A program made the position numbers and the translations under genes. Below are positions 1 through 64,000 of a stretch of 64,000 nucleotides of DNA, in pieces. Numbering within the stretch: the stretch's first letter is position 1; each line of letters starts with the position of its first letter. This DNA is from an uncultured Candidatus Nitrosopelagicus sp. (lineage in GTDB: Archaea > Thermoproteota > Nitrososphaeria > Nitrososphaerales > Nitrosopumilaceae): positions 15,278-79,277 of the forward strand of contig CAYFOW010000001.1 in NCBI GenBank assembly GCA_964344885.1. The letters run 5' to 3'. Below the pieces are notes generated by a model. That model saw only the letters and a list, made by a program, of their open reading frames with translations. It did no database searches and was not told the DNA's origin.

Positions 1-2
1 AT

Positions 3-170
3 GATGGAAACGGACACTCACATGTTAGAGCATCATTACTAGGACCATCACTATCGATTCCATTTTCCAATTCACAGATGTTTTTAGGAACATGGCAACA
101 GATCATACTAATAGAATTTGACATCAAACCAAGAACGCGAGAGATTGTAATTCAGATTTTTGGAGAATAG
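3..170 (+). CDS. YjbQ/UPF0047 family protein, 3' end only (5' truncated by the window)
   Basis: Manual translation of frame 3: DGNGHSHVRASLLGPSLSIP...LGTWQQIILIEFD..PRTREI..QIFGE*, the typical YjbQ C-terminus. Confidence 0.85.
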   Translation, partial: DGNGHSHVRASLLGPSLSIPFSNSQMFLGTWQQIILIEFDIKPRTREIVIQIFGE

Positions 171-668
171 ATGATCATAATTTTATGTGGATTGCCAGGA
201 GTAGGTAAAACTACACTGGCAAGACAGATTGCACCGCTAATTGATGCAGACATTATTTCTACAGATAAAATAAGAAAAGTTCTCTTCAAAAATCCAACTT
301 ATAGCAAACAAGAGAGAAGCATTGTTTGGAAGACTATGATCTTAATTGCAAAGCAATTGAACAAAAGAGGAGTGAGTTGTATTTTAGATGCAACATTTAA
401 CAGAGAAGAATCAAGAAAAGAAGCAAGAAGAATTATCGGTAAGAAAGATTTTTTCATTATACAATGCAGTTGTCCAGAAAATGTAATACTTGATAGACTC
501 AGTAAAAGAAAAGGCGGAGACTCTGATGCAGGAATTGCAGTGTATAAAAAAATGAAACGTATTTTTGAACCAGTGTTAATGCCGCATATTGATATCTGTA
601 CGGATTTGTCTGCAAAAAACAATGCACAAATCATCTTAGAACAGATTAACCATGCATTAAAAAAATAA
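171..668 (+). CDS. P-loop kinase/ATPase (AAA_33-like)
   Basis: GLPGVGKT Walker A, ILDATF Walker B-like motif, 165 aa. Confidence 0.8.
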   Translation: MIIILCGLPGVGKTTLARQIAPLIDADIISTDKIRKVLFKNPTYSKQERSIVWKTMILIAKQLNKRGVSCILDATFNREESRKEARRIIGKKDFFIIQCSCPENVILDRLSKRKGGDSDAGIAVYKKMKRIFEPVLMPHIDICTDLSAKNNAQIILEQINHALKK

Positions 669-684
669 ATGAAACAAAACCATA

Positions 685-1299
685 TTGCATATATTGAAAT
701 TCAATATTTCTGATGAAGATGGAGAAACTTTAGTAAAGCTTGCACGACGTGCAGTAACAAAATTTTTGTCAGATGGTCAAAGATTAGTCATATCTTCAGA
801 ATTACAAAAAAAATTTAATTTTAATTCAGGGATTTTTGTCACCCTGAATAATTCATTAGGATTAAGAGGTTGTATTGGGTTTCCATTACCAAACAAAAAG
901 CTTTCAGAAGGCATTGTAGATGCTGCAATTGCAGCAGCTACTGAAGATCCACGGTTTGTTACAGTAAGCACAGATGAGTTAGGTGAGATAGTATTTGAAG
1001 TGACCATTCTATCACCTCCTGAAGAAATTTTGGTTTCAGATCCACTAGAATATCTAACAAAGATTAGAGTAGGAAGAGATGGGTTAATCATTACCAGCAG
1101 ATATAATTCAGGATTGTTACTTCCTCAAGTTCCAATTGAATATGGGTGGAATGAAGAGCAATTTTTAGGATATACGTGTGAGAAGGCAGGATTACCTAAT
1201 GATTACTGGAAAAAAGGGGATGTAAAAATTGAAAAATTTGAGGGAGTGGTTTTTCAAGAAGAAACACCTAATGGCATAATTGAAAAAAAGAGAATTTAG
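685..1299 (+). CDS. AMMECR1-domain protein (TIGR00296; AmmeMemoRadiSam protein A)
   Basis: GIFVTL...LRGCIG, EDPRF, GLLLPQVPIEYGW, LCEKAG-like motifs. Confidence 0.92.
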   Translation: MHILKFNISDEDGETLVKLARRAVTKFLSDGQRLVISSELQKKFNFNSGIFVTLNNSLGLRGCIGFPLPNKKLSEGIVDAAIAAATEDPRFVTVSTDELGEIVFEVTILSPPEEILVSDPLEYLTKIRVGRDGLIITSRYNSGLLLPQVPIEYGWNEEQFLGYTCEKAGLPNDYWKKGDVKIEKFEGVVFQEETPNGIIEKKRI

Positions 1300-1334
1300 A
1301 AAATACTAATCTAAAACCATGATAAAATGATAAT

Positions 1335-2171
1335 ATGGTAAATAGAGAACCTGTTGTTTCAGGAATGTTTTATCCAGGAAATAAACAAGATTTAGAAGAA
1401 TTAGTGAGGGGTTGTTTTTTACATGAATTTGGGCCAGGAAAATTACCACCAAAGGTTACAGGGGAAAAGATTTTTGGCATCATCTGTCCTCATGCAGGAT
1501 TAATTTATTCAGGACCAATTGCATGTCATTCATTTTATCAAATTTCAGATACCAAATCAGAATTGGTCATAATAGTTGGACCAAATCATTATGGGGTGGG
1601 GCAGAGAATTGCTACAACAGCAGATGATTCATGGAGCACACCGTTTGGAAAAGTAGAGATTGATACTCAGATAGCAGAGCAACTAAACAAACTTTCAGAA
1701 CAAATTAAAATTGATTCAGATTCCCATTCTCAAGAACATAGTATCGAAGTACAGATTCCAATTCTTCAAAAGACATTTACACATAATTACAAAATTCTTC
1801 CAATTTCACTACTTGATCAAAGCATAGATTCAGCAAAAATGGTTGGGAATGTAATTGCAAGAATTGCCAAAACAAATAATTCAATAATTATTGGTTCTTC
1901 GGATTTTACACATTATGAGACAAATGAATTTGCATATTTACAAGATTCTGCATTAATTGAGCCAATTTTAGAGATGAATGTAGATAAGATGTATGAAATA
2001 TTACAAGAAAAACAGGTTACATCATGTGGATATGGTGCAATGGCATCAACTATCACAGCATGCAAAGAATTAGGTGCAACTAGAGGTATATTGCAAAGAT
2101 ATGCAACAAGTGGAGATGTTCAAGGGGACAAAAATAGAGTTGTTGGATATGCATCAATAATTTTTGTATAA
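1335..2171 (+). CDS. MEMO1 family protein (AmmeMemoRadiSam protein B)
   Basis: REPVVSGMFYP, PHAGLIYSG, GPNH, EHSIEVQ, SSDFTHY, SCGYG, VVGYAS. Confidence 0.92.
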   Translation: MVNREPVVSGMFYPGNKQDLEELVRGCFLHEFGPGKLPPKVTGEKIFGIICPHAGLIYSGPIACHSFYQISDTKSELVIIVGPNHYGVGQRIATTADDSWSTPFGKVEIDTQIAEQLNKLSEQIKIDSDSHSQEHSIEVQIPILQKTFTHNYKILPISLLDQSIDSAKMVGNVIARIAKTNNSIIIGSSDFTHYETNEFAYLQDSALIEPILEMNVDKMYEILQEKQVTSCGYGAMASTITACKELGATRGILQRYATSGDVQGDKNRVVGYASIIFV

Positions 2172-2432
2172 TAATATTTTCAGAATTAGAATAGATGATG
2201 TCATAATTTCAAGAATAGTTTCAATGATTTCAGTATAGTTTCATTAATTTTAGTCATTATTTCTTACATGGATTTTGTGCCTATATTGAGTATAATTATA
2301 ATAAAACAATTAAAACATCAGTATTAGGTTCAATGCAAAACTAGAACTAGTAAAATCAAGATGAGATTTAAGATACATTGATGTGAAAGAGGACTATTAG
2401 CAGATTCTCAAAAATAGGGGAAAAAGGATATC

Positions 2433-2674
2433 TTGGAAAAACTTTCCAAAAATACCAAAAAACTTTCTGTAACAATTTAGGACTTTCCAAAAACTGAAAA
2501 AACTTTCCAAAAATACCAAAAAACTTTCCAGACTTGTACAATAACTTTACAGCATAGATTTTTGATTTACGTATACGTAAAATATCAATTAGTTTCAGAT
2601 TATAAAGTACTGATAACTTTCAGAAAGATTTTTTGTTAAAATGGAAAGTTTTGTGTTTGTACAGGAAAGTTTCC
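2433..2674. repeat. Palindrome-centred phased repeat element, copy 1
   Basis: TTTCC-type cores at 2443, 2464, 2484, 2504, 2525, 2546; palindrome TTTACGTATACGTAAA at 2566-2581; reverse cores at 2602, 2622, 2643, 2664. Confidence 0.9.
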
Positions 2675-2812
2675 TCAAAAAACAAACATGTAACTCATTA
2701 TTTTGTAAAGTATTGATTCATTTCATATTTTAAAAAAAACTAGTGTGTTGAGAAAATGTCCAATTAAATGATTTTTGAAATTTTTTGAGAAAAGAGAGGG
2801 GTAAAGGCAATT

Positions 2813-3763
2813 TCAAGGTTTTAACAGAACTTTTAGCATTCCAGGTTTTTTTGCGCGTTCAAGTGCATCATCAAATTTTTCAAGTGGAAATACAGAATCA
2901 ATCAAATCTTCAACTACAACAAGGCCAGATTCAAGTGCATTAATTGCAGGTCTGAATGGACCGCAACGAGAACCTACAATAGTGACTTCATCAATTATTG
3001 CAGGTGTCAAATCAGGCTTATTATGAGATGCTACAGTAGATTTGAGGATAATTGTTCCACGAGGCTTTACAAGAGTCATTGCATCAGAGAATCCAGAAAT
3101 ATTTCCAGTTGCTTCAATTACAAAATCAAATTTTGATTCATCATTTGAATTAATTCCAATTTTGGTAGTTACATCGTATGGATTTAATTTTTCAAGTTTT
3201 TCTTTGTGTTTTCCATAACAAACAACATCATTACAAGAATTTTTTATTACTTGAACAATTAATTGTGCCAAGCGACCATCGCCCACAATTGCAACTTTAG
3301 AATTCAAATCAATGTTAGTTTGTTCAAGTATTTCAAATGCAGCAGCCAATGGTTCTACAAATACGGCCTGTTTATCAGTTAAAGAGTCTGGAAGGACATG
3401 CAAGTTTTTTTCAGGAAGTGAGAGAAATTGTGCATAAGCACCATCACGATTCAATATTCCCAATACAGTTCTATGTGGACAATGTCGTTCAAGGTTTTTT
3501 TTGCAAAAATTACAATTTTTGCACCCTACATTAATTTCTCCAACGACTTTTTTTCCAATAAGATCTTTGTTTTCAGAGTTTATGACTTTGCCAACAAATT
3601 CATGTCCTAAGATTCCAGTATAACCCATGTATCCTCTTAGAATTTCTAAATCAGTTCCGCATATTCCTGCCAACAAAACTCTAACTAATGATTCACCAGA
3701 TTTAGGCATAGGGTAATCCGTTCTATAATGTAATTTTTTTCCATCAAAAACTACTGCATACAT
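2813..3763 (-). CDS. Zn-dependent alcohol dehydrogenase (MDR family)
   Basis: CGTD, GHE, structural Zn motif CxxCxxC...C, VEPLAAA. Confidence 0.92.
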   Translation of the reverse strand: MYAVVFDGKKLHYRTDYPMPKSGESLVRVLLAGICGTDLEILRGYMGYTGILGHEFVGKVINSENKDLIGKKVVGEINVGCKNCNFCKKNLERHCPHRTVLGILNRDGAYAQFLSLPEKNLHVLPDSLTDKQAVFVEPLAAAFEILEQTNIDLNSKVAIVGDGRLAQLIVQVIKNSCNDVVCYGKHKEKLEKLNPYDVTTKIGINSNDESKFDFVIEATGNISGFSDAMTLVKPRGTIILKSTVASHNKPDLTPAIIDEVTIVGSRCGPFRPAINALESGLVVVEDLIDSVFPLEKFDDALERAKKPGMLKVLLKP

Positions 3764-3909
3764 ATAGAAAATATTAAGTCAGTATAATTAAAAATGATGA
3801 GTTTTGCGACAAATCCATCTACAGAGTTATGAAAAGCGAACATCACATGATAATCAAAGAGTAATGAATTCAAAAAAGGTTAATCAATGAAAAAGAAAAA
3901 AATACAATA

Positions 3910-4251
3910 TTGATTAAGGCAGAGGTGATTTTTCCTTTACAGTATCTAGATATTGTTTATAGGGCATTGAAAAAATTTGGAGTAGACAACATTTTCATTA
4001 CAAAAGGGGAAAGTAGAGGATTTTTTAATCCTACAAGACGAATGACTCAGAGAGGAACAAAGATCTTTCAGCCAGAATTATCGCCAACGACTAAAATGGA
4101 GATAATCATTAAAGAAAAAGATGTGCCACAAATTACAGCAGAGATTGCACATATTACAAAAATGTCATCACAAGGTGGTGCAAAAGGAGGCAAGATTCTC
4201 ATCCAACGAATTGAGACAATCGAAGATCTGAACAAAATTGAGTTAAGATAA
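3910..4251 (+). CDS. Divergent P-II family protein
   Basis: 113 aa; SRG..., T-loop-like RGTK, KMEIII, GGKILI aligns by eye to the P-II GDGKIF; TTG start. Confidence 0.65.
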   Translation: MIKAEVIFPLQYLDIVYRALKKFGVDNIFITKGESRGFFNPTRRMTQRGTKIFQPELSPTTKMEIIIKEKDVPQITAEIAHITKMSSQGGAKGGKILIQRIETIEDLNKIELR

Positions 4252-4288
4252 AAAGAATTTAGATAGTTATGAAAAATGTTGCCAAAAT

Positions 4289-4510
4289 TTATGGCATCAT
4301 TGGTTTTTGTGAATAGTATGTTTTTCTATACATGTGTCTAACGCCCATGAATAGAACTACAGTACCAACAATTGAACCAGTAATCATTAACAGATTATCA
4401 AGTGGTTCATGTGATGGTGTCACAACTACTGTAGATTCAAATGCGTATGCCTGGCCAAGAGCCATTGATACTGCAACTGTCAACAGTGCTGCAAAAAGTA
4501 AGGATTTCAT
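4289..4510 (-). CDS. Small secreted/membrane protein, copy 1 (signal peptide, TM helix, basic tail)
   Basis: Signal peptide ending AYA, hydrophobic helix, paralog at 7735-7953. Confidence 0.75.
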   Translation of the reverse strand: MKSLLFAALLTVAVSMALGQAYAFESTVVVTPSHEPLDNLLMITGSIVGTVVLFMGVRHMYRKTYYSQKPMMP

Positions 4511-4572
4511 AAATATAGTAACTCAGAACTTGCTAATAAAACTACTATCAAATGATAATCAATTGATTATCA
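4436..4572. repeat. 137-bp exact direct repeat, copy 1 (copy 2 at 7879-8015)
   Basis: Base-by-base comparison; covers the first 25 codons of the small ORF plus 62 bp upstream. Confidence 0.9.
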
Positions 4573-4579
4573 TTTGATA
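4546..4579. promoter_or_regulatory. 34-bp perfect palindrome (three ATCA-WW-TGAT units at 11-bp spacing), putative operator
   Basis: TATCAAATGATAATCAA|TTGATTATCATTTGATA in a divergent promoter region. Confidence 0.7.
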
Positions 4580-4644
4580 ACTATCAATTATCAAACTTGA
4601 TAATATGACATATATGATATATGTGAAAACGAGCAATTATCAAC

Positions 4645-5223
4645 ATGAAAAAAATTGAGGCCATAGTAAAAACTGCGAATTTTTCAGGATTACGAGATGA
4701 ATTACTCATAATGAATCAAATTATTTTAGATCATAGAAACCTTTCAACATCAAATGTAGTTAGTAAAAGAGGAGGTAGTAGAGTTGGAAGTACTGGATTG
4801 CAAAGCATTCCGTTGACAAAGATCGAACTAGTAGTAGATGATAAATCAGCACACGATATAATCAAAGTAATAGCACAAAAATCAGGATTAGGTGCAGAAT
4901 CAAAAAGTAAGATCTACATTTCGGAGATGATTGAGGCAGTAGACATGGATACAATGGAAGGGCACTCAGATAAAGAAGAGGTAAAAACAAAAAAAGTTGC
5001 AAAGATCAAAGTAAAAGAATCAAACAAGGCAAGACTAATTCCATTGCAAAAATACACACTAAACAGAATTTCAGAAGTATATGAAAATAACAAAGAACGA
5101 CTGCAATCAGAATTCAGAATTAAATCATTTTCAGATTTTGTTAACTTTTGCATAATGGGTTATTTGCCTGAAATTGAGCAACAGTTAGCACAAGAGCTAA
5201 TCATGTATGAGAGAAAATTCTAA
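4645..5223 (+). CDS. P-II-like protein with C-terminal RHH-like extension, paralog 1
   Basis: MKKIEAIVK, KIELVVDD, KIYIS; tail ...IKSFSDFVNFCIMGYL. Confidence 0.75.
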   Translation: MKKIEAIVKTANFSGLRDELLIMNQIILDHRNLSTSNVVSKRGGSRVGSTGLQSIPLTKIELVVDDKSAHDIIKVIAQKSGLGAESKSKIYISEMIEAVDMDTMEGHSDKEEVKTKKVAKIKVKESNKARLIPLQKYTLNRISEVYENNKERLQSEFRIKSFSDFVNFCIMGYLPEIEQQLAQELIMYERKF

Positions 5224-5231
5224 ATTAAAAA

Positions 5232-6023
5232 TTAGATTTTTTCATAATTGTGTTCGTCTAAGAATTTATCCCATGCGATAATTCCGCCTTCTAGAACCTG
5301 GAATTGGATCCCGTCTTGTGCTAATTGATATGAGGCAATTGTTGCCCTATTTCCAGAACCGCAAATTACTACAACAGGAGTGTTTTGAGGAATTTCATGT
5401 ATGGAATCAAATTCAAAGATATTTGAAATCGGAATGTTAACACTACCAGATATCATAGTTTTTTCTAGCTCATGTGGTTCACGAACATCAAGTAAAAAGA
5501 GTTCATCATTATTTTTTAGACTAGACCATAATTCAGATGAAGTGATAGTAGGAGAAAGATTTGAGCTGATCAGAGAATCATTCCAAGACATCATGCCATT
5601 TTTAAGGTAATATGAAGAAAAACCATCATTTGTTAGAGATTTGTGGACGTCAGGAGAAATATTTCCATCTGAATCAACTACAATAAGAGTAATTTTTTCA
5701 TCAATCTCGGATAATCTAGAATGAATTGTTTTCATTCTCTTTTCAAGGGTTTTTTCCTCAAATTCATCAAATGCAGAACCAGGGATATGTCCTAGGATAT
5801 AATCATCAATAGAGCGAATATCAATTACAAATGTCAAATCATTTTTTGATAAAACAGATAATTCTTCAGAAGTGATTTCACCAGGAACAACCATTTCAGA
5901 TGGATTGATTACAAATGCCACAGCGCCAATGATAATAACAATTGCAGATAATACATAGACAATTTTTAATTTAACAGAATACATGTTATTGCATAAATTA
6001 AACATCATAAATAATTTACACAT
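5232..6023 (-). CDS. Membrane-anchored tandem rhodanese-domain protein
   Basis: N-terminal TM; IDIR...GHIPG and LDVRE...SGSVNIP; active-site-like VICGSGNRA only in domain 2; true start may lie downstream. Confidence 0.85.
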   Translation of the reverse strand: MCKLFMMFNLCNNMYSVKLKIVYVLSAIVIIIGAVAFVINPSEMVVPGEITSEELSVLSKNDLTFVIDIRSIDDYILGHIPGSAFDEFEEKTLEKRMKTIHSRLSEIDEKITLIVVDSDGNISPDVHKSLTNDGFSSYYLKNGMMSWNDSLISSNLSPTITSSELWSSLKNNDELFLLDVREPHELEKTMISGSVNIPISNIFEFDSIHEIPQNTPVVVICGSGNRATIASYQLAQDGIQFQVLEGGIIAWDKFLDEHNYEKI

Positions 6024-6068
6024 ACAGGCACTTTTGAAGTAGAATAAAATAAGAAAATGAGTTGGGGT

Positions 6069-6398
6069 TTAAAGCCCAGATTGACCGTTTGTGATGTTAT
6101 ATGTCTCTTCAATTGGTGAGACAAGAATTATTCCATCACCAGAGCTTCCCGTTTTTGCCTCTTTTAGAATGCAATCAATTACAGTTTGTTTATCAGAGTC
6201 ATCTACTATAGTAGTGAACTCTATTCTATCTGCCAAATCAATTACATAGGTAAGGCCTCTATGGGATAGGGTTTGTGGTTCACTTTGACCTAGGCCTCGA
6301 ACATTTGAGACCGTAATACCAAAGTTTCCAGCACTCTTTAGAGCAGTCTTAACAGAATCTAGTTTTTCGGATCTAATAACAGCAGTTATCCGTTTCAT
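6069..6398 (-). CDS. glnK: P-II nitrogen regulator (GlnK/GlnB) coupled to amt
   Basis: AVIR, VRGLGQ, TGSSGDGII; 4-bp overlap with the amt stop. Confidence 0.85.
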   Translation of the reverse strand: MKRITAVIRSEKLDSVKTALKSAGNFGITVSNVRGLGQSEPQTLSHRGLTYVIDLADRIEFTTIVDDSDKQTVIDCILKEAKTGSSGDGIILVSPIEETYNITNGQSGL

Positions 6399-7633
6399 TT
6401 CGCTTCTCCCGGATATGCTATTTCACCGTGTAATGCAATATCTTCGCCCATTTCTTCTTCCTCTTCGGTAACCCGTATTGGTTTGAAGAAGTTTATCAAC
6501 TTCAAAATTGCCACCGTACCACCGAAACAGAACAACGCCGTTGCAACTGTTCCAAGTAATTGTACTGGGATCAATTCAGCTGAGCCGTATACAAGACCAG
6601 TGTGAGCACCGCTTGTAATATACGGAGAAGCAAATAGTGCGATTGCGATTGCACCCCAGACACCTGTAAGTCCATGGATTGCGATAACATCACATGCGTC
6701 ATCAACCTTGTACTTTTCTTTAATAAGCAAGATTCCTCCAAAGAATACGAGTCCTGAAACAAGTCCAACTACTAGACCAGCCCATGGCTCGATAAATCCT
6801 GCTGCTGGAGTAATACCAGCCATACCTGCTATTGCACCGTTTGCACCCATTGATGTACTTGGTTTTTTGGTTTTATACCAAGCAGCAAGCATACAAGTCA
6901 AAGCACCACCAGCAGCTGCTAGATTAGTTCCAACAATTGCGGTTACTGCAATTCCATCAGCAGCAAGAGCACTTCCACCATTGAAGCCATTCCAACCTAA
7001 CCAGAGTAAGAACATTGCAATGAATTGATATGGAATGTTGTGACCTTGGGCGACTTTGGCAGTTCCAAAGTCTTTTCGTCTTCCCAAAACCAATGCTGCT
7101 GCAAGAGATGCAAATCCTGCAGATACATGCACAACCCATCCGCCGGCAAAGTCAAGACCGCCTAATTCGGCAAGCCAGCCTCCACCCCAAACAGAGTGTG
7201 CCAAAGGTGTGTAGATAACTATCATCCAAATTGGGATGAATGCCAACCAGGCACCAAATCTCATGCGTTCTGCAATTCCTCCAGAAATGAGCGCAATTGT
7301 AATTGCAGCAAACATTCCCTGATACAAGAAAATTAAGTATCCAGGAATTGTTGGGGCAAGATCAAGGGGTTCCATTCCCACATTCATCAAGAATGCATAA
7401 TCCATGCCGCCAATGATTCCCATGCCACCGACGTCTGAGCCAAATGCCAAGGTAAATCCAACTGCAAACCAGGTGATCAAACCAAACATTGCAGTTGCCA
7501 AAACTTTCATGAAAATTGATGCAGTGTTCTTAGAGCGGATTAATCCAGCCTCTAGTAAACCTACACCACCGATCATCAGAAGTACAAGGCCTGTGGATAC
7601 CATTATCCATGTTGTGTCTCCTGAATCTATCAT
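6395..7633 (-). CDS. amt: Ammonium transporter (Amt)
   Basis: DFAGG..VH and DV..IHG twin His, WNGFNGGS, YQGMFA, C-terminal EEEEMGED..HGE.AY. Confidence 0.97.
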   Translation of the reverse strand: MIDSGDTTWIMVSTGLVLLMIGGVGLLEAGLIRSKNTASIFMKVLATAMFGLITWFAVGFTLAFGSDVGGMGIIGGMDYAFLMNVGMEPLDLAPTIPGYLIFLYQGMFAAITIALISGGIAERMRFGAWLAFIPIWMIVIYTPLAHSVWGGGWLAELGGLDFAGGWVVHVSAGFASLAAALVLGRRKDFGTAKVAQGHNIPYQFIAMFLLWLGWNGFNGGSALAADGIAVTAIVGTNLAAAGGALTCMLAAWYKTKKPSTSMGANGAIAGMAGITPAAGFIEPWAGLVVGLVSGLVFFGGILLIKEKYKVDDACDVIAIHGLTGVWGAIAIALFASPYITSGAHTGLVYGSAELIPVQLLGTVATALFCFGGTVAILKLINFFKPIRVTEEEEEMGEDIALHGEIAYPGEAK

Positions 7634-7734
7634 GATTGTTAGATGAGGTCAGTTCATTGCATTTAACTAATAATAAATTTCGTAATAGTTTGATTGGAAA
7701 ATGATAATCAAAAAAGGGGTTTATGAGCCAAAAT

Positions 7735-7953
7735 TTATGGCATCATTGGTTTTTCAGTAACCCAAGATTTTCCATACATGTGCCTAATGCCCATGAATAG
7801 AACTGCAGTACCAACAATTGAACCAGCAATCATAAGCAGGTGATCTGTGGCACTCTGGGGGGATACAGTTACTGTTGGTTCAAATGCGTATGCCTGGCCA
7901 AGAGCCATTGATACTGCAACTGTCAACAGTGCTGCAAAAAGTAAGGATTTCAT
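7735..7953 (-). CDS. Small secreted/membrane protein, copy 2
   Basis: Paralog of 4289-4510 with an identical signal peptide. Confidence 0.75.
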   Translation of the reverse strand: MKSLLFAALLTVAVSMALGQAYAFEPTVTVSPQSATDHLLMIAGSIVGTAVLFMGIRHMYGKSWVTEKPMMP

Positions 7954-8015
7954 AAATATAGTAACTCAGAACTTGCTAATAAAACTACTATCAAATGATA
8001 ATCAATTGATTATCA
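7879..8015. repeat. 137-bp exact direct repeat, copy 2, including the 20-bp palindrome TGATAATCAATTGATTATCA (7996-8015)
   Basis: Identical to 4436-4572. Confidence 0.9.
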
Positions 8016-8069
8016 AAATTATACCAAATAATGTCTATTTTAAATGCGATTAGAATTACAGAATTCACA

Positions 8070-8699
8070 TTGAAGAAAATTGAAGCCATTGTCAAGACAG
8101 TGAATTTCTCAGCAATTCGTGATGAGCTTTTGATGATGGGTCATTTAGTTATAGATCATAGAAATCTTACAACATCAAATGTTGTAGGTAAGAGAGGAGG
8201 TAGTAGAGTTGGAAGTTCAGGACTTCAAAGTATACCGTTAACAAAAATGGAATTAGTAGTAGACGATAAATCAGCACATGAAGTTATCAGGGTGATCTCT
8301 CAGAAATCAGGGTTAGGTGCAGAATCAAGAAATAAAATCTACATTTCAGAGATGACTGAGGCAGTAGACATGGATACAATGGAGGGACATGTGGAATTGG
8401 AGCCAACTGAAAAACCAGAATTAGAACAATTAGAGATACAGCCTCAAAGTATAGAAATTAAATCAAGTGTAAAAAAGCCGAAAATCAGATCAGATGGGAA
8501 AAAGAGTCGTCTTGTCCCCTTACAAAAATATACACTTAATCGAGTAACAGAGATTTATGATAAAAATACAGATAGGTTGAGATCCGAATATCGTATTAAA
8601 TCATTTTCAGATTTTGTAAATTTCTGTATTTTAGGATATTTGCCAACAATTGAGGAGCAATTAGCACAGAAGACAATAATGTATGAGAGGAGATTTTAG
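8070..8699 (+). CDS. P-II-like protein with C-terminal RHH-like extension, paralog 2
   Basis: ORF track 8031-8699; TTG at 8070 gives MKKIEAIVK as in paralog 1. Confidence 0.75.
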   Translation: MKKIEAIVKTVNFSAIRDELLMMGHLVIDHRNLTTSNVVGKRGGSRVGSSGLQSIPLTKMELVVDDKSAHEVIRVISQKSGLGAESRNKIYISEMTEAVDMDTMEGHVELEPTEKPELEQLEIQPQSIEIKSSVKKPKIRSDGKKSRLVPLQKYTLNRVTEIYDKNTDRLRSEYRIKSFSDFVNFCILGYLPTIEEQLAQKTIMYERRF

Positions 8700-8840
8700 A
8701 TGTTCGGTTTATTTAGCAAGATAGGAACAAAACTTGAATACAAAAAAGGGAAGAAATACCAGGGTAAGGTTTCAATTGTCATGGTAGGATTAGGAGTAAC
8801 ATTTCTAATTTTATCAGCATTGTTTATGCTAACCCAATAA
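8700..8840 (+). CDS. 46-aa tail-anchored membrane microprotein
   Basis: Manual ORF MFGLFSKIGTKLEYKKGKKYQGKVSIVMVGLGVTFLILSALFMLTQ; ATG directly follows the upstream stop. Confidence 0.5.
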   Translation: MFGLFSKIGTKLEYKKGKKYQGKVSIVMVGLGVTFLILSALFMLTQ

Positions 8841-8862
8841 TGAAATCTATTCTTTAAAGAAA

Positions 8863-8997
8863 TTAAGAAGTTTCTTTTTTAGATGATTTCTTATTTACTT
8901 TTTCATCCCATTCTAAACCCATTTTTGCACAATAGATTTCTTCTAGCTTTGCTAAATCTTCAGATGTGATTTTCTTTTTATTTCCAAGTAAATTCAT
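8863..8997 (-). CDS. 44-aa hypothetical microprotein
   Basis: Manual ORF MNLLGNKKKITSEDLAKLEEIYCAKMGLEWDEKVNKKSSKKETS. Confidence 0.4.
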   Translation of the reverse strand: MNLLGNKKKITSEDLAKLEEIYCAKMGLEWDEKVNKKSSKKETS

Positions 8998-9221
8998 AGC
9001 AAAAATTTCTAAACATTATAGATAAGGAATTCTAGAAATGAATATCAAATAATTACAAAGTGATTTACAGCAATTAAGAAAATTAAAAACAGAAAATTTT
9101 TAGTAAGAAGTACAAATTATTATGAATTAGATATATGATCTAAACTAGAGCTAAAATCATATGAAATAAAATAACTAAAATTTCAATATCAAAAACTATT
9201 ATCAAATGATCTACAATTTCC

Positions 9222-9815
9222 ATGGCGGATAAATATCATGTTTTTAAAAAAAACCTAATGTTAATTACGGATTCAGTGAATTATAGTGAAATTTGCAATG
9301 ATGTGATGCAAAAAGATCAAGCTGTCAGATATGTAGGAGTGTTAGGAAGGAGTGGAGAAATGTTAACTGAGAGATACAGACATGATGTTCAGAGCATACT
9401 TAATGAAGAAGAAACCAGAATGGCACGACATTATGCATCAGCAAAATGGGAAATGCGTAAAACGCTTGAACATAAAATAGGCAAAGAGAAAATGGCCATT
9501 TCAATTTATAACAACATCACACAGATTTCAGTTCCGCTAAACAATCAAGAATTATTGCTGATTAGTTTAGATACAGATTATGATCAGAGTAAGATTATAG
9601 ATAAATTTATCAACATTGCATCAACGTTTCAGAAAATTAATGAGTGGTTAAATCAAGAAATTCCAATTGAAGAGTTGCGCAAGAAAGATTCAGAAGAACT
9701 AATCAAACAAAAAGAATTTTTGGAACAAAAAGCATCAAGCTTTGATCCAGTGGTAAAGAGCATTGTTAAAAAAAATATCAGGCATATCAATTCAGTTCTA
9801 AAAGAAATTTGTTGA
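9222..9815 (+). CDS. DUF6659-like (roadblock/profilin-like) protein with charged C-terminal extension
   Basis: VRYVGVL...G....R, LEHKIGKEK..IS.Y..I.QISVPL pattern. Confidence 0.6.
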   Translation: MADKYHVFKKNLMLITDSVNYSEICNDVMQKDQAVRYVGVLGRSGEMLTERYRHDVQSILNEEETRMARHYASAKWEMRKTLEHKIGKEKMAISIYNNITQISVPLNNQELLLISLDTDYDQSKIIDKFINIASTFQKINEWLNQEIPIEELRKKDSEELIKQKEFLEQKASSFDPVVKSIVKKNIRHINSVLKEIC

Positions 9816-9885
9816 TTAGAAACTGATTATCAAATGATGTGTGAACAGCATTGTGGATAAATAGGTTAAGCTAATAATTATTCTA

Positions 9886-10143
9886 ATGATGGTACAAAAA
9901 GTAACTGGAAGAGGTACAGGTGTCAGAGAAGCAAACATCTCTGAACAAAATTGGGCAGGAGATAATTATGTCCAAATTCAAAACAAAAGACTTCAGAGTA
10001 CCAAAAAAGATCTAACTATCCATATCGGAAGAGGTAGTAAAACAATTCGTGCATCAGAATTACCCAAACGTCTTAACAGACCTACTGGAAGAGGAATAAT
10101 AGTTAGTTCAGGAAGAGGTACAAGAAGTTATTTGTTACAATAA
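9886..10143 (+). CDS. Small basic hypothetical protein with four GRG motifs
   Basis: 85-aa ORF followed by a hairpin and T-tract. Confidence 0.65.
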   Translation: MMVQKVTGRGTGVREANISEQNWAGDNYVQIQNKRLQSTKKDLTIHIGRGSKTIRASELPKRLNRPTGRGIIVSSGRGTRSYLLQ

Positions 10144-10175
10144 ATGCATAGAATAGATTCTATGCATATTTTTTT
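10144..10175 (+). terminator. Hairpin plus T-tract between convergent genes
   Basis: ATGCATAGAAT-AG-ATTCTATGCAT perfect 11-bp stem followed by a T run. Confidence 0.6.
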
Positions 10176-10190
10176 AATTAACATAAAAAA

Positions 10191-10367
10191 TTAGGACATC
10201 ATTGCATGTTTACACTCAGTGCATGATGACCATGTATTATCAGAATTAAGTTCAGGGCAAGTATTACAAATCATTGTAATTTTGCAGTCATTACATGTCC
10301 ACTGCTTTGATGTAACTGTTTTTTCACAGTAAACACATGTTCCAGGAACATTCGCTTCAAACATCAT
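10191..10367 (-). CDS. 58-aa protein with four CxxC motifs (double zinc ribbon-like)
   Basis: Manual ORF containing CVYC, CNDC, CNTC, CTEC. Confidence 0.7.
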   Translation of the reverse strand: MMFEANVPGTCVYCEKTVTSKQWTCNDCKITMICNTCPELNSDNTWSSCTECKHAMMS

Positions 10368-10466
10368 ATAAGATAAATTTCATGTTATGAAATAAAAGAG
10401 AAACTGAAAATGATCATCATTTGATATTGCTGTTTTAATTAAATTAATTTTGTAAATGAAAAAAGA

Positions 10467-11072
10467 TTAGTTGAATTTGTTTTCAAAGACTACCTGATCT
10501 AAATCAAGCTGTCCACCCCTTGGTGCTGCAGGCTCTGCTGCTTTACCAACCACAATCATCAAAACAATCATGTGATCATCAGGAAGATTGATGATTTTTG
10601 CCAATTCATCGTATTCAAATCCTACCATAGGACAAGAGTCAAGACCCATTTGTCGTGCAGCAAGCATTATTGTTTGACCCGCAAATCCACATGAACGAAT
10701 TGCTTCATCACGTCTATTTTGAGTACTGTCAGCATATTTAGTATACAATGCGTTTTTGACATGTTCTTGTTTTTCTGTAGTTGAATTTTTCCAGTATCTT
10801 AAAGGATCTTGATTCCATGCATTCATGTTACCACACAGAATTATAACTAATGAGCCATCTGAAGGTTGAGCCTGATTACGGGCAGCTTTGCTAATTTTAT
10901 CTTTTATTGATTGATCTGTGACTGTGATAAATCTCCAGTTTTGGTGGTTATAGCTGGTAGGAGAAAGAATTGTCAATTCCATTAAAGAACGAATTTGTTC
11001 ATCAGTCATTTTATAGGTTTTATCGAATTTTTTAATTGCACGTCTAGTTTTAATTGCATCAAAAGTATCCAT
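10467..11072 (-). CDS. Nitroreductase family protein
   Basis: IKTRRAIKKF, SPTSYNHQNWRF, ARQMGLDSCPMVGF. Confidence 0.93.
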   Translation of the reverse strand: MDTFDAIKTRRAIKKFDKTYKMTDEQIRSLMELTILSPTSYNHQNWRFITVTDQSIKDKISKAARNQAQPSDGSLVIILCGNMNAWNQDPLRYWKNSTTEKQEHVKNALYTKYADSTQNRRDEAIRSCGFAGQTIMLAARQMGLDSCPMVGFEYDELAKIINLPDDHMIVLMIVVGKAAEPAAPRGGQLDLDQVVFENKFN

Positions 11073-11128
11073 TCCTAATCAAAATAAGAAAGAAATTTTC
11101 CTAATTTAATTGATAAACTAAAACAAAA

Positions 11129-12187
11129 TTAGAAAATTGACTCAAACCTAGTTTTGTCAAAACTATCATCTAATTTTCCAGTAATTGGAATTTTATTTCC
11201 ACAAAAACTGCAGCAATTATTTCTATCCAAATACCAACCCAGTATATCAAATCCATGTCTTTTAACGATCATTTTCTTACAACCAGAACAATACGTATTT
11301 TCAAGAGGATGACCAGGAGTATTTCCAAGATAAACGTATTCTAATCCAACTTCTTTTGCAATATCATAATGTTTCTGTAAAATTTCAATTGGAGTTGAAG
11401 GATAATTTTGCATTTTATAATCAGGATGAAATCTTAAGAAATGAATCGGCATTTCAGGTCCAAATTCATCAAAGATGAACTTACAGAGGGTTTTTGCATA
11501 TTCTAAATCCTCACCATCACGAGGAATAATCAAGTCAGTTATCTCTACATGAATTTTGGTTTTATCACGAATTTCAAGAAGTGTATCAAATATAGGAGAT
11601 GGATCTGGAACACCAATAAACTTCTTAACAAAATTTGGTTCAGCACTTCCCTTAAAATCAACAGTGATACAATCAAGAAAATCACCCATCATATTAACAG
11701 ATTCAGGAGTACCATATCCATTTGAGACAAATACATTAAACAATCCTTTTTCATGTGCAATTTTTCCACAGTCATGAGCATATTCTAAAAAAATTATAGG
11801 TTCGTTGTAGGTATAAGCAATTCCTTGGGAACTGTGTGCAAGTGCTTCATTGACCACCATTTCAGGACTAATTTTTTTCCCTTCAATTTTTCGTCTTTGA
11901 CTTAGATCATAGTTTTGACAGTATTTACACATCCAATTACATCCTGTCGTTCCAATTGAGAAAACTTTTGTTCCTGGTCGATAATGTGTTACAGGTTTTT
12001 TTTCAATTGGATCGATATGACCGACATTTGCTAATCCATAAACAAACAATTCAAGCATACCATTTTTGTTTCCTCGTACACCACATAAGCCAATTTGATC
12101 ATCTTTCATTTCACAATATCGAGGGCAAGCAAGGCAACGAACTTTATTCTCAGATGTTTTTTCAAATAAAATTTCGCTAGGTTTCAT
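11129..12187 (-). CDS. AmmeMemoRadiSam system radical SAM enzyme
   Basis: CxxCPRYC N-terminus, DPIEKKP, CNWMCKYCQN radical SAM motif, TYNEP, HFLRFHPDYK. Confidence 0.93.
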   Translation of the reverse strand: MKPSEILFEKTSENKVRCLACPRYCEMKDDQIGLCGVRGNKNGMLELFVYGLANVGHIDPIEKKPVTHYRPGTKVFSIGTTGCNWMCKYCQNYDLSQRRKIEGKKISPEMVVNEALAHSSQGIAYTYNEPIIFLEYAHDCGKIAHEKGLFNVFVSNGYGTPESVNMMGDFLDCITVDFKGSAEPNFVKKFIGVPDPSPIFDTLLEIRDKTKIHVEITDLIIPRDGEDLEYAKTLCKFIFDEFGPEMPIHFLRFHPDYKMQNYPSTPIEILQKHYDIAKEVGLEYVYLGNTPGHPLENTYCSGCKKMIVKRHGFDILGWYLDRNNCCSFCGNKIPITGKLDDSFDKTRFESIF

Positions 12188-12225
12188 GACAATATAATAT
12201 GAATAATAGATTTTAAATGATCAAA

Positions 12226-12642
12226 TCAAATATCATAACTAGATTTCAGTTTTGATAAGACTGAAAAAAGTTCAGATTCAGAAGTTACAATATTATTTGC
12301 AAAGGCAATTGGCCAAGGCGTAGGAAGATTTTTCTCACAAAATAATATCACATGTTTATTATGTTTTGATGCAACATACATTTCAATTCCAGTACCATAA
12401 CTTGGATTGCCATCAGCTAATACCAGAATAACATCACTTTTAGAAACATAGTTTAGATCATGGGAAATAATTTGCTTACTAAGGGAGATTTCATTCCTAA
12501 AATCATTAATTTTTGAATAATTCATGTTTTTTTCATCAATATGATCAATTATGTCATAACCTTTCTCATGTAACACGGAATACCAGTGTTTAATTTTTTC
12601 AACACCACCAAAACCAATTGGACCACATACCATAATTTTCAT
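12226..12642 (-). CDS. Nucleoside 2-deoxyribosyltransferase-like protein
   Basis: DL..V.KSDVIL, PSYGTGIEM.VA. Confidence 0.7.
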   Translation of the reverse strand: MKIMVCGPIGFGGVEKIKHWYSVLHEKGYDIIDHIDEKNMNYSKINDFRNEISLSKQIISHDLNYVSKSDVILVLADGNPSYGTGIEMYVASKHNKHVILFCEKNLPTPWPIAFANNIVTSESELFSVLSKLKSSYDI

Positions 12643-12732
12643 AACTGTACTATATCCAATGAATAAAAAATATTTTCGAAATAAAAACGATATAGAACAT
12701 AATCTTAATTACTTGAATAATGAAATTACATT

Positions 12733-13164
12733 ATGAATAAAAAATCTGAAAAATTTTTTAAAGAATATTTGAGTTCATTGCCAGATACAAATATCAAACA
12801 GTTTTATGATGAAGTGGAGTGGACTCCATTTCCAGTATTAGTGATGAGAGAGTTTCAAAAAAGATTCAAACCAAAAGACGATAAAGAATTCATTACAAAA
12901 CTTGTCAAGACTGCAGAAGATGCAAAAAATAAAGGTCAAAAGATTAGTCATATTGCCAAAGTTAAGGGGTTAGGAATCTCAAAACAAGTAAAAAAAGATG
13001 CCAAAAAGAAGATTGCAAAAAATATCACATCTGCAAAACGAATACTTACATCATCTGAAGAAAATATTGAGCTAATTAAAAAATTAGGAGAGTTAAAGAA
13101 AGCAGGACTAATTACTAACCAAGAATTTCTTCAAAAGAAAAAACAGTTGTTAGATAAAATTTAA
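12733..13164 (+). CDS. SHOCT-domain protein
   Basis: C-terminal IKKLGELKKAGLITNQEF.QKKKQLL. Confidence 0.75.
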   Translation: MNKKSEKFFKEYLSSLPDTNIKQFYDEVEWTPFPVLVMREFQKRFKPKDDKEFITKLVKTAEDAKNKGQKISHIAKVKGLGISKQVKKDAKKKIAKNITSAKRILTSSEENIELIKKLGELKKAGLITNQEFLQKKKQLLDKI

Positions 13165-13313
13165 GTCATTATCACGGATGATAACTGGAATTCCATTTTA
13201 TTTATAGAGTGATACGATTAGATATATCCAAAATCCGTACGAAACACTTTGAGGGGTCAAACACATAATGTCTGGCTCCTCACTTTTACCAATTTTAAAA
13301 TAATTCAGTAGAA

Positions 13314-13709
13314 CTAATTTCCAAAAAACGTATACCACTCTTGGCCAAGAATTCTAATTATACCATAAGCAGTTCTATCAATATTGATGTCAGGCTCAGC
13401 AGTAATCAATAAAACATATTCATCCAAAGGAAAGCTCATCATTACAATTTTCTCTCTTCTTGAAGCAGAGTATTTTACACGACCTAGCTTATAATCAAAG
13501 TTTTTTCGCAGAGTAATTCTTGCTGCTAATTCACGATATAGTTTATGACGATTATCATCTTGCTCGTATGGAGTAAGACCATCTTTGAATCCACCAGTAA
13601 TTAATTCACCTGATGAATTGACAATTCCTGCAAAACGAATTTTGGGTTCTTTGGTAATCTCTATACATTTATCTGCAAAACGTTTTACAAATTCCTCATC
13701 AGTTGTCAT
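13314..13709 (-). CDS. DUF6659-like (roadblock/profilin-like) protein
   Basis: IRFAGIVN..G.LI.GG, FDYKLGRVKYS...REKI...SFP. Confidence 0.7.
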   Translation of the reverse strand: MTTDEEFVKRFADKCIEITKEPKIRFAGIVNSSGELITGGFKDGLTPYEQDDNRHKLYRELAARITLRKNFDYKLGRVKYSASRREKIVMMSFPLDEYVLLITAEPDINIDRTAYGIIRILGQEWYTFFGN

Positions 13710-13788
13710 AATAGAACACCTACAGATATGATCAAATGCAATTGTATAACAGTTGCTGAATTTGAGTGACTCAAATAAGAATTAGATT

Positions 13789-15540
13789 TCAAGTCTCTAC
13801 CTCATTTTGTCTTAAAATGTACACTGTAAATTCATCAGAATTATCAGTGTCAATTTTTTCAAAGGAATAATTAATCTGAGTTTGAATTAAACGATGCAAC
13901 GCATCGCCAACTACAATTCCATTTTGTGGTGCAAATCGGTTAATTTTTGCACAGCGATTCACAGTAGAGCCAAAGATATCATCAATTGCAGATGTAGCAA
14001 TACTTGCAATTCTAACTGGACCATATGTTGCACTAATTTTGTAACTTAATTGTGGAAGATTATCTTTTAACATTAATTCATTTATTTTATTTCTAGAATT
14101 TATCATTTCAAAACAACAATTCATTGAATTTTTTAATTCAGCCATGTCTTCAGAATTTGTTTTAGGGAAATAAAACAACAATGCATCACCTATGTTTTTT
14201 ACAACTATCCCATTATGATCACGTACAATTTGAGCCATATTATTTAGGAAATTGCTGTAAAATTTACTAGTATCAAGATCAGAGAGGTTTGCAGTGATTT
14301 TAGTTGATTGAACAACATCAACCATACAAACACAAAACTTTTCACTAAATTCAGTAAATTGTAATAGTACATCTTTTTGTTCTTTGATTAGCTCATCTTT
14401 TTGTCGAATTACAACTTCTGATTCTTCAATTTTTTTTGCCATAGTATCAAATGATTCAGATAATTTTCCAATTTCATCACCTGAACGGATATTTGTTCGT
14501 ACAGTAAAATCACCAGATGCAACAAGATTTGCAGCATTTTTGAGTTTGATGATGGGTTTTGAGATTAATTTTGACATAAAAAATGCAATGAATCCCATTC
14601 CAATGGCAATCATACCGCCTGCAATGATCAATTTACCTTGAAACGACATTATGGGTTGAATTGTTTCTTCTTTGTCAATTTCTGCAATTAAAACAAATCC
14701 AAAATCTGCAGAACAGTGTGATGATCCTACAATGGGAATTCCACGATAGTCATCATACTCACCACTCATATCGCTCCCATTTTCAAAACATAGTCTTACA
14801 GGAGGAGTATCAACAATTTGTTTTAAAACAGAATCTTCGATAAATCTAGAGTCAGAGATCATCAGTTGATCTTTATTTACAGTGTACACTTCACCAGTTT
14901 CACCTAATCCGCTTCTTTGCAAAAGTATTCGGTCATAATCAGAAGTTCTCATCGAAGTAATTAATACACCAATACGTTCTGATTTATCATCTTTATCAAA
15001 AATGGGCAATGCAATAATCATTTTTTTGTAACCATCTAATGTTACGTCAATCATTATCACAGGATTTGACATAGCATCAACAAATAATGGTACACTAGAG
15101 TAATCTTTGGTCATATCGGTTTTTCCAAGAGAAAATAAAGCATTACCATTTTTTCCGATTACTTTCAAATCTTCAAACCCAATTGAAAATCCAACTAATT
15201 CCTGAAATGCCTGTACCTCAATTAGAAAATCTCGTCTTCTCTCATTAATTTTATTAATATTTTCATCATCTAACGGGATGTCATTTAATGAACTAGTCAA
15301 AGTTTGGATCATAGGATTTGTAGAAATTATCTGAATTTGTTTAATTCTAGTCTCATACAACTTTTCTACTGCTTCTCCACGAATTTGAGACTCACTGACT
15401 AATTGGTTACCAATTCGTTCACTAATTATGGCTTCTGCAAAACTAAAGCTTAGAACTGCACTTGCAATGATTGCAACAACAGATGCAATTAATACCAAAA
15501 AAATCAGCTTTTTATCAAGACCAATAGACATCTGAGACAT
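13789..15540 (-). CDS. Membrane class III nucleotide cyclase with Cache-like sensor and HAMP domain
   Basis: Two TM helices, HAMP (PI.KL..AA..VASGDF...DEIG.L..SFD.M), MVDVVQST, VKNIGDALL, DIFGSTVNRCAKI. Confidence 0.88.
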   Translation of the reverse strand: MSQMSIGLDKKLIFLVLIASVVAIIASAVLSFSFAEAIISERIGNQLVSESQIRGEAVEKLYETRIKQIQIISTNPMIQTLTSSLNDIPLDDENINKINERRRDFLIEVQAFQELVGFSIGFEDLKVIGKNGNALFSLGKTDMTKDYSSVPLFVDAMSNPVIMIDVTLDGYKKMIIALPIFDKDDKSERIGVLITSMRTSDYDRILLQRSGLGETGEVYTVNKDQLMISDSRFIEDSVLKQIVDTPPVRLCFENGSDMSGEYDDYRGIPIVGSSHCSADFGFVLIAEIDKEETIQPIMSFQGKLIIAGGMIAIGMGFIAFFMSKLISKPIIKLKNAANLVASGDFTVRTNIRSGDEIGKLSESFDTMAKKIEESEVVIRQKDELIKEQKDVLLQFTEFSEKFCVCMVDVVQSTKITANLSDLDTSKFYSNFLNNMAQIVRDHNGIVVKNIGDALLFYFPKTNSEDMAELKNSMNCCFEMINSRNKINELMLKDNLPQLSYKISATYGPVRIASIATSAIDDIFGSTVNRCAKINRFAPQNGIVVGDALHRLIQTQINYSFEKIDTDNSDEFTVYILRQNEVET

Positions 15541-15582
15541 ACTAATTTTGGACTGTATCAGAATATCAAGTGTTCGGGCATT

Positions 15583-16104
15583 CTACAAGACAGTAATTGT
15601 TCCAATACGCCATGGGTGAATGGTACAAAAATAGTTAAATTTTCCTGAATCTGCAAATTTATGCTTAAATTGATCACCTGTTTCTAACATACCACTGTTA
15701 AACAATGAGATAATATTTCCATCATCATCCATGCTTTGGATGGTATGACCAACTGTATCTTGATTTGTCCAGATTACTACCGTATTTTTGTCAACCACGG
15801 CATTTAATGGTATATAGAAACCGCGATTTGTTTTTTCATAGTTTCCATTAGGTAAAACAACTAGTGATGTTTTGTCATAACCCGTTGAAAGCTTATCAGT
15901 AGATTCAATTTGGATTATTCCTTTATCAATTAAAAACTGAATTGCGTTAAGAAAATCATTTTCAGTGACTTTTCCTTCGCCATACCATCTGGCAGTATTT
16001 TTTATCCAATCAGGAAGTTCTGCTGAAGCAGAGGGAATTGAAATAACAGGTATTAACAAGGTAAATATCAATACAGATGAAATTAAAATAGTAAATTTTT
16101 TCAT
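15583..16104 (-). CDS. Secreted cupredoxin/plastocyanin-like protein with WIKN..RW module
   Basis: Signal peptide, WTNQD...HT, YFCTIHPW. Confidence 0.85.
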   Translation of the reverse strand: MKKFTILISSVLIFTLLIPVISIPSASAELPDWIKNTARWYGEGKVTENDFLNAIQFLIDKGIIQIESTDKLSTGYDKTSLVVLPNGNYEKTNRGFYIPLNAVVDKNTVVIWTNQDTVGHTIQSMDDDGNIISLFNSGMLETGDQFKHKFADSGKFNYFCTIHPWRIGTITVL

Positions 16105-16243
16105 TAATAATTAGTAACGCAATTTATTATAACAAGAATAGTCAGATATCAAAATTGATAATATGAGAATGTGATAAAATCACTATTTTCAGATAATAAA
16201 GATTTTACAGTGACGGTAGTCTGAGAAAATAAGGAGTGTAATA

Positions 16244-17161
16244 TTGATTTCAATAATAGGAACTGGTAGAATAGGATCAGCTATTGCATTTCTTTTAGCA
16301 TCTACAAATTTAGATTCAATTAGACTAGTCAATAGAACTGCAAAAAAGGCTAAAGGCCATGTGCTTGATTTATCAAGTGTATTTCCAAATGAATCAAAAA
16401 ACATAGTGACTAGTACAGAAGATTTTTCAGAGATAAAAGATTCAAAAGTAATCATAATTACTGCCAGTGTTGGTACATATCAAAAAGACCGAATGGAGCA
16501 AGTAGAATTACAAATAAACATGATAAAATCAATTGCTTCAAAAATAAAAAAATATGCTTCAAATTCAAAAATACTAATCATATCTAATCCAGTAGATGTT
16601 TTAACATACGTATTTCTAAAAGAGACTGGATTTGATAGACATAGAGTAATAGGAGTTGGATCAGGATTGGATTCAAATAGATTACAGCAAATTTTATCAG
16701 AGAAGATTAACTGCAAACCACATGAAATTTTAAATTCAACAGTTTTAGGCGAGCATGGAGATACTATGGTACCAATTTATTCAAAGATTAAATTCAGACA
16801 AAAAAAGATCACAGATGTTATTTCAGATTCAGAATTATTAGATGCAACAAAAAGATTAAGGAATTACTGGAGAGATATTCGTAAAAATAAAGGCCCATCA
16901 GTATATGGAGTATCAAAGAAGACATGTGATTTGGTCAATGCAATCATAAATGATTCAGAACTAAATACATCAGCATCAATTCTTTTAGATGGGGAATATG
17001 AAATGGACGATGTCTGTATTGGAATGCCAGTAAGCATTTCGCAAAATGTAGTAAGTTTTAGAGAGATTCCTCTAAAAGATAGTGAAAGAAAAGCAGTTTG
17101 CGCTTCAGCTGATACAGTAAAAAAATACATCAGAAATTCATATTCTCATCAAAATGAATGA
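16244..17161 (+). CDS. Lactate/malate dehydrogenase family protein (divergent)
   Basis: GTGRIG, ISNPVD, LDSNR, GEHGD. Confidence 0.88.
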   Translation: MISIIGTGRIGSAIAFLLASTNLDSIRLVNRTAKKAKGHVLDLSSVFPNESKNIVTSTEDFSEIKDSKVIIITASVGTYQKDRMEQVELQINMIKSIASKIKKYASNSKILIISNPVDVLTYVFLKETGFDRHRVIGVGSGLDSNRLQQILSEKINCKPHEILNSTVLGEHGDTMVPIYSKIKFRQKKITDVISDSELLDATKRLRNYWRDIRKNKGPSVYGVSKKTCDLVNAIINDSELNTSASILLDGEYEMDDVCIGMPVSISQNVVSFREIPLKDSERKAVCASADTVKKYIRNSYSHQNE

Positions 17162-17422
17162 TCGCCTCTTTATTTAACCAAATTTCAGATTATAGGGACA
17201 ATTTTGGAAAGCCAAGAGCAAATTACGTAAGAGCTAGCCCCATTCATCTTTGTTATGACCAGCATCAGAATCTGACTTAACTTTCCAAGAAATCTTTACG
17301 GATTTGATTTCTTCCATGTGTACCATACACAAAAATTTGATATAAGGTTGTGGATTTTTTTGCATTGCACTGCATTACAATGTGGACTGAGTCATTATAT
17401 GATTCCATACAGAATAAAATAC

Positions 17423-17761
17423 ATGCAAACAATACTACAGGGAAGAAAAATTGAAGATGAAGATCGAAAAGATGCCATACTTCAGATCATGTCTGACAAA
17501 TATTGTCGAGCAATTCTAGATACTTCAATGGATAGACCCAAATCTGCCATGGAAATAAGTGCCGATTGCAAAATTCCAATCAGTACTGTTTACAGAAGGC
17601 TACAAACTCTTCATGACAACAAATTAGTTGGAATTTCAGGTTCCATTAGTGAAGAGGGAAAGAAATACTTCCTTTACAAAAGCAAAGTAAAGGCGATACA
17701 GACATCCTTTAATGGAAACTTTATCGAAATTGAAGTTGTTCCTAACAAAACACAAAGTTAG
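17423..17761 (+). CDS. Winged-helix (ArsR-like) transcription regulator
   Basis: KSA.EIS..CKIPISTVYRRLQ.L; ORF track starts at 17318, ATG at 17423 preferred. Confidence 0.8.
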   Translation: MQTILQGRKIEDEDRKDAILQIMSDKYCRAILDTSMDRPKSAMEISADCKIPISTVYRRLQTLHDNKLVGISGSISEEGKKYFLYKSKVKAIQTSFNGNFIEIEVVPNKTQS

Positions 17762-17810
17762 GAATACTAAATTTTATTCCATTTCATTTTCTAATAATCA
17801 TTTTTGAGAA

Positions 17811-18701
17811 TTGGATTTATGTTTTAAATCAATTTATCACATAGATTACTCATTGTCAGATTTTTTCACAACACCAGTCATTACTGTAACGCAGGAAAAA
17901 ACAATACATGATGTATTATACAAAATGCAGACAGATTTTATTAAGAGAATTGTAATTTCTGCAAAAAACAAACCAATAGGCATTATCACTGAAAGAGATG
18001 TCAGTAGATTCTTTGACCATGACAATACTGCAAGACCATTAGACGAAATTCCAGTAAAAGAGATAATGAAAAAAAATCTCATTACAGTTACAGCCGGACA
18101 GCAAGATTTGCTTGAGCAGTGCATTATGAGAATGGACACATTTAGAATTGGTTCAGTCATAATAGTTGATGGAGATGGGTATCTAGAAGGCATCGCTACA
18201 AAAACTGACGTAACAAAATCATTTGCTGAAAATTTCCCAGGAAAATCATATGTAAAAGAATTCATGAACACAAAAGTTTTCACATGCAGAAAAACTGATT
18301 CAATAAAATTTGCATTAAACGTAATTAATAGAAATGATGTTTCAAGATTAGCAGTTACAGATAATGATGGAGTACCAATTGGAGTGATTACAACAAATTC
18401 ATTTCTTATTCATAGTAATTATTTTAAAAAAAAATCAAATACAAGAAATTACCTATTTGACGAATCACAAAAAGATTTACTTGTAGGAGATTTAATTGGT
18501 GATGAACTGCTTACTGTAAATTACGAGGATGATTTAGCAAAAGCTGCACAGATGATGATAGATAATAAAATCAGTGGAATTCCAGTGACGGATTATGGAA
18601 AAGGTTTGGTCGGTATGATTACGAAATTTGATGTATTATCAGCGTATAACAAGGCAAGCAGGTATGAAGATATTGTTGAGACATACAAAAGAAATTACTA
18701 G
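17811..18701 (+). CDS. Four-CBS-domain protein
   Basis: Repeated GIITERD, GIATKTD, GVITT, GMITKFD motifs. Confidence 0.88.
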   Translation: MDLCFKSIYHIDYSLSDFFTTPVITVTQEKTIHDVLYKMQTDFIKRIVISAKNKPIGIITERDVSRFFDHDNTARPLDEIPVKEIMKKNLITVTAGQQDLLEQCIMRMDTFRIGSVIIVDGDGYLEGIATKTDVTKSFAENFPGKSYVKEFMNTKVFTCRKTDSIKFALNVINRNDVSRLAVTDNDGVPIGVITTNSFLIHSNYFKKKSNTRNYLFDESQKDLLVGDLIGDELLTVNYEDDLAKAAQMMIDNKISGIPVTDYGKGLVGMITKFDVLSAYNKASRYEDIVETYKRNY

Positions 18702-18752
18702 GCATAAAAGAAAATTATTAGTTAATAAGGACAAAACAAAATGTAATACATC

Positions 18753-19334
18753 ATGGAATCAGGTATTAAAAAAGATACAAAATCAAAAAAAGAGTCAACA
18801 CGAAGTATAACGTATCGTCTACCTGAAAAGCTTGTAAATGAATTAGAAAAAGAGGCAAATCAAAAAAAGATTTCACATAATGTACTAGTCAAACAAATTC
18901 TTGAAAGGTATATTCAGTGGGATAGATTTGCAGAAAAAATTGGAATGGTCCCAGTTCCTAAGGATATTCTCAATACATTAGGTGAGGAGATGGATGGAGA
19001 AGATATTAATGAAATAATCAAAGCAGTTTTACCATTAATCAAAGATTCGGTGCTTTTTGTAAAAGGCGATTATGAAATTAAACGATGTATCGAAACTCTA
19101 GAAGACTATATTCGTGCATCAGGAATGAAATCAGATCATAGAATTGAAGGAGAAGTACACCATTTTATCATACAGCATGAAATGGGTATGAAATGGTCCT
19201 TATTTACAGAGCAATTATTAAAAGAAATTTTCCATCAATTTGTTCCGGACAAGAATGTCAAGACTCAAACCACAAAAAGTACAATCATTGCATCAGTTGA
19301 ATTAGGTGCAGAGTTTAACGAGCACAAGTATTAA
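18753..19334 (+). CDS. RHH DNA-binding domain plus putative ligand-binding domain
   Basis: SITYRLPEKLVNELEKEA...ISHNVLVKQILERY. Confidence 0.65.
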   Translation: MESGIKKDTKSKKESTRSITYRLPEKLVNELEKEANQKKISHNVLVKQILERYIQWDRFAEKIGMVPVPKDILNTLGEEMDGEDINEIIKAVLPLIKDSVLFVKGDYEIKRCIETLEDYIRASGMKSDHRIEGEVHHFIIQHEMGMKWSLFTEQLLKEIFHQFVPDKNVKTQTTKSTIIASVELGAEFNEHKY

Positions 19335-19335
19335 T

Positions 19336-19821
19336 TCATCCAAATTCATCAATTGGAATGACATTGACTACGCGTAGTGTTCCTAGTGATGTTTCCATAT
19401 CAGCAAGATCATAGTAATCATATAATCCATCAGTAGCAGTAATTACTAATGTCTCTACTTGATCAGGTAAGAGCATTTTTGTTTGTATATCTAATTTTTC
19501 AAAATACAATCCATGTGAACTTTCAGACTTATTTATCACAGTCAATAAAAGTGAATATCCACCAGCACGAGTAATTATTGTAGGATTTGGATTTTCATCA
19601 GAAATTGTTTTTCCAATAAGATTAGTTTTTGTTCCATCATCTTCAAAGATTACAGTTTGTCTAATTGTTTCAGGCAGATAAATTTGAACATGATGAACTT
19701 CACCATTTCCAATAATTCCAATTATCAAACCAAATGCAACAATGCAACTTATACAGGTAATTACTAACAATAATTTTCCATTAATTTGATTTGAACTTTC
19801 AGTTTGATTAGGAAAAATCAT
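19336..19821 (-). CDS. Membrane-anchored hypothetical protein, degenerate cupredoxin-like
   Basis: TM helix; VIN....HGL...YDYYD pattern without a Cys ligand. Confidence 0.5.
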   Translation of the reverse strand: MIFPNQTESSNQINGKLLLVITCISCIVAFGLIIGIIGNGEVHHVQIYLPETIRQTVIFEDDGTKTNLIGKTISDENPNPTIITRAGGYSLLLTVINKSESSHGLYFEKLDIQTKMLLPDQVETLVITATDGLYDYYDLADMETSLGTLRVVNVIPIDEFG

Positions 19822-19826
19822 ACCAT

Positions 19827-20732
19827 TTAAGCATGGAATAATGTTTTAAGACTTTTAGATCTATTTCTAATTGTTACTTCTGTTACATTTGCAGCAACTG
19901 CAAAGTCTTTTTGAGTAAAATTTTCTCCAGAATTAATTGATGCAAGATATAATGCAGTAGCTGCTAATCCCATAGGATCTTTACCAGAAGACATTTGTTG
20001 AGAATTTGATTTTTTTAATAATTTAATTGCAGTACGTTTTGTTTTTTCAGATAAACCAAGTTTACTGGATATTCTCGAAATGCAAAAAATTGAATTTACT
20101 ACAGGCATCTTAAGATCTAATTCCTGAACAATCAAGCGGTAGCAACGAGAGATATCTTTCTTTTTAATATTAGTAGAATCAGATACATCTTTGAGTGTTC
20201 TGGGAGTTTCAGAGTCTCTACAAGCAGCATATAATGCTGCAGCCATCATTGAGGAGATAGTTCTTCCACGAGATAATTTTTTTTCAAGAGTCTTTCGATA
20301 AATATAAGCTGCCTTTTGTGTCACGTTTTCAGGTAAACCAAGTTTGTCTTTCATTTTGTATAATTCGTTAAATGCTTGTTTGAGGTGTCTATCAAGGTGA
20401 GTGTTTTGACTTCTATTATCCCATAACCTAAGACGATTCATTGTACCCATCAATGATGGTGCAATAGAATTTCCTGCAGAATCCTTGTTGGTAGGATTAA
20501 TCATTGTAGATAATCCCATATCATGACGTGCAATAGATGTACCATCACCTACACGGCTTTTACTTGTGCCTGAATCTGAAAATGATCTCCATTCTGCACC
20601 AGTATCTTCAATTCTTCCAGGCAAGACAAGGCCGCAGCTTTTGCATATTCGTTCACCAGTTTCAACATCATTTACGAGAACGTCATTCCCACATGCATGC
20701 TGACTAAGAAGAATTGTATCATCTAAAATCAT
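19827..20732 (-). CDS. tfb: Transcription initiation factor IIB paralog
   Basis: ETGERICKSCG, GAEWRSF, RLRLW, PRTLKDV, GKDPMGLAA, VTEVTIRNR; ATG at 20732 preferred over 20789. Confidence 0.95.
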   Translation of the reverse strand: MILDDTILLSQHACGNDVLVNDVETGERICKSCGLVLPGRIEDTGAEWRSFSDSGTSKSRVGDGTSIARHDMGLSTMINPTNKDSAGNSIAPSLMGTMNRLRLWDNRSQNTHLDRHLKQAFNELYKMKDKLGLPENVTQKAAYIYRKTLEKKLSRGRTISSMMAAALYAACRDSETPRTLKDVSDSTNIKKKDISRCYRLIVQELDLKMPVVNSIFCISRISSKLGLSEKTKRTAIKLLKKSNSQQMSSGKDPMGLAATALYLASINSGENFTQKDFAVAANVTEVTIRNRSKSLKTLFHA

Positions 20733-20815
20733 GTATAATTGTATACACTTATACATATTTATATATTGTGTATAATTATGTATAATCATGCATATACAGT
20801 GTAACAGTATTATAC
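20732..20815. promoter_or_regulatory. TGTATA/TATACA hexamer array in a divergent promoter
   Basis: Hexamers at 20732, 20740 (TGTATACA), 20750, 20769, 20779, 20793. Confidence 0.5.
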
Positions 20816-20836
20816 GATAAAAGATTAGATTTTACC

Positions 20837-20989
20837 ATGTCAGTTGCATTTGTAACAAAAATTGCAAAGTCAGGACATGATTCAAACGGAAATGAAAGAC
20901 GAATAATTATTGTCCCAGCTGATCGATTAAAAGAAGTGGCAAAAAAATACAATGGAAAGCAAGTTAAAGTGACAATTGAAGAAATTTAA
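20837..20989 (+). CDS. 50-aa microprotein, AbrB/swapped-hairpin-like
   Basis: Manual ORF MSVAFVTKIAKSG...RRIIIVPADRLKEVAKKYNGKQVKVTIEEI. Confidence 0.6.
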   Translation: MSVAFVTKIAKSGHDSNGNERRIIIVPADRLKEVAKKYNGKQVKVTIEEI

Positions 20990-21420
20990 GATGTTGCAGA
21001 GATTTCTTTGAGAAGATTTCTTCGAATTAAGATAGGAATGTTGTAAAATGATGCAAGAGCAATTGCATCAGATGCTCGGAAATGTCTTAGAATAATATCT
21101 TTTTTTCCTGTAAAATACAGATTTGCCCTTAAGATGTTCCCAGTCTCATAGATTTTTATCTTTACAAGCAATAATTCAGTTTCTTCACATAATTGTTCAA
21201 TCATATTGTATATTGTAGGTAATGAATCACGTTGTCCATCAATAAAACTAGAGATATGCATAGCTACTTCAGTAGAAAAAGCAGACATGTGAAATTGTTT
21301 TCTATCATCAGATTCAAGAATTAATGCACCTTGATTTGATGTCGGATCAATACCCACAGTAGAAATTTTTACAACATCATAATCTTCATCTAATGCTTCA
21401 TCTATTTTCAATTCTATCAC
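20986..21420 (-). CDS. Bifunctional nuclease domain protein (DUF151)
   Basis: LPTIY, F.ASDAIALA.FY..PI. Confidence 0.8.
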   Translation of the reverse strand: MIELKIDEALDEDYDVVKISTVGIDPTSNQGALILESDDRKQFHMSAFSTEVAMHISSFIDGQRDSLPTIYNMIEQLCEETELLLVKIKIYETGNILRANLYFTGKKDIILRHFRASDAIALASFYNIPILIRRNLLKEISATS

Positions 21421-21541
21421 ATTGTTTTAGGTTGCAATCAAAATAAGATTTGTGGCAAGAATTAGAAAATATTACTAACAAATATTTCGAATCATGATAA
21501 TCTTCATCTATTTTAAATCACAATATCACAAATATTTCATA

Positions 21542-21961
21542 TTGGAAATCAGGAAAATTTTGGTACCAATAGATGGTTCTACGAGTTCTTTTCGAGGTTT
21601 GGATGAAGCAATAAAGATTGCACGAAATTGTAAGGCAACAATAACAGGTTTGTTTGTTGTACCGTTTTTTGAATCATCTAAGACAAGTAAAATTTCAACT
21701 ATTGAGAAGATGGTTTTAGATGATAATCAGAAATCAATGGAAAAAGCAAAGATTAGGTCTGCAAAAAGAGGGATATTATTTGAAGCAGATATAATTCATG
21801 GAGAAGAAGGTCAGGCAATTGTCAATTTTGCTAGAAAAAAGAAATTTGATTTAGTTGTGATTGGTTCAAAAGGTAGAGGTTCAATGATGCAATTTTTTTT
21901 GGGCAGTACATCAAATTATGTGATACATAAAGCATCAATTCCAGTTTTGGTTGTAAAGTGA
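21542..21961 (+). CDS. Universal stress protein
   Basis: KILVPIDGS, DLVVIGSKGRG...LGSTSNYV.HKA..PVLVVK; TTG at 21542 preferred. Confidence 0.93.
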   Translation: MEIRKILVPIDGSTSSFRGLDEAIKIARNCKATITGLFVVPFFESSKTSKISTIEKMVLDDNQKSMEKAKIRSAKRGILFEADIIHGEEGQAIVNFARKKKFDLVVIGSKGRGSMMQFFLGSTSNYVIHKASIPVLVVK

Positions 21962-21966
21962 TGTAA

Positions 21967-22680
21967 TTGTCTTCAAAAAAAGAGAAAATCTTGTTGATGG
22001 GATTTCCAAGTAACGGATTAGTTGGTACGTTTTCAATGTCATATATTATCAGCTATTTACAGATGCAACAAGTTGGAGAAATTGAGCATCCAGACATTAC
22101 ACCTGCATTATTTATCGAGGATGGTGAGATTTACACGCCAATTAGAATTTACAAGAAAGCAAACATTTTTGCAATTATTTCAGAAATACCATTTGATACA
22201 GATGTAGCATATGAGTTTGCAGAGATTGTGACTAAAATTGCAAAAAAACACAGCATAGATAAGATTGTCATTCTTAGCGGAATGGAATCAGTAAACAGAG
22301 ATCCAAAAAAACCTAAGACATTTGGATTAATTACACATAAGAGTTTAGAAGAGTATCTGTATCAAAATGATATTCCAAAATTCCTTACAGGAACAATTCT
22401 TGGAACAGATGCGGCTATAATTTCCACGTTAAGAAAATCAGATGTACCATGTTTGGTGTTATATACAGAATGTCATCCCACATTTCCAGACCCTAATGCA
22501 TCCATTTATTCAATTTCCACTGTTTCTAGAATTTTAAAAACAAAAATAGATACAAAAGATTTAGAGAAAAGAATTGATCAAATTAGAATTCAGAATAGAG
22601 ATTTAATGCAAGAAACAATGAACATTATTCAAGGACAACAGTCTGAAAAACGACTTCCAGTTCCAGCAATCTATAGGTAA
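21967..22680 (+). CDS. PAC2 family proteasome assembly chaperone
   Basis: GFPSNGLVG, PIRIY, PDPNAS. Confidence 0.85.
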   Translation: MSSKKEKILLMGFPSNGLVGTFSMSYIISYLQMQQVGEIEHPDITPALFIEDGEIYTPIRIYKKANIFAIISEIPFDTDVAYEFAEIVTKIAKKHSIDKIVILSGMESVNRDPKKPKTFGLITHKSLEEYLYQNDIPKFLTGTILGTDAAIISTLRKSDVPCLVLYTECHPTFPDPNASIYSISTVSRILKTKIDTKDLEKRIDQIRIQNRDLMQETMNIIQGQQSEKRLPVPAIYR

Positions 22681-22684
22681 TATT

Positions 22685-23059
22685 ATGTCAGAAAGATTAA
22701 CTAGACCTAGATGGAATTTGGGATTAGAAGATGATATTAGTCAAAAGATTCTTTCTCCACTCACTAGTATTAGAGGAACAGAGTCAAAGTGGGTAATTGA
22801 ATTTGATCTCCCTTTAGTAGATAAGAAAGATATCAAAGTTTCAATTGATACAAATAACTTAATTTCTGTTGAGGCCGAACTTAAAGAGACGTATTGTGAT
22901 GAGATGTTAGGGTGCAAGAACGAATTTCAGTATTATAAAAAACAAATTTCATTACCATCAGACATAGATAAAAAAAATATTACGTCAAAATTTTCAGATG
23001 GGATATTGACAATACAGGTTCCTCGAAAGATTAAAGGAACCAAAATTAAGGTAGAGTGA
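22685..23059 (+). CDS. Hsp20/alpha-crystallin small heat shock protein
   Basis: FDLPLVDKKDIKV, I.LP..ID...I.SKFSDGILTI.VPR. Confidence 0.88.
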   Translation: MSERLTRPRWNLGLEDDISQKILSPLTSIRGTESKWVIEFDLPLVDKKDIKVSIDTNNLISVEAELKETYCDEMLGCKNEFQYYKKQISLPSDIDKKNITSKFSDGILTIQVPRKIKGTKIKVE

Positions 23060-23062
23060 ATA

Positions 23063-23245
23063 TTAGTTTTCTTCAGGTTCTTCAGTTACTGAACCCATAC
23101 TCTCAAGCCGCCAAGCCGTTTCCATATTTTCATCCATTCGCACAGGTTTACTCTTATTCAAATTTGAAAAGATACATTCATCAGAACAATGTGTTAGTTC
23201 AGTATTTCTCATTTCTTTACCACAGTTTTCGCAAAATTTTGTCAA
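23063..23245 (-). CDS. Small Zn-ribbon protein
   Basis: CENCG...HCSDEC. Confidence 0.6.
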   Translation of the reverse strand: MTKFCENCGKEMRNTELTHCSDECIFSNLNKSKPVRMDENMETAWRLESMGSVTEEPEEN

Positions 23246-23309
23246 TAGTTGAGAGCAAATTAATCATCGTATTATTAATGAATGCTGATTATCAAGTATG
23301 ATAATAGGA

Positions 23310-23954
23310 TTATACAATATGAACAATAGTACTTGCACCACGTCTATCAATTTCCATTCCATCTTTGAATTCACCAATTACAACAGTAAACGAGATTAGA
23401 TCACGTTGAGTACATTTTGTGGCATCAAGTGTAAGATGAAAATCAAGTAAATCAGATTTTTCCAGATATAGATCATTTTCAAGAATATGAGCATCACCAG
23501 TACTTTCCAATCTAAATCGATTTTGCTGATAATGAGTTCCCAAAGCAACTTGACAGTTTTCACGACCCGTTGCTTTTACAGTGATGTCAATTAGACCAGA
23601 TTTTGCAAACGTATATTCAGATTTTTTGTTTATGAAAACACCAATTTGAAACGGCTTTCCAGCTGTGGCTTCAGCCATTTTTTGAATTCCATCATTCATT
23701 GCAACATCTACACCCTTGATTGTTTGTGCAACTTTTGCAATCCAATCATTGGTACGAGTGATGACTGAAGCAATTTCATTTCGTCGTTTTTTATCTTCAT
23801 CAGAAGGAAGTTTATAGTATTCAACCCATGCAAGATAATCATTAGAGATATCCTTGACAAAATCCATACATGTGAGTTTGTAACTATCAACGCTTTCAGC
23901 TTTTCCTGCACCTTCATCATATGGAACAAAAGAGCTATCTGCGGGTAAGGCCAT
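23310..23954 (-). CDS. Hypothetical protein
   Basis: 214-aa ORF, no recognised motif. Confidence 0.7.
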   Translation of the reverse strand: MALPADSSFVPYDEGAGKAESVDSYKLTCMDFVKDISNDYLAWVEYYKLPSDEDKKRRNEIASVITRTNDWIAKVAQTIKGVDVAMNDGIQKMAEATAGKPFQIGVFINKKSEYTFAKSGLIDITVKATGRENCQVALGTHYQQNRFRLESTGDAHILENDLYLEKSDLLDFHLTLDATKCTQRDLISFTVVIGEFKDGMEIDRRGASTIVHIV

Positions 23955-24028
23955 ATTAAAAATAAAATGAACGTATCTTAAAAGACATCTGAATTAGAGT
24001 TTTAAGTGATGTTTTTTGCGCTACCATT

Positions 24029-24538
24029 ATGAAATTATTTTCAGTGATGATTGATGAATTACAGAAAGAATTAAAATCAAATAATGCGCAAATTCGGTTT
24101 TTATTAAAAAAAAATTCTGCAATAGCATATAGAAGAATTACAGAAATAAGTAAAGATGTAGGAAAAAAATACAATGTGTTACTAGTAGTTAATTTTTCAA
24201 GAAAGGATTCAATAAATGATTTTGATTCATATGCGACAAGAGACATTAGTATCAGTATTGAAAAAGATAGAAAAAGATTCCCAATTAATCGACAAGATAT
24301 CAAAGATAAAGCATATGAAGTGTTAGGAGATGTTTTTACTGAAGACTCTTACATGAGAGAGGGCAAAGAGGGCGTAAGAGTCAAAATTAAAGAAGAGAAG
24401 ATCGACATATTGCCACACTCATTACATGTGTGGACCACATTAACAAAAGAAGTAAAAGATTATTGTGATTGGTTATTAGATGTGGTTTATCAGGTAAACC
24501 AAGGCTCATCATCAGCAGATAATGAAACTACTTCATAA
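24029..24538 (+). CDS. Hypothetical protein
   Basis: 169-aa ORF with normal composition. Confidence 0.7.
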   Translation: MKLFSVMIDELQKELKSNNAQIRFLLKKNSAIAYRRITEISKDVGKKYNVLLVVNFSRKDSINDFDSYATRDISISIEKDRKRFPINRQDIKDKAYEVLGDVFTEDSYMREGKEGVRVKIKEEKIDILPHSLHVWTTLTKEVKDYCDWLLDVVYQVNQGSSSADNETTS

Positions 24539-25173
24539 GAAAAAACAAAATTTCCATCAAAATCATAGTTGATTGCTTTTATCGGTAATGGTACATTATC
24601 GACTATCCAGAATGTGTTTTGTTTTTCACCTATATCGTATGAAACCTGAAATGTATCAATTTTACCAAATTGCATATTCAAAGGAGTGATTTCAGTTAAG
24701 ACCACTTTGGGCTTATGTTTTCCAATAAACATCGTTCCCCATTCTGCACCAACGACAAGATATCGATCATCACGTGCTAAATCACGTGTAGATAAAACAG
24801 TTTCATCAAGAATTTTTGCATATGGTCTTAATTCAGGGGATATTTTTTCAAATGTGAATCCAGATGATAATGAAATTGTTTCAGATAGTTGTTGTCCAGT
24901 GTTCAGATCATGAATTGACAGTTTAACATTTTGATGCTCAGTAGATTCAACAAAGTCAAATGTTGCAAGAAGTTTTGAATTTTTAGTTTCTACTTCATAT
25001 TGTATAGAAGGATTTAGTTCGGCGCCTTTCCCAATATGCCATTTTTCAGCAAAATATGGAATAACATCTTGTTCAGTATTGGGTATTCCACTAAGAATAA
25101 TTGGGTACGAAACTCCAATGGCAGCAGCTACAAACATTATTCCCATTCCAATTACAATTCGTCGTTTTACCAA
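24490..25173 (-). CDS. Membrane-anchored/secreted hypothetical protein
   Basis: N-terminal TM; WIVDNVPLPIK motif shared with the adjacent 500-aa protein (WVVDDFPFPVK). Confidence 0.7.
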   Translation of the reverse strand: MVKRRIVIGMGIMFVAAAIGVSYPIILSGIPNTEQDVIPYFAEKWHIGKGAELNPSIQYEVETKNSKLLATFDFVESTEHQNVKLSIHDLNTGQQLSETISLSSGFTFEKISPELRPYAKILDETVLSTRDLARDDRYLVVGAEWGTMFIGKHKPKVVLTEITPLNMQFGKIDTFQVSYDIGEKQNTFWIVDNVPLPIKAINYDFDGNFVFSYEVVSLSADDEPWFT

Positions 25174-25193
25174 AAAATCACCAAATTAAGTTA

Positions 25194-26696
25194 CTAGGAG
25201 GTAATTTTCATTATTCCACTAGAGATTAGATATTGAATTCCTGAAACAAAGTCAGAGTCAGAGATAACACCATCTGCCCACCAACCAGCATTATTTTTTA
25301 TCCATCCAGGGATTTCATTTGAACCTGCACCAGAGGATGTAGTAGGCGGAATAACCATAATCTTTTGATTAATCAAATATTGAATTCCTGAAACAAAGTC
25401 AGAGTCAGAGATAACACCATCTGCCCACCAACCAGCATTATTTTTTATCCATCCAGGGATTTCAGATTCAGTACTTTCAGTAGATTTTGGTGCGACATTT
25501 GATTTAGGGGTTGATGGTTTGTCCCCAATTACCTCAAGATCAAACATTAGAAAGCCAGTAGTCGAAGGATCTGGGGCCGATTTTTCAGGTCCAGTTCCAT
25601 GTACCCATATAACATATTTTGCAGTGCCAGGATCTTCCAATACAGGCATGTATCGTACTACTTGTCCAGAAGCTGAAAAGAATTTTGAGAATCCTTCTTC
25701 ATCAGCAAAGCTTCTAACAATATCTTTTCCAGATTCATCTAAAACATAGAAATCATAATGTACTTGATTTTCCCATAACGATGGCGCATGTGATTTTTTA
25801 AAATCAACTCTTAGTTCTAAATCACATCCAGTAACTGCAGGCGTAGGTCCATAAAACACATTAAGAGTCATAGGGGTTCCAGCAGTTTTAGTATTTTTCT
25901 TAATTGTAGTCAGATCATATTCTCGAGGACAACCCAAGTCTTTTTTTGCTTGTTCAGTATCTACAATATCAGTAAAAGGATTTTCTGTAATGTTTTTTGC
26001 ATGATCTAATAATTCAAATCGATATTCTTGTGGAGGGATTCCTTCAGATACTTGTACCCATGTACTAGCCTTTACAGGGAATGGGAAATCGTCAACTACC
26101 CAAACTTTACTTGTTTTTCCACCAGTATGCCAACCAATTACAACAGTTTCAAATGTTCCTGCAGGCGTATATGCAGTATCAAGTGCCATAGGGATAACTT
26201 GTTCGCCCCCAATGTTTCCAATTTTTCCCCATGACGGAATAGAGAATGCTTTTGGTCCTTTTCCGCCAACATCAGATGGGGAAGTAGCAAATGCAGAAAG
26301 CCAAACAATTGATGTTTTGTAAGCACTACGATAAGGAGAGATGTTATCTGTACCACCAGTTGGTTCAGGAGCAATCTTTCCAACTTCCATTTCACCAGAA
26401 ATTATCTTATTTCCATCTCTAACTACAGTTTGGATAAGGAGTTTCTGTTCGGTTCCATCTTGAAATTCTTTTTCTACCCACATATCCATAGAAAATGTCG
26501 TACAATCTTTGTAATTTGCATGACACATATCAAAACTAAAGTAATCTCCGATCTCTAGATTCTCACCTGGGAACCATTCGCCTGGATGATCCACACCGCC
26601 TACTTGAGATTGAGCAAAAACAGGTAAAGTAGCAGAAGAGATCATAATTACGCTAAGTAATACTATCAAAGAAGCAATAACTTTCAATTGTTCCAA
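25194..26696 (-). CDS. Secreted surface protein with two C-terminal WIKNNAGWW modules
   Basis: Signal peptide ending VFA; duplicated EIPGWIKNNAGWWADGVISDSDFVSGIQY. Confidence 0.8.
   Translation of the reverse strand: MEQLKVIASLIVLLSVIMISSATLPVFAQSQVGGVDHPGEWFPGENLEIGDYFSFDMCHANYKDCTTFSMDMWVEKEFQDGTEQKLLIQTVVRDGNKIISGEMEVGKIAPEPTGGTDNISPYRSAYKTSIVWLSAFATSPSDVGGKGPKAFSIPSWGKIGNIGGEQVIPMALDTAYTPAGTFETVVIGWHTGGKTSKVWVVDDFPFPVKASTWVQVSEGIPPQEYRFELLDHAKNITENPFTDIVDTEQAKKDLGCPREYDLTTIKKNTKTAGTPMTLNVFYGPTPAVTGCDLELRVDFKKSHAPSLWENQVHYDFYVLDESGKDIVRSFADEEGFSKFFSASGQVVRYMPVLEDPGTAKYVIWVHGTGPEKSAPDPSTTGFLMFDLEVIGDKPSTPKSNVAPKSTESTESEIPGWIKNNAGWWADGVISDSDFVSGIQYLINQKIMVIPPTTSSGAGSNEIPGWIKNNAGWWADGVISDSDFVSGIQYLISSGIMKITS
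25230..25464. repeat. 88-bp exact intragenic direct repeat (25230-25317 and 25377-25464)
   Basis: Identical DNA with a 147-bp (49-codon) period. Confidence 0.9.
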
Positions 26697-26765
26697 AGTC
26701 CTAGTAATTCCTAGTTAAATGTTTCATATAAGCAAATATAGAGGAATGAAAAGTGAATTTTAGAT

Positions 26766-26936
26766 ATGTGCGAATGTCCAAAGATCCACATGTATGAAGT
26801 AGAATTCAAGTTGGATGGAATGATTGTAGTTCCGACCCACAAAAACTGTGGGAATAGGTTAAATGAGAAACAAGCAGATGGATTTCAAAAACAGCTTGTT
26901 AAATCATGGGGATATGAAGACGAAGACGAAGAATAG
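26766..26936 (+). CDS. 56-aa microprotein (CxC...H..C, acidic tail)
   Basis: Manual ORF MCECPKIHMYEVEFKLDGMIVVPTHKNCG...WGYEDEDEE. Confidence 0.6.
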   Translation: MCECPKIHMYEVEFKLDGMIVVPTHKNCGNRLNEKQADGFQKQLVKSWGYEDEDEE

Positions 26937-26950
26937 ATTTTAACAGACTT

Positions 26951-27823
26951 TCACATATGAAAACTCTTCAAAATTGAATTGGTGGTTTTTTGCAATTCAG
27001 CGATTTGAGATTTCATTTTTGTCAAATCAGTTTCCAGGTCTAGGGCAGTTTTAAGGACATGAATTAGTTCTGGAGAATGATGAAGGTTCTTTACTTTAAT
27101 GAAATTATTCCTAGTCACATATCCCAAATAGAAATAACAATCAGCAAGAAGTGAATTTTCAATCATCCATGCAGATTTCTGAGAGATGATTTTAGAATTT
27201 AAATTATTTTGAGTCATATCAGAGAATCCTACAGTTGATTTGGACATTCTTTGAAGTAATGAAGTAGTCGAACGCTCTACTCCCAAACAATCAGTTAATA
27301 CAGAAATTGATTGATTTAGTTTATTTTTTTTCAGATCACGAAGTTGATGTAAAAGATGAGTAGGATTTGTCTTAATTGAATTAAGGGTTGCAAGTGCATC
27401 AGCAATAAAAAATGAAGATATTTTCAACCAAATGGGAGAAAAAACATCAGAATCAATTCCATTTTTGGCTTTAGAAAGACATACACCTGATTCAACAAGA
27501 GATTGTTTAACAAATGTATTTTCTAACTGGGATTTTTTTATTTTAATTTTAGATAATAGAGTTTTCAGATCCCATTGATCATCTTGTAGAACATGCATGT
27601 TTTCAATCTGTAATAATTGGTAAGGGTTTGTTTCGTTTAGAGACAGATGATGAATTGTGATGAATTTATTTTTAAAATCTACTATCGAAGTGCCAGAATG
27701 TTCATCAAAAATTGCAATATCATAATCACAGCATTCGTACTCAATACCATAAACTCGGCATCCAAATACACCAACAGGAAATCCATTATGAGGTATACAA
27801 GATAAAAGTTCATCATAGTTCAT
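26951..27823 (-). CDS. Hypothetical protein with nucleotidyltransferase-like N-terminus
   Basis: GVFGCR..G....CCDYDIAIF resembles the GS...DxD motif. Confidence 0.6.
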   Translation of the reverse strand: MNYDELLSCIPHNGFPVGVFGCRVYGIEYECCDYDIAIFDEHSGTSIVDFKNKFITIHHLSLNETNPYQLLQIENMHVLQDDQWDLKTLLSKIKIKKSQLENTFVKQSLVESGVCLSKAKNGIDSDVFSPIWLKISSFFIADALATLNSIKTNPTHLLHQLRDLKKNKLNQSISVLTDCLGVERSTTSLLQRMSKSTVGFSDMTQNNLNSKIISQKSAWMIENSLLADCYFYLGYVTRNNFIKVKNLHHSPELIHVLKTALDLETDLTKMKSQIAELQKTTNSILKSFHM

Positions 27824-27908
27824 TCAAAAACAAAAAAAGGTTAATTTCTATAAATATTGCAACTTAGAAAAATTCACAAATAATGTAAATGTCAAAACAT
27901 AAAATTAT

Positions 27909-28280
27909 TTAACAGATTTTTTCAACTGACCAGTTTTCGTTTACCCATATACCGTTTACAGATGCAGGTAAATTCCAAGTTTTGATTATATCAACTGATT
28001 TTTTAATATGATCAATATGTTCTTCTTTAGTTACAGGATTTCCAAGACAATCATGATGACCAGATAAAATGATAGATTTTGATTTGTGTCCATTAACTGA
28101 TATTAGAATTTTAGGTTTTAATCTAGTAATCATGTTGGGATCATCTAACATGGCCTTATCTGAGCCAGGCTCAGATATCATATCAATAAAATCAACAGAA
28201 TAGTTTTTTTTAATCCAGTCAGTTATAGGCAATTGAACTCGTCCATCAATACAGTTTATCGAAGTACCAAATGTCCCCAT
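27909..28280 (-). CDS. Carbonic anhydrase (small beta-like)
   Basis: NCIDGR and HHDC Zn ligands. Confidence 0.8.
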   Translation of the reverse strand: MGTFGTSINCIDGRVQLPITDWIKKNYSVDFIDMISEPGSDKAMLDDPNMITRLKPKILISVNGHKSKSIILSGHHDCLGNPVTKEEHIDHIKKSVDIIKTWNLPASVNGIWVNENWSVEKIC

Positions 28281-28362
28281 ACAATTAGTTCAGGAACACA
28301 TATCAAATTTAAGTTATGTTTAGCCAATGCTTTAAATTATTATGAACTCAGGTGTTTAGCAA

Positions 28363-28438
28363 GCTCCTGTGGTGTAGTCCGGCCAAGCATACTGCCCTCT
28401 CAAGGCAGTGATCCCGGGTTCAAATCCCGGCGGGAGCA
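28363..28438 (+). tRNA. tRNA-Glu(CTC)
   Basis: Acceptor GCTCCTG/CGGGAGC, anticodon arm CTGCC-CTCTCAA-GGCAG, T-loop TTCAAAT; TTTAAA about 30 bp upstream. Confidence 0.95.
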
Positions 28439-28492
28439 CTTTTAATTTTTCATCTTTCAAATGGAGTTTTCTTAAATATCTAAAGAAGTTAT

Positions 28493-29161
28493 TTGAAAAC
28501 AATGGCATTACGAGATTTACCATTAAGACAACAATATAGATCAGATAAAGATAATGTTGTAACAGAGTTTTTTATCCCGTGTTTAACTAATTGTATAAGA
28601 TATGACAGGACAATTGAATATATTTCAGTAAAAAGCCTATTTACATTATCATCAGGAATAGAAAATATTCAACATGATGCGGCAAAGATTAGATTAATTT
28701 CAGGACATAGATTTAGAACATCAGATCTTAATGTCTTAAAGAATCTATTTGAGCAGAATGATTCAAAGAAAATGTATAATGGAAATTTGATTAGAAATAA
28801 TAAAATCGACATGTTAAAAGAAACTATCCAAAATCATAGATTAGAAGTAAAAATTGCAATTCCAAATTCTGAAGAAATTGATGGATCATTTCGTGAGAGA
28901 ATTGGGATTTTTTATGACAAAAATGATGATTCAGTGGCATTTACTGGAACATCTAATGAGACATTTGATAGTGAAAATAGGAATTTTGAATCAGTCGATG
29001 TGTTTACATCATGGGATGATAAAAAGAGAATAGAAAATAAGATAAATGATTTTGAGAATCTGTGGCAAAATAAAACAAAATATGTGCAAGTATTTGATTT
29101 TGAATATGCCGAGCAGAAAAATCTCTTAAAATATTCTACAGAGTGGGCACTTGATATTTAG
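28493..29161 (+). CDS. Stand-alone PLD-like (HKD) nuclease-fold protein with degenerate active site
   Basis: YRSD.D....F.IPCL...YDR, RERIGIFYD, VAFTGTSNET, NFESVDVF.SW. Confidence 0.7.
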   Translation: MKTMALRDLPLRQQYRSDKDNVVTEFFIPCLTNCIRYDRTIEYISVKSLFTLSSGIENIQHDAAKIRLISGHRFRTSDLNVLKNLFEQNDSKKMYNGNLIRNNKIDMLKETIQNHRLEVKIAIPNSEEIDGSFRERIGIFYDKNDDSVAFTGTSNETFDSENRNFESVDVFTSWDDKKRIENKINDFENLWQNKTKYVQVFDFEYAEQKNLLKYSTEWALDI

Positions 29162-29733
29162 AAATCAAAATCTTTCATTTCCATTTTAGGAATGTTTTCA
29201 TCAAATTCCATCTTTGATGTTTTATAGTAGATTACTTCACCACGTCGTTCAATTACAGCAGTGATAGGCTCTTTTCCCATCTTAGTGATTTCATAGATCT
29301 TTTTTTGAAAATTCCCAATTTTTTCTTGTTTTCCTTCATTTAAAGCAAAGATAAGATACTTTGAACCCTTCTCGCCAAAATCACCCTTATCATATACTCT
29401 AAAATCAGAGCCAAAACCAAAACCATCCTTGGCAGTATAACCTCTAGTTCGAAGATCACGGTAAATTAGAAATTTTGTCAAAATGTCATCATCAGAGATT
29501 TTATACATTTCAAGCAAGGCATTAAAATCAACGATTTTCTTTCCTTTTCGTATAGTCAGCTTATTTGTATACACAAGATATAATGATTCAAAAGGTTTGA
29601 GAATGTATAGATCTTTTTCTAATTCCCCATACCCACGTAGTTCTAGATCGTGAATGCTTCCAGGCTCAGATATTATAACCTGATTTTTTAACAATATTCC
29701 TTGAAGTGCAATTCCAGTATCATCACTCATCAT
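29158..29733 (-). CDS. endA: tRNA splicing endonuclease subunit
   Basis: IYRDLR.RGY..K.GFGFGSDFRVY, A..E..G.V.YY; ATG at 29733 preferred. Confidence 0.85.
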   Translation of the reverse strand: MMSDDTGIALQGILLKNQVIISEPGSIHDLELRGYGELEKDLYILKPFESLYLVYTNKLTIRKGKKIVDFNALLEMYKISDDDILTKFLIYRDLRTRGYTAKDGFGFGSDFRVYDKGDFGEKGSKYLIFALNEGKQEKIGNFQKKIYEITKMGKEPITAVIERRGEVIYYKTSKMEFDENIPKMEMKDFDF

Positions 29734-29809
29734 TTGAGTCAAAGAGAAGATTGCAATATAAGAAATGTGAAGGCTAACCGTTAAAATATGGGAAAACATG
29801 AATTTTTTC

Positions 29810-30310
29810 ATGCACGGTGAATGCTATAGACGTGGAAATGGACAGCCATATACAAGAAAAGAGTACATCAAAGGCAAACCTCAAACCAAGATTGCCAAAT
29901 ATCATGGAGGCAAACGCGGAAATTATGAGTATAAAGTAGAGCTTTTGATAAATGAGAAAATTCAGATCAGGCATATGGCTATCGAATCAACAAGATTAGC
30001 AGCAAACAAAACTTTAGAAAAGACGACAGGTGAGACGGGTTATTTTTCTAAATTGCGAATTTACCCACATATTCTATTGCGTGAAAATAAAATGATTGCA
30101 GCTGCAGGTGCAGATAGACTTCAGGAAGGAATGAGAAGAGCATTTGGTAAAGCAGTTAGTTTGGCTGCACGTGTAGATAGAGGTCAATGCATCATGGAGA
30201 TGAATGTGGACAAACAACACGTTGATGCAGCAAGTAAAGCACTAAGAGGTGCATGTGTCAAATTGCCAGGCACCCCATCAATTAGAGTTACTCCAAATAA
30301 AACATCATAG
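29810..30310 (+). CDS. rpl10e: 50S ribosomal protein L10e/uL16
   Basis: YPHILLRENK...GADRLQEGMRRAFGK. Confidence 0.96.
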   Translation: MHGECYRRGNGQPYTRKEYIKGKPQTKIAKYHGGKRGNYEYKVELLINEKIQIRHMAIESTRLAANKTLEKTTGETGYFSKLRIYPHILLRENKMIAAAGADRLQEGMRRAFGKAVSLAARVDRGQCIMEMNVDKQHVDAASKALRGACVKLPGTPSIRVTPNKTS

Positions 30311-30574
30311 TTATAGTCTTTGTAAAATTTGTTTTTTGTATGAATTTACTAAATCTGCAAATTCAGTAAATTCATCTTTTGTAGGCATTCTGTTCAGAAT
30401 TCTTTTGTGTTGATAAAAATAAGAATTGTATATTCGTCCAACTATTAATCCAAAACAAAAAGATTGTGAATTAAATTCGTCAGAAAGCGAATTATCAATT
30501 GTCTTTACTTCATCTAAATTATCAAGTGTTTCAGTAAGTTTCTGCTCAATTTTTTCTTTAATTTTATTATCCAT
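30311..30574 (-). CDS. Hypothetical protein
   Basis: 87-aa ORF; GRIYNSYFYQ..RIL.R.PT..EF.EF. Confidence 0.7.
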   Translation of the reverse strand: MDNKIKEKIEQKLTETLDNLDEVKTIDNSLSDEFNSQSFCFGLIVGRIYNSYFYQHKRILNRMPTKDEFTEFADLVNSYKKQILQRL

Positions 30575-30656
30575 AGTATAGTTTCTCCAAATGAAATAAA
30601 AAATTATTGTAAAAGAGCAGTAGGCTTTAATATGCTAAGCCTAAATTAATGATTGA

Positions 30657-30730
30657 GCAGTCATAGTACAGTTTGGTTAATATGTAAGCTTGCCAAGTTT
30701 ATGACCCGGGTTCAAATCCCGGTGACTGCA
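30657..30730 (+). tRNA. tRNA-Gly(GCC)
   Basis: Acceptor GCAGTCA/TGACTGC, loop TTGCCAA, T-arm CCGGG-TTCAAAT-CCCGG, followed by CCA. Confidence 0.92.
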
Positions 30731-30782
30731 CCATCTTTTTTGATAAAATTAGTTTTATAGAAACAATTTAAAAAAAAATACA

Positions 30783-30869
30783 ATGTATGATGTGTGGACA
30801 CTTGTTATACTAGGAGGAATTGTTGCAGTAATTTCAGGATATTTAATTTTAAAAAGAATTAAAGAATAA
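30783..30869 (+). CDS. 28-aa single-TM micropeptide
   Basis: Manual ORF MYDVWTLVILGGIVAVISGYLILKRIKE. Confidence 0.4.
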   Translation: MYDVWTLVILGGIVAVISGYLILKRIKE

Positions 30870-30892
30870 GAATGAAAATAATTTAAAAAATG

Positions 30893-31384
30893 TCACATAC
30901 CAAGATTTCGTTTTAGTTTTTCAGAAAAAGAGAGTTTCCTAGGAGGAGGTGGAGTAGAGGATGAAGATAGTCCCTTGTTAATCATGTCAAGTGCAGTACG
31001 TGCACGTTCAGGTTTAGGTAGTTGTACCATGAAAATTTTATCTTTACTTACTTCAGTTTGTGAAGGGGGCGATAGTGCAAGCATCGTTGTATTTGCAAGG
31101 CATTCAAAAAACTTTAGAGACTCGTTTGCATATAATAAGAATTTTTCATGAATGTCACCGTAAGAAAAATCTAATTTTACTTCAACAAAGACATGTCCAA
31201 GACCATCTTGCAATATATTCAAATTTGTATTAACAGACACAGGTTTTCCTTGAATTTTGGTCATTATTTCATCAAATCGTCTATCAGATAAAGTGATGCA
31301 AGGAACTTCTTTCCCATCAAAATTGTAGACAGATGTATTTGGATAAACCTGTTCAAGCATTTTTTTTAATTCATCTTCAGGCAT
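30893..31384 (-). CDS. Hypothetical protein
   Basis: 163-aa ORF. Confidence 0.7.
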   Translation of the reverse strand: MPEDELKKMLEQVYPNTSVYNFDGKEVPCITLSDRRFDEIMTKIQGKPVSVNTNLNILQDGLGHVFVEVKLDFSYGDIHEKFLLYANESLKFFECLANTTMLALSPPSQTEVSKDKIFMVQLPKPERARTALDMINKGLSSSSTPPPPRKLSFSEKLKRNLGM

Positions 31385-31390
31385 GAATAA

Positions 31391-32686
31391 TCATTTTTTC
31401 AGTGCAGGTATAATTTTGTCGCCTAGTTTTATCAAAAATGGGGAGATAAATGCAGTAATTATTGTAATCATACCAATTAGAGGGAACAAGAAAGCGCTGA
31501 CGACACCGACGTCTACACCTACTTTTACAATCACAATTGAGAATTCTCCACGTGGTGCAGATAATGCAAATGCAGAACGTAATGATTTTTTTGTGTTTTG
31601 TCGAAATGCAAAATTACCTAACAAATTACCACCAAATTTCATTCCTATAGCAACTGCAATTAGAGCAATTGCAATGAAGATGTAATTTTCAAGTTGGCTA
31701 ACATCCATTAATGCACCAACTGAAACAAAGAAGATTGCAACAAACATATCTTTTATTGGACTTGATAAAATTTTAGATACCTCAGCAGATTTTGATTCAG
31801 CTACAATTACACCTGCAAGGAATGCACCAATGGCAACGGACAAACCTACAATGTTTGCAAGTAGGGCATAACCAAAACATACACCAAGCACACTAAGTAG
31901 TAATATTTCACGATTCTCTGCACTTGCAACTCTATCAATTAGAGGAGGAATAACACGAATTCCGATTGTTAATGTACCAACAATTAGTCCAGCTGCAACT
32001 GCAGCAACCATTACCACACTTTCAATAGATACAGTTCCAACAAGTGCAATTGATTCAAGAGATGCAATTAAGATTACAGCAATTACATCTTCTACAATTA
32101 ATATCCCAAGTACAAGAATTGAGGACTCTTTTTTTATTTTTCCAGTTTCTTCAAATATCTTTACTATTATGGCAGTACTACTAATGGACATGGCTGCAGA
32201 GATGAATAATGCATCCATGAAATTTAATCCCAAAGAAGTGGCAGCAAAGAATACTACACCCAATGTAAGAAACAAACCCAGAGTTCCAGTTCCAATTGCA
32301 ACTTTTCCTATGGAACGAATTTTTGCAAATGGAAATTCTATTCCTATTACAAAAAGCAATAAAATCACGCCTATTTCTGCAAACAGGTTTAATGCAGATA
32401 TATCAGATAATATCCCAATTCCAGAAATCTTTTCGGTACCACCGTTTTCAGGTAAAAGCGAGGTCCATAGTGGGGATAAAGGGCCAATTAACATCCCAGC
32501 AAAAAGATATCCAATTATCAGTGGTTGACGTATTTTAAAAAAAGCCAGAGTTACTATTGCAGCAAGAATCATAATTATTGCCAAATCAGTTACAAATGTA
32601 TCATGAGGCATTTGTAATGGATTAATTTTTTCTACAAGTGCAGAAATCCCAATTGTGTTTTGGGATTGTAAAAAAAAGTCTTGCAC
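31391..32686 (-). CDS. Cation:proton antiporter (CPA2/KefB-like)
   Basis: IIGYLFAGMLIGP, AEIGVILLLF.IG.EF, SSTAII.K, EDV, PRGEFSIVI. Confidence 0.92.
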   Translation of the reverse strand: MQDFFLQSQNTIGISALVEKINPLQMPHDTFVTDLAIIMILAAIVTLAFFKIRQPLIIGYLFAGMLIGPLSPLWTSLLPENGGTEKISGIGILSDISALNLFAEIGVILLLFVIGIEFPFAKIRSIGKVAIGTGTLGLFLTLGVVFFAATSLGLNFMDALFISAAMSISSTAIIVKIFEETGKIKKESSILVLGILIVEDVIAVILIASLESIALVGTVSIESVVMVAAVAAGLIVGTLTIGIRVIPPLIDRVASAENREILLLSVLGVCFGYALLANIVGLSVAIGAFLAGVIVAESKSAEVSKILSSPIKDMFVAIFFVSVGALMDVSQLENYIFIAIALIAVAIGMKFGGNLLGNFAFRQNTKKSLRSAFALSAPRGEFSIVIVKVGVDVGVVSAFLFPLIGMITIITAFISPFLIKLGDKIIPALKK

Positions 32687-32927
32687 ACATACAAAGAGAG
32701 TCGATATCTAAAAACAGTTACTGTAATATGTTATCATTTGTCTAATGATTTTGTATAGTTCAAAATTTTTATCAGAATATCTTTATTGTTTAATTAGAAA
32801 TTAAAGAAATCTGGGATGATGATCAGAGTGACGGATAATTATGAAGAAATAATCTCTGGGGTATCTGACCAGAAAAATTATTTCATAATAACCAGTTAAT
32901 TAATAGTACCGTACTATACCGTAATAT

Positions 32928-33032
32928 ATGAAATGTCAGTTTTGTACAAGAAACTTCATTGAAAATATGAATGGGTTAGCTGAAAAAACATTCCATGAAT
33001 TATTGCATGAGCCAGAAATGGTCAATCAATAA
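32928..33032 (+). CDS. 34-aa C2H2-like zinc-finger microprotein
   Basis: Manual ORF MKCQFCTRNFIENMNGLAEKTFHELLHEPEMVNQ. Confidence 0.55.
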   Translation: MKCQFCTRNFIENMNGLAEKTFHELLHEPEMVNQ

Positions 33033-33087
33033 TATCAATATTTTTCTTAATTTTTACAACGAACTTTTTTAACGATTTTTTTATCAT

Positions 33088-34683
33088 ATGTACATGGCAA
33101 AGGCTGCAAGAAAGACAAAAAATCCAAAAACAAAGGCAGTCAAGGCAGTAAAGAAGGTAGCAAAAAAAGCAGTCAAGAAAGAAAAGACTCCAACTACTAG
33201 CTCATTACTAAAAAAAGTAGCCACAGTATCAGATACAACAAAAACAATTTCAAAAGAGATGAAGAGTATGTCAAAAATCTTTGTCGAGAATCAAAAGGTA
33301 CTGGTATCAATGAAAAAAATGATTGATACATTAAGTGATACCATGGAGCAAATGCAAAAACAATCAAGGCAGATAAAAATTTTAGAAGACGACACAGAGA
33401 AATTGTTTTCAGGATTAAGTAAAGTGAGAACACAATCAGGCATAACAGAAAAAATTAATCAACAGACAATGAAATTGCAAGAACAAATTGACAAGATTGC
33501 AAATGAACAAAAAAATCTTCCAGATTCAAATGATATAATTGAAAAAGTATCAGAATCATTTGAGTCAATCAGAAATAACTCGAAAATGATAATGAAAATT
33601 GCAGATAGAGTGGAGAATGTAAAAGATGATTTGAAAAAAGTATCCGTAGAAACGAAAAGATCATCAGAGGCAATATCAGATATATCAAAGATCAAAGAAG
33701 ATATCAATTCAATTTCAAATAGGGCTAAAAAAATTGGAGAATTAGATAGAACGATTTCATCGATTAAAGAAGAGATAGAGAATGTGTCAACAAAGGCAAA
33801 ACCAATAGAGAATCTTAACACACAGATAGGATTTATGAAAAATGACATTGAGGCAATATCAGAGAGGGCAGTTAAAATTGACGAATTAGGTGTGGGGGTA
33901 AAGAGTTTAAAAAATGATTTAGAAAATATGACAACGAAGGCAAATCAGATTTCAAACATATCTACTCAGGTAGATTTTGTAAAAAATGACATTGAGGCAA
34001 TATCAGAGAGGGCAGTCAATCTAGGAACAGAGATAACTAATTTAAGAGAAAAAATAGGTGATTTTTCAACAAAAAGAGAATCAAAGGAGTTTTTAGAAAA
34101 TTTTGAGAAGATGAATTCTCATTTTGTTAATTTAAAAAATGAAGTGGGACAAAACAAGAATTTGTTAAATGAAAAAATCTCAGATATATCAGAGACATTA
34201 AAAAGAGCAGATTCTACCACATCAGAATTTCATAAAAAAACAGACAGAGTTATTCAAGAATTACAAAATGTTAAAAAAATCTCAGATAAGACTTCAGATA
34301 CAAACTCAAAAGAAGTAATGGGTTTACTAAAGCTTTCAGAGTATCAATCAAATATCAGAATGCAAGCTGAATCAAAATATGGCACACTAGAAGATATTGA
34401 AAAAATGGCTCAACAAACTACATACATCGTAAATCTTTTTGATAGACTATCAATTGAGACAGAACAAAAAATTGCATTACCATATGAAGTTAGACAATGG
34501 GCTGTTGGAAAGATTTTAGATTGTGCAGACAGATGGGAAGTACGATTCACAGATGTATTTGACAGATTGATAACAAATTTGGGCAGAAACCTGTTAAAAG
34601 AATCAATAAGAATTCAACAGGTAAGAGAGATTTTTGGTATCAGAGCAGTAGACGAGATTAAAAATGAATTAGGATTGAGTTAG
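33088..34683 (+). CDS. Long coiled-coil protein with Lys/Ala-rich N-tail and 24-aa repeats
   Basis: KAVKAVKKVAKKAVKK; repeats of the KNDIEAISERAV type. Confidence 0.8.
   Translation: MYMAKAARKTKNPKTKAVKAVKKVAKKAVKKEKTPTTSSLLKKVATVSDTTKTISKEMKSMSKIFVENQKVLVSMKKMIDTLSDTMEQMQKQSRQIKILEDDTEKLFSGLSKVRTQSGITEKINQQTMKLQEQIDKIANEQKNLPDSNDIIEKVSESFESIRNNSKMIMKIADRVENVKDDLKKVSVETKRSSEAISDISKIKEDINSISNRAKKIGELDRTISSIKEEIENVSTKAKPIENLNTQIGFMKNDIEAISERAVKIDELGVGVKSLKNDLENMTTKANQISNISTQVDFVKNDIEAISERAVNLGTEITNLREKIGDFSTKRESKEFLENFEKMNSHFVNLKNEVGQNKNLLNEKISDISETLKRADSTTSEFHKKTDRVIQELQNVKKISDKTSDTNSKEVMGLLKLSEYQSNIRMQAESKYGTLEDIEKMAQQTTYIVNLFDRLSIETEQKIALPYEVRQWAVGKILDCADRWEVRFTDVFDRLITNLGRNLLKESIRIQQVREIFGIRAVDEIKNELGLS
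33838..34016 (+). repeat. 35-bp exact intragenic repeat (33838-33872, 33982-34016)
   Basis: AAAAATGACATTGAGGCAATATCAGAGAGGGCAGT, 144-bp period. Confidence 0.85.
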
Positions 34684-36689
34684 ACACCTGATTCTAATTG
34701 CATACTTTCTTTTTTCTTCTTTAAAATTGCAAATATTCCAAGAATTGCAGCAATCCAGACACAGCTAAGTATTACATTAGATATACTGACATACATGTAA
34801 GGAATTACATCAATGAGATTATCTTGTATTGCTATTGCACGAGAGCTCAAATCCAACATACCGGTATGATATGCTGAGCTATCTTTTGGGACTGCGCTGA
34901 TTTTTTGAGCGCTTGCAGCCATTACATCAAGATCTTGTTGAATACGAGCAAAATTAGTCGTATCAGTTGGGAATATCCACACAGGGTTTCCTTCTTTTGG
35001 AATATTGTCTTGTATGGTACGGATATCAATCAGAATTGAATTGGGATCAGAAGAGGCCTGTATTCTTGATAAAAGACCATTTGATATATCAATTGGATAA
35101 ATATCACTCTCATAACCAGTGTATGCAAAGTAGACTCCTACAACAATAATAGCAAGAATTCCCAGCATTGCAAGTTTGTAAGTTATTCCAGCCATCTTTT
35201 CATCTCTAGTTTTAATATGCTCAGACTCAGACTTGTCTCTTTTATATCTTGTATGAGATATGCTAAGAAATGCAATATACAAAAATCCAACTGTCTGCAA
35301 TGCTATTATTGGTACAAAAATAGGGTGGCTAGAAAATATTGCAATAAAGATTGCCATTATACCATATATGCCAAAGAAAAATTCCAGCAGAGTAGTTTTT
35401 GTAAATGGTAGATTGTATGCCTTATCACGCCAATCATCAGAATTTTTTACTATACCATATTTTGGAGTACGTAAAAATTCATTTTTCTTTCCCAGCATTG
35501 CATCAAATACAGCAACAGAGTTGTTTACAGACATACCAATAGAATAGACTAGCAAATACGGAAGAGACTTTGCCTTGTCTTTCCAATTTTTATTATACAT
35601 TTTTTGGATGACTAAAACATATGCACCTGGACCTAATGCAAGATACATTATCAAGGTCAATGCAGGAAGAAAACTTACAACATACAAGTTAACTTGGGAT
35701 GCAATCAAGATTGGTAAAGTAAGAAATTGAACAAGCATTAAAGGAAATACAATATGTCTAGTCAGTTGGATAAATGCTTGAAGTTTTGTATCAAATGCAA
35801 CTTTACGTTTTACCATAATATCAGTGACAAGTTTAATTGCACACTGGATTGATCCCTTTGCCCAACGAAATTGCTGTCTTTTTGCACCATTCATTTGAAC
35901 TGGTAATTCTGCATCAACTACAATATCAGGGATAAAGGTACATTTCCAGCCTTTCATTTGTGCACGATAACTCAAGTCAAGATCCTCTACAAGGGTAGCA
36001 GTATGCCATCCTCCTGCATCATCAATGCATTCTTTTCTCCAAATTCCAGCAGTGCCATTGAAATTCATAAAAAGATGTGAATCGCTTTTTGCTTTTTGTT
36101 CTACTAGAAAATGAAAGTCTAGATTTAGTGCTTGTGCTTGAGTTAGAGAGGAATAGTTTTCATTGACATGACCCCATCTACATTGAACTAGGCCTGTTTT
36201 AGGAGTTGCAAAGTATGGAATTGCACGACGCAAAAACCAAGTGGGTGGGATAAAGTCTGCATCAAAAATTGCAACAAGTTCACTGGTTGTAGTTTTCATT
36301 GCATGTTTTAGCGCACCTGCCTTGTATCCTGCACGAGTGCCACGGCGTACATGAATTATATCAAATCCGTTTTTTTTGTGTGAATCAATTAAAGAAGATA
36401 GTTTTTCAGTCGTATCATCATCAGAATCATCAAGTACCATAATCTTCATTTTTTCTTTGGGATAATCCATAGCACATACGGCATTGATTAGACGACTTGC
36501 AACATATTTCTCATTATAGATTGGTAATTGAACTGTGATTGTAGGCTCACCAATTGCAACCATAGATTGTACTTCTTTTCTTCTACTTGACAAAAATGCC
36601 AGATAGTAAAAGTTGCATGTATAAGCTAAGACAAGCATTGCAGAAAATATGAATATGTCAAAGATGAATTGCATAAATGAGTTAATCAT
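34680..36689 (-). CDS. GT2 processive glycosyltransferase (cellulose-synthase-like)
   Basis: DDSDD, KAG, DAD, ED, QQFRW motif; multiple TM helices. Confidence 0.92.
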   Translation of the reverse strand: MINSFMQFIFDIFIFSAMLVLAYTCNFYYLAFLSSRRKEVQSMVAIGEPTITVQLPIYNEKYVASRLINAVCAMDYPKEKMKIMVLDDSDDDTTEKLSSLIDSHKKNGFDIIHVRRGTRAGYKAGALKHAMKTTTSELVAIFDADFIPPTWFLRRAIPYFATPKTGLVQCRWGHVNENYSSLTQAQALNLDFHFLVEQKAKSDSHLFMNFNGTAGIWRKECIDDAGGWHTATLVEDLDLSYRAQMKGWKCTFIPDIVVDAELPVQMNGAKRQQFRWAKGSIQCAIKLVTDIMVKRKVAFDTKLQAFIQLTRHIVFPLMLVQFLTLPILIASQVNLYVVSFLPALTLIMYLALGPGAYVLVIQKMYNKNWKDKAKSLPYLLVYSIGMSVNNSVAVFDAMLGKKNEFLRTPKYGIVKNSDDWRDKAYNLPFTKTTLLEFFFGIYGIMAIFIAIFSSHPIFVPIIALQTVGFLYIAFLSISHTRYKRDKSESEHIKTRDEKMAGITYKLAMLGILAIIVVGVYFAYTGYESDIYPIDISNGLLSRIQASSDPNSILIDIRTIQDNIPKEGNPVWIFPTDTTNFARIQQDLDVMAASAQKISAVPKDSSAYHTGMLDLSSRAIAIQDNLIDVIPYMYVSISNVILSCVWIAAILGIFAILKKKKESMQLESGV

Positions 36690-36761
36690 GACACATGTTT
36701 GTGCGATAGTATTCTCTATTTATAGTTGCAAAATGCAAATTGAAAAAATTTGGTAAAAAAA

Positions 36762-37721
36762 CTAACTTTTCTCAAAAATTTTGATTGCCACAGGAGGACA
36801 TGCACTCTCACATGCCAAGCAGTTGATACAATCAGCCTCACCAGACATCAAAGGTTTTTTCTCAGATGCGGGATGCCCAGGAGTATCAAACCATTCGTAA
36901 ACGCCTACAGGGCACGCATCAATACATGCACCATCAGCAATACAAATATCATAATCAACTGAAACAAATTCACCCCATACACCTAGTCGTGCATTATCAG
37001 TTCCAACACGACCCCAGGTTTTAATTTTATTTCCATCACCAGTAGTAAATGGAGATGAAGGACGCATGTGAGATTTGTATTCAACGTCAATTGGACCAGG
37101 TTTTGGACCATCAAATGCTTCACCTACAGGACCTGCACCTGCATCATCTTGTGCTTGTTCTTCTACTTCTGCAACAGGTAAAATCTTTGCATCAGGTACA
37201 ATTTGAGCAAGAGGAGTCATTTCTTCTAGTCTTATTTCGGCTGCCTCTACTGGAATTTTTTCAGATTTTGCTATTTGTTCAGTCATTTTGTCAGCAAGAA
37301 TGGTATTTCGTAGAATAGAATCAATCATCATCTTTGCAAAGTGATCTGCCTTTTTTCTATAATCTTTAACCCAGTTTGGATCACCAAATTTTTCAATTGG
37401 GAAAATTTGGTAGATTATATCAACAACTTCTCCAGTAACAATTTCAACAGTTACGCTAAGTTCGACTTCTTCATATTTATCATCATCAGGATCAGGTAGG
37501 TTTTGCTCTTTCCATTTGTAGGTAGCATAGATTCTGTCAGCATATCTATCCATCTCAAATATTTTTTTTAGACCATCATGAATTGCCTTAATTTCAGCAG
37601 GCTCTTCTAAGGTGATAGGTAATCGAAATAATCCTAACTTAAAACCATGTAAAGGATATGTACCACGTTTTGGCGTAGTTGCTTCTCTAGAATATACACT
37701 ATCTTTTAGTAAAAGTGACAT
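36762..37721 (-). CDS. Ferredoxin with large N-terminal domain
   Basis: C-terminal CIADGACIDACP and CINCLACESACP. Confidence 0.85.
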   Translation of the reverse strand: MSLLLKDSVYSREATTPKRGTYPLHGFKLGLFRLPITLEEPAEIKAIHDGLKKIFEMDRYADRIYATYKWKEQNLPDPDDDKYEEVELSVTVEIVTGEVVDIIYQIFPIEKFGDPNWVKDYRKKADHFAKMMIDSILRNTILADKMTEQIAKSEKIPVEAAEIRLEEMTPLAQIVPDAKILPVAEVEEQAQDDAGAGPVGEAFDGPKPGPIDVEYKSHMRPSSPFTTGDGNKIKTWGRVGTDNARLGVWGEFVSVDYDICIADGACIDACPVGVYEWFDTPGHPASEKKPLMSGEADCINCLACESACPPVAIKIFEKS

Positions 37722-37845
37722 TTAGAATACATTCTTGAGTTTTATATTAAAATCTTATCAAATTGAATATAAAGGAAATTTACAGTTAATGAGAAAAATG
37801 ACATTATAGATAGTATTAAAAAATCAAATGGTAAAGAGATAGTAA

Positions 37846-38661
37846 TTGAAATTAACAAATGTTGCAATAGTCAGCAAATTTGGATCAGATGAATCAGAGA
37901 AAGCAGCAAGAAAGATTGCAAAAAAATTGATTGTAAGAAAATCCAATGTCTTTACTATTTCACCAGTTAAAGTAGAAAAGGCCGAATCAGTTGAATCATT
38001 AGATATTTTGAAAAAAAAGAAACTTAACTTGATTATTACACTTGGAGGAGACGGTACAACATTACGTGCATTTAGGGCATTGGCAAATGATACACCCCTT
38101 TTAACAATCAATGTGGGAGGAAACAGAGGAATCCTTTCGGAAATAACACTAGAAGAGATTGATTCAGCATTTGATCAAATTCAAAAAGATCAGATTTGGT
38201 TAGATAAGAGAACTCGGGTAGTTGCATCACTAAATGGTGTAGAATTTGCAAGTGCACTAAATGAAATTTATGTAGATAGAAAGAATTTGACCAAAACTGC
38301 ATCATATGAGATAAAATTTCAAAATGACACAGTAAAACAGAAAATGGATGGCGTGATAATTTCTACACCAAGTGGTTCAACAGGTCATTCATTTTCATTG
38401 GGTGGGCCAATTCTTCATGAGAGTTTAGATGTACTAATCATTACACCAGTTGCACCTGTACATAGATTACCATCATTGGTAGTACCAGATGAAAAAATAG
38501 AAATTATTTCAAGTCATGATTGCGATATTGTGATGGATGCACAAGTAATAAAATCAGCTGGATTTGGGGAATCCATCGTAATAAAAAAATACAAAAAGCC
38601 AGCAGTTTTTGTTAGATTAAAAAAACGTGGTCTAAGACAAATGAATAAGCTTGGATTTTAA
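37846..38661 (+). CDS. NAD(+) kinase
   Basis: LGGDGT, ALNE, DGVIISTPSGSTGHSFSLGGP. Confidence 0.95.
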   Translation: MKLTNVAIVSKFGSDESEKAARKIAKKLIVRKSNVFTISPVKVEKAESVESLDILKKKKLNLIITLGGDGTTLRAFRALANDTPLLTINVGGNRGILSEITLEEIDSAFDQIQKDQIWLDKRTRVVASLNGVEFASALNEIYVDRKNLTKTASYEIKFQNDTVKQKMDGVIISTPSGSTGHSFSLGGPILHESLDVLIITPVAPVHRLPSLVVPDEKIEIISSHDCDIVMDAQVIKSAGFGESIVIKKYKKPAVFVRLKKRGLRQMNKLGF

Positions 38662-39133
38662 AATATTAGATGCAAGTGCATTTTATGCAGGAATTCCCTT
38701 TAGGACACAAGAAAAATTTTACACTACATTTCAAGTCTTCAATGAGATAAAGCACATAAAAAAAGAACATGGTGCATTACAGGTATTAATTGATACAGAC
38801 AGATTAGTCATCAAAGAACCTGAAAAAAAAAATATTCAGAAAGTAACAGAGATTGCAAAACAAACTGGAGATTTTAATCAATTATCAAATGAAGATATTT
38901 CAATTATCGCATTAACTCTTGAGATGAAAGGACAAATCATTTCAGACGATTTTGCAGTATTAAATGTGTCAAAACAAATTGGATTACAAGTAGATTCAGT
39001 TATGACTGCTGGAATCAAAAAAGTTGGGAAATGGGTTAGTTATTGTCCTGCATGTAAAAAGCGATTTTCAAATCAAAAGGAATGTCTGTTGTGTGGAAAT
39101 GTTTTGAGAAGGAATTTAGAAAAAAACAACTAG
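38651..39133 (+). CDS. Nob1-like PIN endoribonuclease with Zn ribbon
   Basis: ILDASAF, LS.EDI..IAL, SDDF, CPAC...CLLCG. Confidence 0.88.
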   Translation: MDFKILDASAFYAGIPFRTQEKFYTTFQVFNEIKHIKKEHGALQVLIDTDRLVIKEPEKKNIQKVTEIAKQTGDFNQLSNEDISIIALTLEMKGQIISDDFAVLNVSKQIGLQVDSVMTAGIKKVGKWVSYCPACKKRFSNQKECLLCGNVLRRNLEKNN

Positions 39134-39147
39134 AGTGATTTTAATTT

Positions 39148-39834
39148 TTATGAATCGTGAAGTGTTTTTTGAGAAGATGATTTTGAGTGCTTACTTTTTT
39201 TGGTAAGCATTAATTTGATCTTTTTTGCTCTTTTCTCTCCTAAACCTTCAATTTTTGCCAATTCAGTCGAAGATGCTGCAAGTACATTTAGCGGTGTTCC
39301 AAATTTTTCAAGCATTCGAATAGCTAGTTTTTCACCAACTCCAGGAAGACTGCATAAAATTGTGAGTTGTTGTTTTTGAGAATCGTTAGATTTTTTTATT
39401 TTTTTCAAGAACGGACCTTTTGTTGCATCCTTTCTAGAACACATTGAAATTAACAATTTTGCAGTGTGAGATGCACTAGGTGTAGGGATTACAGGGATTT
39501 TAAAATCAAGCACAACAGATGAAACTGCACCATAAAAAACAATGGGATTCTCAGTAATTTGTTCAATTTCATCTACGTCACCCTCCATTAGAATTATCGG
39601 GAATTGAAAATTTTCTTTTAATCTGTTGCATTGATCAAATAGTCTCCCATCAAAAATAGAAGACATTAGATCAGAGATGCTTTTTCTTTCAACAACTGTT
39701 TCAGGTGCAACAATGTAATCCCCAACAGGCAGTGTTTTGACTTCAGCATTTACTCCAATTGATTTTAATAAATCAGGAATTCCGCTTTTTCGTTCACGTT
39801 CATCTACAATAATTCGTAGTTCAGACAGATTCAC
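39148..39834 (-). CDS. ERCC4/XPF nuclease (short form)
   Basis: VDERE, GDY, ERKS..D, HhH motifs LPGVGEKLA and IEGLGEKRA. Confidence 0.92.
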   Translation of the reverse strand: MNLSELRIIVDERERKSGIPDLLKSIGVNAEVKTLPVGDYIVAPETVVERKSISDLMSSIFDGRLFDQCNRLKENFQFPIILMEGDVDEIEQITENPIVFYGAVSSVVLDFKIPVIPTPSASHTAKLLISMCSRKDATKGPFLKKIKKSNDSQKQQLTILCSLPGVGEKLAIRMLEKFGTPLNVLAASSTELAKIEGLGEKRAKKIKLMLTKKSKHSKSSSQKTLHDS

Positions 39835-39876
39835 AATATCGTATGAAATGATTTGTTAATATCTTATTTGGAGGAG

Positions 39877-40257
39877 TTAAGGATTCGATGGTGGTGGAGA
39901 AGCACCAGAAGGATTTTTCATTAATTCCTGAATTTTTGCTTCTTGTTCTTTGAGGCTTTGTTTTAATCGTTCCTCTTGTTTTTCGATTACAGTCATACTT
40001 GTTTTTCCCAATTCTATTTTTTCTTCTAATTCAGAGATTAGATTAGTTTTTGTGGATTTTATCAGAATTGAGCCTGCATGTTTGAAGACAGGCGTATCAT
40101 CTGTTGCTTTTTTTAATTCATCAAATGCTTTTTCAGTTTCTAATTTTTCTAATTCTAATTGTTGTTTTTGTGCAAGGATAGATTGTAAATTTTGTTGAGT
40201 TTGCTGAAGTTTAGATAATTGTTCTTGTAACCATGGTGGCATTTGTCCAGATGACAT
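39877..40257 (-). CDS. pfdB: Prefoldin beta subunit
   Basis: Q-rich coiled coil, VFKHAGSILIK. Confidence 0.9.
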   Translation of the reverse strand: MSSGQMPPWLQEQLSKLQQTQQNLQSILAQKQQLELEKLETEKAFDELKKATDDTPVFKHAGSILIKSTKTNLISELEEKIELGKTSMTVIEKQEERLKQSLKEQEAKIQELMKNPSGASPPPSNP

Positions 40258-40279
40258 ACCAAACAGAACTGAGTATTCG

Positions 40280-40525
40280 TTATATATTTACTGATTCAAT
40301 TGAATCATAGCTTGCTTGCACTAATCGAATACAAGAATTAAGATTAGCTCGTAAATGTGGAAGATGATTTGCAGTAATACGGATTGTTATAATTTCATCC
40401 AAAGTAATAGTGGTCTTTGCAGGATTTTCAGGATAATATTGATTATCAGTGTTTAGTGAATCAAAAATTGCTTTAGTTTTTTCTTTAGCGTTAATTTGAA
40501 TTACTGCACTATAATTTGATGTCAT
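40280..40525 (-). CDS. pcc1: KEOPS complex subunit Pcc1
   Basis: I.A......LRA.LNS.IRL; conserved position after rpl37ae; ATG at 40525 preferred. Confidence 0.78.
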   Translation of the reverse strand: MTSNYSAVIQINAKEKTKAIFDSLNTDNQYYPENPAKTTITLDEIITIRITANHLPHLRANLNSCIRLVQASYDSIESVNI

Positions 40526-40721
40526 AAGCAGTTCCAGCCACTTTGAATTCACATTTCTTGCATACCCATATTCCTATTACTTCACGTCCAAATTGTTGAG
40601 AACCACATTCAGGACATTTACGTTTTGACTTTAGTGTTTTGTGAACTTGGCTGTATTTTTTTCTAATCTTAATTCCATATCTTGCACCTAGACCTTTTAG
40701 AGTAGTTTTCTTTTTTGCCAT
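40509..40721 (-). CDS. rpl37ae: 50S ribosomal protein L37Ae/eL43
   Basis: GARYG..IRK, CPECG, GIWVCKKC. Confidence 0.95.
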   Translation of the reverse strand: MAKKKTTLKGLGARYGIKIRKKYSQVHKTLKSKRKCPECGSQQFGREVIGIWVCKKCEFKVAGTAYDIKL

Positions 40722-40722
40722 A

Positions 40723-41538
40723 TCATTGACCTCCTACAGATTGTTTTATAATTTCTCTGATCTTACTGCCTACAGAAATTGCAGTTTCAGAGCATTGAAT
40801 TAATTGTTCCAGAGTAAAACCATCACTACCACCTTTTTGTAATGCTACTACATTTCCATCAGAATTTGTTGCAATAGTAATTCGTGCATCAAGGCAATCC
40901 CATTCATCAAGATTTGGATCAACTATGATATGCTCACCAATTCGTCCCATCGTGACAGATACCGGAATTGTAGTAATAGGAGCAGGGTTTTCTTGACCTT
41001 CAACTAGAGTAGGAACATCATCTTGCATCTCCCATTGTGGGACTTTACAGGACATAACTGCAGCAACAGAAGCATATGAGCATGCATCAAATAGATTTCC
41101 ATCATGATCAGTTACAACACTGTCTGCAAAAACGCCTACAACTGATGCATCTTTTTTGATAACTAATTGAGATAAATCAATCATGTGACTTTCACGAATA
41201 CCTCGATCAACTACTCGAGCCAATTCAACTACATCAGGAGTTGGGGGACCGGTTTCAGCAGAAGGATGTGCTAAAGGTAAAATTTCTGCAGTGCAAATGA
41301 AGATTCCTTTATCGCCCATGTCAGGAAATGGTCTATCTGGTTGGATTTTTATACCACATACGATTTCAGTATCTCCTAATCGTGCACGAGCAGAGCCATT
41401 TGCATGAGGAATCACATCAATTTCAATATTAATTGGTCTTGGTTCATCTAATGCACGTCCATCTAATCGTTTACCGTCTTTGAGTAATTCAAGAATTTTA
41501 TTTCGTTTTAGTTTGTCAATGATTGCATGATCAGTCAT
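40723..41538 (-). CDS. rrp42: Exosome subunit Rrp42
   Basis: GKRLDGR, ELARVVDRGIRES, DHDGNLFDA. Confidence 0.96.
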   Translation of the reverse strand: MTDHAIIDKLKRNKILELLKDGKRLDGRALDEPRPINIEIDVIPHANGSARARLGDTEIVCGIKIQPDRPFPDMGDKGIFICTAEILPLAHPSAETGPPTPDVVELARVVDRGIRESHMIDLSQLVIKKDASVVGVFADSVVTDHDGNLFDACSYASVAAVMSCKVPQWEMQDDVPTLVEGQENPAPITTIPVSVTMGRIGEHIIVDPNLDEWDCLDARITIATNSDGNVVALQKGGSDGFTLEQLIQCSETAISVGSKIREIIKQSVGGQ

Positions 41539-42272
41539 TATTCATCGCCCTCAGAAAAGTATTTTTCGCGTAATGCTTTTTTCTGTATTTCATAAACTTG
41601 TTTACAACCATCAATTCCAATTTCAATACATTTCTTAAATTCATCAGGTGTCAATACGCCATCAAGTTGGAGTAAGGTTATCTTGCCGAGATTTGGCATG
41701 TATCCAATTGGTAAATCAGCTTGACCTGCTTGGTCTTCTTCATTATTTACATCAAGAATCAATGTATCAGCTGCTTTTCCTGCTGCACATGCACATACCA
41801 TATCACGCATAGGAATTCCAGCATCGGCTAAAGCAACAGATGCTGCATCTAATGCAGCACAACGAGTTCCACCATCTGCTTGTAATATTTCTAAAAATAC
41901 ATCTACAACAGTTCTAGGGAATTTTTCAAGCATTACAGCTGGCTCTAATGCTTCTTTTACTACTTTACTAATTTCAACTTCACGTCTTGAAGGTGCAGGA
42001 TTTTTTCTTTCACCAACAGAGAATGGTTCCATATGATAACGAACTCTGAGAATACCAGTGTCGGTATTTGCCAAGTGTTTTGGATGTACATCACGAGGTC
42101 CAAATACACCTGCTAAAATTTTATTTCCGCCAAATTCAATATATGCAGAACCATCTGCGTTTTTTAAAACACCGGCTTTAATTGTAACTTTACGAGTTTC
42201 ATTGACTTTACGACCATCACAACGTATACCGTTTTCATCCAGTAATACCATATCTGTATCTCTTCCGCCCAT
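41538..42272 (-). CDS. rrp41: Exosome subunit Rrp41
   Basis: GIRCDGR, NADGSAY, PSRREVEISK, QADGGTR. Confidence 0.97.
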   Translation of the reverse strand: MGGRDTDMVLLDENGIRCDGRKVNETRKVTIKAGVLKNADGSAYIEFGGNKILAGVFGPRDVHPKHLANTDTGILRVRYHMEPFSVGERKNPAPSRREVEISKVVKEALEPAVMLEKFPRTVVDVFLEILQADGGTRCAALDAASVALADAGIPMRDMVCACAAGKAADTLILDVNNEEDQAGQADLPIGYMPNLGKITLLQLDGVLTPDEFKKCIEIGIDGCKQVYEIQKKALREKYFSEGDE

Positions 42273-42274
42273 TT

Positions 42275-42955
42275 TTATTCATCCTTTGATTCTAACATTT
42301 GTTTCACTTGTTCAGTAAGATCCGCAACATGTGCGAAATCATCAACCATTTGAATTGCCGAAATTGCCTTTAATAACCCATTTGATTCATCACATGAGAC
42401 AACGACCCAACCATTTTGTCCAATAGTAATTGATGCATTAGTTGCTTGTTCAATTAATTGAATCATGGACCCACGTTTTCCAATCAATCTAGGAACCTTA
42501 GCTGGAGATATTTTTACCAATTCGCCAGAGTCAATTTTACCTAAATTATTATCAGTAATAGAGATTAATGGTTCACGAGTTCTATCGGCATTAACAATTT
42601 TGGCTAAAATTAAATCGCCGTTATCCAATCTTGATTTCATTTCTTGTTTTGAAGGGTAAGAGCCTTTACCAAATACATCAACTGCCAAAAGCATTCCATC
42701 ATAACAGGAATTAATATCAGCAAACCAAGAGCTTCCCCCACAGGAGATAATTTTACCTACAACAAGATCATCAGGACGAGGCATATACACACCAGATAAA
42801 GGAATTACCCTAACACTGTCACGTTGAATTTCAGATAGGCCAATCGTAGTTGAGATAATTCTCTTACCATCTAAAACTACATTTTGGTCCGGGCGTAATG
42901 GGGCAGTAGTAATTACATCGCCTGGTAATACGTATCGTTTTTTTGAATCATACAT
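42275..42955 (-). CDS. rrp4: Exosome RNA-binding cap protein Rrp4
   Basis: VLPGD, Y.P..DDLVVG, KH motif KVPRLIGKRGSM; ATG at 42955 preferred. Confidence 0.93.
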   Translation of the reverse strand: MYDSKKRYVLPGDVITTAPLRPDQNVVLDGKRIISTTIGLSEIQRDSVRVIPLSGVYMPRPDDLVVGKIISCGGSSWFADINSCYDGMLLAVDVFGKGSYPSKQEMKSRLDNGDLILAKIVNADRTREPLISITDNNLGKIDSGELVKISPAKVPRLIGKRGSMIQLIEQATNASITIGQNGWVVVSCDESNGLLKAISAIQMVDDFAHVADLTEQVKQMLESKDE

Positions 42956-42956
42956 T

Positions 42957-43628
42957 TTAGTTTGCACCCATAAAATCACGAATACGTTTTGGTAAATCCG
43001 AATGATGTGACCTAATCTCAATTAGATTAGAAATTTCAGAGATTTTTTTAAAATCAGATTCATTCTCGCATTGAACAAGTAATACACCGTTTTGACCCAC
43101 AGTAATAGTAGAGTTTGTGTTTTGCATTATATCAGAAAGAATTGAATCATCATTTTTAAGAAGATTAGTGATTTTGCTAATTGATACTTTGATTAGTTGT
43201 CCGGATTCATTTTTTCCCAATTCAGAATCACCCTGAACAGTTAGAATTGGATCACGACTTTCGTTTGCGTCAGCAATTCGAGCCAAAATTACATCGCCTG
43301 TAACAAATTTTGATGACATGTCATCTCTGGCAGCAGAATAATTTCGACCAAAAATATCAGTTGCAGGAAGTATTCCCATTCTATAAGAGTTAATGTCAAT
43401 TTCCCAAGACAGTGAGCTATGAGATATAACTTTACCTACAATCAGATCATCAGGTTGTGGAATGTAAAAACCAGTCAAGGGCATAACACTTACAGCATTA
43501 TCAATGACTTGAGAGATTCCAATTGTAGTTGAAAGAAAGTCATCTCCATTTTGAACAACATTTTGTTCAGCAATGAATTGACCAGAAGTAATTACATCGC
43601 CAGGAATAACATAATTATTTTGTGACAT
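42957..43628 (-). CDS. Rrp4 paralog with degenerate KH loop
   Basis: VIPGD, YIPQPDDLIVG, GDVILARI, ITVGQNG present; GxxG absent. Confidence 0.85.
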   Translation of the reverse strand: MSQNNYVIPGDVITSGQFIAEQNVVQNGDDFLSTTIGISQVIDNAVSVMPLTGFYIPQPDDLIVGKVISHSSLSWEIDINSYRMGILPATDIFGRNYSAARDDMSSKFVTGDVILARIADANESRDPILTVQGDSELGKNESGQLIKVSISKITNLLKNDDSILSDIMQNTNSTITVGQNGVLLVQCENESDFKKISEISNLIEIRSHHSDLPKRIRDFMGAN

Positions 43629-43630
43629 TT

Positions 43631-44320
43631 CTACTTGACAACCTCAACAAAAGCAGTGCCTTTAGTAACAGATCCTAATCGGTCAATCATATTTGGTCTG
43701 GCAGCTGCGGGTATTTCTAGTATTGCCTTAAGTGACCCATTTGTCTGCCAGTCTTCTTTTTTTAATGTTCCAGTAGATTTTAGCACAGTGTATGATTGTG
43801 CTACATATTGAGCAGGAATAGAAATTTCTAAAACTAAATTTTCAGACTTTAGTGGAATTATTGAACGTAGATTCTCTACAATTGGTTTTATTTGCTCATC
43901 AACGTTTTTGAATGGATCAATTGTCACTCGAGCATCAGTCATAGCTTGCTCGATTCTTAATGGAGGGTGTGGAAGGTGTGAACGTGGATCTACGTATGTT
44001 TTTGCAATAAAGGTGATGATTTGTTTTCTTTTTTCACTAGTCATTTTTCTTCGTTGTTCGGTAGTTAGATTCAGATCACCTTTTTGAAGCATTTTTTCTG
44101 CAATTAGAAGAGAATCTTCAGTTTTGAATGCCTTGAGTAATTTTTCAGAAGATGCACGAGTTCCTTTATTAGAATCAGAATAGATCTCCTCAGATATCAG
44201 AACAGATGAGATGTCTTTTTTCTTTCCAAGTTTGAAATCTAAGGCTGGATCAGGTTTTACAAGAATTTCAAACTTGTCGCCTTCAAACGAATAACGTACT
44301 ACAGTTACCTTATCAGTCAT
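43631..44320 (-). CDS. Ribosome maturation protein SBDS/Sdo1
   Basis: FEILV.P, VDPRSHLPHPPLRIEQAM. Confidence 0.95.
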   Translation of the reverse strand: MTDKVTVVRYSFEGDKFEILVKPDPALDFKLGKKKDISSVLISEEIYSDSNKGTRASSEKLLKAFKTEDSLLIAEKMLQKGDLNLTTEQRRKMTSEKRKQIITFIAKTYVDPRSHLPHPPLRIEQAMTDARVTIDPFKNVDEQIKPIVENLRSIIPLKSENLVLEISIPAQYVAQSYTVLKSTGTLKKEDWQTNGSLKAILEIPAAARPNMIDRLGSVTKGTAFVEVVK

Positions 44321-44406
44321 AATATTCAGATTAATTGGTTTGATATTTATCTATGGTTAAAATCTAGCTAGATTTTTATTTGGACTTTGGACTTTTTGAT
44401 TAAGAT

Positions 44407-45012
44407 TTGTCTTCTTTAGAAGTAATTAGTCAGAATGATAGAAAGATATCAATCAAGCTAAAGGGTGTAACATTACAATATGCTAATGCAATTAGACGAT
44501 TATGCCTAAATGGAGTGCCAATTTATGCAGTTGATACAGTAGACATCATAGAAAACTCATCAGTAATGCCTGATGAGGGACTCGCACACAGATTAGCAAT
44601 GATTCCATTAAAAACAGATGTTTCTAAAGTAGATGGGGCAGATTCTAGGGTAATGTTAGTTTTAGATTCAGGTGACATTGAACAAACAAAGACAATTACA
44701 TCTGAAGAATTACATTCTGAAGACGAGATAGTAAAACCTACATCAGATAAAATCCCGATTGTGCAACTTGCCCCTGATCAACGAGTAAAAGTTGAGGCAT
44801 ATGCAAGATTAGGCACAGGAAGAGAACATGCAAAGTGGAATTCAGCTAATGTTGCAACACTAACAGAAGGTGATTCAGATGATGAGAGAATTCTTACAGT
44901 AGAAAGTACAGGTTCACTTGAGCCATACAAGATAGTTTTATCCGCAGTTGAGCAATTATCTGAGAAATTAGACGAATACAAAGAAATCTTTACGAATTTA
45001 CAGGCACAGTAA
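44407..45012 (+). CDS. rpoD: RNA polymerase subunit D (Rpo3)
   Basis: YANAIRR, ENSSVMPDE.LAHRLAMIPL, GTGREHAKW. Confidence 0.95.
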   Translation: MSSLEVISQNDRKISIKLKGVTLQYANAIRRLCLNGVPIYAVDTVDIIENSSVMPDEGLAHRLAMIPLKTDVSKVDGADSRVMLVLDSGDIEQTKTITSEELHSEDEIVKPTSDKIPIVQLAPDQRVKVEAYARLGTGREHAKWNSANVATLTEGDSDDERILTVESTGSLEPYKIVLSAVEQLSEKLDEYKEIFTNLQAQ

Positions 45013-45047
45013 TCATACATATTATATTTGGGTTTGAAAGGCGATAC

Positions 45048-45398
45048 TTGTTGACTAATCAAGTTGTCTTACGACTCTCAAATGATTTAAGAAAGGCATC
45101 AAAGAAAAATGATGCACCAATTTGGGCAAGATTAGCAGATTTGGCAGTAAAACCAACAGTTGCAAGAAGAACAGTCAATCTAACAAAGATCGATCAAGTT
45201 ACAAAAGATAACGATACTATCATCGTTCCAGGTAAAGTTTTGGGAACTGGAAACCTTAGTCACAAAGTAACTATAGCATCATTTTCAGTATCAGATACTG
45301 CTGCAAAAAAAGTAATAGAATCAGGTAGTAGTTTAATGAAGATTTCAGAATTAGTAGAGAAATTTCCAACCGGTAAAGGAGTTACAATAATTGGCTGA
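45048..45398 (+). CDS. rpl18e: 50S ribosomal protein L18e
   Basis: VNLTKI, IVPGKVLGTG. Confidence 0.95.
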   Translation: MLTNQVVLRLSNDLRKASKKNDAPIWARLADLAVKPTVARRTVNLTKIDQVTKDNDTIIVPGKVLGTGNLSHKVTIASFSVSDTAAKKVIESGSSLMKISELVEKFPTGKGVTIIG

Positions 45399-45852
45399 AC
45401 AAAAAGATAACTCATCAGGAGGAGCACCAATCGTAGTTGATGGAACAGATCATATTGCTGGGAGATTAAGTGCAAACGTTGCAAAATTACTTCTAAAGGG
45501 AAATCGTGTCTCCATAATTAATGCTGAAAAAATTATGATCAGCGGGAGTAGAAGCAATATCATTAGTGAGTATAGAGACTTTTTAGAAATTTCAAGTATT
45601 TTGCATCCAAAACATGGACCATTTCATCCAAGAAGACCAGATACAATCATCAGTAGAATGATTAGAGGAATGTTACCAAAAGACAAGCCATCAGGAAAAG
45701 CTGCATTACAACGTTTAAGAGCATACATTGGTGTTCCAAAAGAATTACGTTCATTTGAGAAAATACAATTTGAAAAAGCAACAATTAGAAAGTCTAGTGC
45801 AAATTATACAACAATGGCAGAGTTAGGTCGTACAATAGGGTGGACTGAATGA
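45391..45852 (+). CDS. rpl13: 50S ribosomal protein L13
   Basis: GRLSANVAK, GPFHPRRPD, RGMLP. Confidence 0.95.
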   Translation: MAEQKDNSSGGAPIVVDGTDHIAGRLSANVAKLLLKGNRVSIINAEKIMISGSRSNIISEYRDFLEISSILHPKHGPFHPRRPDTIISRMIRGMLPKDKPSGKAALQRLRAYIGVPKELRSFEKIQFEKATIRKSSANYTTMAELGRTIGWTE

Positions 45853-46298
45853 CGACGACAAAAACAGAAATCTATTTTGCAACAAGAAAAACAGCTAGTG
45901 CACACGTGTACATTACAAAAGGTGTAGGTAAAGTAAGAATAAACAATGTTCCAGTAGAGATGATTCAACAAGAGTTAGCACGTGAAGTTATTTTAACACC
46001 ACTTGAGATTTCAAGCGATGTAAGAGATAAGGTTAACATATCTGTAAGAGTTAAAGGCGGAGGATTTATGGGACAAGCTTATGCCACTGCAACTGCAATT
46101 TCTAGAGCATTAAGTGGTTGGACAAAATCAAGAAAGGAACCAAAGGATCATCCACTTCCAAAATCTACTCGTCATGAATTACAAAAACGAATTGATTCAT
46201 TTGACAAATATCTCATCAGTGGAGATGCCAGACGAAAGGAACCAAAGAAGTTTGGCGGACCTGGTGCAAGAAGAAGAAAACAAAAATCATACCGTTAG
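45849..46298 (+). CDS. rps9: 30S ribosomal protein S9
   Basis: RKTASA, GGGFMGQA, DARRKEPKKFGGPGARRRKQKSYR. Confidence 0.97.
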   Translation: MTTTKTEIYFATRKTASAHVYITKGVGKVRINNVPVEMIQQELAREVILTPLEISSDVRDKVNISVRVKGGGFMGQAYATATAISRALSGWTKSRKEPKDHPLPKSTRHELQKRIDSFDKYLISGDARRKEPKKFGGPGARRRKQKSYR

Positions 46299-46301
46299 AA
46301 T

Positions 46302-47030
46302 TTGAAAGCTGTTATTTTAGCAGGCGGAAAAGGTACTAGAGGAAAACCATATACAGATTATTTCCCAAAAGCAATGATTCCTGTAAACGGAAAACCGTTA
46401 ATTCACCATGTAATTGATTATTTACTTTCATTTGATATCATTGCAGATGTAATAATCATTTCAGATTTTAGAGGAATTGGAGGTCAGATTAAAAACTATT
46501 TTAAAGATAGTAGTTACAAGAACAAAATCAAATATGTACAAGATGCTCAATGTGGCACAGCGGGGGATTTAATACATATTCAGAAATTATTACAAAAAAA
46601 TAGAGAATTTGTGTTATGGTTTGTCGATAATTTATGTGCAGTAAATTTAGATGATATGAGAAAGCAATTTGTTGAAAAAGATAGTTTAGCGTGTATCGCA
46701 ACAAGAAGTAAGAGAAAAGAGGAAACAGGATTTGCAGTCATAGAAAATGGGATAATTAATGAATTTAAGGAAAAACCAATCATCAAAATGCAAATGTCAG
46801 AATGTTTAGGCGTGTATATGTTAGATGCCAAGATTCTAAAAATAATTAATTCAAAATTACCCAAGAAAAATTTGAATTTATCATTTGATGTGTTACAAGA
46901 ATTATCAAAGATTGGAAGAGTCAGTTCATATGATATTGGAAATAAATCATGGCTAGATGTAGAATCACCGATTGTTTTGGAAAGAAATGAATCAGTTTTG
47001 AGAAAAATCATCAAAGAGATGAAACATTAG
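46302..47030 (+). CDS. Sugar-phosphate nucleotidyltransferase
   Basis: LAGGKGTR..P.T...PKAMIPV, EKP. Confidence 0.88.
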   Translation: MKAVILAGGKGTRGKPYTDYFPKAMIPVNGKPLIHHVIDYLLSFDIIADVIIISDFRGIGGQIKNYFKDSSYKNKIKYVQDAQCGTAGDLIHIQKLLQKNREFVLWFVDNLCAVNLDDMRKQFVEKDSLACIATRSKRKEETGFAVIENGIINEFKEKPIIKMQMSECLGVYMLDAKILKIINSKLPKKNLNLSFDVLQELSKIGRVSSYDIGNKSWLDVESPIVLERNESVLRKIIKEMKH

Positions 47031-47592
47031 ATTTTTCCTCATATTGTGAAATATCAGACTCGTGTTGTAAAGTAAGTCCAATTTCATCCAGACCTTCCAG
47101 CAAATTATTTTTTCTGTGAGAAGATATGTCAAAATGAAATTGATCCGTATTAGTAGAGATTGTTTGGCTTTCAAGATCAATTTCAACAGGTGATGTAATA
47201 TTCATCAGTTTTTCAATAATTTTTTGAGGTAATTCAATTGGAAGAACTCCATTTTTAAAACAATTATTATAAAAGATATCAGCAAAAGATGGTGCTAAAA
47301 TAATTTTAAAACCATAGTCATTTAGAGCCCATACAGCATGTTCACGTGATGAACCACAACCAAAATTTTCTTGTGCAACAAGAATTTCTGAATTTTTGTA
47401 ATCAGATTTATTTAAGATGAAATTATCATTTGGTTTCCCTTCATCATCAAATCGCCAATTATAAAATAAGAATTTTCCAAAACCAGATTTTGTGATAAGT
47501 TTTAGAAATTGTTTAGGAATTATTTGATCAGTATCAACATTTGCCTTATCAAGAGGAGTGATAACGCTAGTAACAGTTTGGAAAGGCTTCAT
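47011..47592 (-). CDS. leuD: 3-isopropylmalate dehydratase small subunit, bacterial type
   Basis: [34 protein letters not shown]. Confidence 0.93.
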   Translation of the reverse strand: MKPFQTVTSVITPLDKANVDTDQIIPKQFLKLITKSGFGKFLFYNWRFDDEGKPNDNFILNKSDYKNSEILVAQENFGCGSSREHAVWALNDYGFKIILAPSFADIFYNNCFKNGVLPIELPQKIIEKLMNITSPVEIDLESQTISTNTDQFHFDISSHRKNNLLEGLDEIGLTLQHESDISQYEEKSNVSSL

Positions 47593-49014
47593 TTAATCAA
47601 CCCCCATATTTCGTACATCTGTAAAATGACCTTCAATTGCTGCAGCAGCTGCCATAACAGGACTAACTAAATGAGTCATACCTCCTGCACCTTGTCGTCC
47701 TTCAAAATTTCTATTAGATGTACTAGCACAACGCTCACCAGGATTTAGTATGTCAGGATTCATTCCAAGACACATGCTACATCCAGATTCCCTCCATTCA
47801 AAATTTGCGTCAAGAAAGATTTTATCAAGACCCATATCCTCTGCTTGTTTTTTTACCAATTGAGAACCAGGAACAATCATAGCATTAACATGCGATGCAA
47901 CTTTTTTTCCTTTTACAATTTTTGCAGCATCAACTAAATCCTCTAGTCTAGAATTTGTACAAGAACCAATAAACACACGATCAATCTTAATTTCCGTAAT
48001 TGGTGTACCAGGAGTTAATTTCATGTAATCCAATGCTTTTTGTGTACTTTGTGTTTGAACAGGATCATTATTTGCAAATTCATCTGGGAAAGGAATACTT
48101 TCAGTAACATCAGATACCATTGCAGGATTAGTTCCCCAACTTACTTGAGGAGCAATACTTTGTACATCTATAGAAAAAGATTTGTCAAATTTCGCATCAG
48201 GATCACTGAAGAGAGTATTTTTCCATTCTTCAACTAATGTATCAAAATTTGGCGGAGTGAATTTTCTATTTTTTAGATATTCAAATGTTTTTTCATCAGG
48301 TGCAATTAATCCTGCACGTGCTCCTGCCTCAATTGACATGTTACAAATTGTCATTCTCTGCTCTATAGAAAGATCAGTAATGCCTTGTCCACGATATTCA
48401 ATTACAGTTCCAGTTCCACCAGCAGTACCAATTTGCCTAATTATGGAAAGAATGATATCTTTAGATGTTACAGCAAATGAATTTGTTCTTTTACCTGTAA
48501 CAAGTACTTCAAAAGATTTCGGTTTTGACATCCACAATGTTTGAGTAGATAATACATGTTCAACTTCACTTGTACCAATTCCAAATGCCAGAGCACCAAA
48601 TGCACCATGAGTAGAAGTATGACTATCACCACATACAATTGTAGAGCCAGGCAATGTGATTCCTAATTGAGGTCCAATGACGTGTACAATTCCTTGATCA
48701 GGACTATTCATTCCAAATAATTTTATTCCAAACTCGTTACAGTTTTTTTCAAGAGTTTGAATTTGAATTGATGAAGTCTCATCCAGTATTGGAAGAGATC
48801 TGTCAGTGGTTGGAACATTATGGTCGATCGTTGCAATAGAAAGATCAGGTCGACGAACCTTTCGATTATTTTGTCTTAGACCATCAAACGCCTGTGGAGA
48901 AGTTACCTCATGAATAAGATGTCTGTCAATATACAGTAAAGATGGGGAGTCATTACGACTAACTACAACATGAGAATCCCAAATTTTTTCAAAGAGTGTT
49001 TTAGGCATCATCAA
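47593..49014 (-). CDS. leuC: 3-isopropylmalate dehydratase large subunit, bacterial type
   Basis: [43 protein letters not shown]. Confidence 0.95.
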
Positions 49015-49493
49015 GGTTTGTAATTAAACAACCCACCAGCAGAAATGATTTTGGAGATAATTTCAGAAAATGGTTGCATTTTGTAGGTTTTGTTTTTTGT
49101 AATATTTTTAATTTCATTAATTTCAATATTTACTTCTAATTGATCATTTTCAGAAATATCTGAAAATGTTTCAGAATCAATTTCAATAGGGAGTAAAAAT
49201 GCACCATCAACAGAATTCCTATAGAAAATTCGAGCAAATGAAACAGCTAATACAGCTTTGATTCCAGAATGTGACAACGCAATTGGTGCATGTTCTCTAG
49301 ATGATCCACAACCAAAGTTCTTTCCAGCCACAATAAAATCACCAGGTTTAACTTTTTTATGAAAATCTGGATCTATGCCTTCCATTGCATGAGTTGCCAA
49401 TTCATCATAATCATGAATTTTCAAATATGTACCGGGAATTATGACATCAGTATCGATGTTATCTTGATCATATTTTATTACGTTGCCTTTCAA
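49011..49493 (-). CDS. Homoaconitase/IPMI small subunit, archaeal type
   Basis: [26 protein letters not shown]. Confidence 0.88.
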
Positions 49494-50761
49494 TTCAAAT
49501 CCCTCGGGTCAGTAAGTTTTCCTGTAATAGCAGATGCTGCAGCAACAAGAGGAGATGCAAGATAAGTCTGAGATTCAACATGTCCCATCCTACCTGGGAA
49601 ATTCCTATTTGTTGTACTAACACAGATCTCATCTTTTGCTAAGACACCCATGTGTGCTCCACAACAAGCCCCACAAGTTGGTGGACCAACTGTAACACCT
49701 GCATCAAGAAAGATTTGAATCAATCCTTTTTTCATTGCACGTCTATAAATTGAGATTGTTGCAGGTAAAATTTCAGTTCTAATTTTTACAGTTCTTCCCT
49801 TTAGAATTTTTGCAGCAGCTTCCAAGTCTTCCATTTTTGCACCAGTACACGAACCAATGTATGATTTATCTAATTCAGTTACAGACATGTCATGAACTAC
49901 AGAGATATTTTCAGGTGAAAATGGTTTTGCTACAGTAGGTTCTAATTCAGACGCATTATATTCAAAAATTTCATCATATTGTGCATCAGAGTCACCAACA
50001 AGTGGTGAAAAATTAGATGCACCACGGGATTCTAAATAATCGAAGACTTTTTGATCAGGCTCAACAATTCCATTTTTGGCACCTGCTTCAGTAGTCATAT
50101 TTGTAAGAGTTAGTCTTGCTTCAACAGACATTTCAGAAATTGCATCCCCACCAAATTGCATAGTTTTGTATGCTGCTCCATCTGTACCAATATCACCAAT
50201 GATTTTTAGGATTAGATCCTTGGCCATGACATGATCAGGTAATTTTCCATTAATTTTGAACAGTAATGTTTCAGGAATTTTAAACCAAATCTGTCCATTT
50301 AATAATACATATGCAACATCAGTATGACCCAACCCACATGCAAATGCACCTAATGCACCAGTGGTATTAGTATGAGAATCACCTCCAACATATACTTCGC
50401 CAGGTAACACCAAAGCTTCTTCATGAGACAAAGAATGACAGACGCCATACTGTCCCATTCCATATTTGAAGTGTTTTTCAATTCCAAATTCTTTAGTGAA
50501 ATTTGTTAATTTTACAATATTTTCAGCAGATATTTTTTCTGCAGAAGGCACAAAGTGATCTTCGGCAACCCAAACTTTTGTAGGATCAAATAATTTATCA
50601 ATTTTCATTCCTTGTTTTTTGAGTTTATCAAATACTTTCAAAACACCAGGGCCAGATACATCATGAACCATTACTTTATCGACATTTGCAAAGACTACAT
50701 CACCTGGAGATACTGAGGATTTTCCAGATGCTCTTGCAAGGATTTTTTCAGTGATGTTCAT
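49490..50761 (-). CDS. Homoaconitase/IPMI large subunit, archaeal type
   Basis: EKILARA, GGDSHT, IGSCTG, CGACCG, STTNRNFPGRMG. Confidence 0.9.
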   Translation of the reverse strand: MNITEKILARASGKSSVSPGDVVFANVDKVMVHDVSGPGVLKVFDKLKKQGMKIDKLFDPTKVWVAEDHFVPSAEKISAENIVKLTNFTKEFGIEKHFKYGMGQYGVCHSLSHEEALVLPGEVYVGGDSHTNTTGALGAFACGLGHTDVAYVLLNGQIWFKIPETLLFKINGKLPDHVMAKDLILKIIGDIGTDGAAYKTMQFGGDAISEMSVEARLTLTNMTTEAGAKNGIVEPDQKVFDYLESRGASNFSPLVGDSDAQYDEIFEYNASELEPTVAKPFSPENISVVHDMSVTELDKSYIGSCTGAKMEDLEAAAKILKGRTVKIRTEILPATISIYRRAMKKGLIQIFLDAGVTVGPPTCGACCGAHMGVLAKDEICVSTTNRNFPGRMGHVESQTYLASPLVAAASAITGKLTDPRDLN

Positions 50762-50839
50762 AATCGAAAATGCATGGTTTTGAGATTAAAAGCTTTTCAG
50801 AAGAGTAAAAAGAAGTATGAAATTATTTTATTTGTGTCA

Positions 50840-51598
50840 TTGACTGTAATTCCAATAAAATCTGCAAAAAAAACCGGCATGTTTGATCTTTTTAAGACCA
50901 TCAATGAATCGATTAAAAATAATCAACAATGTTTAGAAGATGGAGATATTATCGTCATTTCCAGTAAGTTTGTGTCTCACTCACAAGGGCGATTAATTGA
51001 CTATAATCTAGTTGTACCATCACAAAATGCCAGAAATATTGCAGGTAGATATTTGATTCAGCCTCAGATATGTGAGGTGATTTTACGAGAATCTGATAAA
51101 ATTTTTGGCGGAGTTCCAGGATTCATCATCACCTCGACAAAAAAGATTCTTGCTCCAAATGCAGGAATTGATAAATCAAATGCTAAAGGAAAGTTAATTC
51201 TATATCCTCATGAATCTTACAAGATTGCAGAAAATTTAAAGCGAAAAATCTTCTTAGAAGAATCAATTCATGTGGGCATAATTATCGTAGACAGCAGATT
51301 GATGCCTGTAAGGGTAGGTACAGTTGGAGTTGCCATAGCTTGTGCAGGATTTGAACCAGTTACAGACATGAGAACAAAAAAAGATCTAGATGAAAACCCA
51401 TTAAAAGTGACATTCAAGGCAACTGCAGACAATTTAGCATCAATTGCAAATTTCAAAATGGGTGAAGGAAATGAATCTCAGCCTATTGCAATAGTCAGAA
51501 ATTCAGGAGTAAAAATGACAGATAGAAAGATTATTGATGATGAAATGGTTGTTCCAAACGATGAATGTGTGTACATTAGAGGGCTTTCAGGGGATTAA
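50840..51598 (+). CDS. cofE: Coenzyme F420-0:L-glutamate ligase
   Basis: DIIVISSKFVS..QG, NAGID.SN, D..GR-like DSR, D.LAS.A...MGEG.E..P; ORF track start 50774. Confidence 0.85.
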   Translation: MTVIPIKSAKKTGMFDLFKTINESIKNNQQCLEDGDIIVISSKFVSHSQGRLIDYNLVVPSQNARNIAGRYLIQPQICEVILRESDKIFGGVPGFIITSTKKILAPNAGIDKSNAKGKLILYPHESYKIAENLKRKIFLEESIHVGIIIVDSRLMPVRVGTVGVAIACAGFEPVTDMRTKKDLDENPLKVTFKATADNLASIANFKMGEGNESQPIAIVRNSGVKMTDRKIIDDEMVVPNDECVYIRGLSGD

Positions 51599-51648
51599 TG
51601 CATAATTACAGATACTCGTTTAAATAGAGGAATTTTCTGGCTTGATCA

Positions 51649-52203
51649 ATGCCAGAATATTTGACTACATACCCAAAAACAATCTCATTTCTAGATGGAT
51701 TAAAAAGTAGAATATCTATTGAAGACAAATCAAGTGTAGAGCAATTACACATAGTAGTTAAAAAAAATGCAGAAGAATTATTCAAAATCTTCAGGCAGGA
51801 AGGATTTACCAAAGTGAAATTTGAACATAAACAACCTGATCAAATTGGGAATGGATTATCATTAAAATTAAAAAAACCTTGGGAGATGCATGTCAGATTA
51901 ACAGATATGAAAAAGGGGCTTGTTGCAATCCATGCAGAAGTAGAAGTTTCAAGAGATTATTTACAGCATCTCTTTTGTCAAAGAACACCAGTCGTATATG
52001 AAATCGGAGAGATGCTAGAAAAAAACGGCATAGAATACAAAGTATGGAATGATAAAATTAAAAAATATGTTAATACGATTTTTGATAATTACAAAATCAA
52101 ATTACTTACACCAAGTATCCCTGTATTTGCATGGAAACCAATGTTATTTGTAATAGGTACAATTGGAGCGATGTATCTATGGAAATACGTCAATACAATT
52201 TAG
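51649..52203 (+). CDS. Conserved hypothetical protein with C-terminal TM
   Basis: 184 aa; PWEMHVRL, HAEVEVSRDY.QH. Confidence 0.7.
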   Translation: MPEYLTTYPKTISFLDGLKSRISIEDKSSVEQLHIVVKKNAEELFKIFRQEGFTKVKFEHKQPDQIGNGLSLKLKKPWEMHVRLTDMKKGLVAIHAEVEVSRDYLQHLFCQRTPVVYEIGEMLEKNGIEYKVWNDKIKKYVNTIFDNYKIKLLTPSIPVFAWKPMLFVIGTIGAMYLWKYVNTI

Positions 52204-52209
52204 AAAAAA

Positions 52210-52986
52210 TTAAGTTAATTCATGCAAGTTTACAGTGATTTTAGTCATTGCAAGAGTCATCTCATCAGGAATAACTATTAACAGACCAGCATCAGATGAA
52301 ATATTCTCACATTTTCCACTAAAACTCTGGAAATTTCGACCATAGCAGTCGGGAGAATCATAGAATGTAAAGGAATTAGGATCTTGAATGTATTTTATTT
52401 GCTCGTCAATTGACGGGATAAAAAATACATCAAATGCAGTTTTTTTATCATGAATTTTTATACTATATTCATACGAAGTAGATTTTTTAGATGTGCAAAT
52501 TGGAATAAACTGAGAAAATCCAGAGAGGAGTTTTTCGTCATGTTCTGATAAGGAATAATTTTCATTTGAAACAAGAGAGAATTTTTCAAAACTACTACCA
52601 GTTTTTTCTTGTTCGCCAGAAATAAATTCAATTTGTTGTCTTAGAATGTCTGCACCCTGTCTAGCATAATGTGGTTCCCATCTATCAGAGCAGCTTGTGT
52701 CATGTGTAACTTCGATGAATGATTTTTCATGAATGTGTTTTACTTCATCAACACCATTTTGTTTTTTCTGCGGTAATTCCTGAAATGAATCTGTTTTTGT
52801 CCACACGTCAGTTACATCAAAGAAAATGTTTGTAGGATAGCTATTCCAGTCAGTAGACAAATGAACATAAAATGAATATTTGTTAATAAATTCTTCACCT
52901 TCAATTACATAGATGCTTAGATAATGAGCAGAAATTGCAGAAATAATTAGAACACCGATTACTACAGAGATTAAAAGAGCCTTCAC
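52210..52986 (-). CDS. Membrane-anchored/secreted hypothetical protein
   Basis: N-terminal hydrophobic segment, paired Cys residues. Confidence 0.65.
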   Translation of the reverse strand: MKALLISVVIGVLIISAISAHYLSIYVIEGEEFINKYSFYVHLSTDWNSYPTNIFFDVTDVWTKTDSFQELPQKKQNGVDEVKHIHEKSFIEVTHDTSCSDRWEPHYARQGADILRQQIEFISGEQEKTGSSFEKFSLVSNENYSLSEHDEKLLSGFSQFIPICTSKKSTSYEYSIKIHDKKTAFDVFFIPSIDEQIKYIQDPNSFTFYDSPDCYGRNFQSFSGKCENISSDAGLLIVIPDEMTLAMTKITVNLHELT

Positions 52987-53068
52987 GGAATTTTTTCATT
53001 AAAACTGGATATATAACATACGTAGAATATTCCATCTAACTATTAATTACAAAAGCCACTAAAGAGTA

Positions 53069-53596
53069 ATGTTGAATCAACAAGATGCAACTATTCTAAA
53101 GTACTATGGAATCTCACCGTGGGAGATTGAAGTAGTTCATGGGATTTTTAATGGAAAGTTTCAGGTAATTCAAGAAGAAACAGAAGTATTTGATGATGAT
53201 TATGTTAGTGTTCTACACATTCATATTCCAATAATGTTTGGTGAAGAATTTTTCAAATGGTTTGAATTTAAGACGTGGGAAAATGTTAAATCAATTTTTA
53301 AAGAAATGAAAAGACGTAGGGGAACAGGAAAAGCAATAAAAATTGAATTATTTTTTCTAGGGGAGTTAGATATTAGATTTGTAATTGATCTGGATGAACG
53401 ACAGTGGTTTGATAATGCAATTGAGAAGATAGATTTTGTTGTAGAATTACTTCCACACCATTTATCACCAGACAAAATTCCAAAGGGGATGACTGAAGCA
53501 ATTTACAAATTTGATACAAACGCAGGTAGATGGAGATTTATGTCAGCAAAAGTAGGCAGCAATGAATACATCATTTCAAAAGATCCTAGTCTTTGA
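53069..53596 (+). CDS. Hypothetical protein
   Basis: 175-aa ORF. Confidence 0.7.
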   Translation: MLNQQDATILKYYGISPWEIEVVHGIFNGKFQVIQEETEVFDDDYVSVLHIHIPIMFGEEFFKWFEFKTWENVKSIFKEMKRRRGTGKAIKIELFFLGELDIRFVIDLDERQWFDNAIEKIDFVVELLPHHLSPDKIPKGMTEAIYKFDTNAGRWRFMSAKVGSNEYIISKDPSL

Positions 53597-54068
53597 TGTC
53601 TTTTTCAAATGGTTCTAAAGCAGAATGTAATTCCTTATACTTTGCCTCAAGAAATTCTAATGACTCACTAAGTTTCTTAGTTTTCCCATACTTGTACCTA
53701 ACAAGTTCTCTATGATGCCAATGTGTCTTGTTATCTGAGGATAGAATTGTAGTAAAAAAATCAGTCCCTTTCAAGGAATCAGGCAATTTGAACTCATAAG
53801 GAAACAAAAACTCCACAATAAACCATTCATCACCATCAGGATAATCAGAGCCAGTATCTATATCAAAAAATATATGCAATAATGCAGATTGCATTAATCC
53901 ATTATCAGTAATTATTGGATGGGAGATATTTGATTTTTTAAAATCTAGTGCAACTAATTCAGATTCAAAAAAACCTTTGATAATTGATCTTCGAAAGATT
54001 TTGTTTACTTCATTGATGTTCAAGGAATAAAATAAAATCAAAATACTTGCTAATAACTGATATGTCAT
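53586..54068 (-). CDS. Hypothetical protein
   Basis: 160-aa ORF; start uncertain. Confidence 0.65.
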   Translation of the reverse strand: MTYQLLASILILFYSLNINEVNKIFRRSIIKGFFESELVALDFKKSNISHPIITDNGLMQSALLHIFFDIDTGSDYPDGDEWFIVEFLFPYEFKLPDSLKGTDFFTTILSSDNKTHWHHRELVRYKYGKTKKLSESLEFLEAKYKELHSALEPFEKDIKD

Positions 54069-54118
54069 TAACCAAATTAGAAAAATTTAATTTTACGCAA
54101 GGTAATTGATGAAAAATA

Positions 54119-55084
54119 TTATACAGATAATGATTCAATTAAATTAGAAATACGTGCAACTGATTTCTCATTTTTTGAGATATTTTGATTTGCAGGGGAG
54201 TTTTCAACATAATTACTAATCATATCAGAAATTCTTGTGCCGTATTCAGATATGTGATTATTTTGGTAGAAAATTCCTGTCGGGATTTTTGTATCCCATT
54301 CCAGTGATTTGATTAATGCTTGAGATAGTTTTTCATTGTTCTCAGTTTCATTATTTGAATGCACAACTGGATCATATCCAGTTTCATCAAGTTTATAGAT
54401 TCTAGGCATGGGTTTTTTTGTTTGTTCATCAATTCTGTCAACACCGCTAAACCAATCACGGGTGTTAACATCATTATATGTAGGACAAGGTTGTAACACA
54501 TCGATAAATGCAAGACCTTTGTGTTGAATTGCAGATACCAAGAGATTTTTCAAATGACGTACATCATATGCATATCCTCTTGCAACAAATGTAAAGCCAC
54601 TTGCAATTGCAAGACCAATAGGATTAACAGAATAATTCACATTTGGATTAGAAAGTGATTTTGTTTGCACACCTAATTTCATAGTAGGTGATGCCTGACC
54701 TTTTGTTAATCCATAAACTGCATTGTTAAACATTACATAAGTCATGTCAATATTTCGTCTTCCTGCGGCTACAAAATGACCTGCACCGATTCCAAGACCA
54801 TCTCCATCACCTCCAGCAGCAATGACAGTCATTTCAGGATGTGCAAGTTTTGAGCCTTGTGCAAATGTTAAAACACGTCCATGTAATGTATGAACACCAA
54901 AAACATTGATGTAATGAGAGGTCTTTCCAGAACACCCAATTCCAGAAAATATGGCTGATTTATGAGTGGGTATATTTGCATCAGCTAATGCCATCTGAAT
55001 TGCATTAACAATTCCAAAATCACCACATCCAGGACACCAATCATTATGCACATCAGTCTTGTAATCAGAGAATTTAAGCGCCAT
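54119..55084 (-). CDS. korB: 2-oxoacid:ferredoxin oxidoreductase beta subunit
   Basis: WCPGCGD, SGIGCS, HGR, GGDGD....G, QPCPTYN. Confidence 0.93.
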   Translation of the reverse strand: MALKFSDYKTDVHNDWCPGCGDFGIVNAIQMALADANIPTHKSAIFSGIGCSGKTSHYINVFGVHTLHGRVLTFAQGSKLAHPEMTVIAAGGDGDGLGIGAGHFVAAGRRNIDMTYVMFNNAVYGLTKGQASPTMKLGVQTKSLSNPNVNYSVNPIGLAIASGFTFVARGYAYDVRHLKNLLVSAIQHKGLAFIDVLQPCPTYNDVNTRDWFSGVDRIDEQTKKPMPRIYKLDETGYDPVVHSNNETENNEKLSQALIKSLEWDTKIPTGIFYQNNHISEYGTRISDMISNYVENSPANQNISKNEKSVARISNLIESLSV

Positions 55085-56984
55085 GAGTTAGAACCTCCCT
55101 CTTCTTAGCAGTACCGTTAATGATTTTTTTAACAGAGTCATAGATTTCAGAACTAGTCATCGGACGTCCAGTATATTTTAGAATGTAATAATCAATATCT
55201 CTTCCTGTTCCCTGTTTGAATAGATTGCTTAATTGTCCAGTATAATTGGACTCCACATCAATAATGAATTTAGAATCTTTCAGAAACGAAGTAACTAATT
55301 TTTCAGGAAAAGGATGTAAAAGTTTCATGTGTAAAAATCCCACAGATATTTCCTCTTGTTTTAATTGGTCTAATGCATCTAAAATTGCACCTTTATTTGA
55401 TCCCCAGCTAATTATTGTATAATCAGACACACCAAATGAGACAATTTGTTCTTCAGAAGGAATCTGTTCTAAAATAAGTTCAAGCTTGGACATTCTTTTT
55501 TTCATCATTTTTTCACGTATAACAGGATCTTCGGAAATATGACCATATTCGTCTCGTTCATCCCCTGTATTCCAAAAAACACCGTTTTCTAATCCTAATT
55601 TCGACCTTGGAGAGATTCCATCAGAGGTAATTTCAAACCTCTTGTAATCGCCATTTTTTATTTTTTCTAATAATTTTCCTCTATTAATTGAGATTTTATC
55701 CATTTCAAATTTTTCACATGTAACAACTGAGCTGGCTAAATTCTTATCCATTAAATGAATTACTGGGATTTGAAAAATATCTGAATAATTAAAACAATTT
55801 GCAGTGTCATAGAAACTTTCTTCCACATCACCAGATGCATAGACTAATTTGGGAAATTCCCCATGTCCTGCATGTACTGCAAATGCAAGATCGTCTTGAC
55901 CATGACGAGTTGGTAGTCCAGTTGATGGTCCACTTCGTTGATATAATGTAATTACTAATGGTACTTCATTAATTCCAGCCCATCCCAGTGCTTCAACCAT
56001 TAAAGAGAAGCCAGGGCCAGAAGTACATGTAGAAGATCTTGCGCCAGTTAATGCACCACCAATAGTCATTCCAATTGCAGAGATTTCATCTTCAGTTTGT
56101 ACAACTATAATAGAATCATTTGAGCCATCAACATTTTCGATAATTTGATTTGCTTCAAGATAATTACTTTCATCAGACGCAGGAGTAATTGGATAATAGG
56201 GCTGAAATCTACACCCACATGCAATTTTACCTAGAGCAGTTCCTTGAAATCCCTGTAACAATAAACGATTAGGATTATCATCATAAACTTCCAACGTTTG
56301 TGTGAATCCAGAGAAATTTGCAGTGGCAAAATTATATGTAAAAGTTGCAGCCTGTTTATTTATTTCAGCAATTTGTGGTTTTTTTGAAAAGATTTTGTCT
56401 ATCGAATCCAATAATTCAGCAGAAGGGATTTTAAGTAATCCAGCAGATAATGAAACACCCATTACATTAAACATCCGGATCATTCCTTTGAGACGAGGAT
56501 TTTCAAGATTATCAGATAGATTAGATAGTAAGGTTCTAAATGAAATTGGAAATAGTAAAACACCATTATGTTTTAGAATAGAAATTATTCCGTTAATGTC
56601 ATGTGTTTGGTTTTGTGATGATAATAATTCTTTTAATCGATTTTTGTAGAGTTTATTTATAGTTGGAATTTCATCAATTGTCTTTTCTTGGAGATCAGAG
56701 TCATAAATTAATGCACCACCAGTTTTGATTTCATCATAATGTCGAAAGATTGTTTCTGCATCAAAAGAAACCATTACATCAACATAATTCACATTAGAAC
56801 GAATTTGTTCATTTGATACACGAACTGTAAAATAACTATGCTCACCTTTTATGTTAGAATAAAACTCTCTTTTACCAAAAACATGGCAGCCCAATTTAGC
56901 ACATACATGTGCAAAAATATTAGAAGCAGATTCAACACCACTACCTTGAGGGCCTCCAATTAACCAAGTTAATTCAGATTTCAT
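55074..56984 (-). CDS. korA: 2-oxoacid:ferredoxin oxidoreductase alpha(+gamma) subunit
   Basis: GGPQGSG, YYPITPAS, TEDEISA, TSGPGFSLM.E, QRSGPSTGLPT. Confidence 0.93.
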   Translation of the reverse strand: MKSELTWLIGGPQGSGVESASNIFAHVCAKLGCHVFGKREFYSNIKGEHSYFTVRVSNEQIRSNVNYVDVMVSFDAETIFRHYDEIKTGGALIYDSDLQEKTIDEIPTINKLYKNRLKELLSSQNQTHDINGIISILKHNGVLLFPISFRTLLSNLSDNLENPRLKGMIRMFNVMGVSLSAGLLKIPSAELLDSIDKIFSKKPQIAEINKQAATFTYNFATANFSGFTQTLEVYDDNPNRLLLQGFQGTALGKIACGCRFQPYYPITPASDESNYLEANQIIENVDGSNDSIIVVQTEDEISAIGMTIGGALTGARSSTCTSGPGFSLMVEALGWAGINEVPLVITLYQRSGPSTGLPTRHGQDDLAFAVHAGHGEFPKLVYASGDVEESFYDTANCFNYSDIFQIPVIHLMDKNLASSVVTCEKFEMDKISINRGKLLEKIKNGDYKRFEITSDGISPRSKLGLENGVFWNTGDERDEYGHISEDPVIREKMMKKRMSKLELILEQIPSEEQIVSFGVSDYTIISWGSNKGAILDALDQLKQEEISVGFLHMKLLHPFPEKLVTSFLKDSKFIIDVESNYTGQLSNLFKQGTGRDIDYYILKYTGRPMTSSEIYDSVKKIINGTAKKREVLTHGA

Positions 56985-57031
56985 AAGGGTTACAACGTTT
57001 TATCAAATATTAATAAGATGGTTGCATAATT

Positions 57032-57178
57032 TCAACCACCAGTAGCAGCATCAAATAATGCGCATTCACATTTATCTCGTTCACCACAATATGGGCAAAC
57101 GCAGACACATGACTCCATAGAATTCCCACACTCAACACATAAAACATAATCTGCCTCCTCATGGTTTTTGGAATTCAT
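57032..57178 (-). CDS. 48-aa Cys-rich microprotein ending in TGG
   Basis: Manual ORF MNSKNHEEADYVLCVECGNSMESCVCVCPYCGERDKCECALFDAATGG. Confidence 0.7.
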   Translation of the reverse strand: MNSKNHEEADYVLCVECGNSMESCVCVCPYCGERDKCECALFDAATGG

Positions 57179-57238
57179 AATATGTAATTTACAAACAATT
57201 CTAATGGTTTAAGTTTATCTTGAAGAATTCGGAATTAA

Positions 57239-58207
57239 ATGCGTGGTAAAAAGAAAATTCTGTTAACACGGAAATTACATGAATTTGCATTAAAAAAATT
57301 AGAAAAAAAATATGACATAAAAATCCATTATGGAAAAATTCCAATGCCAAAACGAAAGTTAATCAAAGAAATTCATAATATGGATGGACTAATTTGTTTT
57401 CCGTATGACATTATTGATAGAGATGTAATTGATAGTGCAAGAAAATTATTAACAATTAGCACATTTAGCGTAGGATTTGATCATATAGATATCAAATATG
57501 CAAAAAGTAAAGGAATTATTTTAGGATATACACCAGAGGTATTAACAAAAGCTACTGCAGATTTAACGATTTCATTAATGCTTGATGTAATGCGAAGAAT
57601 TTCAGAAGGAGACAGATTAATCAGAAATGGGAAATGGAAAGAGATTTTTGGTGCACATGATTACGTAGGAGTTGATATTTCAGAAAAAACACTTGGAATT
57701 ATAGGATTAGGAAGAATTGGAGATGCAGTGGCAAAAAGAGCATCAGCATTTGAAATGAATGTAATTTATCATAACAGAACAAGGCTTTCAAAGAAAATTG
57801 AGGATCATCTCAATGTAAAATATGCATCATTAAATGAATTGATAAAAAAGAGTGATGTAATTTCATTACACGTTCCAGATTCACAAAGTACTAGAGAAAT
57901 GGTAGATATGGAATTTCTAAAAAGGATGAAAGATAATGCATTTTTAATTAATACATCTAGAGGAAAGATCATCAAAGAAAATGATCTAATTAGTGCATTA
58001 AAACAGAAAGTTATTGCCGGTGCAGGATTAGATGTTTTTTTTAATGAACCAATCAATAAAAGCCATAAACTAACCAAAATGGAAAATGTTGTTTTAGCAC
58101 CACATATTGGAAGCTCTACAAAAGAAACACGGGAAAAAATGGCACAAATAACAATAGATAATTTAGATCAAGGAATTAAGAGATTAAAACCGAAATATTC
58201 AATTTAA
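57239..58207 (+). CDS. D-isomer-specific 2-hydroxyacid dehydrogenase (glyoxylate/hydroxypyruvate reductase-like)
   Basis: SVGFDHID, GIIGLGRIG, INTSRG, AGLDVF.NEP, PHIGS. Confidence 0.93.
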   Translation: MRGKKKILLTRKLHEFALKKLEKKYDIKIHYGKIPMPKRKLIKEIHNMDGLICFPYDIIDRDVIDSARKLLTISTFSVGFDHIDIKYAKSKGIILGYTPEVLTKATADLTISLMLDVMRRISEGDRLIRNGKWKEIFGAHDYVGVDISEKTLGIIGLGRIGDAVAKRASAFEMNVIYHNRTRLSKKIEDHLNVKYASLNELIKKSDVISLHVPDSQSTREMVDMEFLKRMKDNAFLINTSRGKIIKENDLISALKQKVIAGAGLDVFFNEPINKSHKLTKMENVVLAPHIGSSTKETREKMAQITIDNLDQGIKRLKPKYSI

Positions 58208-58263
58208 TTTAAAAAGAGATTGTAAAAAATAATTTTCTGATCTGTTACTGTGATTTCTATCAA

Positions 58264-58453
58264 CAGAAATTTCCATATGATCAGACAATCTTTCCATAAA
58301 TTTTCAAAACTTTCCAAAAACTGAAAAAACTTTCCATGTTCATTTCAGAACTTTCCAAAAATCACTATAACTTTCAATAGTTATTTGAGATTTTACGTAT
58401 ACGTAAATTATATCATAATAGCATAATGGAAAGATTTGTGGGATAATGGAAAG
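58264..58453. repeat. Palindrome-centred phased repeat element, copy 2
   Basis: TTTCC-type cores at 58270, 58291, 58311, 58331, 58352, 58372; TTTACGTATACGTAAA at 58392-58407; GGAAAG at 58428 and 58448. Confidence 0.9.
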
Positions 58454-58513
58454 ATTATGAGTGTATTTGTCAAGAAATTACTCAATTAAATAATCATTAG
58501 TGTAGATTACAGA

Positions 58514-58798
58514 TTATTTTTTCATGGTGAGATCAATTTGTATAAGTTCATCAGGGTCACTTCGAATACAATCAGTTCCAATTGCCTTTAATTCATTGAA
58601 TTGAATCAATCCTTGTGGAAGCTTCTTTTGTTCTTGTAAAAGACGTAATTTGCCACGGACTATATTTTTATGACGCACACAGGTTACTCCAACCATATAT
58701 TCATCAGATTCTACAGAAATTGAAATAACAAAATTTGGAGGGTTAACACAATCTCTGCCACTTTCTTTTACTGAACATCGGTCAGGAATCAATACCAT
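58514..58798 (-). CDS. Small hypothetical protein, possible Zn binder
   Basis: C..., C.NPP, C..H residues; 94 aa. Confidence 0.65.
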   Translation of the reverse strand: MVLIPDRCSVKESGRDCVNPPNFVISISVESDEYMVGVTCVRHKNIVRGKLRLLQEQKKLPQGLIQFNELKAIGTDCIRSDPDELIQIDLTMKK

Positions 58799-58818
58799 AT
58801 AGTTTTGAGAATAGGATA

Positions 58819-60117
58819 TTAATTTTGGTGTACTAATTTAGAAAAATCCCATAGAGGATCATTTTGTTTTTTGAAATCACCGAGTATTCCCTGTTCCTGC
58901 AATTTTTTAATTACAAATGCAGAAAATACAGGAGCACCAGATGCACCAGGCGAATTATAGTTTATGATATGGTATGAATTCTCATCATATAACTCCATTA
59001 CATCAGGCAGAAATTTTCCTTCAGGGGTAATTACAGGAGTACGTATTCCAGAAGTTCCACGTTTTGTAAAAAAAGACGGTTTAACAGAAGGTATGAATTC
59101 CTTCACTCTTGCTACCATTGCAGATTTTGAAACAGAGCTAAGAAATTCTTTAGATATTAGTGATAGAAAATCAGGATTTACTAATAATTTTCTCGTACTT
59201 CCAGATAATACATCAGTGAATTTAGAAAATAATGATGACATATCAGTCGATATTCCAGAATAGGTTTCAGGAGTTGGTACAGGTACAGCATTAGGTCCGA
59301 TTTCAGTACAACCATGTGCACGTTTAATCCAATGTGGATCAAGGAATGGAAATTCTGAAAAACGTGCAACTGAGTATATGTTTGTGTTAACAAGATTTTC
59401 ATGGGATTTATCAGAGACCCAATATTCGCCACGAAAGTGTAAATCAGAAAAGTCAGATGCTAGACCAAATTGTTTTGCAATATCTAATGAATTTCCACCA
59501 GCACAGTTTATTACAAAACTTGTCTCTACAAAAGTATTATCTGTGAAATCTAATTTTAATTTATTATTAATTTTTGAGATATTTTTTACATTTTTTCTAA
59601 ATAGGAATTTTATTCCATTTTGTTGGCTAATACTTTGTAGAGAACTTGTAAGCATACCATAATCTGTCGATACATCACGACTACAAAAAAGACCAGAAAA
59701 ACATTCTACGTTTGGTTCACGTTTTTTTAACTCATTACCATATAGAAGTTCCAATTCGTTTTCAGGAATTCCGTTTTGTTGACCCCATTTCATGTATTTT
59801 TCTAAAACAGTGTGTTGAGATTCATCTAATGCAACTTCAATTGTACCGACTTCTGACCAAGGTACTGACATTTTTTGTGATAATAGTTTCCATAAATCTC
59901 TAGAGAGTAAAGCAGATTTTGCAAGGATTTTACGTTTCATGGGATCAAGATAAAATGGTGAATGAAGTACGCCAGTATTTCTACTACTAGTATGAAGAGC
60001 AACTGAATTTTCTTTTTCAATTAGGCATACATTTAGATCATATAATTCAGAAATCCAATATGCAATTGAATTTCCCAATACACCTCCACCAATTATAGAA
60101 ATATCAAATTTTTCCAA
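58819..60117 (-). CDS. FAD-dependent oxidoreductase (L-2-hydroxyglutarate oxidase-like)
   Basis: IIGGGVLG, HTSSRNTGV.H, FRGEY, PF..PH, GPNA, NYNSPGASGA. Confidence 0.88.
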   Translation of the reverse strand: MEKFDISIIGGGVLGNSIAYWISELYDLNVCLIEKENSVALHTSSRNTGVLHSPFYLDPMKRKILAKSALLSRDLWKLLSQKMSVPWSEVGTIEVALDESQHTVLEKYMKWGQQNGIPENELELLYGNELKKREPNVECFSGLFCSRDVSTDYGMLTSSLQSISQQNGIKFLFRKNVKNISKINNKLKLDFTDNTFVETSFVINCAGGNSLDIAKQFGLASDFSDLHFRGEYWVSDKSHENLVNTNIYSVARFSEFPFLDPHWIKRAHGCTEIGPNAVPVPTPETYSGISTDMSSLFSKFTDVLSGSTRKLLVNPDFLSLISKEFLSSVSKSAMVARVKEFIPSVKPSFFTKRGTSGIRTPVITPEGKFLPDVMELYDENSYHIINYNSPGASGAPVFSAFVIKKLQEQGILGDFKKQNDPLWDFSKLVHQN

Positions 60118-60179
60118 TGCATAATGTACTTTTGTTATGAATTAATTGATTTCTGGTAGTTCAAAAACAGGATTAAAGG

Positions 60180-60279
60180 CGCCGGGAGAGAGATTTGAAC
60201 TCTCGTTCCCTTGCGAGAACGCGCTTTATGGTTAATGTAAATTCCAGGCGCGCGCCCTACCAGGCTAGGCGACCCCGGC
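60180..60279 (-). tRNA. tRNA-Ser(GGA) with a 16-nt intron at 37/38 (intron 60226-60241)
   Basis: Acceptor GCCGGGG/TCCCGGC, long variable arm TTCTC-GCAA-GGGAA, T-arm GAGAG-TTCAAAT-CTCTC. Confidence 0.9.
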
Positions 60280-60360
60280 ATAGCTTTCGCCAGTTAAATT
60301 CAAGATATAGAGTATATAATAGATTAGTAAGTATGGGACGATTAACAAGTAATTTACTAA

Positions 60361-60840
60361 TTATCTAAATAGATCATTAATTGAGCTATACTTTAAGAGG
60401 TTAATTACAATTGATTTTTTCAATTGGGAGTTATCTGAAGCATAGCCACTTGCAGAGATTTTGTATCTGCCTTCAAGTACAGGAGTTCCATCAGGTTTGA
60501 TTTGATTCCAAACATATGATTTTTCTTCGCCTGGTTCTAGAGTAAGTGTTGATTGAGTTGAATCAAATTCTGGAGTGAAATATACAAATCCTTCTAAACC
60601 AGTTACCCTCAAATCAAACGTAGAGTCATTGAATCGAACTGGTGTGGTTCCAGAATTAATCACAGTGATAATAATATCCTCACCAAGAATAAAATCAGTT
60701 TTTTCAGTGACTAGAGAAATTGATGGGTAATCGGTGTAAACTAATTGTTCAGAATTTGTTTGAGAGTATAAAAAATAACCAAAAGCTGGACCAGATATTA
60801 GGCCAACAGATACAGCAATAATCAGACCTTTTGGGAACAT
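60361..60840 (-). CDS. Membrane-anchored hypothetical protein (Ig-like extracellular domain likely)
   Basis: MFPKGLIIAV... TM then beta-rich domain; ORF-track extension to 61050 overlaps cbf5. Confidence 0.7.
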   Translation of the reverse strand: MFPKGLIIAVSVGLISGPAFGYFLYSQTNSEQLVYTDYPSISLVTEKTDFILGEDIIITVINSGTTPVRFNDSTFDLRVTGLEGFVYFTPEFDSTQSTLTLEPGEEKSYVWNQIKPDGTPVLEGRYKISASGYASDNSQLKKSIVINLLKYSSINDLFR

Positions 60841-60847
60841 ATTAGAT

Positions 60848-61876
60848 TCACAATTCTTCTTCAGAAATTTTGTCTTTATAATTTGATTTTGAGCGCCATC
60901 GTTTAGGATATGTATTTGGAGCCATAATGATTCGCTTTGTTTCAAAGGCATATCCTTTGGGATTATCCAAAATTTCTTGACCAGATTTTGTAGATTCAGC
61001 AAGTGCAACGATTTCACCCTTTTGAGTATAGATTCCAACAAGATCTCCAATGTTTAGATTTTTTGACATTTGTAAAATTCCAGGAATGGCTAATTGTGCC
61101 CCATGACATAATGCATCTACAGCAGAATCACGTATAACAATAGATTTGATTTCACTTAAAGCAAGTTCTATTGGATGAATCATTTTCAAAAGTTTTGAGT
61201 CATCTTGGGTTTCTTCCCAAGTGGTAAATGCATCAGATAATTCATGTAATGTTACAAGAGGATAATCTTCATGAAATTGATTAACATGAGTCCTTCGAAG
61301 TTCAATCATTGTAGCTCCAGGACCTAAAATTTCTCCTATATCATAGAGAAGTTTTCTGATGTATGTTCCAGATTCGCATAAAGCACGTAGTAAAATTAAT
61401 CGTTCCTTTTGTTCTAATAATTCTAGTTCATAGATTGTCCTAGTTCTAGTTTGACGTAATACAGCAGAACGTTGTGGGGGTTTTTGGTAAATTTCACCAG
61501 TAAACTGTTTGAGTATTTTTTGTAATTCTTCTTTTGAAGGCAAAGAGTGAAGACGACCAAGTGCATGATATTCTTTTGGTCCTATCAGTAATACTCCGAG
61601 AGCTTTAGTTCCTTCACCTAGACCTAATGGTAAAACACCAGTTACTTGAGGATCAAGTGTTCCACTGTGTCCAGCTTTTGGAATTTTCAGTATTCGTTTT
61701 GTCCATGCAACAACTTCATGGCTAGTTGGTCCAGGAGGCTTATCTAAAAGAATTAATCCATAATTTAGTAATTGTTCAATAGAACGTTTATCAAAATATG
61801 TCCCATATTCATCACTTGTAACATCTTGATCAACTGTGATTAAATTTTCTAGTTGTTTAAGCTTCAAGGTAATCAC
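60848..61876 (-). CDS. cbf5: H/ACA pseudouridine synthase Cbf5
   Basis: LDKPPGPTSHEV, GHSGTLDPQVTGVL, CESGTYIR, PUA domain; start may be TTG at 61867. Confidence 0.96.
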   Translation of the reverse strand: MITLKLKQLENLITVDQDVTSDEYGTYFDKRSIEQLLNYGLILLDKPPGPTSHEVVAWTKRILKIPKAGHSGTLDPQVTGVLPLGLGEGTKALGVLLIGPKEYHALGRLHSLPSKEELQKILKQFTGEIYQKPPQRSAVLRQTRTRTIYELELLEQKERLILLRALCESGTYIRKLLYDIGEILGPGATMIELRRTHVNQFHEDYPLVTLHELSDAFTTWEETQDDSKLLKMIHPIELALSEIKSIVIRDSAVDALCHGAQLAIPGILQMSKNLNIGDLVGIYTQKGEIVALAESTKSGQEILDNPKGYAFETKRIIMAPNTYPKRWRSKSNYKDKISEEEL

Positions 61877-62423
61877 GTACAGTAGTTTTCACTATATCAA
61901 GTACTTGATCTGCATTTAGATTATCAGTTTCAATGATTTTATCAAAAACAGATAGATCTTCACCAAACTCAAATCCATACAATTTTTTGTAAATTCGTTT
62001 ATTTTCTTGATATCTTTTTTGGACAACCTCTAGCGCTTTATTATCAGGCATGTCATCTCGCTTAGTCATTCGTTTTGCACTATTTTCTTTTGAACCATCA
62101 AGCCATATCTTTAATCCTCCTCGTACTAACCAAGGAAGAGTATAACTTGTTATTACAACATCCCCAGAAAGGAATAATTCTTCCAATTTTTTATCGACTT
62201 TTCTATCAAATTCAGAATCATCATTGCGTCTGCTTAGAAATTTCATACCTTCAGGAGTATCCCACCAATCATCTCCACCAGCTTCAAATCCTTCATCAAT
62301 AGCTAATTCTTTGAGAATATCTCCACCGCTCAGATATGTCAACTCAAACTCTTTTGCAAGTCCTTTTGCAATTGTAGTTTTTCCAATAGCAGGAGGTCCA
62401 GAAACTACTATAGATTTTATCAA
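61857..62423 (-). CDS. cmk: Cytidylate kinase (archaeal type)
   Basis: SGPPAIGKTT, DRKVD, R...RD, Y..LYG. Confidence 0.88.
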   Translation of the reverse strand: MIKSIVVSGPPAIGKTTIAKGLAKEFELTYLSGGDILKELAIDEGFEAGGDDWWDTPEGMKFLSRRNDDSEFDRKVDKKLEELFLSGDVVITSYTLPWLVRGGLKIWLDGSKENSAKRMTKRDDMPDNKALEVVQKRYQENKRIYKKLYGFEFGEDLSVFDKIIETDNLNADQVLDIVKTTVRDYLEA

Positions 62424-62424
62424 C

Positions 62425-63048
62425 TTAACTAGTATCCATAGATGTCTTGGTGATTTTCATTACAATTCCACTAAATGCAATGGATGCCAAAAAGTACCAA
62501 GCCCATAGATACAATGCATTTTCTTCTGGACAATATTTTCCTTCAGATACATTTTCTGCAGTACATGTTAACTGGAAAAATTCACCAGGAATGACATTTA
62601 GTGGGATTGGAGAAACTGCAACCGTATAAGAAAATAATTCAGGTAATACAAAATAGAAGATTAACATTAATGGAATGATTGTAATCATCATTGGGCGCAT
62701 ATTCATCTGCATGACTTCCATATTCATTTTATTCATGTATTGAGATTTTTTGTTTAATTCAGCTTGTTTCTTCTCATCTTTGGAACGCATTGCAGCCATT
62801 CTCTCTTTTTGCCAGGCTTTGACCTCTTTCATAATTCTTTTAAACTTGACTTGATCTACCATTTTTTTTCTAATTCCTGAGTTAAACAAGTTAATCATTA
62901 TAGAGAATCCAATTACTGCAAATAATGAAGGGATTGTTCCTTTGATAATAGGATCAGCACTTCCTAGAGGACCCTCACGCATTCCAAAAATATCACCTTG
63001 TAAGAAGAGAATATCTATGAAATTTAAGAAAACGTTAAACTCAATCAT
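62425..63048 (-). CDS. DUF106/EMC3-TMCO1 (Oxa1-superfamily) membrane protein
   Basis: Coiled coil between TM helices, MRPMMITIIP, W.WYFL.S; conserved position after adk. Confidence 0.85.
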   Translation of the reverse strand: MIEFNVFLNFIDILFLQGDIFGMREGPLGSADPIIKGTIPSLFAVIGFSIMINLFNSGIRKKMVDQVKFKRIMKEVKAWQKERMAAMRSKDEKKQAELNKKSQYMNKMNMEVMQMNMRPMMITIIPLMLIFYFVLPELFSYTVAVSPIPLNVIPGEFFQLTCTAENVSEGKYCPEENALYLWAWYFLASIAFSGIVMKITKTSMDTS

Positions 63049-63623
63049 ATCCCTATCACTTGAATAATATTTTCTGCTGCTTCATCAACCTTTCCCTCAG
63101 AGTTTGCAATTGCCTTCATAGGTGAACCAGACATTACAGAACAACTTGATAACATAGCATCTTGAACAGATAGTTCTTTTTTAATTGATTCTATTGATAC
63201 AATGTCCCTGTGTCTTGTTTTATCATTCATTCGTCTATTGTAGATTTCTTCAGGTCTGGCAGAAATAGCAATAAAATTTGAGGGGTTTAGAATTTCTATC
63301 ACGTAATATGGCAATCCAGGGTAGAAGCCTTCTTGTGTAGAGATAAATGCATGAGTATCAATAATTACAACATCCTCATTCAAATTCGAAATCCACTCAG
63401 CTGCCATTTTTTGTAGGTTTTTTTGCTCAACTAAAGGCAAACGTCTAAGTTCATCACGATCATGAATCCCTTTTTTCTTTGCTTCATCAAACATTACAGT
63501 TCCAAAACTGTGAACACTTACAGTTTTATGGTTATTGTGTAGTTTTTCAACGACTTTTGAAACTAAGGTTGTTTTCCCTACACCAGGGATTCCAACTATG
63601 ACAATTTTTTTACTTTCTGCCAA
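63045..63623 (-). CDS. adkA: Adenylate kinase (archaeal type)
   Basis: GIPGVGKTT, SFGTVMF, RDELR.L, IDTH, GFYPGLP; TTG at 63623 preferred. Confidence 0.95.
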   Translation of the reverse strand: MAESKKIVIVGIPGVGKTTLVSKVVEKLHNNHKTVSVHSFGTVMFDEAKKKGIHDRDELRRLPLVEQKNLQKMAAEWISNLNEDVVIIDTHAFISTQEGFYPGLPYYVIEILNPSNFIAISARPEEIYNRRMNDKTRHRDIVSIESIKKELSVQDAMLSSCSVMSGSPMKAIANSEGKVDEAAENIIQVIGI

Positions 63624-64000
63624 GTAAAGCACCAAGTTTGGGCATTACAACTTCTACTTGTTCCTTTACAAGTTGGTTATAGTAATTAATTAGAATATCA
63701 ACCATCAGTAAAACTCCAATTCCAGAACCAAAGACGCCTAATACATCAGATATGCCTGCAAGCAAGCCAAGAATCATAGAGCCAAGAATGGTTACAGATG
63801 GAATATATCTATTCAATAATGATTCAACTGGTTTATTTGAACGCCTAAATCCTGGGATTTGGACATCTGCATCCAATAAGTTTTGAGCGGCCTTTTTTGG
63901 AGATAGACCACCAAGTTCGACCCAAAGACGTCCAAACACAACTACAATTCCAATCATAAACAGCACATAAGCTACTGCTCTAGCAGGATCTAATGCTGCA
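63610..64000 (-). CDS. secY: Preprotein translocase SecY, C-terminal part (5' truncated by the window)
   Basis: QIPGFRR, LNRYIP.VT, GSGIGVLLMVDI. Confidence 0.96.
   Translation of the reverse strand, partial: AALDPARAVAYVLFMIGIVVVFGRLWVELGGLSPKKAAQNLLDADVQIPGFRRSNKPVESLLNRYIPSVTILGSMILGLLAGISDVLGVFGSGIGVLLMVDILINYYNQLVKEQVEVVMPKLGALLGRK

Follow-up and report, generated by a model that had tools for sequence, protein, structure and literature searches.

A clade-restricted, non-coding insertion in a Candidatus Nitrosopelagicus genome, with phased sites around a palindrome that may form a nucleoprotein platform

The 64,000-nt stretch of DNA analysed here (the window) carries two copies, A and B, of a non-coding element in which arrays of short, helically phased sites face a perfect 16-bp palindrome from both sides. 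Comparison with related genomes reveals that the element is a clade-restricted insertion of approximately 320–345 bp, present in four copies in this genome and in others in sister species, and that it is mobile on an evolutionary time scale, landing at the 3′ ends of converging genes or of a tRNA gene. Judged from its sequence, this mobile element probably works as a stereospecific nucleoprotein platform. In the first-pass annotation, copy A had been proposed as a site where a nucleoprotein complex assembles, with a dimer at the centre and phased flanks, and this proposal fits both the spacing conserved in the four paralogs and the purifying selection on the resident copies. Copy A occupies positions 2441–2670 of the window, and its parts and neighbours are as follows.

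1335–2171, plus strand: Memo-family gene, 3′ end towards copy A
2318–2816: copy A insertion, maximal extent (the contig of a close relative joins 2317 to 2817)
2441–2550, plus strand: copy A left arm, six ACTTTCC-type forward cores with A-rich spacers
2566–2581, no strand: copy A perfect 16-bp palindrome, TTTACGTATACGTAAA
2602–2670, minus strand: copy A right arm, four reverse cores at 2602, 2622, 2643 and 2664
2813–3763, minus strand: zinc-ADH-type gene, 3′ end towards copy A

The forward 7-mer cores start at 2441, 2462, 2482, 2502, 2523 and 2544 and comprise four exact ACTTTCC, one ACTTTCT and one ACTTTAC. The reverse cores are ATAAAGT, AGAAAGA and two GGAAAGT, the inner two being degenerate, and an additional degenerate core in phase with them is found near 2705. 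The palindrome and the phased cores previously placed at 2433–2674, and the convergent gap of 641 bp between the Memo gene (plus strand) and the ADH-type gene (minus strand), are indeed present in the sequence; the earlier coordinates of the reverse cores match ours, those of the forward cores are 1–2 nt off. Palindromic outer ends had also been described and do exist in copy A (TTGGAAA-AAC-TTTCCAA and GGAAA-G-TTTCC), but they do not stand as a feature of the element: they are mutated in the orthologous copy A′ of a relative and missing from copies B–D, and are therefore considered incidental. Homology between A and A′ stops near position 2740.

Several observations concern the surroundings of this locus. 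Two tandem 20-bp units of the AGAATAGTTTCAATGATTTC type lie 3′ of the Memo gene (window 2212–2251) and are kept in close relatives, and the contigs of two relatives stop at or just short of them. Exact look-ups of the Memo and dehydrogenase proteins gave no entry, and contigs with the Memo gene of a relative break off shortly after it. At the A junction of the relative carrying A′ (locus L115:1076–2260), approximately 1.2 kb of additional DNA separates A′ from the ADH gene and contains two short CBS-like ORFs, of which a paralogous pair is found on contig C16 of the present genome. Upstream of the window and just into it (C1:6585–15983, reaching window positions 1–706), this genome holds approximately 9.4 kb of additional genes, the flanks of which are adjacent in four of the five congener loci compared. 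The 1.34-Mb genome is approximately 0.2 Mb larger than those of its congeners.

Scanning the whole assembly (1.34 Mb in 64 contigs, 33% G+C) for the exact 16-bp palindrome yielded four occurrences, at C1:17843 (copy A), C1:73669 (copy B), C7:2557 (copy C) and C45:336 (copy D), against approximately 0.002 expected from base composition; A and B are separated by only 56 kb. The heptamer ACTTTCC is not enriched genome-wide (163 observed vs. 161 expected), and 28 of the 163 occurrences fall in the four loci. When the scan was made blind to the motif, accepting any 6-mer repeated in a chain at 19–22 bp, these loci and one coding tandem repeat were all that it recovered. A fifth near-palindrome at C7:36038 was discarded as a copy, being a 14/16 match inside a gene, presumably that of ribosomal protein S17e from its translation, and probably due to chance; perfect 21-bp coding tandem repeats follow it (C7:36038–36200) and run into an assembly gap. 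Copy B is found at 58268–58454 of the window, in the following setting.

57239–58207, plus strand: D-2-hydroxyacid dehydrogenase gene, 3′ end towards copy B
58208–58531: whole copy B insertion, from comparison with congeners
58288–58356, plus strand: left-arm block, four strong cores and their spacers, 68/69 identical to the sister species
58392–58407, no strand: copy B palindrome, the identical 16 bp
58428–58454, minus strand: copy B right arm, two reverse cores GGAAAGA at 58428 and 58448
58514–58798, minus strand: 94-aa ORF, 3′ end towards copy B, last five codons derived from the insertion

The four copies share one geometry. In all of them the left cores start 22, 43, 64, 84, 104 and 125 bp before the palindrome, with degenerate A(T/G)TTTCT sites beyond them at approximately 145 and 163 bp, and the right cores, which read inward, lie 27, 47, 68 and 89 bp after it (109 and 130 bp also occur). 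The core consensus is A-ACTTTCC-A and the cores follow one another in steps of 20–21 bp on each arm, the right arm missing mirror symmetry with the left one by 5 bp, half a helical turn. The innermost core is always a variant (ACTTTAC, ACTTTCA, ACTTTAT or AATTTCA), and the spacers have diverged among the copies except for the block ACTTTCC-AAAAACTGAAAAA-ACTTTCC, which is common to A, B and C. The left arm measures 182–184 bp in B and C, where the right arms of 124 and 145 bp are one unit apart; perfect tandem 21-bp units occur within C and D, and A′ is longer than A by one 21-bp unit. The array gains and loses whole 21-bp units, and the element as a whole carries 10–14 phased sites arranged from the centre, with a variable number of outer sites. 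Small ORFs to the right of copies B, C and D were considered as a further shared feature and dropped, as they bear no relationship to one another.

Comparison of the loci with those of congeners defines the insertions. At site B the same two converging genes are found in 16 of 16 congeners, their stop codons overlapping by 4 bp (TTAA; seen, for instance, at loci L087, L088, L092 and L094), and the present genome holds approximately 320 additional bases (58208–58531), which have destroyed the stop codon of the 94-aa ORF so that it now ends in ...LTMKK, five codons into the insert. At site C, five congeners were inspected: two have the stop codon of a Dam-type methylase gene immediately next to the 3′ end of tRNA-Thr, and three have flanking matches that lie approximately 340 bp closer together than in the present genome, which has 343 additional bases (C7:2375–2717). 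At congener loci L099 and L101 the methylase stop overlaps the discriminator position of the tRNA, and the extreme packing of congener sites B and C leaves no terminator space. Site A is empty in a relative of approximately 89% identity, recovered from brine and seawater metagenome contigs, where 2317 is joined to 2817 with 104 other letters between them; this relative holds other copies, since other contigs of the same runs match the palindrome and right arm at approximately 82%. The element is thus polymorphic for presence at orthologous sites, as are MITEs.

The range of the element is narrow. The palindrome does not occur in 200 genomes of the same family, 16 of them congeners, and three phased cores were found in 400 family genomes (44 congeners) in coding 21-bp repeats only. 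Searches of IMG/VR and JGI metagenome contigs recovered nothing related to the element: 26 IMG/VR matches to three phased cores proved to be unrelated tandem repeats, and four IMG/VR matches to the palindrome lack cores, so that no viral or plasmid relative was retained. The first-pass annotation had named absence from relatives, or spacing not conserved in them, as evidence against its proposal; absence is largely what we observe, and the sister species nevertheless keep the spacing. What has to be given up is the view that the element organises chromosomes throughout Nitrososphaerota, because of the absence from 44 congeners and approximately 400 family genomes, the clean insertions at B and C and the empty site A.

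An insertion of this kind raises the question of transposition. At the boundaries of B and C no convincing target-site duplication was recognized (GAG at C and a single A at B being possible ones), nor were convincing att repeats, and the left end of C resembles the tRNA 3′ end only weakly. The search for terminal inverted repeats gave only core-like inverted matches of 11–12 nt, subterminal and approximately 15 nt from the left boundaries of B and C. No rve transposase is encoded in the genome, no gene is flanked by arrays, and neither genome nor pangenome offers an autonomous partner with matching ends; a DDE remnant on C11 lacks the motifs and has unrelated ends, and a weak TnpB-like match is unrelated. 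An integrase fragment read from motifs beside A′ in the relative has no Pfam support. Reclassification as a casposon end, envisaged earlier, finds no match either: the single Cas1 of the genome belongs to a Cas4-Cas1 module beside a CRISPR-like repeat, and there are no cores there. This adaptation module (C2:1–1700, with the CRISPR-like repeat at the contig start, then Cas4 and Cas1) is noteworthy in that the genome is one of a marine member of the Nitrosopumilaceae and its chromosome is small.

The element could nonetheless be purely selfish and non-autonomous, or MITE-like, with the cores as binding sites of a transposase or recombinase, the palindrome as an internal remnant and no function in place. 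The ends of Tn7, Mu and IS21 carry multiple binding sites for their transposases or recombinases, and presence or absence at orthologous sites, the clean insertions at B and C, the low copy number in a restricted clade, the inward-facing arrays on both arms, the subterminal inverted 11–12-mers and a location in convergent gaps, where landing is least harmful, all agree with such an origin. We consider this reading unlikely, because cores and palindrome are conserved in resident orthologs, which is unexpected for a dead insertion, because the sites are laid out from the centre instead of from the ends, with a varying number of outer sites, and because no target duplication, rve-type transposase or partner was found apart from the DDE remnant with its unrelated ends. 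The element shares with MITEs, with the Correia/NEMIS repeats and their IHF sites and with REP/BIME sequences a non-coding length of a few hundred bp, multiple copies polymorphic for presence, a preference for gaps between converging genes and restriction to a lineage. It differs from them in that neither clear terminal inverted repeats nor a target duplication nor an autonomous partner was found, in its mere four copies, and in its centre-anchored set of 10–14 phased sites under purifying selection in place. With attP-type sites and the ends of Tn7 and Mu it has in common a length of approximately 240–340 bp, a central symmetric site and opposed arrays of arm sites; unlike attP, however, it keeps its palindrome intact in the middle of the copy after integration, and att repeats were not found. 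Since the palindrome is intact inside integrated copies, it is not the crossover site.

The evidence for selection in place, which favours the preferred reading of a nucleoprotein platform, comes from a comparison of cores and spacers in only two orthologous pairs, A/A′ (ENA contig, locus L115) and B/B′ (Logan contig, locus L112), for which the identity at four-fold sites of the flanking genes is 0.84 and 0.81, respectively. Pooled over both pairs, changes affect 8 of 158 positions in cores and palindrome vs. 59 of 258 in spacers (Fisher P = 4.6e-7). In B/B′ the left-core block is identical at 68/69 positions (P = 8e-6) and the palindrome at 16/16, whereas the outer left arm, inner linker and right arm are at 0.79–0.835 identity, about neutral; in A/A′ the cores are almost unchanged and the spacers heavily substituted. 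As the cores were defined on this genome, which biases against the constraint result, the test is conservative. The substitution pattern indicates purifying selection on cores and palindrome in the resident copies while the spacers drift. Gene conversion among copies may account for part of the core conservation, given the likeness of the A′ spacers to those of copy C, but the invariant palindrome and geometry are not easily explained in this way.

The same comparison bears on the possibility of a structured nucleic acid, be it a long RNA hairpin, a small RNA or a DNA cruciform. The inverted cores give the arms a complementarity of 71–77%, and single strands fold modestly better than shuffled sequences (z −2.9 and −2.6), with pairing confined to the cores. 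The arms are, however, unequal in length and 5 bp out of register, and they do not co-evolve, because the right arm drifts between B and B′ while the left block is conserved. Rfam 15 gave no match at gathering score in the four loci other than the neighbouring tRNA-Thr, and its two weak sub-threshold matches lie outside the element. The cruciform or long hairpin mentioned in the first-pass annotation is therefore weak, with fold z values of about −2.6 to −2.9 and no co-evolution of the B/B′ arms, and we regard any reading of this kind as extremely improbable.

All four copies stand at convergent gene ends (for D this holds for the right-hand neighbour only, the contig ending on the left), which is the outcome of the mapping against convergent junctions suggested earlier and which upholds the earlier view that a promoter role is unlikely. 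The same location could point to a transcription stop or insulator between converging genes that benefits the host, acting through oligo-T tracts with or without a protein roadblock. Indeed, the congener gene ends overlap without space for a terminator, the bottom strand of the left arm shows repeated T5–T6 tracts, T4–T6 tracts are present on the top strand in the right arms of A, C and D, and the conserved left block of copy B includes A/T tracts. On the other hand, there are only four such sites in the genome, no T-run lies near the cores in the right arm of copy B, and T-runs suffice for archaeal termination, which has no need for a 16-bp palindrome and a phased 7-mer. A host-beneficial terminator thus seems quite unlikely to us, and a platform for proteins remains the preferred reading.

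Two lineage-specific candidates for these proteins are listed here with their contig coordinates, together with the island that holds the first of them.

C5:~430–9790: lineage-specific integrated plasmid-like island of approximately 9 kb, with the AbrB-type gene inside
C5:4922–5083: 53-aa AbrB/MazE-fold gene
C57:2317–3033, cut by the contig end: ParB/RepB/Spo0J-family gene (TIGR00180, PF02195)

The only other cluster of ACTTTCC in the genome consists of three TTACTTTCC within 57 bp (C5:4847, 4865 and 4897; chance approximately 4e-4) and falls within the promoter of the 53-aa AbrB/MazE-fold gene, a fourth core being located downstream of this gene. The gene matches PF04014 (8e-8) and TIGR01439 (2e-9), and its promoter cores are spaced by 18 and 32 bp, not by 20–21 bp. 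Most cores of the element read TTCCA followed by an A/T run, the exceptions being the degenerate innermost and outermost ones. Sites of AbrB and Abh in B. subtilis consist of TGGNA/TNCCA joined by A/T runs (PMC3025583), and the cores bear a resemblance to them. Both the determinants and a linked AbrB-fold gene, as in an AbrB-type operator array, can therefore be recognized in the sequence. Because of the three exact cores in its own promoter and the TNCCA/TGGNA determinant in the cores, the 53-aa AbrB-type protein is the likeliest core binder, a candidate put forward on co-occurrence and family properties.

The island around this gene has no DNA homolog in five congeners. It encodes an integrase-like gene, a C2H2 zinc-finger ORF, defence-type genes (GmrSD/Schlafen and EVE) and a 623-aa protein, relatives of which are known only from marine Thaumarchaeota and stand beside an integrase gene in 2 of 2 cases checked; the language-model features of this protein match plasmid and viral P-loop primase-helicase-type proteins, suggesting that it is replication-helicase-like. 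The ParB-family gene on C57 matches TIGR00180 over the whole model with 79.9 bits, above the cut-off of 58.45, and close orthologs are missing from 17 congeners; the gene is divergent to a coiled-coil ORF at least 498 aa long, and no parA was seen upstream of the truncated gene. ParB-family proteins typically read palindromes of approximately 16 bp, and on co-occurrence and family properties this protein is a candidate binder of the palindrome. Neither palindrome nor array is found in the C5 island (22 kb inspected) or in the 820 bp upstream of parB, which gives no obvious sign that the element serves either module as its cis site.

With iteron and centromere arrays (R1 parC/ParR, pSK41 parC, the omega heptads of pSM19035, MraZ boxes) and with the TGGNA pairs of AbrB/Abh the element shares helically phased short motifs, A/T-rich spacers, turnover of whole units and a cooperative occupancy by several dimers, which is inferred here. 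The R1 parC/ParR, pSK41 parC, omega-heptad and MraZ-box arrays are bound by small dimeric β-sheet DNA binders. The element departs from them in its inverted arrays around a separate palindrome, its two-turn spacing and its occurrence as dispersed insertions of approximately 330 bp at gene ends, not beside the operon of a binder.

The presence of a ParB-family protein and of phased arrays brings in two further readings. The canonical replication origin is the following.

C14:13188–13578: canonical replication origin, upstream of the single orc1/cdc6 gene

It contains a 33-nt ORB box twice in direct and once or twice in inverted orientation around a long A/T-rich stretch, and has only the word TGGAAA in common with the element. 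The positions of sites B and C were mapped on the complete congener G048 (approximately 1.2 Mb), assuming large-scale synteny: cdc6 lies at 0.3–1.5 kb, site C at approximately 260 kb and site B at approximately 909 kb, and sites B and C share the same absolute orientation. The mapping against oriC/cdc6 proposed with the first-pass annotation thus places the sites away from oriC; if large-scale synteny holds, they would be mid-replichore, neither origin-proximal nor fork-trap-like.

A conserved host site for chromosome organisation, either a parS-like centromere or a site of SMC loading, as named in the first-pass annotation, would account for a 16-bp palindrome in several dispersed copies and for the genuine ParB-family gene in the genome. 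The bacterial parS consensus is TGTTNCACGTGAAACA, from which, as generally quoted, the palindrome TTTACGTATACGTAAA differs at most positions. Together with the absence of the element from all congeners and family genomes searched, the recent gain at site A, the distance from the origin and the absence of a copy in the 820 bp upstream of parB, this makes a conserved host site scarcely probable. The likeness to ParB-parS and KorB-OB consists of the perfect 16-bp palindrome (13-bp in OB), the TTTA...TAAA arms, the dispersed copies and the ParB-family protein encoded in the genome; the sequence is different, the copies are not origin-proximal and are flanked by specific iterons, no ParA is seen beside the truncated parB, and relatives lack the element.

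An additional replication origin or initiator site, serving the helicase-like protein of the island or Orc1/Cdc6, is suggested by the resemblance of inward-facing arrays around an A/T-rich palindrome and of two-turn iteron phasing to origins, by TGGAAA in the reverse core as in the ORB of this genome, by the replication-helicase-like protein encoded on C5 and by the map positions of sites C and B, approximately +260 and −290 kb from cdc6 on the complete congener. The element is not the canonical origin, which adjoins cdc6 on C14 with different boxes, and a supplementary one is very improbable given this ORB origin beside the single cdc6, the distance of just 56 kb between copies A and B, the lack of such an array in the C5 island, the lack of a GC-skew signal on contig C1 and the absence of the element from congeners. 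With regard to iteron origins, the two-turn phasing is present, but the element does not adjoin a rep gene, and an array is lacking in the island that encodes the helicase-like protein. The inward-facing repeated boxes around an A/T-rich centre and the word TGGAAA recall archaeal oriC, in contrast to which the element is multi-copy and mobile, the true ORB using longer, different boxes beside cdc6.

Returning to the platform, we propose that a dimer, possibly of the ParB family, would be seated on the central palindrome and that small sequence-specific dimers, possibly of the island's AbrB-type protein, would read the cores on each arm, one per two helical turns. Core quality falls outward and at the innermost site, a pattern that would suit an assembly proceeding cooperatively from the centre. 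The element would then be the cis site of a protein set derived from a mobile genetic element (MGE), with a role in tethering or in a partition-like process, or in titration of the regulator of the island. Our best guess is accordingly an MGE-linked cis site in preference to a housekeeping function of the chromosome. A more specific version, in which a gene-free mobile cassette plants portable, high-affinity centromere- or tether-like pads for the ParB-family protein (on the palindrome) and the AbrB-type protein (on the cores) at several gene ends of the chromosome, and in which the host or the integrated plasmid comes to depend on them, we consider unlikely. If true, it would amount to a spreading of cis-acting chromosome-organising sites, which is undescribed in archaea, and the pads would serve segregation, tethering or local chromosome folding of the host or of an integrated plasmid.

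Hardly anything has been charted in ammonia-oxidising archaea of either non-coding mobile elements or platforms that bind proteins in cis, and the present element unites two properties that are usually exclusive, recent gain at new sites and purifying selection on the motifs once resident. It comes with two lineage-specific candidate binders, of AbrB type and of the ParB family, both of which can be tested. Should they not be confirmed, the element would still add a novel type to the MITE-like repeats of archaea, one in which phased sites are exceptionally numerous; should they be confirmed, it would provide a defined DNA-protein system for studying the way in which archaea acquire architectural, segregation and insulation sites from mobile DNA.

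What the first reader, a model, noticed from the sequence alone, without database searches (positions are those of the whole stretch)
4645..8699. Two P-II proteins apparently fused to a ribbon-helix-helix DNA-binding tail: candidate one-component nitrogen regulators
Seen: both paralogs (4645-5223, 8070-8699) have an N-terminal P-II fold with a non-canonical T-loop and B-loop (SGLGAES[K/R][S/N]KIY instead of TGxxGDGKIF). A variable charged linker follows, then a strongly conserved ~55-aa tail: RL[I/V]PLQKYTLNR..E.Y..N..RL.SE.RIKSFSDFVNFCI.GYL. Established: RHH domains are a short beta strand, helix A, then helix B beginning S-x-S-[ED]-x-[IV] and ending ...YL; P-II proteins normally act on separate transcription factors. 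Inference: a P-II-RHH fusion binding the palindromes directly upstream of its own genes. Similar long P-II proteins may already be annotated in AOA simply as P-II.
Basis: partly seen in the sequence, partly recalled or inferred. Interest (0 to 1): 0.72.

Follow-up and report, generated by a model that had tools for sequence, protein, structure and literature searches.

The report
P-II sensor with DNA-binding-like tail
Beside the ammonium-transporter gene of a marine ammonia-oxidising archaeon, two genes encode nitrogen-sensor (P-II) proteins with an extra, highly conserved tail that probably binds a 9-letter DNA palindrome at their own and the transporter's promoters; they may be the unknown switch for ammonium uptake, but DNA binding is not shown.

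Summary
Genes 4645-5223 and 8070-8699 encode sister paralogs (65% identical). Each has a divergent P-II domain, a disordered acidic linker and a confidently folded, basic tail of about 60 aa, which is the best-conserved part of the protein.

The RHH reading is plausible but unproven. AlphaFold (monomer) gives coil plus helices. No Pfam, PDB, Foldseek or profile-profile match is significant. RHH proteins recur only among weak hits.

New here:
- The tail is homologous (hhalign 96%) to stand-alone 57-69 aa proteins and to the N-terminal domain of a roughly 127-aa protein family. That family occurs in most genomes searched from three ammonia-oxidiser families and is multi-copy in one of them.
- The real cis-element is a 9-bp palindrome, TGATWATCA, often in tandem every 11 bp. 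It sits at long-P-II and amt promoters in two families. In ten syntenic loci I counted 15 boxes in 3.2 kb of promoter against 4 in 167 kb.
- The long P-II co-occurs with one Amt paralog (38/39 against 0/28 genomes within one genus).

Best reading (about 0.45): a P-II-type one-component regulator of the amt module.

This scan reached a similar reading before on another genome (e1-2603612). It is a new variant of a known kind and needs EMSA or a multimer model.

The parts
4645..5223 (+). Long P-II paralog A (192 aa). P-II-like domain aa 1-105 (nt 4645-4959), charged linker aa 106-127 (4960-5025), conserved tail aa 128-192 (5026-5220), then the stop codon.
8070..8699 (+). Long P-II paralog B (209 aa, TTG start). 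P-II-like domain aa 1-105 (nt 8070-8384), acidic disordered linker aa 106-143 (8385-8498), conserved tail aa 144-209 (8499-8696), then the stop codon.
4546..4579 (.). Perfect 34-nt palindrome upstream of A. It holds two full TGATWATCA boxes (4553-4561, 4564-4572) and two flanking half boxes, all spaced 11 bp apart.
4587..4643 (.). Further box-like octamers between the palindrome and the start of A: ATTATCAA at 4587-4594, TTGATAAT at 4597-4604, ATTATCAA at 4636-4643. They flank an AT-rich TATA-like stretch at about 4608-4624.
7996..8015 (.). 20-nt palindrome made of two TGATWATCA boxes (7996-8004, 8007-8015) upstream of B. It lies in the promoter shared with the divergent small membrane-protein gene.
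7702..7710 (.). Single TGATAATCA box upstream of the amt-glnK operon (amt start at 7633 on the minus strand).
3848..3856 (.). TGATAATCA box about 55 nt upstream of the 113-aa P-II-like gene.
9824..9832 (.). TGATTATCA box between the DUF6659 gene and ORF 9886-10143.
6395..7633 (-). Ammonium transporter Amt (412 aa). This is the short-form paralog whose presence tracks that of the long P-II across genomes.
6069..6398 (-). Canonical short GlnK-type P-II (109 aa, PF00543 72 bits). It overlaps the amt stop codon by 4 nt.
3910..4251 (+). 113-aa divergent P-II-like protein (PF00543 23.8 bits, just under the cut-off). Its ortholog lies next to the long P-II in family f2.
4289..4510 (-). 73-aa protein with a signal peptide and a C-terminal membrane anchor, transcribed divergently from A.
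7735..7953 (-). 72-aa paralog of the small membrane protein, transcribed divergently from B.

Best explanation
Each gene encodes a lineage-specific 'long P-II' with three parts. The first is a trimer-type P-II-like sensor domain whose canonical ATP and 2-oxoglutarate contacts are altered. The second is a flexible acidic linker. The third is a small basic C-terminal domain, most likely a ribbon-helix-helix-type dimeric DNA binder.

I propose that the tail binds the 9-bp palindrome TGATWATCA. The boxes are often arrayed every 11 bp (one helical turn) at the protein's own promoter, at the promoter of the linked ammonium-transporter operon, and at a few neighbouring genes. Effector binding to the P-II domain would then be converted directly into transcription control of the amt module.

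Shown: the domain architecture; the P-II fold; the tail as an independent conserved domain with stand-alone and N-terminal homologs; box conservation and enrichment at these promoters; co-occurrence of the long P-II with one Amt paralog.

Inferred: the RHH fold, dimerisation, DNA binding, the identity of the effector, and whether the protein represses or activates. Boxes that abut or overlap the TATA and start regions suggest autorepression.
For: Architecture and fold:
- The P-II domain is confirmed.
- The tail has pLDDT 86-96 and the linker below 50.
- Median net charge is +4 for the tail and -3 for the linker in 35 homologs.
- The tail is the best-conserved region.

Tail as a portable domain:
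- A tail profile searched against 1.84 billion proteins finds only 17 hits, among them 57-69 aa stand-alone proteins.
- One of these stand-alone proteins matches the N-terminus of a roughly 127-aa family. That family is present in 172/180 genomes of family f1 and 9/9 of f2, and has up to 10 copies per genome in f3.
- hhalign of that N-domain against the tail gives prob 95.9%, E 6.5e-9.
- In those homologs the domain starts at residue 1, with an alternating polar/hydrophobic segment (GFKTVTLRE, GFKSITISE), then two helices joined by a loop of variable length.

Weak RHH leads:
- Structural hits include TraM N-domain (Z 3.9, rmsd 2.6, 47 aa), ParB of pCXC100, and the Rv0298 and TacA antitoxins. 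Foldseek's top weak hits are TCP-DNA complexes.
- Protein-Atlas neighbours of the stand-alone form are RHH_1, RHH_3, RHH_6, TraM and DUF3950 clusters.
- A sister cluster of the 127-aa family has 11% PF01402 members.
- JGI labels two members 'predicted CopG family antitoxin'.

DNA:
- Boxes sit at long-P-II and amt promoters in several genera of two families.
- Ten syntenic loci hold 15 boxes in 3.2 kb of promoter against 4 in 166.8 kb elsewhere.
- In genus g2, amt is unlinked from the long P-II, yet 7/7 genomes carrying the tail have tandem box-like sites at amt (6 with at least one exact box, 1 with a variant).
- In the window, 7 of 10 boxes lie within 3.8-9.9 kb.
- A 9-bp palindrome read in a single major groove fits a beta-ribbon dimer better than a helix-turn-helix dimer (inference from established RHH-operator structures such as MetJ, Arc and CopG).

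Phyletic pattern and synteny:
- 71/73 tail-positive genomes have the short-form Amt, against 21/105 tail-negative ones.
- Within genus g3 the figures are 38/39 against 0/28.
- The order long P-II, short P-II, Amt is kept in 10/12 loci.
Against: - No significant sequence or structure match to any RHH family.
- hhalign against 31 archaeal RHH_1 domains gives P 0.03-0.2, no better than a reversed control at 0.07-0.11.
- The AlphaFold monomer shows no strand and an extra short helix. No multimer model could be run.
- The putative strand of the tail (R-L-V-P-L-Q) has Pro and Leu where RHH proteins usually have polar DNA-reading residues.
- Genome G251 keeps the tandem box at amt with no long P-II detected. 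It is 96% complete.
- The 9-mer is not over-represented genome-wide: 56 copies, within the range of same-composition 9-mers.
- Genomes compared are related, and the promoter regions were inspected before they were counted.
- A trimeric P-II joined to a dimeric RHH has a symmetry mismatch that is unexplained.
Confidence: 0.45

Rival explanations
1. The tail is a protein-protein module for dimerisation or docking. It could cross-link P-II trimers, or tether the sensor to the Amt, to the small membrane protein or to another target. On this reading the TGATWATCA boxes belong to a different, unidentified transcription factor of a nitrogen regulon, and the long P-II is merely one regulated member.
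For: - The top structural rows are as often dimerisation or docking helices as RHH proteins: ZapA, APS Phe-zipper, PKA D/D, DEBS docking domains and S100, all at Z 3-4.
- No RHH family is detected by sequence.
- P-II proteins classically act by binding partner proteins (established knowledge).
- Co-occurrence with one Amt paralog fits a protein partner equally well.
- G251 keeps the box without a long P-II.
- Boxes also lie near a gene beside glnA and near another glnK elsewhere in the genome.
Against: - The homologous domain is the N-terminal module of a multi-paralog family of small proteins that carry a separate Cys/His-bearing C-terminal domain. It also occurs alone as a 57-aa protein. This is typical of small DNA binders.
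- The tail is basic, and the linker in front of it is acidic.
- A canonical GlnK already sits in the operon with Amt.
- Boxes are at the long-P-II promoter itself in most of the genera examined.
Confidence: 0.3
2. The tail does bind the boxes, but through a small helical DNA-binding fold that is not RHH. This would be a new Nitrososphaeria-specific helical DNA binder.
For: - AlphaFold predicts three helices and no strand with high confidence.
- No RHH profile match exists.
- The family has no Pfam model at all.
Against: - The N-terminal alternating segment, conserved in all three subfamilies, looks like an amphipathic strand.
- Weak hits from three independent methods all point to the RHH clan rather than to another DNA-binding fold.
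- Monomer predictions cannot form the inter-chain ribbon.
Confidence: 0.12
3. The tail folds back on its own P-II domain, or on the T-loop, as an intramolecular regulatory element and has no external target.
For: The full-length model gives no confident relative placement of the domains (pTM 0.42).
Against: - The domain exists without any P-II in stand-alone proteins and in the 127-aa family.
- The linker varies in length (19-46 aa in 35 homologs; longer still in family f2) and is disordered.
Confidence: 0.05

Closest known systems
NikR (RHH DNA-binding domain plus ACT-like ferredoxin-fold metal-sensor domain)
   Same: A small RHH-type DNA binder is fused in one chain to a beta-alpha-beta-beta-alpha-beta ligand-sensing oligomerisation domain. 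It is a one-component regulator of an uptake system and acts at a palindromic operator in the promoter it controls.
   Different: The domain order is reversed here, with the sensor N-terminal and the putative RHH C-terminal behind a 20-90 aa disordered linker. The sensor is a P-II (trimer type), not an ACT tetramer. RHH membership of the tail is unproven, and the effector is unknown.
Canonical P-II signalling through separate partners: GlnK-AmtB, PII-PipX-NtcA in cyanobacteria, GlnK/TnrA in Bacillus, NrpR with 2-oxoglutarate in methanogens
   Same: The fold is P-II, the gene sits in the neighbourhood of amt and glnK, and the likely role is nitrogen-status signalling. K58- and K90-equivalent lysines are kept (K59 and K89 are invariant).
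   Different: Known P-II proteins have about 112 aa and no DNA-binding domain; they modulate transcription only through other proteins. Here an output domain is fused. The B-loop GDGK reads SRNK or SKSK in this window (orthologs keep GGKIF with a 2-aa insertion). The ATP-contacting RxR reads DxD.
RHH repressors with short tandem or palindromic operators (MetJ met-boxes, Arc, CopG, omega, ParG and TraM)
   Same: The palindromic unit is compact (9 bp) and repeated in phase. The domain is small and basic, with an N-terminal alternating segment and two helices. The placement suggests autoregulation.
   Different: There is no detectable sequence similarity. Helix A and its loop are about 8 aa longer than in RHH_1. 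The strand carries an invariant Pro. The domain lies at the C-terminus of a larger protein.
P-II-like proteins with altered ligand sites (SbtB, PstA/DarA, CutA, PII-NG)
   Same: The P-II fold is kept while the nucleotide and 2-oxoglutarate contacts are non-canonical, which suggests a different effector.
   Different: Those proteins are single-domain and act on transporters or enzymes. To my knowledge, and in the literature searched, none carries a conserved extra folded domain like this tail.

Membership tests
P-II (GlnB/GlnK, PF00543) | Match to the family HMM above the curated cut-off | tested here: met
   A scores 25.6 bits and B 32.6 bits against a cut-off of 25. The match covers residues 1-100 only. 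The margin is small.
P-II (GlnB/GlnK, PF00543) | Double beta-alpha-beta ferredoxin-like fold with a long T-loop | tested here: met
   The AF2 model has E2-9, H10-22, E27-33, a disordered loop, E57-64, H66-79 and E90-94. Foldseek against solved GlnK, GlnZ and GlnB gives prob 1.00 and TM to target 0.64-0.80.
P-II (GlnB/GlnK, PF00543) | B-loop nucleotide motif TGxxGDGKIF and C-terminal RxR phosphate contacts | tested here: not met
   The alignment to 3ncp puts SRNKIY opposite GDGKIF and DMD opposite RIR. D100 is invariant in the family. Orthologs keep GGKIF but with a B-loop 2 aa longer.
P-II (GlnB/GlnK, PF00543) | Conserved lysines equivalent to K58 and K90 | tested here: met
   K59 and K89 are invariant in 53 homologs.
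P-II (GlnB/GlnK, PF00543) | Homotrimer that binds ATP/ADP and 2-oxoglutarate | not testable with these tools
   Needs SEC-MALS, ITC or a multimer model.
Ribbon-helix-helix (Met_repress clan; RHH_1 PF01402 and relatives) | Significant match to an RHH family profile | tested here: not met
   There is no RHH family in Pfam scans of the tails, the stand-alone homologs or 23 members of the 127-aa family. PF01402 searched over the whole genome finds another gene, not the tails. hhalign against 31 RHH_1 domains gives P 0.03-0.2, like the reversed control.
Ribbon-helix-helix (Met_repress clan; RHH_1 PF01402 and relatives) | Topology: short N-terminal strand, helix A, turn, helix B | tested here: inconclusive
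   The monomer models give coil (res 1-9), helix 10-24 plus 26-32, and helix 38-58. An alternating polar/hydrophobic segment precedes helix A in all subfamilies. The strand cannot form in a monomer.
Ribbon-helix-helix (Met_repress clan; RHH_1 PF01402 and relatives) | Structural similarity to solved RHH proteins | tested here: inconclusive
   TraM scores Z 3.9 (rmsd 2.6, 47 aa), ParB of pCXC100 Z 4.1, Rv0298 Z 3.3 and TacA1 Z 3.1. These sit among unrelated helical rows of equal Z. Foldseek E is at least 4.
Ribbon-helix-helix (Met_repress clan; RHH_1 PF01402 and relatives) | Intertwined dimer whose antiparallel ribbon reads the major groove; specific DNA binding | not testable with these tools
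EMSA or a structure is needed.
NikR-like one-component regulator (RHH plus ferredoxin-fold sensor) | RHH and a ligand-binding beta-alpha-beta-beta-alpha-beta domain in one chain, acting at an operator in the regulated promoter | tested here: inconclusive
   A sensor fold is present, and an operator-like box is conserved at the promoters. However, the RHH is unproven, the domain order is reversed, and there is no homology to NikR.

The most novel reading that the evidence does not exclude
Long P-II proteins are the first P-II family members that bind DNA themselves. Trimers would be bridged by tail dimers into hexamers carrying three RHH-like heads. These heads would sit on phased TGATWATCA boxes and switch the accessory amt module of marine and acid-soil ammonia-oxidising archaea in response to an as-yet-unknown effector. 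The tail, together with the roughly 127-aa proteins, would define a new Nitrososphaeria-specific family of DNA-binding domains that supplies much of the unrecognised transcription-factor repertoire of these archaea.
Probability: 0.35. Interest if true: 0.82.

Novelty: new variant of a known kind. Interest (0 to 1): 0.68.

Why it matters
[quoted passage not shown] In the open literature I searched, no nitrogen-responsive transcription factor or operator is described for them; a 2023 review says only that they contain P-II homologues.

A P-II protein that carries its own DNA-binding output would be a new signalling logic for one of the most widespread signal-protein families. It would also give an immediately testable system: a defined protein, a defined 9-bp operator and a defined small regulon (amt, the P-II genes and small membrane proteins).

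Separately, the tail links to an unannotated domain family that is near-universal in these archaea and multi-copy in soil lineages. That family may be an overlooked class of regulators.

Tried and rejected
Searches that found nothing significant for the tail:
- Pfam and NCBIfam scans of the tail, of the stand-alone homologs and of 23 members of the 127-aa family. There is no RHH or any other meaningful family; the hits are only chance-level (DUF1599, DUF7683, PI3K_P85_iSH2, one VAPB_antitox at E 0.16).
- PDB profile searches with the tail alignment and with the merged superfamily alignment. No RHH appears and the best hits are unrelated.
- Foldseek of the tail model against PDB and BFVD. Nothing scores below E about 4.
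- VIA-align against 48,161 chains gives a best Z of 4.1. The second look covered only Foldseek's 7 chains.
- hhalign against my own alignment of 31 archaeal PF01402 domains, with reversed-sequence controls, is not significant. That reference alignment has low diversity, so the test is weak.

DNA motifs:
- The heptamer TGATAAT and the 9-mer are not unusual genome-wide. ATCA-NN-TGAT is not enriched in intergenic DNA overall (23 of 194 hits). The signal is local clustering, not global excess.
- A four-box cluster on contig C10 (2932-2996) lies between two hypothetical genes with no evident nitrogen link.

Expression:
- No RNA holder is listed for this stretch.

Literature:
- Six searches found no paper describing a P-II with a DNA-binding tail in these archaea.

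- The Atlas would not read a new sequence, so stored homologs were used.
I stopped typing it, fetched the stretch as locus L101 and used a reference instead.

Unpublished genomes:
- G132, G230, G282 and G373 appear in the tool tallies.
- The short-form Amt against tail counts leave out G132, G230 and G282.
- The tallies quoted for the 127-aa family (172/180 in family f1, 37/41 in family f3) include them.
- No sequence from any of the four was used.

Full report
**What is there**

The window comes from a small (1.34 Mb, 98% complete) genome of the ammonia-oxidising archaeal class. Close homologs are labelled Nitrosopumilus or Nitrosarchaeum.

Between 3.9 and 10.4 kb lie these genes:
- a 113-aa P-II-like gene (3910-4251, +);
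- a 73-aa gene for a signal-peptide, membrane-anchored protein (4289-4510, -);
- long P-II A (4645-5223, +);
- a double rhodanese (5232-6023, -);
- a canonical glnK (6069-6398, -), overlapping amt (6395-7633, -);
- a 72-aa paralog of the small membrane protein (7735-7953, -);
- long P-II B (8070-8699, +);
- a DUF6659 gene (9222-9815, +).

A and B are 65% identical and are each other's closest relatives on a tree of 53 homologs. B most likely starts at TTG 8070. Orthologs all begin MKKIEA and several use GTG or TTG. A TATA-like run lies about 25-33 nt upstream, as expected for a leaderless archaeal mRNA (inference).

**The P-II part**

Residues 1-100 pass the Pfam P-II threshold only narrowly. 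The fold is nonetheless clear. AlphaFold gives the double beta-alpha-beta core at pLDDT about 90. Foldseek returns GlnK, GlnZ and GlnB structures at probability 1.00, aligned over about 106-110 columns only.

The lysines equivalent to K58 and K90 are invariant. The ligand site is not canonical. In the alignment to A. fulgidus GlnB-2, GDGKIF faces SRNKIY and the phosphate-binding RIR faces DMD. The acidic pair is conserved family-wide (VDM[DE]T). Orthologs keep GGKIF, but in a B-loop 2 aa longer. I therefore call it a P-II-like sensor with an unknown effector.

**The tail**

The linker is variable in length (19-46 aa in the 35 homologs measured; family f2 members are longer), net acidic and predicted disordered. 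Behind it, about 55-60 residues fold confidently (pLDDT 86-96). The model shows an unstructured basic N-terminal stretch, a long helix with a kink, and a second long helix. This is the most conserved part of the protein.

Sequence and structure searches give no significant hit:
- No Pfam, NCBIfam or PDB sequence match.
- Foldseek against PDB and BFVD is empty. The top weak hits are TCP-domain-DNA complexes and one CopG protein.
- An exhaustive structural scan peaks at Z 4.1. Several RHH proteins appear (TraM, ParB of pCXC100, Rv0298, TacA1), but they are mixed with dimerisation helices of equal score.
- hhalign against 31 archaeal RHH_1 domains yields an alignment with the expected topology: strand on strand, an 8-aa insertion after helix A, and KSFSDF on the RS-E-I-R helix-B start. 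The P values (0.03-0.2) are no better than a reversed control.

The RHH fold is therefore neither confirmed nor refuted. A monomer model cannot form the inter-chain ribbon, and I had no multimer job.

**New: the tail is a portable domain**

A tail profile searched against 1.84 billion representatives found only 17 proteins. Three of them are stand-alone proteins of 57-69 aa.

Using one of these (P0138) as a bridge uncovered a protein of about 127 aa (own genome contig C7:3012-3395, locus L101). Its first 55 residues are the same domain. The family occurs in 172/180 genomes of the window's family, 9/9 of the sister family f2, and 37/41 of family f3, where there are up to 10 paralogs per genome. 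hhalign of this N-domain against the tail gives 95.9% probability, E 6.5e-9.

In these proteins the domain begins at residue 1 or 2. It opens with an alternating segment (GFKTVTLRE, GFKSITISE, KEVVTVEIF), followed by helix A, a loop whose length varies by up to 9 residues, and helix B (F-x-x-[FY]-[VIL]-[ND]). A separate C-terminal domain follows, with conserved Cys and His. This arrangement is how small RHH-type regulators are usually built.

Independent but weak pointers go the same way:
- JGI names two members 'predicted CopG family antitoxin'.
- An Atlas sister cluster has PF01402 on 11% of its members.
- The language-model neighbours of the stand-alone form are RHH_1, RHH_3, RHH_6, TraM and DUF3950 clusters at scores of 0.87-0.90, which count as leads only.

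Pfam itself sees no RHH in 23 diverse members.

**The DNA element**

However, the two copies in this window lie in a 137-bp block that is 100% identical (4436-4572 = 7879-8015), so they are not independent.

Comparison with other genomes is what gives them weight. The repeating unit is the 9-bp palindrome TGATWATCA. The ATCA-NN-TGAT motif noted earlier is the junction of two adjacent boxes. Across genomes:
- Upstream of long-P-II orthologs, a TGATAAT box sits about 8-10 nt upstream of the TATA element in most Nitrosopumilus-like genera.
- One genus has ATCA-N4-TGATAAT with a freely varying spacer.
- Family f2 has ATTATCA-TA-TGATAAT, or three or four TTATCA repeats straddling the TATA box.
- The divergent amt/short-P-II promoters of the same genomes carry one or two boxes, often as an exact 11-bp tandem (TGATAATCAAG-TGATAATCAAA) or an inverted pair.
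- In ten 17-kb syntenic loci there are 15 boxes in 3.2 kb of these promoters and 4 in the other 166.8 kb. The caveats are related genomes, regions inspected before counting, and AT-rich intergenic DNA.
- In genus g2, amt is hundreds of kb away from the long P-II. Even so, 7/7 tail-bearing genomes have the tandem array at amt.

In this window, 7 of 10 boxes lie between 3848 and 9832. They sit at the promoters of the 113-aa P-II-like gene, of A, of B with its divergent small gene, of amt, and of ORF 9886.

Genome-wide the 9-mer is not over-represented; the signal is its clustering. Two further intergenic boxes elsewhere lie beside a small gene next to glnA and near another glnK.

**Phyletic pattern**

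In the 301 genomes searched, the tail was found only in two families (72/180 and 9/9). Apart from a few truncated or interrupted matches, it always lies in an open frame of 186-243 aa, that is, fused to P-II. Most genomes have one copy; this one has two.

Genomes without the tail usually also lack the short-form Amt paralog encoded here, and keep only a longer Amt that carries a signal peptide. With the unpublished genomes G132, G230 and G282 left out:
- 71/73 tail-positive genomes have a short-form Amt N-terminus match at E<=1e-17.
- 21/105 tail-negative genomes have one, and most of those 21 are in a single genus (g14).
- Within genus g3 the split is 38/39 against 0/28.

The g14 amt promoters mostly lack boxes. 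One g2 genome (G251, 96% complete) keeps the box array with no long P-II detected. This is a real counter-example unless the gene lies in an assembly gap.

Synteny in the order long P-II, short P-II, Amt (sometimes followed by DUF6659) holds in 10/12 loci from two families.

**Interpretation**

The data fit a module in which a P-II-like sensor with a fused small DNA-binding domain controls its own gene and the accessory ammonium transporter.

The box geometry favours a beta-ribbon reader over a helix-turn-helix dimer. It is a 9-bp palindrome, so both half-sites lie within one major groove, and it is repeated once per helical turn. This is inference from known RHH operators. Boxes next to or overlapping the TATA and start regions suggest repression.

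A trimer joined to dimers implies higher-order assemblies, for example hexamers with three heads on three phased boxes. The acidic linker could act as an intramolecular competitor for the basic head. Both ideas are speculation.

I put this reading at about 0.45. A protein-docking tail with another factor at the boxes gets about 0.30. A DNA-binding but non-RHH fold gets about 0.12.

**Known or new**

Six literature searches found nothing on a P-II with such a tail. A 2023 review of these archaea mentions only generic P-II homologues. Databases call these proteins 'P-II family nitrogen regulator' or 'transcriptional regulator'.

This scan had already flagged the same architecture in another genome, with the same partly supported verdict and the NikR analogy (e1-2603612). 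That is not independent evidence.

- the homology of the tail to a large unannotated domain family;
- the 9-bp box definition and its enrichment;
- the within-genus co-occurrence with one Amt paralog;
- the lineage-specific duplication seen here.

Noticed in passing
own genome contig C7:3012-3395 (-), locus L101:3015-3395; outside the window: A protein family of about 127 aa with no Pfam or NCBIfam model. Its N-terminal 55 aa are homologous to the long-P-II tail. Its C-terminal domain has a conserved Cys/His motif (LYCQLCEAKDCHC, with C95 invariant). It is present in 172/180 and 9/9 genomes of two families and has up to 10 paralogs per genome in a third. It is possibly an overlooked regulator family.
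   Followed up: partly
window 4436-4572 and 7879-8015: A 137-bp block is 100% identical between the two promoter regions. It covers the signal-peptide end of the small membrane-protein genes and both boxes. The flanking coding DNA, by contrast, has diverged to 65% protein identity. This looks like recent gene conversion or very strong constraint.
   Followed up: partly
window 4289-4510 (-) and 7735-7953 (-); L004-L012 upstream of the long P-II: A protein of 72-73 aa with a signal peptide and a C-terminal anchor is paired with the long P-II both here (divergent) and in family f2 (same strand, directly upstream, with a similar C-terminus ...SFYSKYRLVP). Its function is unknown. It could be a partner or a co-regulated membrane component.
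   Followed up: no
window 6395-7633 compared with L072, L073 and L065-L076: The Amt of this genome is 64.5% identical to that of the sister family f2 but only 46-48% identical to the linked Amt of its own family, including a genome of the same genus. The tails of A and B are likewise closer to f2 tails (about 74%) than to own-family tails (about 60%). The module may have been exchanged between families.
   Followed up: no
L078-L081 and L084-L088 (upstream of the long-form Amt in tail-less genomes): A different conserved element sits about 70-100 nt upstream of the signal-peptide-bearing Amt paralog in many genomes. It reads roughly GTTAnTATCAnAATATACTnnAATATAATAATTTAC and is distinct from the TGATWATCA box.
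   Followed up: no
own genome C17:25992 and C23:21512; outside the window: Two further intergenic TGATAATCA boxes. One is 47 nt upstream of a 78-aa gene that lies next to glutamine synthetase. The other is near another glnK-type P-II gene at a contig end. They hint at a wider nitrogen regulon.
   Followed up: partly
own genome C10:2932-2996 (locus L033): A cluster of four TTGATAAT/ATTATCAA octamers lies in the divergent promoter of two hypothetical genes (99 aa and 149 aa).
   Followed up: partly
window 9222-9815 (+): A DUF6659 protein (25 bits, just under the cut-off). Its homologs lie directly beside the linked amt in several other genomes (L065, L071, L075, L076). An ATCAAATGAT motif (the junction motif of two adjacent boxes) sits 12 nt upstream of its start here.
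   Followed up: no
window 5232-6023 (-): A membrane-anchored double-rhodanese protein is inserted between long P-II A and glnK. It is not found in the syntenic loci of the other genomes examined.
   Followed up: no

What the first reader, a model, noticed from the sequence alone, without database searches (positions are those of the whole stretch)
58264..58453. Second copy of the element ~55.8 kb away with the same geometry but mostly different spacers
Seen: identical palindrome at 58392-58407, again between convergent genes. Left-core offsets from the centre are -130/-109/-89/-69/-48/-28, versus -131/-110/-90/-70/-49/-28 in copy 1. Right cores are at +28/+48 in both copies (copy 1 also has +69/+90). 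Only a 28-bp block (ACTTTCCAAAAACTGAAAAAACTTTCCA; 2482-2509 and 58309-58336) is shared exactly. Rough estimate at ~33% GC: the chance of a second exact 16-mer in 64 kb is about 1e-4. Inference: conserved motif and spacing with diverged linkers points to purifying selection on a dispersed protein-binding site family rather than recent transposition; no TSD or transposase was seen.
Basis: partly seen in the sequence, partly recalled or inferred. Interest (0 to 1): 0.85.

Follow-up and report, generated by a model that had tools for sequence, protein, structure and literature searches.

The report
Phased protein-docking arrays around a palindrome
One lineage of marine ammonia-oxidising archaea carries four gene-less DNA elements, each with rows of an 8-letter word spaced two helix turns apart around a perfect 16-letter palindrome; selection has kept the word and the palindrome intact, so they are almost certainly docking sites for DNA-binding proteins, and a small AbrB-type protein found only in this lineage is the best candidate binder.

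Summary
The palindrome TTTACGTATACGTAAA and phased ACTTTCCA boxes lie at 58269-58454 and again at 2441-2670. The whole 1.34-Mb genome, an AmoA-encoding thaumarchaeon, has four such copies.

Origin and age:
- In same-genus species (about 70% nt identity) the flanking convergent genes abut with 0 bp between them, so each copy is a 320-340-bp insertion.
- Relatives at 90-99% identity, from independent assemblies, all keep the copies at the same loci.

Selection: among orthologous copies the palindrome never varies (0/48 columns). Boxes vary in 6/175 columns, spacers in 77/460 and the outer intergenic DNA in 122/598 (p = 8e-9).

Dynamics and geometry:
- Unit number varies between strains, and copies 1 and 3 exchange sequence.
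- The box register relative to the palindrome is the same in every copy, but the two arms are offset by 5 bp, so they are not mirror-symmetric.

Candidate binder: the only other box cluster in the genome is the promoter of a 53-aa AbrB/Sso7c4-fold gene. Its homologues keep the same boxes upstream, and within the genus the gene was found only in this lineage.

I found no TIR, TSD, transposase, RNA family or DUE. The cellular role is unresolved. An earlier scan note describes mirror-symmetric arrays beside an AbrB-fold gene in Caldivirga.

The parts
58208..58526 (.). Copy 2, the whole lineage-specific insert (319 bp) between two convergent genes
   Evidence: In same-genus genomes G024, G048 and G068 the two stop codons overlap (TTAA) with no spacer. 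The insert adds four codons to the 94-aa gene.
58269..58376 (+). Copy 2, left arm. Six boxes: 58269 AATTTCC, 58289 TCTTTCC, 58309/58329/58350 ACTTTCC, 58370 ACTTTCA. Spacing 20-21 bp
   Evidence: The boxes are conserved in the 95% and 90% relatives.
58392..58407 (.). Copy 2, the perfect 16-bp palindrome TTTACGTATACGTAAA. Its central 12 bp alternate pyrimidine and purine
   Evidence: It is invariant in all four paralogues and in every orthologue fetched.
58428..58454 (-). Copy 2, right arm. Two inverted boxes (GGAAAGA at 58428 and 58448)
   Evidence: The first box is mutated to GAAAAG in the 90% relative L074.
2441..2550 (+). Copy 1, left arm. Six boxes at 2441, 2462 (ACTTTCT), 2482, 2502, 2523 and 2544 (ACTTTAC)
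   Evidence: Unit number varies between strains (+3, +1, -3 units).
2566..2581 (.). Copy 1, the same palindrome
2602..2670 (-). Copy 1, right arm. Boxes at about 2602 (ATAAAGT) and 2622 (AGAAAGA) are degenerate; boxes at 2643 and 2664 (GGAAAGT) are intact
   Evidence: The degenerate boxes are intact (GTAAAGT, GGAAAGA) in clade B orthologues, which also carry a fifth box.
57239..58207 (+). Left flanking gene, a D-isomer 2-hydroxyacid dehydrogenase
   Evidence: Pfam PF02826 and PF00389
58514..58798 (-). Right flanking gene, a 94-aa protein with no Pfam family

Best explanation
**What it is.** The element is one of four paralogous, gene-less nucleoprotein assembly sites fixed in one lineage of marine ammonia-oxidising archaea. 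Each copy has three parts:
- a left row of 5-7 ACTTTCCA boxes;
- a perfect 16-bp palindrome;
- a right row of 2-5 inverted boxes.
The boxes are spaced 20-21 bp apart (two helical turns), in a register fixed relative to the palindrome.

**Shown.**
- The copies were inserted after the split from other species of the genus.
- They have since stayed in place.
- Selection has preserved the boxes and the palindrome while the spacers drifted.
- The rows gain and lose 20-21-bp units and exchange sequence between copies.

**Inferred.**
- The boxes are bound side by side on one face of the helix by a small AbrB/Sso7c4-fold dimer. The candidate is the 53-aa protein encoded on contig C5 at 4922-5080, in a region that also encodes GmrSD-type and EVE-domain proteins and a weak integrase-like ORF. 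Its own promoter carries three copies of the same box.
- The palindrome either binds a second dimeric factor or acts as a flexible hinge.
- The result is a high-avidity docking platform. Its most likely role is architectural, or titration of the regulator.

It is not an active transposon, an RNA gene or a replication origin.
For: **Family and geometry**
- The genome has four copies with identical architecture and register.

**Origin by insertion**
- Copy 2 and copy 3 are absent from same-genus species, where the flanking genes abut with 0 bp between them.

**Stability**
- All relatives at 90-99% identity, from independent assemblies, keep the copies at the same loci.

**Selection**
- Variable columns among orthologues: palindrome 0/48, boxes 6/175, spacers 77/460, outer intergenic 122/598.
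- Fisher test, boxes plus palindrome against spacers: p = 8e-9.

**Array dynamics**
- Unit number differs between strains, and adjacent units change in concert.
- Copies 1 and 3 form a mosaic.

**Link to the AbrB-fold protein**
- The only cluster of three or more ACTTTCC outside the four elements lies at C5:4847-4903, directly upstream of a PF04014 gene.
- The box TTACTTTCCAAG is nearly invariant upstream of 10 homologues at 55-87% aa identity.
- The gene was found in G000 alone among 41 genomes of the genus, which is the lineage that carries the arrays.
- Its closest solved relatives are Sso7c4-type archaeal AbrB dimers.
- Bacillus AbrB reads TNCCA/TGGNA, and the box contains TTCCA (PMC3738160).
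Against: - No binding data exist. The link to the AbrB-fold protein rests on a shared 7-11-nt word and on co-occurrence in a single lineage, which counts as one evolutionary event.
- Twelve other thaumarchaeal genomes with a homologue of the protein have no arrays.
- In the clade B relative, two of the three promoter boxes are degenerate, yet its arrays are intact.
- Nothing identifies what reads the palindrome.
- Gene conversion between copies could add to the observed conservation.
- The boxes were defined on the reference sequence, which biases the conservation test somewhat. By my rough estimate, not computed, halving the neutral expectation would still leave the deficit significant.
- The cellular role is inference only.
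Confidence: 0.45

Rival explanations
1. The element is a decayed or domesticated non-autonomous mobile element: a MITE or foldback-like element, or a miniature integrative element. On this reading the phased boxes are subterminal transposase sites or integrase arm-type sites, and the palindrome is the recombination core. It would be similar to an attP site, or to the ends of Tn7 or Mu.
For: - Each copy is an insertion relative to other species of the genus.
- The copies sit at a tRNA-Thr 3' end and at the 3' ends of protein genes. These are the targets preferred by integrated elements in Thaumarchaeota (PMC6563490).
- The arms are asymmetric, with the left longer than the right in all four copies.
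- The genome has tyrosine-integrase-like genes.
- Clade B carries extra foreign DNA directly at the right border of copy 1.
Against: - There are no terminal inverted repeats apart from the boxes themselves, and no convincing target duplication.
- The copies are only 55-82% alike.
- There is no presence/absence polymorphism across about 10% sequence divergence.
- The boxes and palindrome are under purifying selection in place. A dead MITE would not show this.
- No copy was found in IMG/VR or in JGI metagenomes.
Confidence: 0.2
2. The boxes are mini-ORB-like sites for the single Orc1/Cdc6 protein. The elements would then be accessory replication origins, or Orc1 sinks that modulate initiation.
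For: - The genome's own ORB elements upstream of orc1 contain TGGAAATA, against TGGAAAGT in the boxes.
- Archaeal origins have inverted ORB or mini-ORB sites flanking an AT-rich centre, and TTCC is a core ORB motif (PMC1904270).
- Mapped onto a complete relative genome, the loci lie far from oriC, at roughly a quarter of the chromosome on either side.
Against: - Only 6 of 8 bases are shared with the ORB core. The G-string and ORB flanks are missing.
- The centre is 77-78% AT, against 97.5% for the native DUE.
- No orc1 gene lies next to any copy.
- The copies sit between convergent genes.
- GC skew was uninformative, even at the native origin.
Confidence: 0.1
3. The elements are centromere-like or decoy sites. 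Either they are chromosomal partition or bridging sites, comparable to parC/ParR or to the omega heptad arrays, or they are incompatibility decoys that titrate a replication or partition protein of an invading plasmid or virus.
For: - Phased short boxes in direct and inverted rows around a dyad are typical of plasmid centromeres and of origin-plus-maintenance modules (own knowledge: R1 parC, pSM19035 omega sites, EBV oriP FR and DS).
- The number of copies per chromosome is small and fixed.
- Copy number within the rows changes quickly between strains.
- The candidate binder lies in a region that also encodes GmrSD-type, EVE-domain and weakly integrase-like proteins.
Against: - No ParA/SegA-type ATPase or par operon lies next to any copy.
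- No matching plasmid or virus was found in IMG/VR.
- This reading overlaps the best explanation and differs from it only in the cellular role.
Confidence: 0.15

Closest known systems
AbrB/SpoVT-family operators (Bacillus AbrB TGGNA/TNCCA sites; archaeal Sso7c4)
   Same: - The box contains TTCCA, which fits TNCCA.
- The candidate binder is a 53-aa swapped-hairpin protein whose closest solved relatives are Sso7c4 structures.
- AbrB binds multiple motifs in any orientation, possibly as higher oligomers (PMC3738160).
   Different: - AbrB half-sites are 4-5 bp apart; here the boxes are 20-21 bp apart.
- The rows hold up to 7 boxes and flank a separate palindrome.
- The sites lie at gene 3' ends rather than in promoters.
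- Sso7c4 is described as a chromosomal protein that binds and bends DNA (abstracts listed); no sequence-specific site for it is known to me.
Plasmid centromeres built from short repeat arrays (R1 parC/ParR; pSM19035 omega heptads)
   Same: - Two rows of short boxes flank a central region.
- A small beta-sheet DNA-binding dimer binds them cooperatively.
- The same box serves as an operator in the binder's own promoter (own knowledge).
   Different: - Those repeats are contiguous (7 or 11 bp), sit on plasmids and lie next to the par genes.
- Here the period is two helical turns, the sites are chromosomal and gene-less, and there is a perfect central palindrome.
Archaeal oriC (ORB or mini-ORB arrays flanking a DUE)
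   Same: - Inverted arrays surround an AT-rich centre.
- The box shares TGGAAA with this genome's own ORB elements.
   Different: - There is no G-string, no DUE-grade AT tract and no adjacent orc1.
Bacterial intergenic repeat elements (REP/BIME) and MITEs
   Same: - Gene-less elements of 200-350 bp.
- Inserted between convergent genes.
- Several copies per genome.
   Different: - There are no hairpin units or TIRs, and I ran no search for a RAYT.
- The copies are only 55-82% alike.
- They are fixed in place and under selection there.
Mirror-symmetric phased arrays beside a Cas2-fold/AbrB-fold gene pair in Caldivirga
   Same: - An archaeal chromosome with about five fixed sites.
- Mirror-oriented, regularly spaced arrays.
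- An AbrB-fold protein proposed as the binder.
   Different: - The motif there is 34-42 bp, and the largest array sits beside the gene pair.
- Here the box is 8 bp, the candidate gene is remote from the arrays, and the centre is a palindrome.

Membership tests
MITE / non-autonomous transposon | Terminal inverted repeats at the element ends | tested here: not met
   All-against-all BLAST of the four copies with 450-bp flanks finds only the boxes, the palindrome and the central 173 bp shared by copies 1 and 3. There are no shared termini.
MITE / non-autonomous transposon | Target-site duplication | tested here: inconclusive
   Empty sites from relatives define the inserts as 58208-58526 (window) and L052 2375-2717 (C7:2375-2717, outside the window). 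There is no direct repeat at the junctions. Weak, decayed look-alikes of the gene 3' ends lie inside the right flanks.
MITE / non-autonomous transposon | Presence/absence polymorphism among close relatives | tested here: not met
   Every contig at 90-99% identity that spans a locus carries the element.
Archaeal oriC | ORB consensus with a G-string, next to orc1/cdc6 | tested here: not met
   The native ORB is AGAGTGGAAATATAGGGGT, beside orc1 on contig C14. The element boxes share only TGGAAA, and no orc1 lies nearby.
Archaeal oriC | Duplex unwinding element | tested here: not met
   The central 73 bp are 77-78% AT. The native DUE reaches 97.5% AT over 40 bp.
Archaeal oriC | Initiation activity | not testable with these tools
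   GC skew is uninformative even at the native origin. Marker-frequency data would be needed.
Repeat-array centromere (parC-type) | Helically phased short repeats in arrays | tested here: met
   The period is 20-21 bp in both arms of all copies.
Repeat-array centromere (parC-type) | Adjacent partition ATPase and centromere-binding genes | tested here: not met
   The flanking genes are metabolic genes, a tRNA gene and a methyltransferase gene.
attP-type site of a heterobivalent tyrosine integrase | Adjacent integrase, and attL/attR products after integration | tested here: not met
   No integrase lies next to any copy. The integrase-like ORFs are on contigs C5, C25, C29 and C44. Both arms remain joined in every copy.
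AbrB/SpoVT-family operator | TNCCA/TGGNA-type motif, also present in the regulator's own promoter | tested here: met
   The box ACTTTCCA contains TTCCA. Three boxes lie upstream of the PF04014 gene and are conserved in homologues (PMC3738160).
AbrB/SpoVT-family operator | Physical binding by the protein | not testable with these tools
   Needs EMSA, DAP-seq or ChIP.
Known RNA family | Match to an Rfam covariance model | tested here: not met
   The only hit in the four loci that reaches its family's gathering score is the neighbouring tRNA-Thr; two weak sub-threshold matches lie outside the arrays.

The most novel reading that the evidence does not exclude
A horizontally acquired AbrB-fold regulator has seeded a new set of chromosomal sites built from its own operator box. 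The four arrays would act together as one of three things:
- an archaeal centromere or chromosome-bridging system, with the sequence exchange between copies 1 and 3 hinting at physical pairing;
- accessory origins;
- chromosomal decoys that titrate or handcuff a replication or partition protein of an invading plasmid or virus.

None of these has been described in Thaumarchaeota.
Probability: 0.2. Interest if true: 0.85.

Novelty: new variant of a known kind. Interest (0 to 1): 0.58.

Why it matters
- Streamlined marine ammonia oxidisers have almost no spare DNA. In sister species these very gene pairs share their stop codons. Four 300-bp gene-less inserts kept under selection therefore point to a real function.
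- To my knowledge no centromere, architectural site or regulator sink has been described in Thaumarchaea; my literature check was limited to one survey of integrated elements and a few keyword searches.
- The data give a concrete, testable pairing: a 53-aa AbrB-fold protein and the ACTTTCCA box.
- They may also show how a newly acquired DNA-binding protein gains new chromosomal targets.
- On the practical side, the arrays vary in unit number between strains, which makes them usable as a typing marker. They also break short-read assemblies; several contigs end inside copy 1.

Tried and rejected
- **IMG/VR scans.** Scans for three phased boxes and for the palindrome returned only unrelated tandem repeats or chance hits.
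- **JGI metagenome scan.** A search for one box plus the palindrome gave one chance hit.
- **Family-wide genome scans.** The palindrome was sought in 100 genomes and phased boxes in 200. The only hits were coding 21-bp repeats.
- **Search for an array inside the C5 region.** No array was found there.
- **GC and AT skew along contigs C1, C7 and C14.** The signal follows gene orientation and shows nothing even at the native origin.
- **Counts of TACGTA, GTATAC and related words.** Counts are close to their Markov expectations, so they give no sign of restriction avoidance. The 14-bp near-copy of the palindrome at C7:36039 lies inside what looks like a ribosomal protein S17e-like gene (my reading of the translation, not tested) and is probably chance.
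- **Neighbour of copy 4.** The 174-aa lineage-specific protein is a membrane-anchored, His/Met-rich protein, not a DNA binder.
- **Conserved partner of the AbrB-like gene.** No neighbour gene is shared across 13 loci.
- **Bacterial promoter and terminator scan.** Hits were at chance level.
- **Apparent array in G211.** A 21-bp array there is a coding repeat.
- **Position of copy 4 on a complete relative genome.** It could not be placed, because its neighbourhood is absent from G048.

Full report
**1. Observation**

- The 16-mer TTTACGTATACGTAAA occurs exactly twice in the window, at 2566-2581 and 58392-58407. No further hit appears with up to two mismatches, and none of 100 dinucleotide-preserving shuffles gives two hits.
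- ACTTTCCA is enriched at both places.
- Copy 2 lies between the stop of a 2-hydroxyacid dehydrogenase gene (+) and the stop of a 94-aa gene (-).
- The 28-bp block is identical in both copies and sits at the same distance from the palindrome.

One correction concerns the geometry.
- Measured symmetrically by heptamer centres, the left boxes lie at -26.5, -47, -68, -88, -108, -128 (-149).
- The right boxes lie at +31.5, +51.5, +72, +93, +114.
- This register is identical in every copy, so the rows are coupled to the palindrome.
- The two arms are nevertheless 5 bp, half a helical turn, away from mirror symmetry.

**2. Organism and copy number**

- The assembly is 1.34 Mb in 64 contigs, 33% GC and 98% complete.
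- It encodes archaeal AmoA, and named best hits of its proteins come from Nitrosopumilaceae. It is therefore a small-genome ammonia-oxidising thaumarchaeon.
- It carries four copies of the element:
  - C1:17843, which is copy 1 in the window;
  - C1:73669, which is copy 2;
  - C7:2557, copy 3, between a D12 adenine methyltransferase gene and the 3' end of tRNA-Thr;
  - C45:336, copy 4, in a lineage-specific stretch of metabolic genes.
- A scan for clusters of boxes finds no partial arrays at contig ends.
- All four copies share one plan: 5-7 direct boxes, the palindrome, then 2-5 inverted boxes. The left arm is always the longer one.
- The box consensus is a-A-a-a-ACTTTCCA-w-w-a.

**3. Origin by insertion**

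- *Copy 2.* In three same-genus genomes (about 70% nt identity in the flanking genes), the dehydrogenase gene and the 94-aa gene overlap by their stop codons (TTAA). G000 has 319 extra bases at that point, and the 94-aa protein gained four residues.
- *Copy 3.* In four relatives the methyltransferase stop codon abuts the discriminator base of tRNA-Thr with 0 bp between them. G000 has 343 extra bases.
- *Transposon marks.* The junctions show no direct repeat, and the copies share no termini.
- *Distribution.* I did not find the element in:
  - 100 family genomes searched for the palindrome;
  - 200 family genomes searched for phased boxes;
  - IMG/VR or JGI metagenomes.

**4. Stability and selection**

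Public assemblies hold close relatives of this lineage.
- A seawater run has a 3.6-kb contig about 91% identical across 57700-59000, with the element in place.
- Protein-cluster look-ups gave further contigs for all four loci.
- Every contig that spans a locus carries the element, in three haplotype groups for copy 2 (100%, about 95%, about 90%) and two clades for copy 1.
- Variable alignment columns across these orthologues:

| Region | Variable columns |
|---|---|
| Palindrome | 0/48 |
| Boxes | 6/175 |
| Spacers | 77/460 |
| Outer intergenic DNA | 122/598 |

- Boxes plus palindrome against spacers gives Fisher p = 8e-9.
- The boxes were defined on the reference, so up to half of the expected neutral changes could be hidden. 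By my rough estimate (not computed), the deficit would remain significant under that correction.
- Independent assemblies also rule out an assembly artefact.

**5. Dynamics**

- The left row of copy 1 differs between strains by +3, +1 and -3 units.
- Two adjacent units of copy 3 changed in concert between near-identical strains.
- Copy 4 carries three perfect 21-bp units.
- Copies 1 and 3 align collinearly over the central 173 bp. They form a mosaic:
  - copy 1 of G000 is 82% identical to copy 3;
  - copy 1 of clade B is 84% identical to copy 3;
  - the two orthologous copies 1 are only 78% identical to each other.

  This implies ectopic conversion between loci that lie hundreds of kilobases apart on a syntenic complete genome.
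- Copies 2 and 4 share little with the others beyond the boxes and the palindrome (about 55%).

**6. Candidate binding protein**

- *The only other box cluster.* Outside the four elements, only one place in the genome has three ACTTTCC within 60 bp: C5:4847-4903. By my rough Poisson estimate, about 0.002 such clusters are expected by chance.
- *What lies there.* It is directly upstream of a 53-aa gene of the AbrB/MazE/SpoVT family (PF04014). The same region also encodes a split GmrSD-like protein, an EVE-domain protein and a weak integrase-like ORF.
- *Conservation of the boxes.* Homologues of the gene occur in a dozen other thaumarchaeal MAGs at 55-68% aa identity and in clade B at 87%. They keep the same upstream layout, and TTACTTTCCAAG is nearly invariant. 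This is the signature of an autoregulatory operator.
- *Distribution in the genus.* The gene was found in G000 alone among 41 genomes. That is the one lineage with arrays, although this counts as a single evolutionary event.
- *Fold and known specificity.* The closest solved structures are Sso7c4-type archaeal AbrB dimers. Bacillus AbrB reads TNCCA/TGGNA motifs in any orientation (PMC3738160), and the box contains TTCCA.
- *Against the link.* The 12 other genomes with a homologue have no arrays. Clade B has two degenerate promoter boxes but intact arrays.

**7. Alternatives tested**

- *Replication origin.* The native origin beside the single orc1/cdc6 gene has ORB elements containing TGGAAATA followed by a G-string, plus a DUE that is 97.5% AT. 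The element boxes share only TGGAAA, the centre is 77-78% AT, and no orc1 gene is adjacent. Skew analysis was uninformative.
- *RNA gene.* No Rfam family matches the arrays.
- *Mobile element.* There is no TIR, TSD or insertion polymorphism. However, the insertion sites (a tRNA 3' end and gene 3' ends) are those favoured by thaumarchaeal integrated elements (PMC6563490). Clade B also has unrelated DNA inserted at the right border of copy 1.
- *Position on the chromosome.* On the complete genome G048, orc1 lies at 0.3 kb. The copy 3 locus is at about 260 kb and the copy 2 locus at about 909 kb of 1.2 Mb. The sites are therefore neither near the origin nor at the terminus.

**8. Reading**

- *Shown.* This is a lineage-specific family of four inserted, now fixed, gene-less elements. 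Their boxes, palindrome and register are kept by selection, while spacers and unit number drift.
- *Inferred.* A small AbrB-fold dimer binds cooperatively along one face of each arm, since the 20.4-bp period equals two turns. The palindrome binds a separate factor or acts as a hinge; its central 12 bp alternate pyrimidine and purine.
- *Unresolved.* The cellular role could be architectural or bridging, regulator titration, segregation or a decoy.

I found no description of such elements in a survey of thaumarchaeal mobile elements. An earlier, unchecked note of this scan reports mirror-symmetric arrays linked to an AbrB-fold gene in Caldivirga.

Noticed in passing
G000 contig C14:13270-13570 (outside the window): The native replication origin lies upstream of the single orc1/cdc6 gene. 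It has two direct ORBs (ATATTTTCATGCCTAGAGTGGAAATATAGGGGT), one inverted ORB, several GTTAAC-containing palindromes and a DUE of about 55 bp that is 97% AT. A second small AbrB-like gene lies just upstream.
   Followed up: partly
G000 contig C5:2100-9700 (locus L054): This looks like a mobile or defence island. It holds a GmrSD-like gene split into 168-aa and 625-aa ORFs (the latter with a Schlafen/AlbA_2 domain), an EVE-domain gene, the 53-aa AbrB-like gene, a 623-aa protein of unknown function and a 396-aa weak tyrosine-integrase-like ORF.
   Followed up: partly
Locus L095 (clade B), right of copy 1; corresponds to window ~2720: Homology between the two clades ends just after ...ATATTTTAAAAAA, about 60 bp beyond the last box. 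Clade B has at least 1 kb of unrelated DNA with small ORFs there, whereas G000 has the ADH gene. This suggests an indel or integration event at the element border.
   Followed up: partly
window 58514-58526: The 94-aa gene ends ...LIQIDLTMKK* in G000 but ...LIQLD* in relatives. The insertion replaced the shared TTAA stop overlap and added four codons.
   Followed up: yes
Loci L091, L092, L096-L099: Several short-read metagenome contigs end inside or just after copy 1, so the arrays break assemblies. L089 carries a 61-bp (three-unit) duplication relative to G000.
   Followed up: yes
G000 contig C7:36039-36052: A 14-bp copy of the palindrome core (TTACGTATACGTAA) lies inside a gene that looks like ribosomal protein S17e (codons L-R-I-R-N). 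It is probably chance.
   Followed up: partly
G000 contig C45:531-720 (locus L053): Two tiny ORFs lie between copy 4 and the 174-aa gene. One is a 31-aa ORF with a CxxC...HxxxC pattern, called as a gene in some assemblies. The other is about 28 aa.
   Followed up: no
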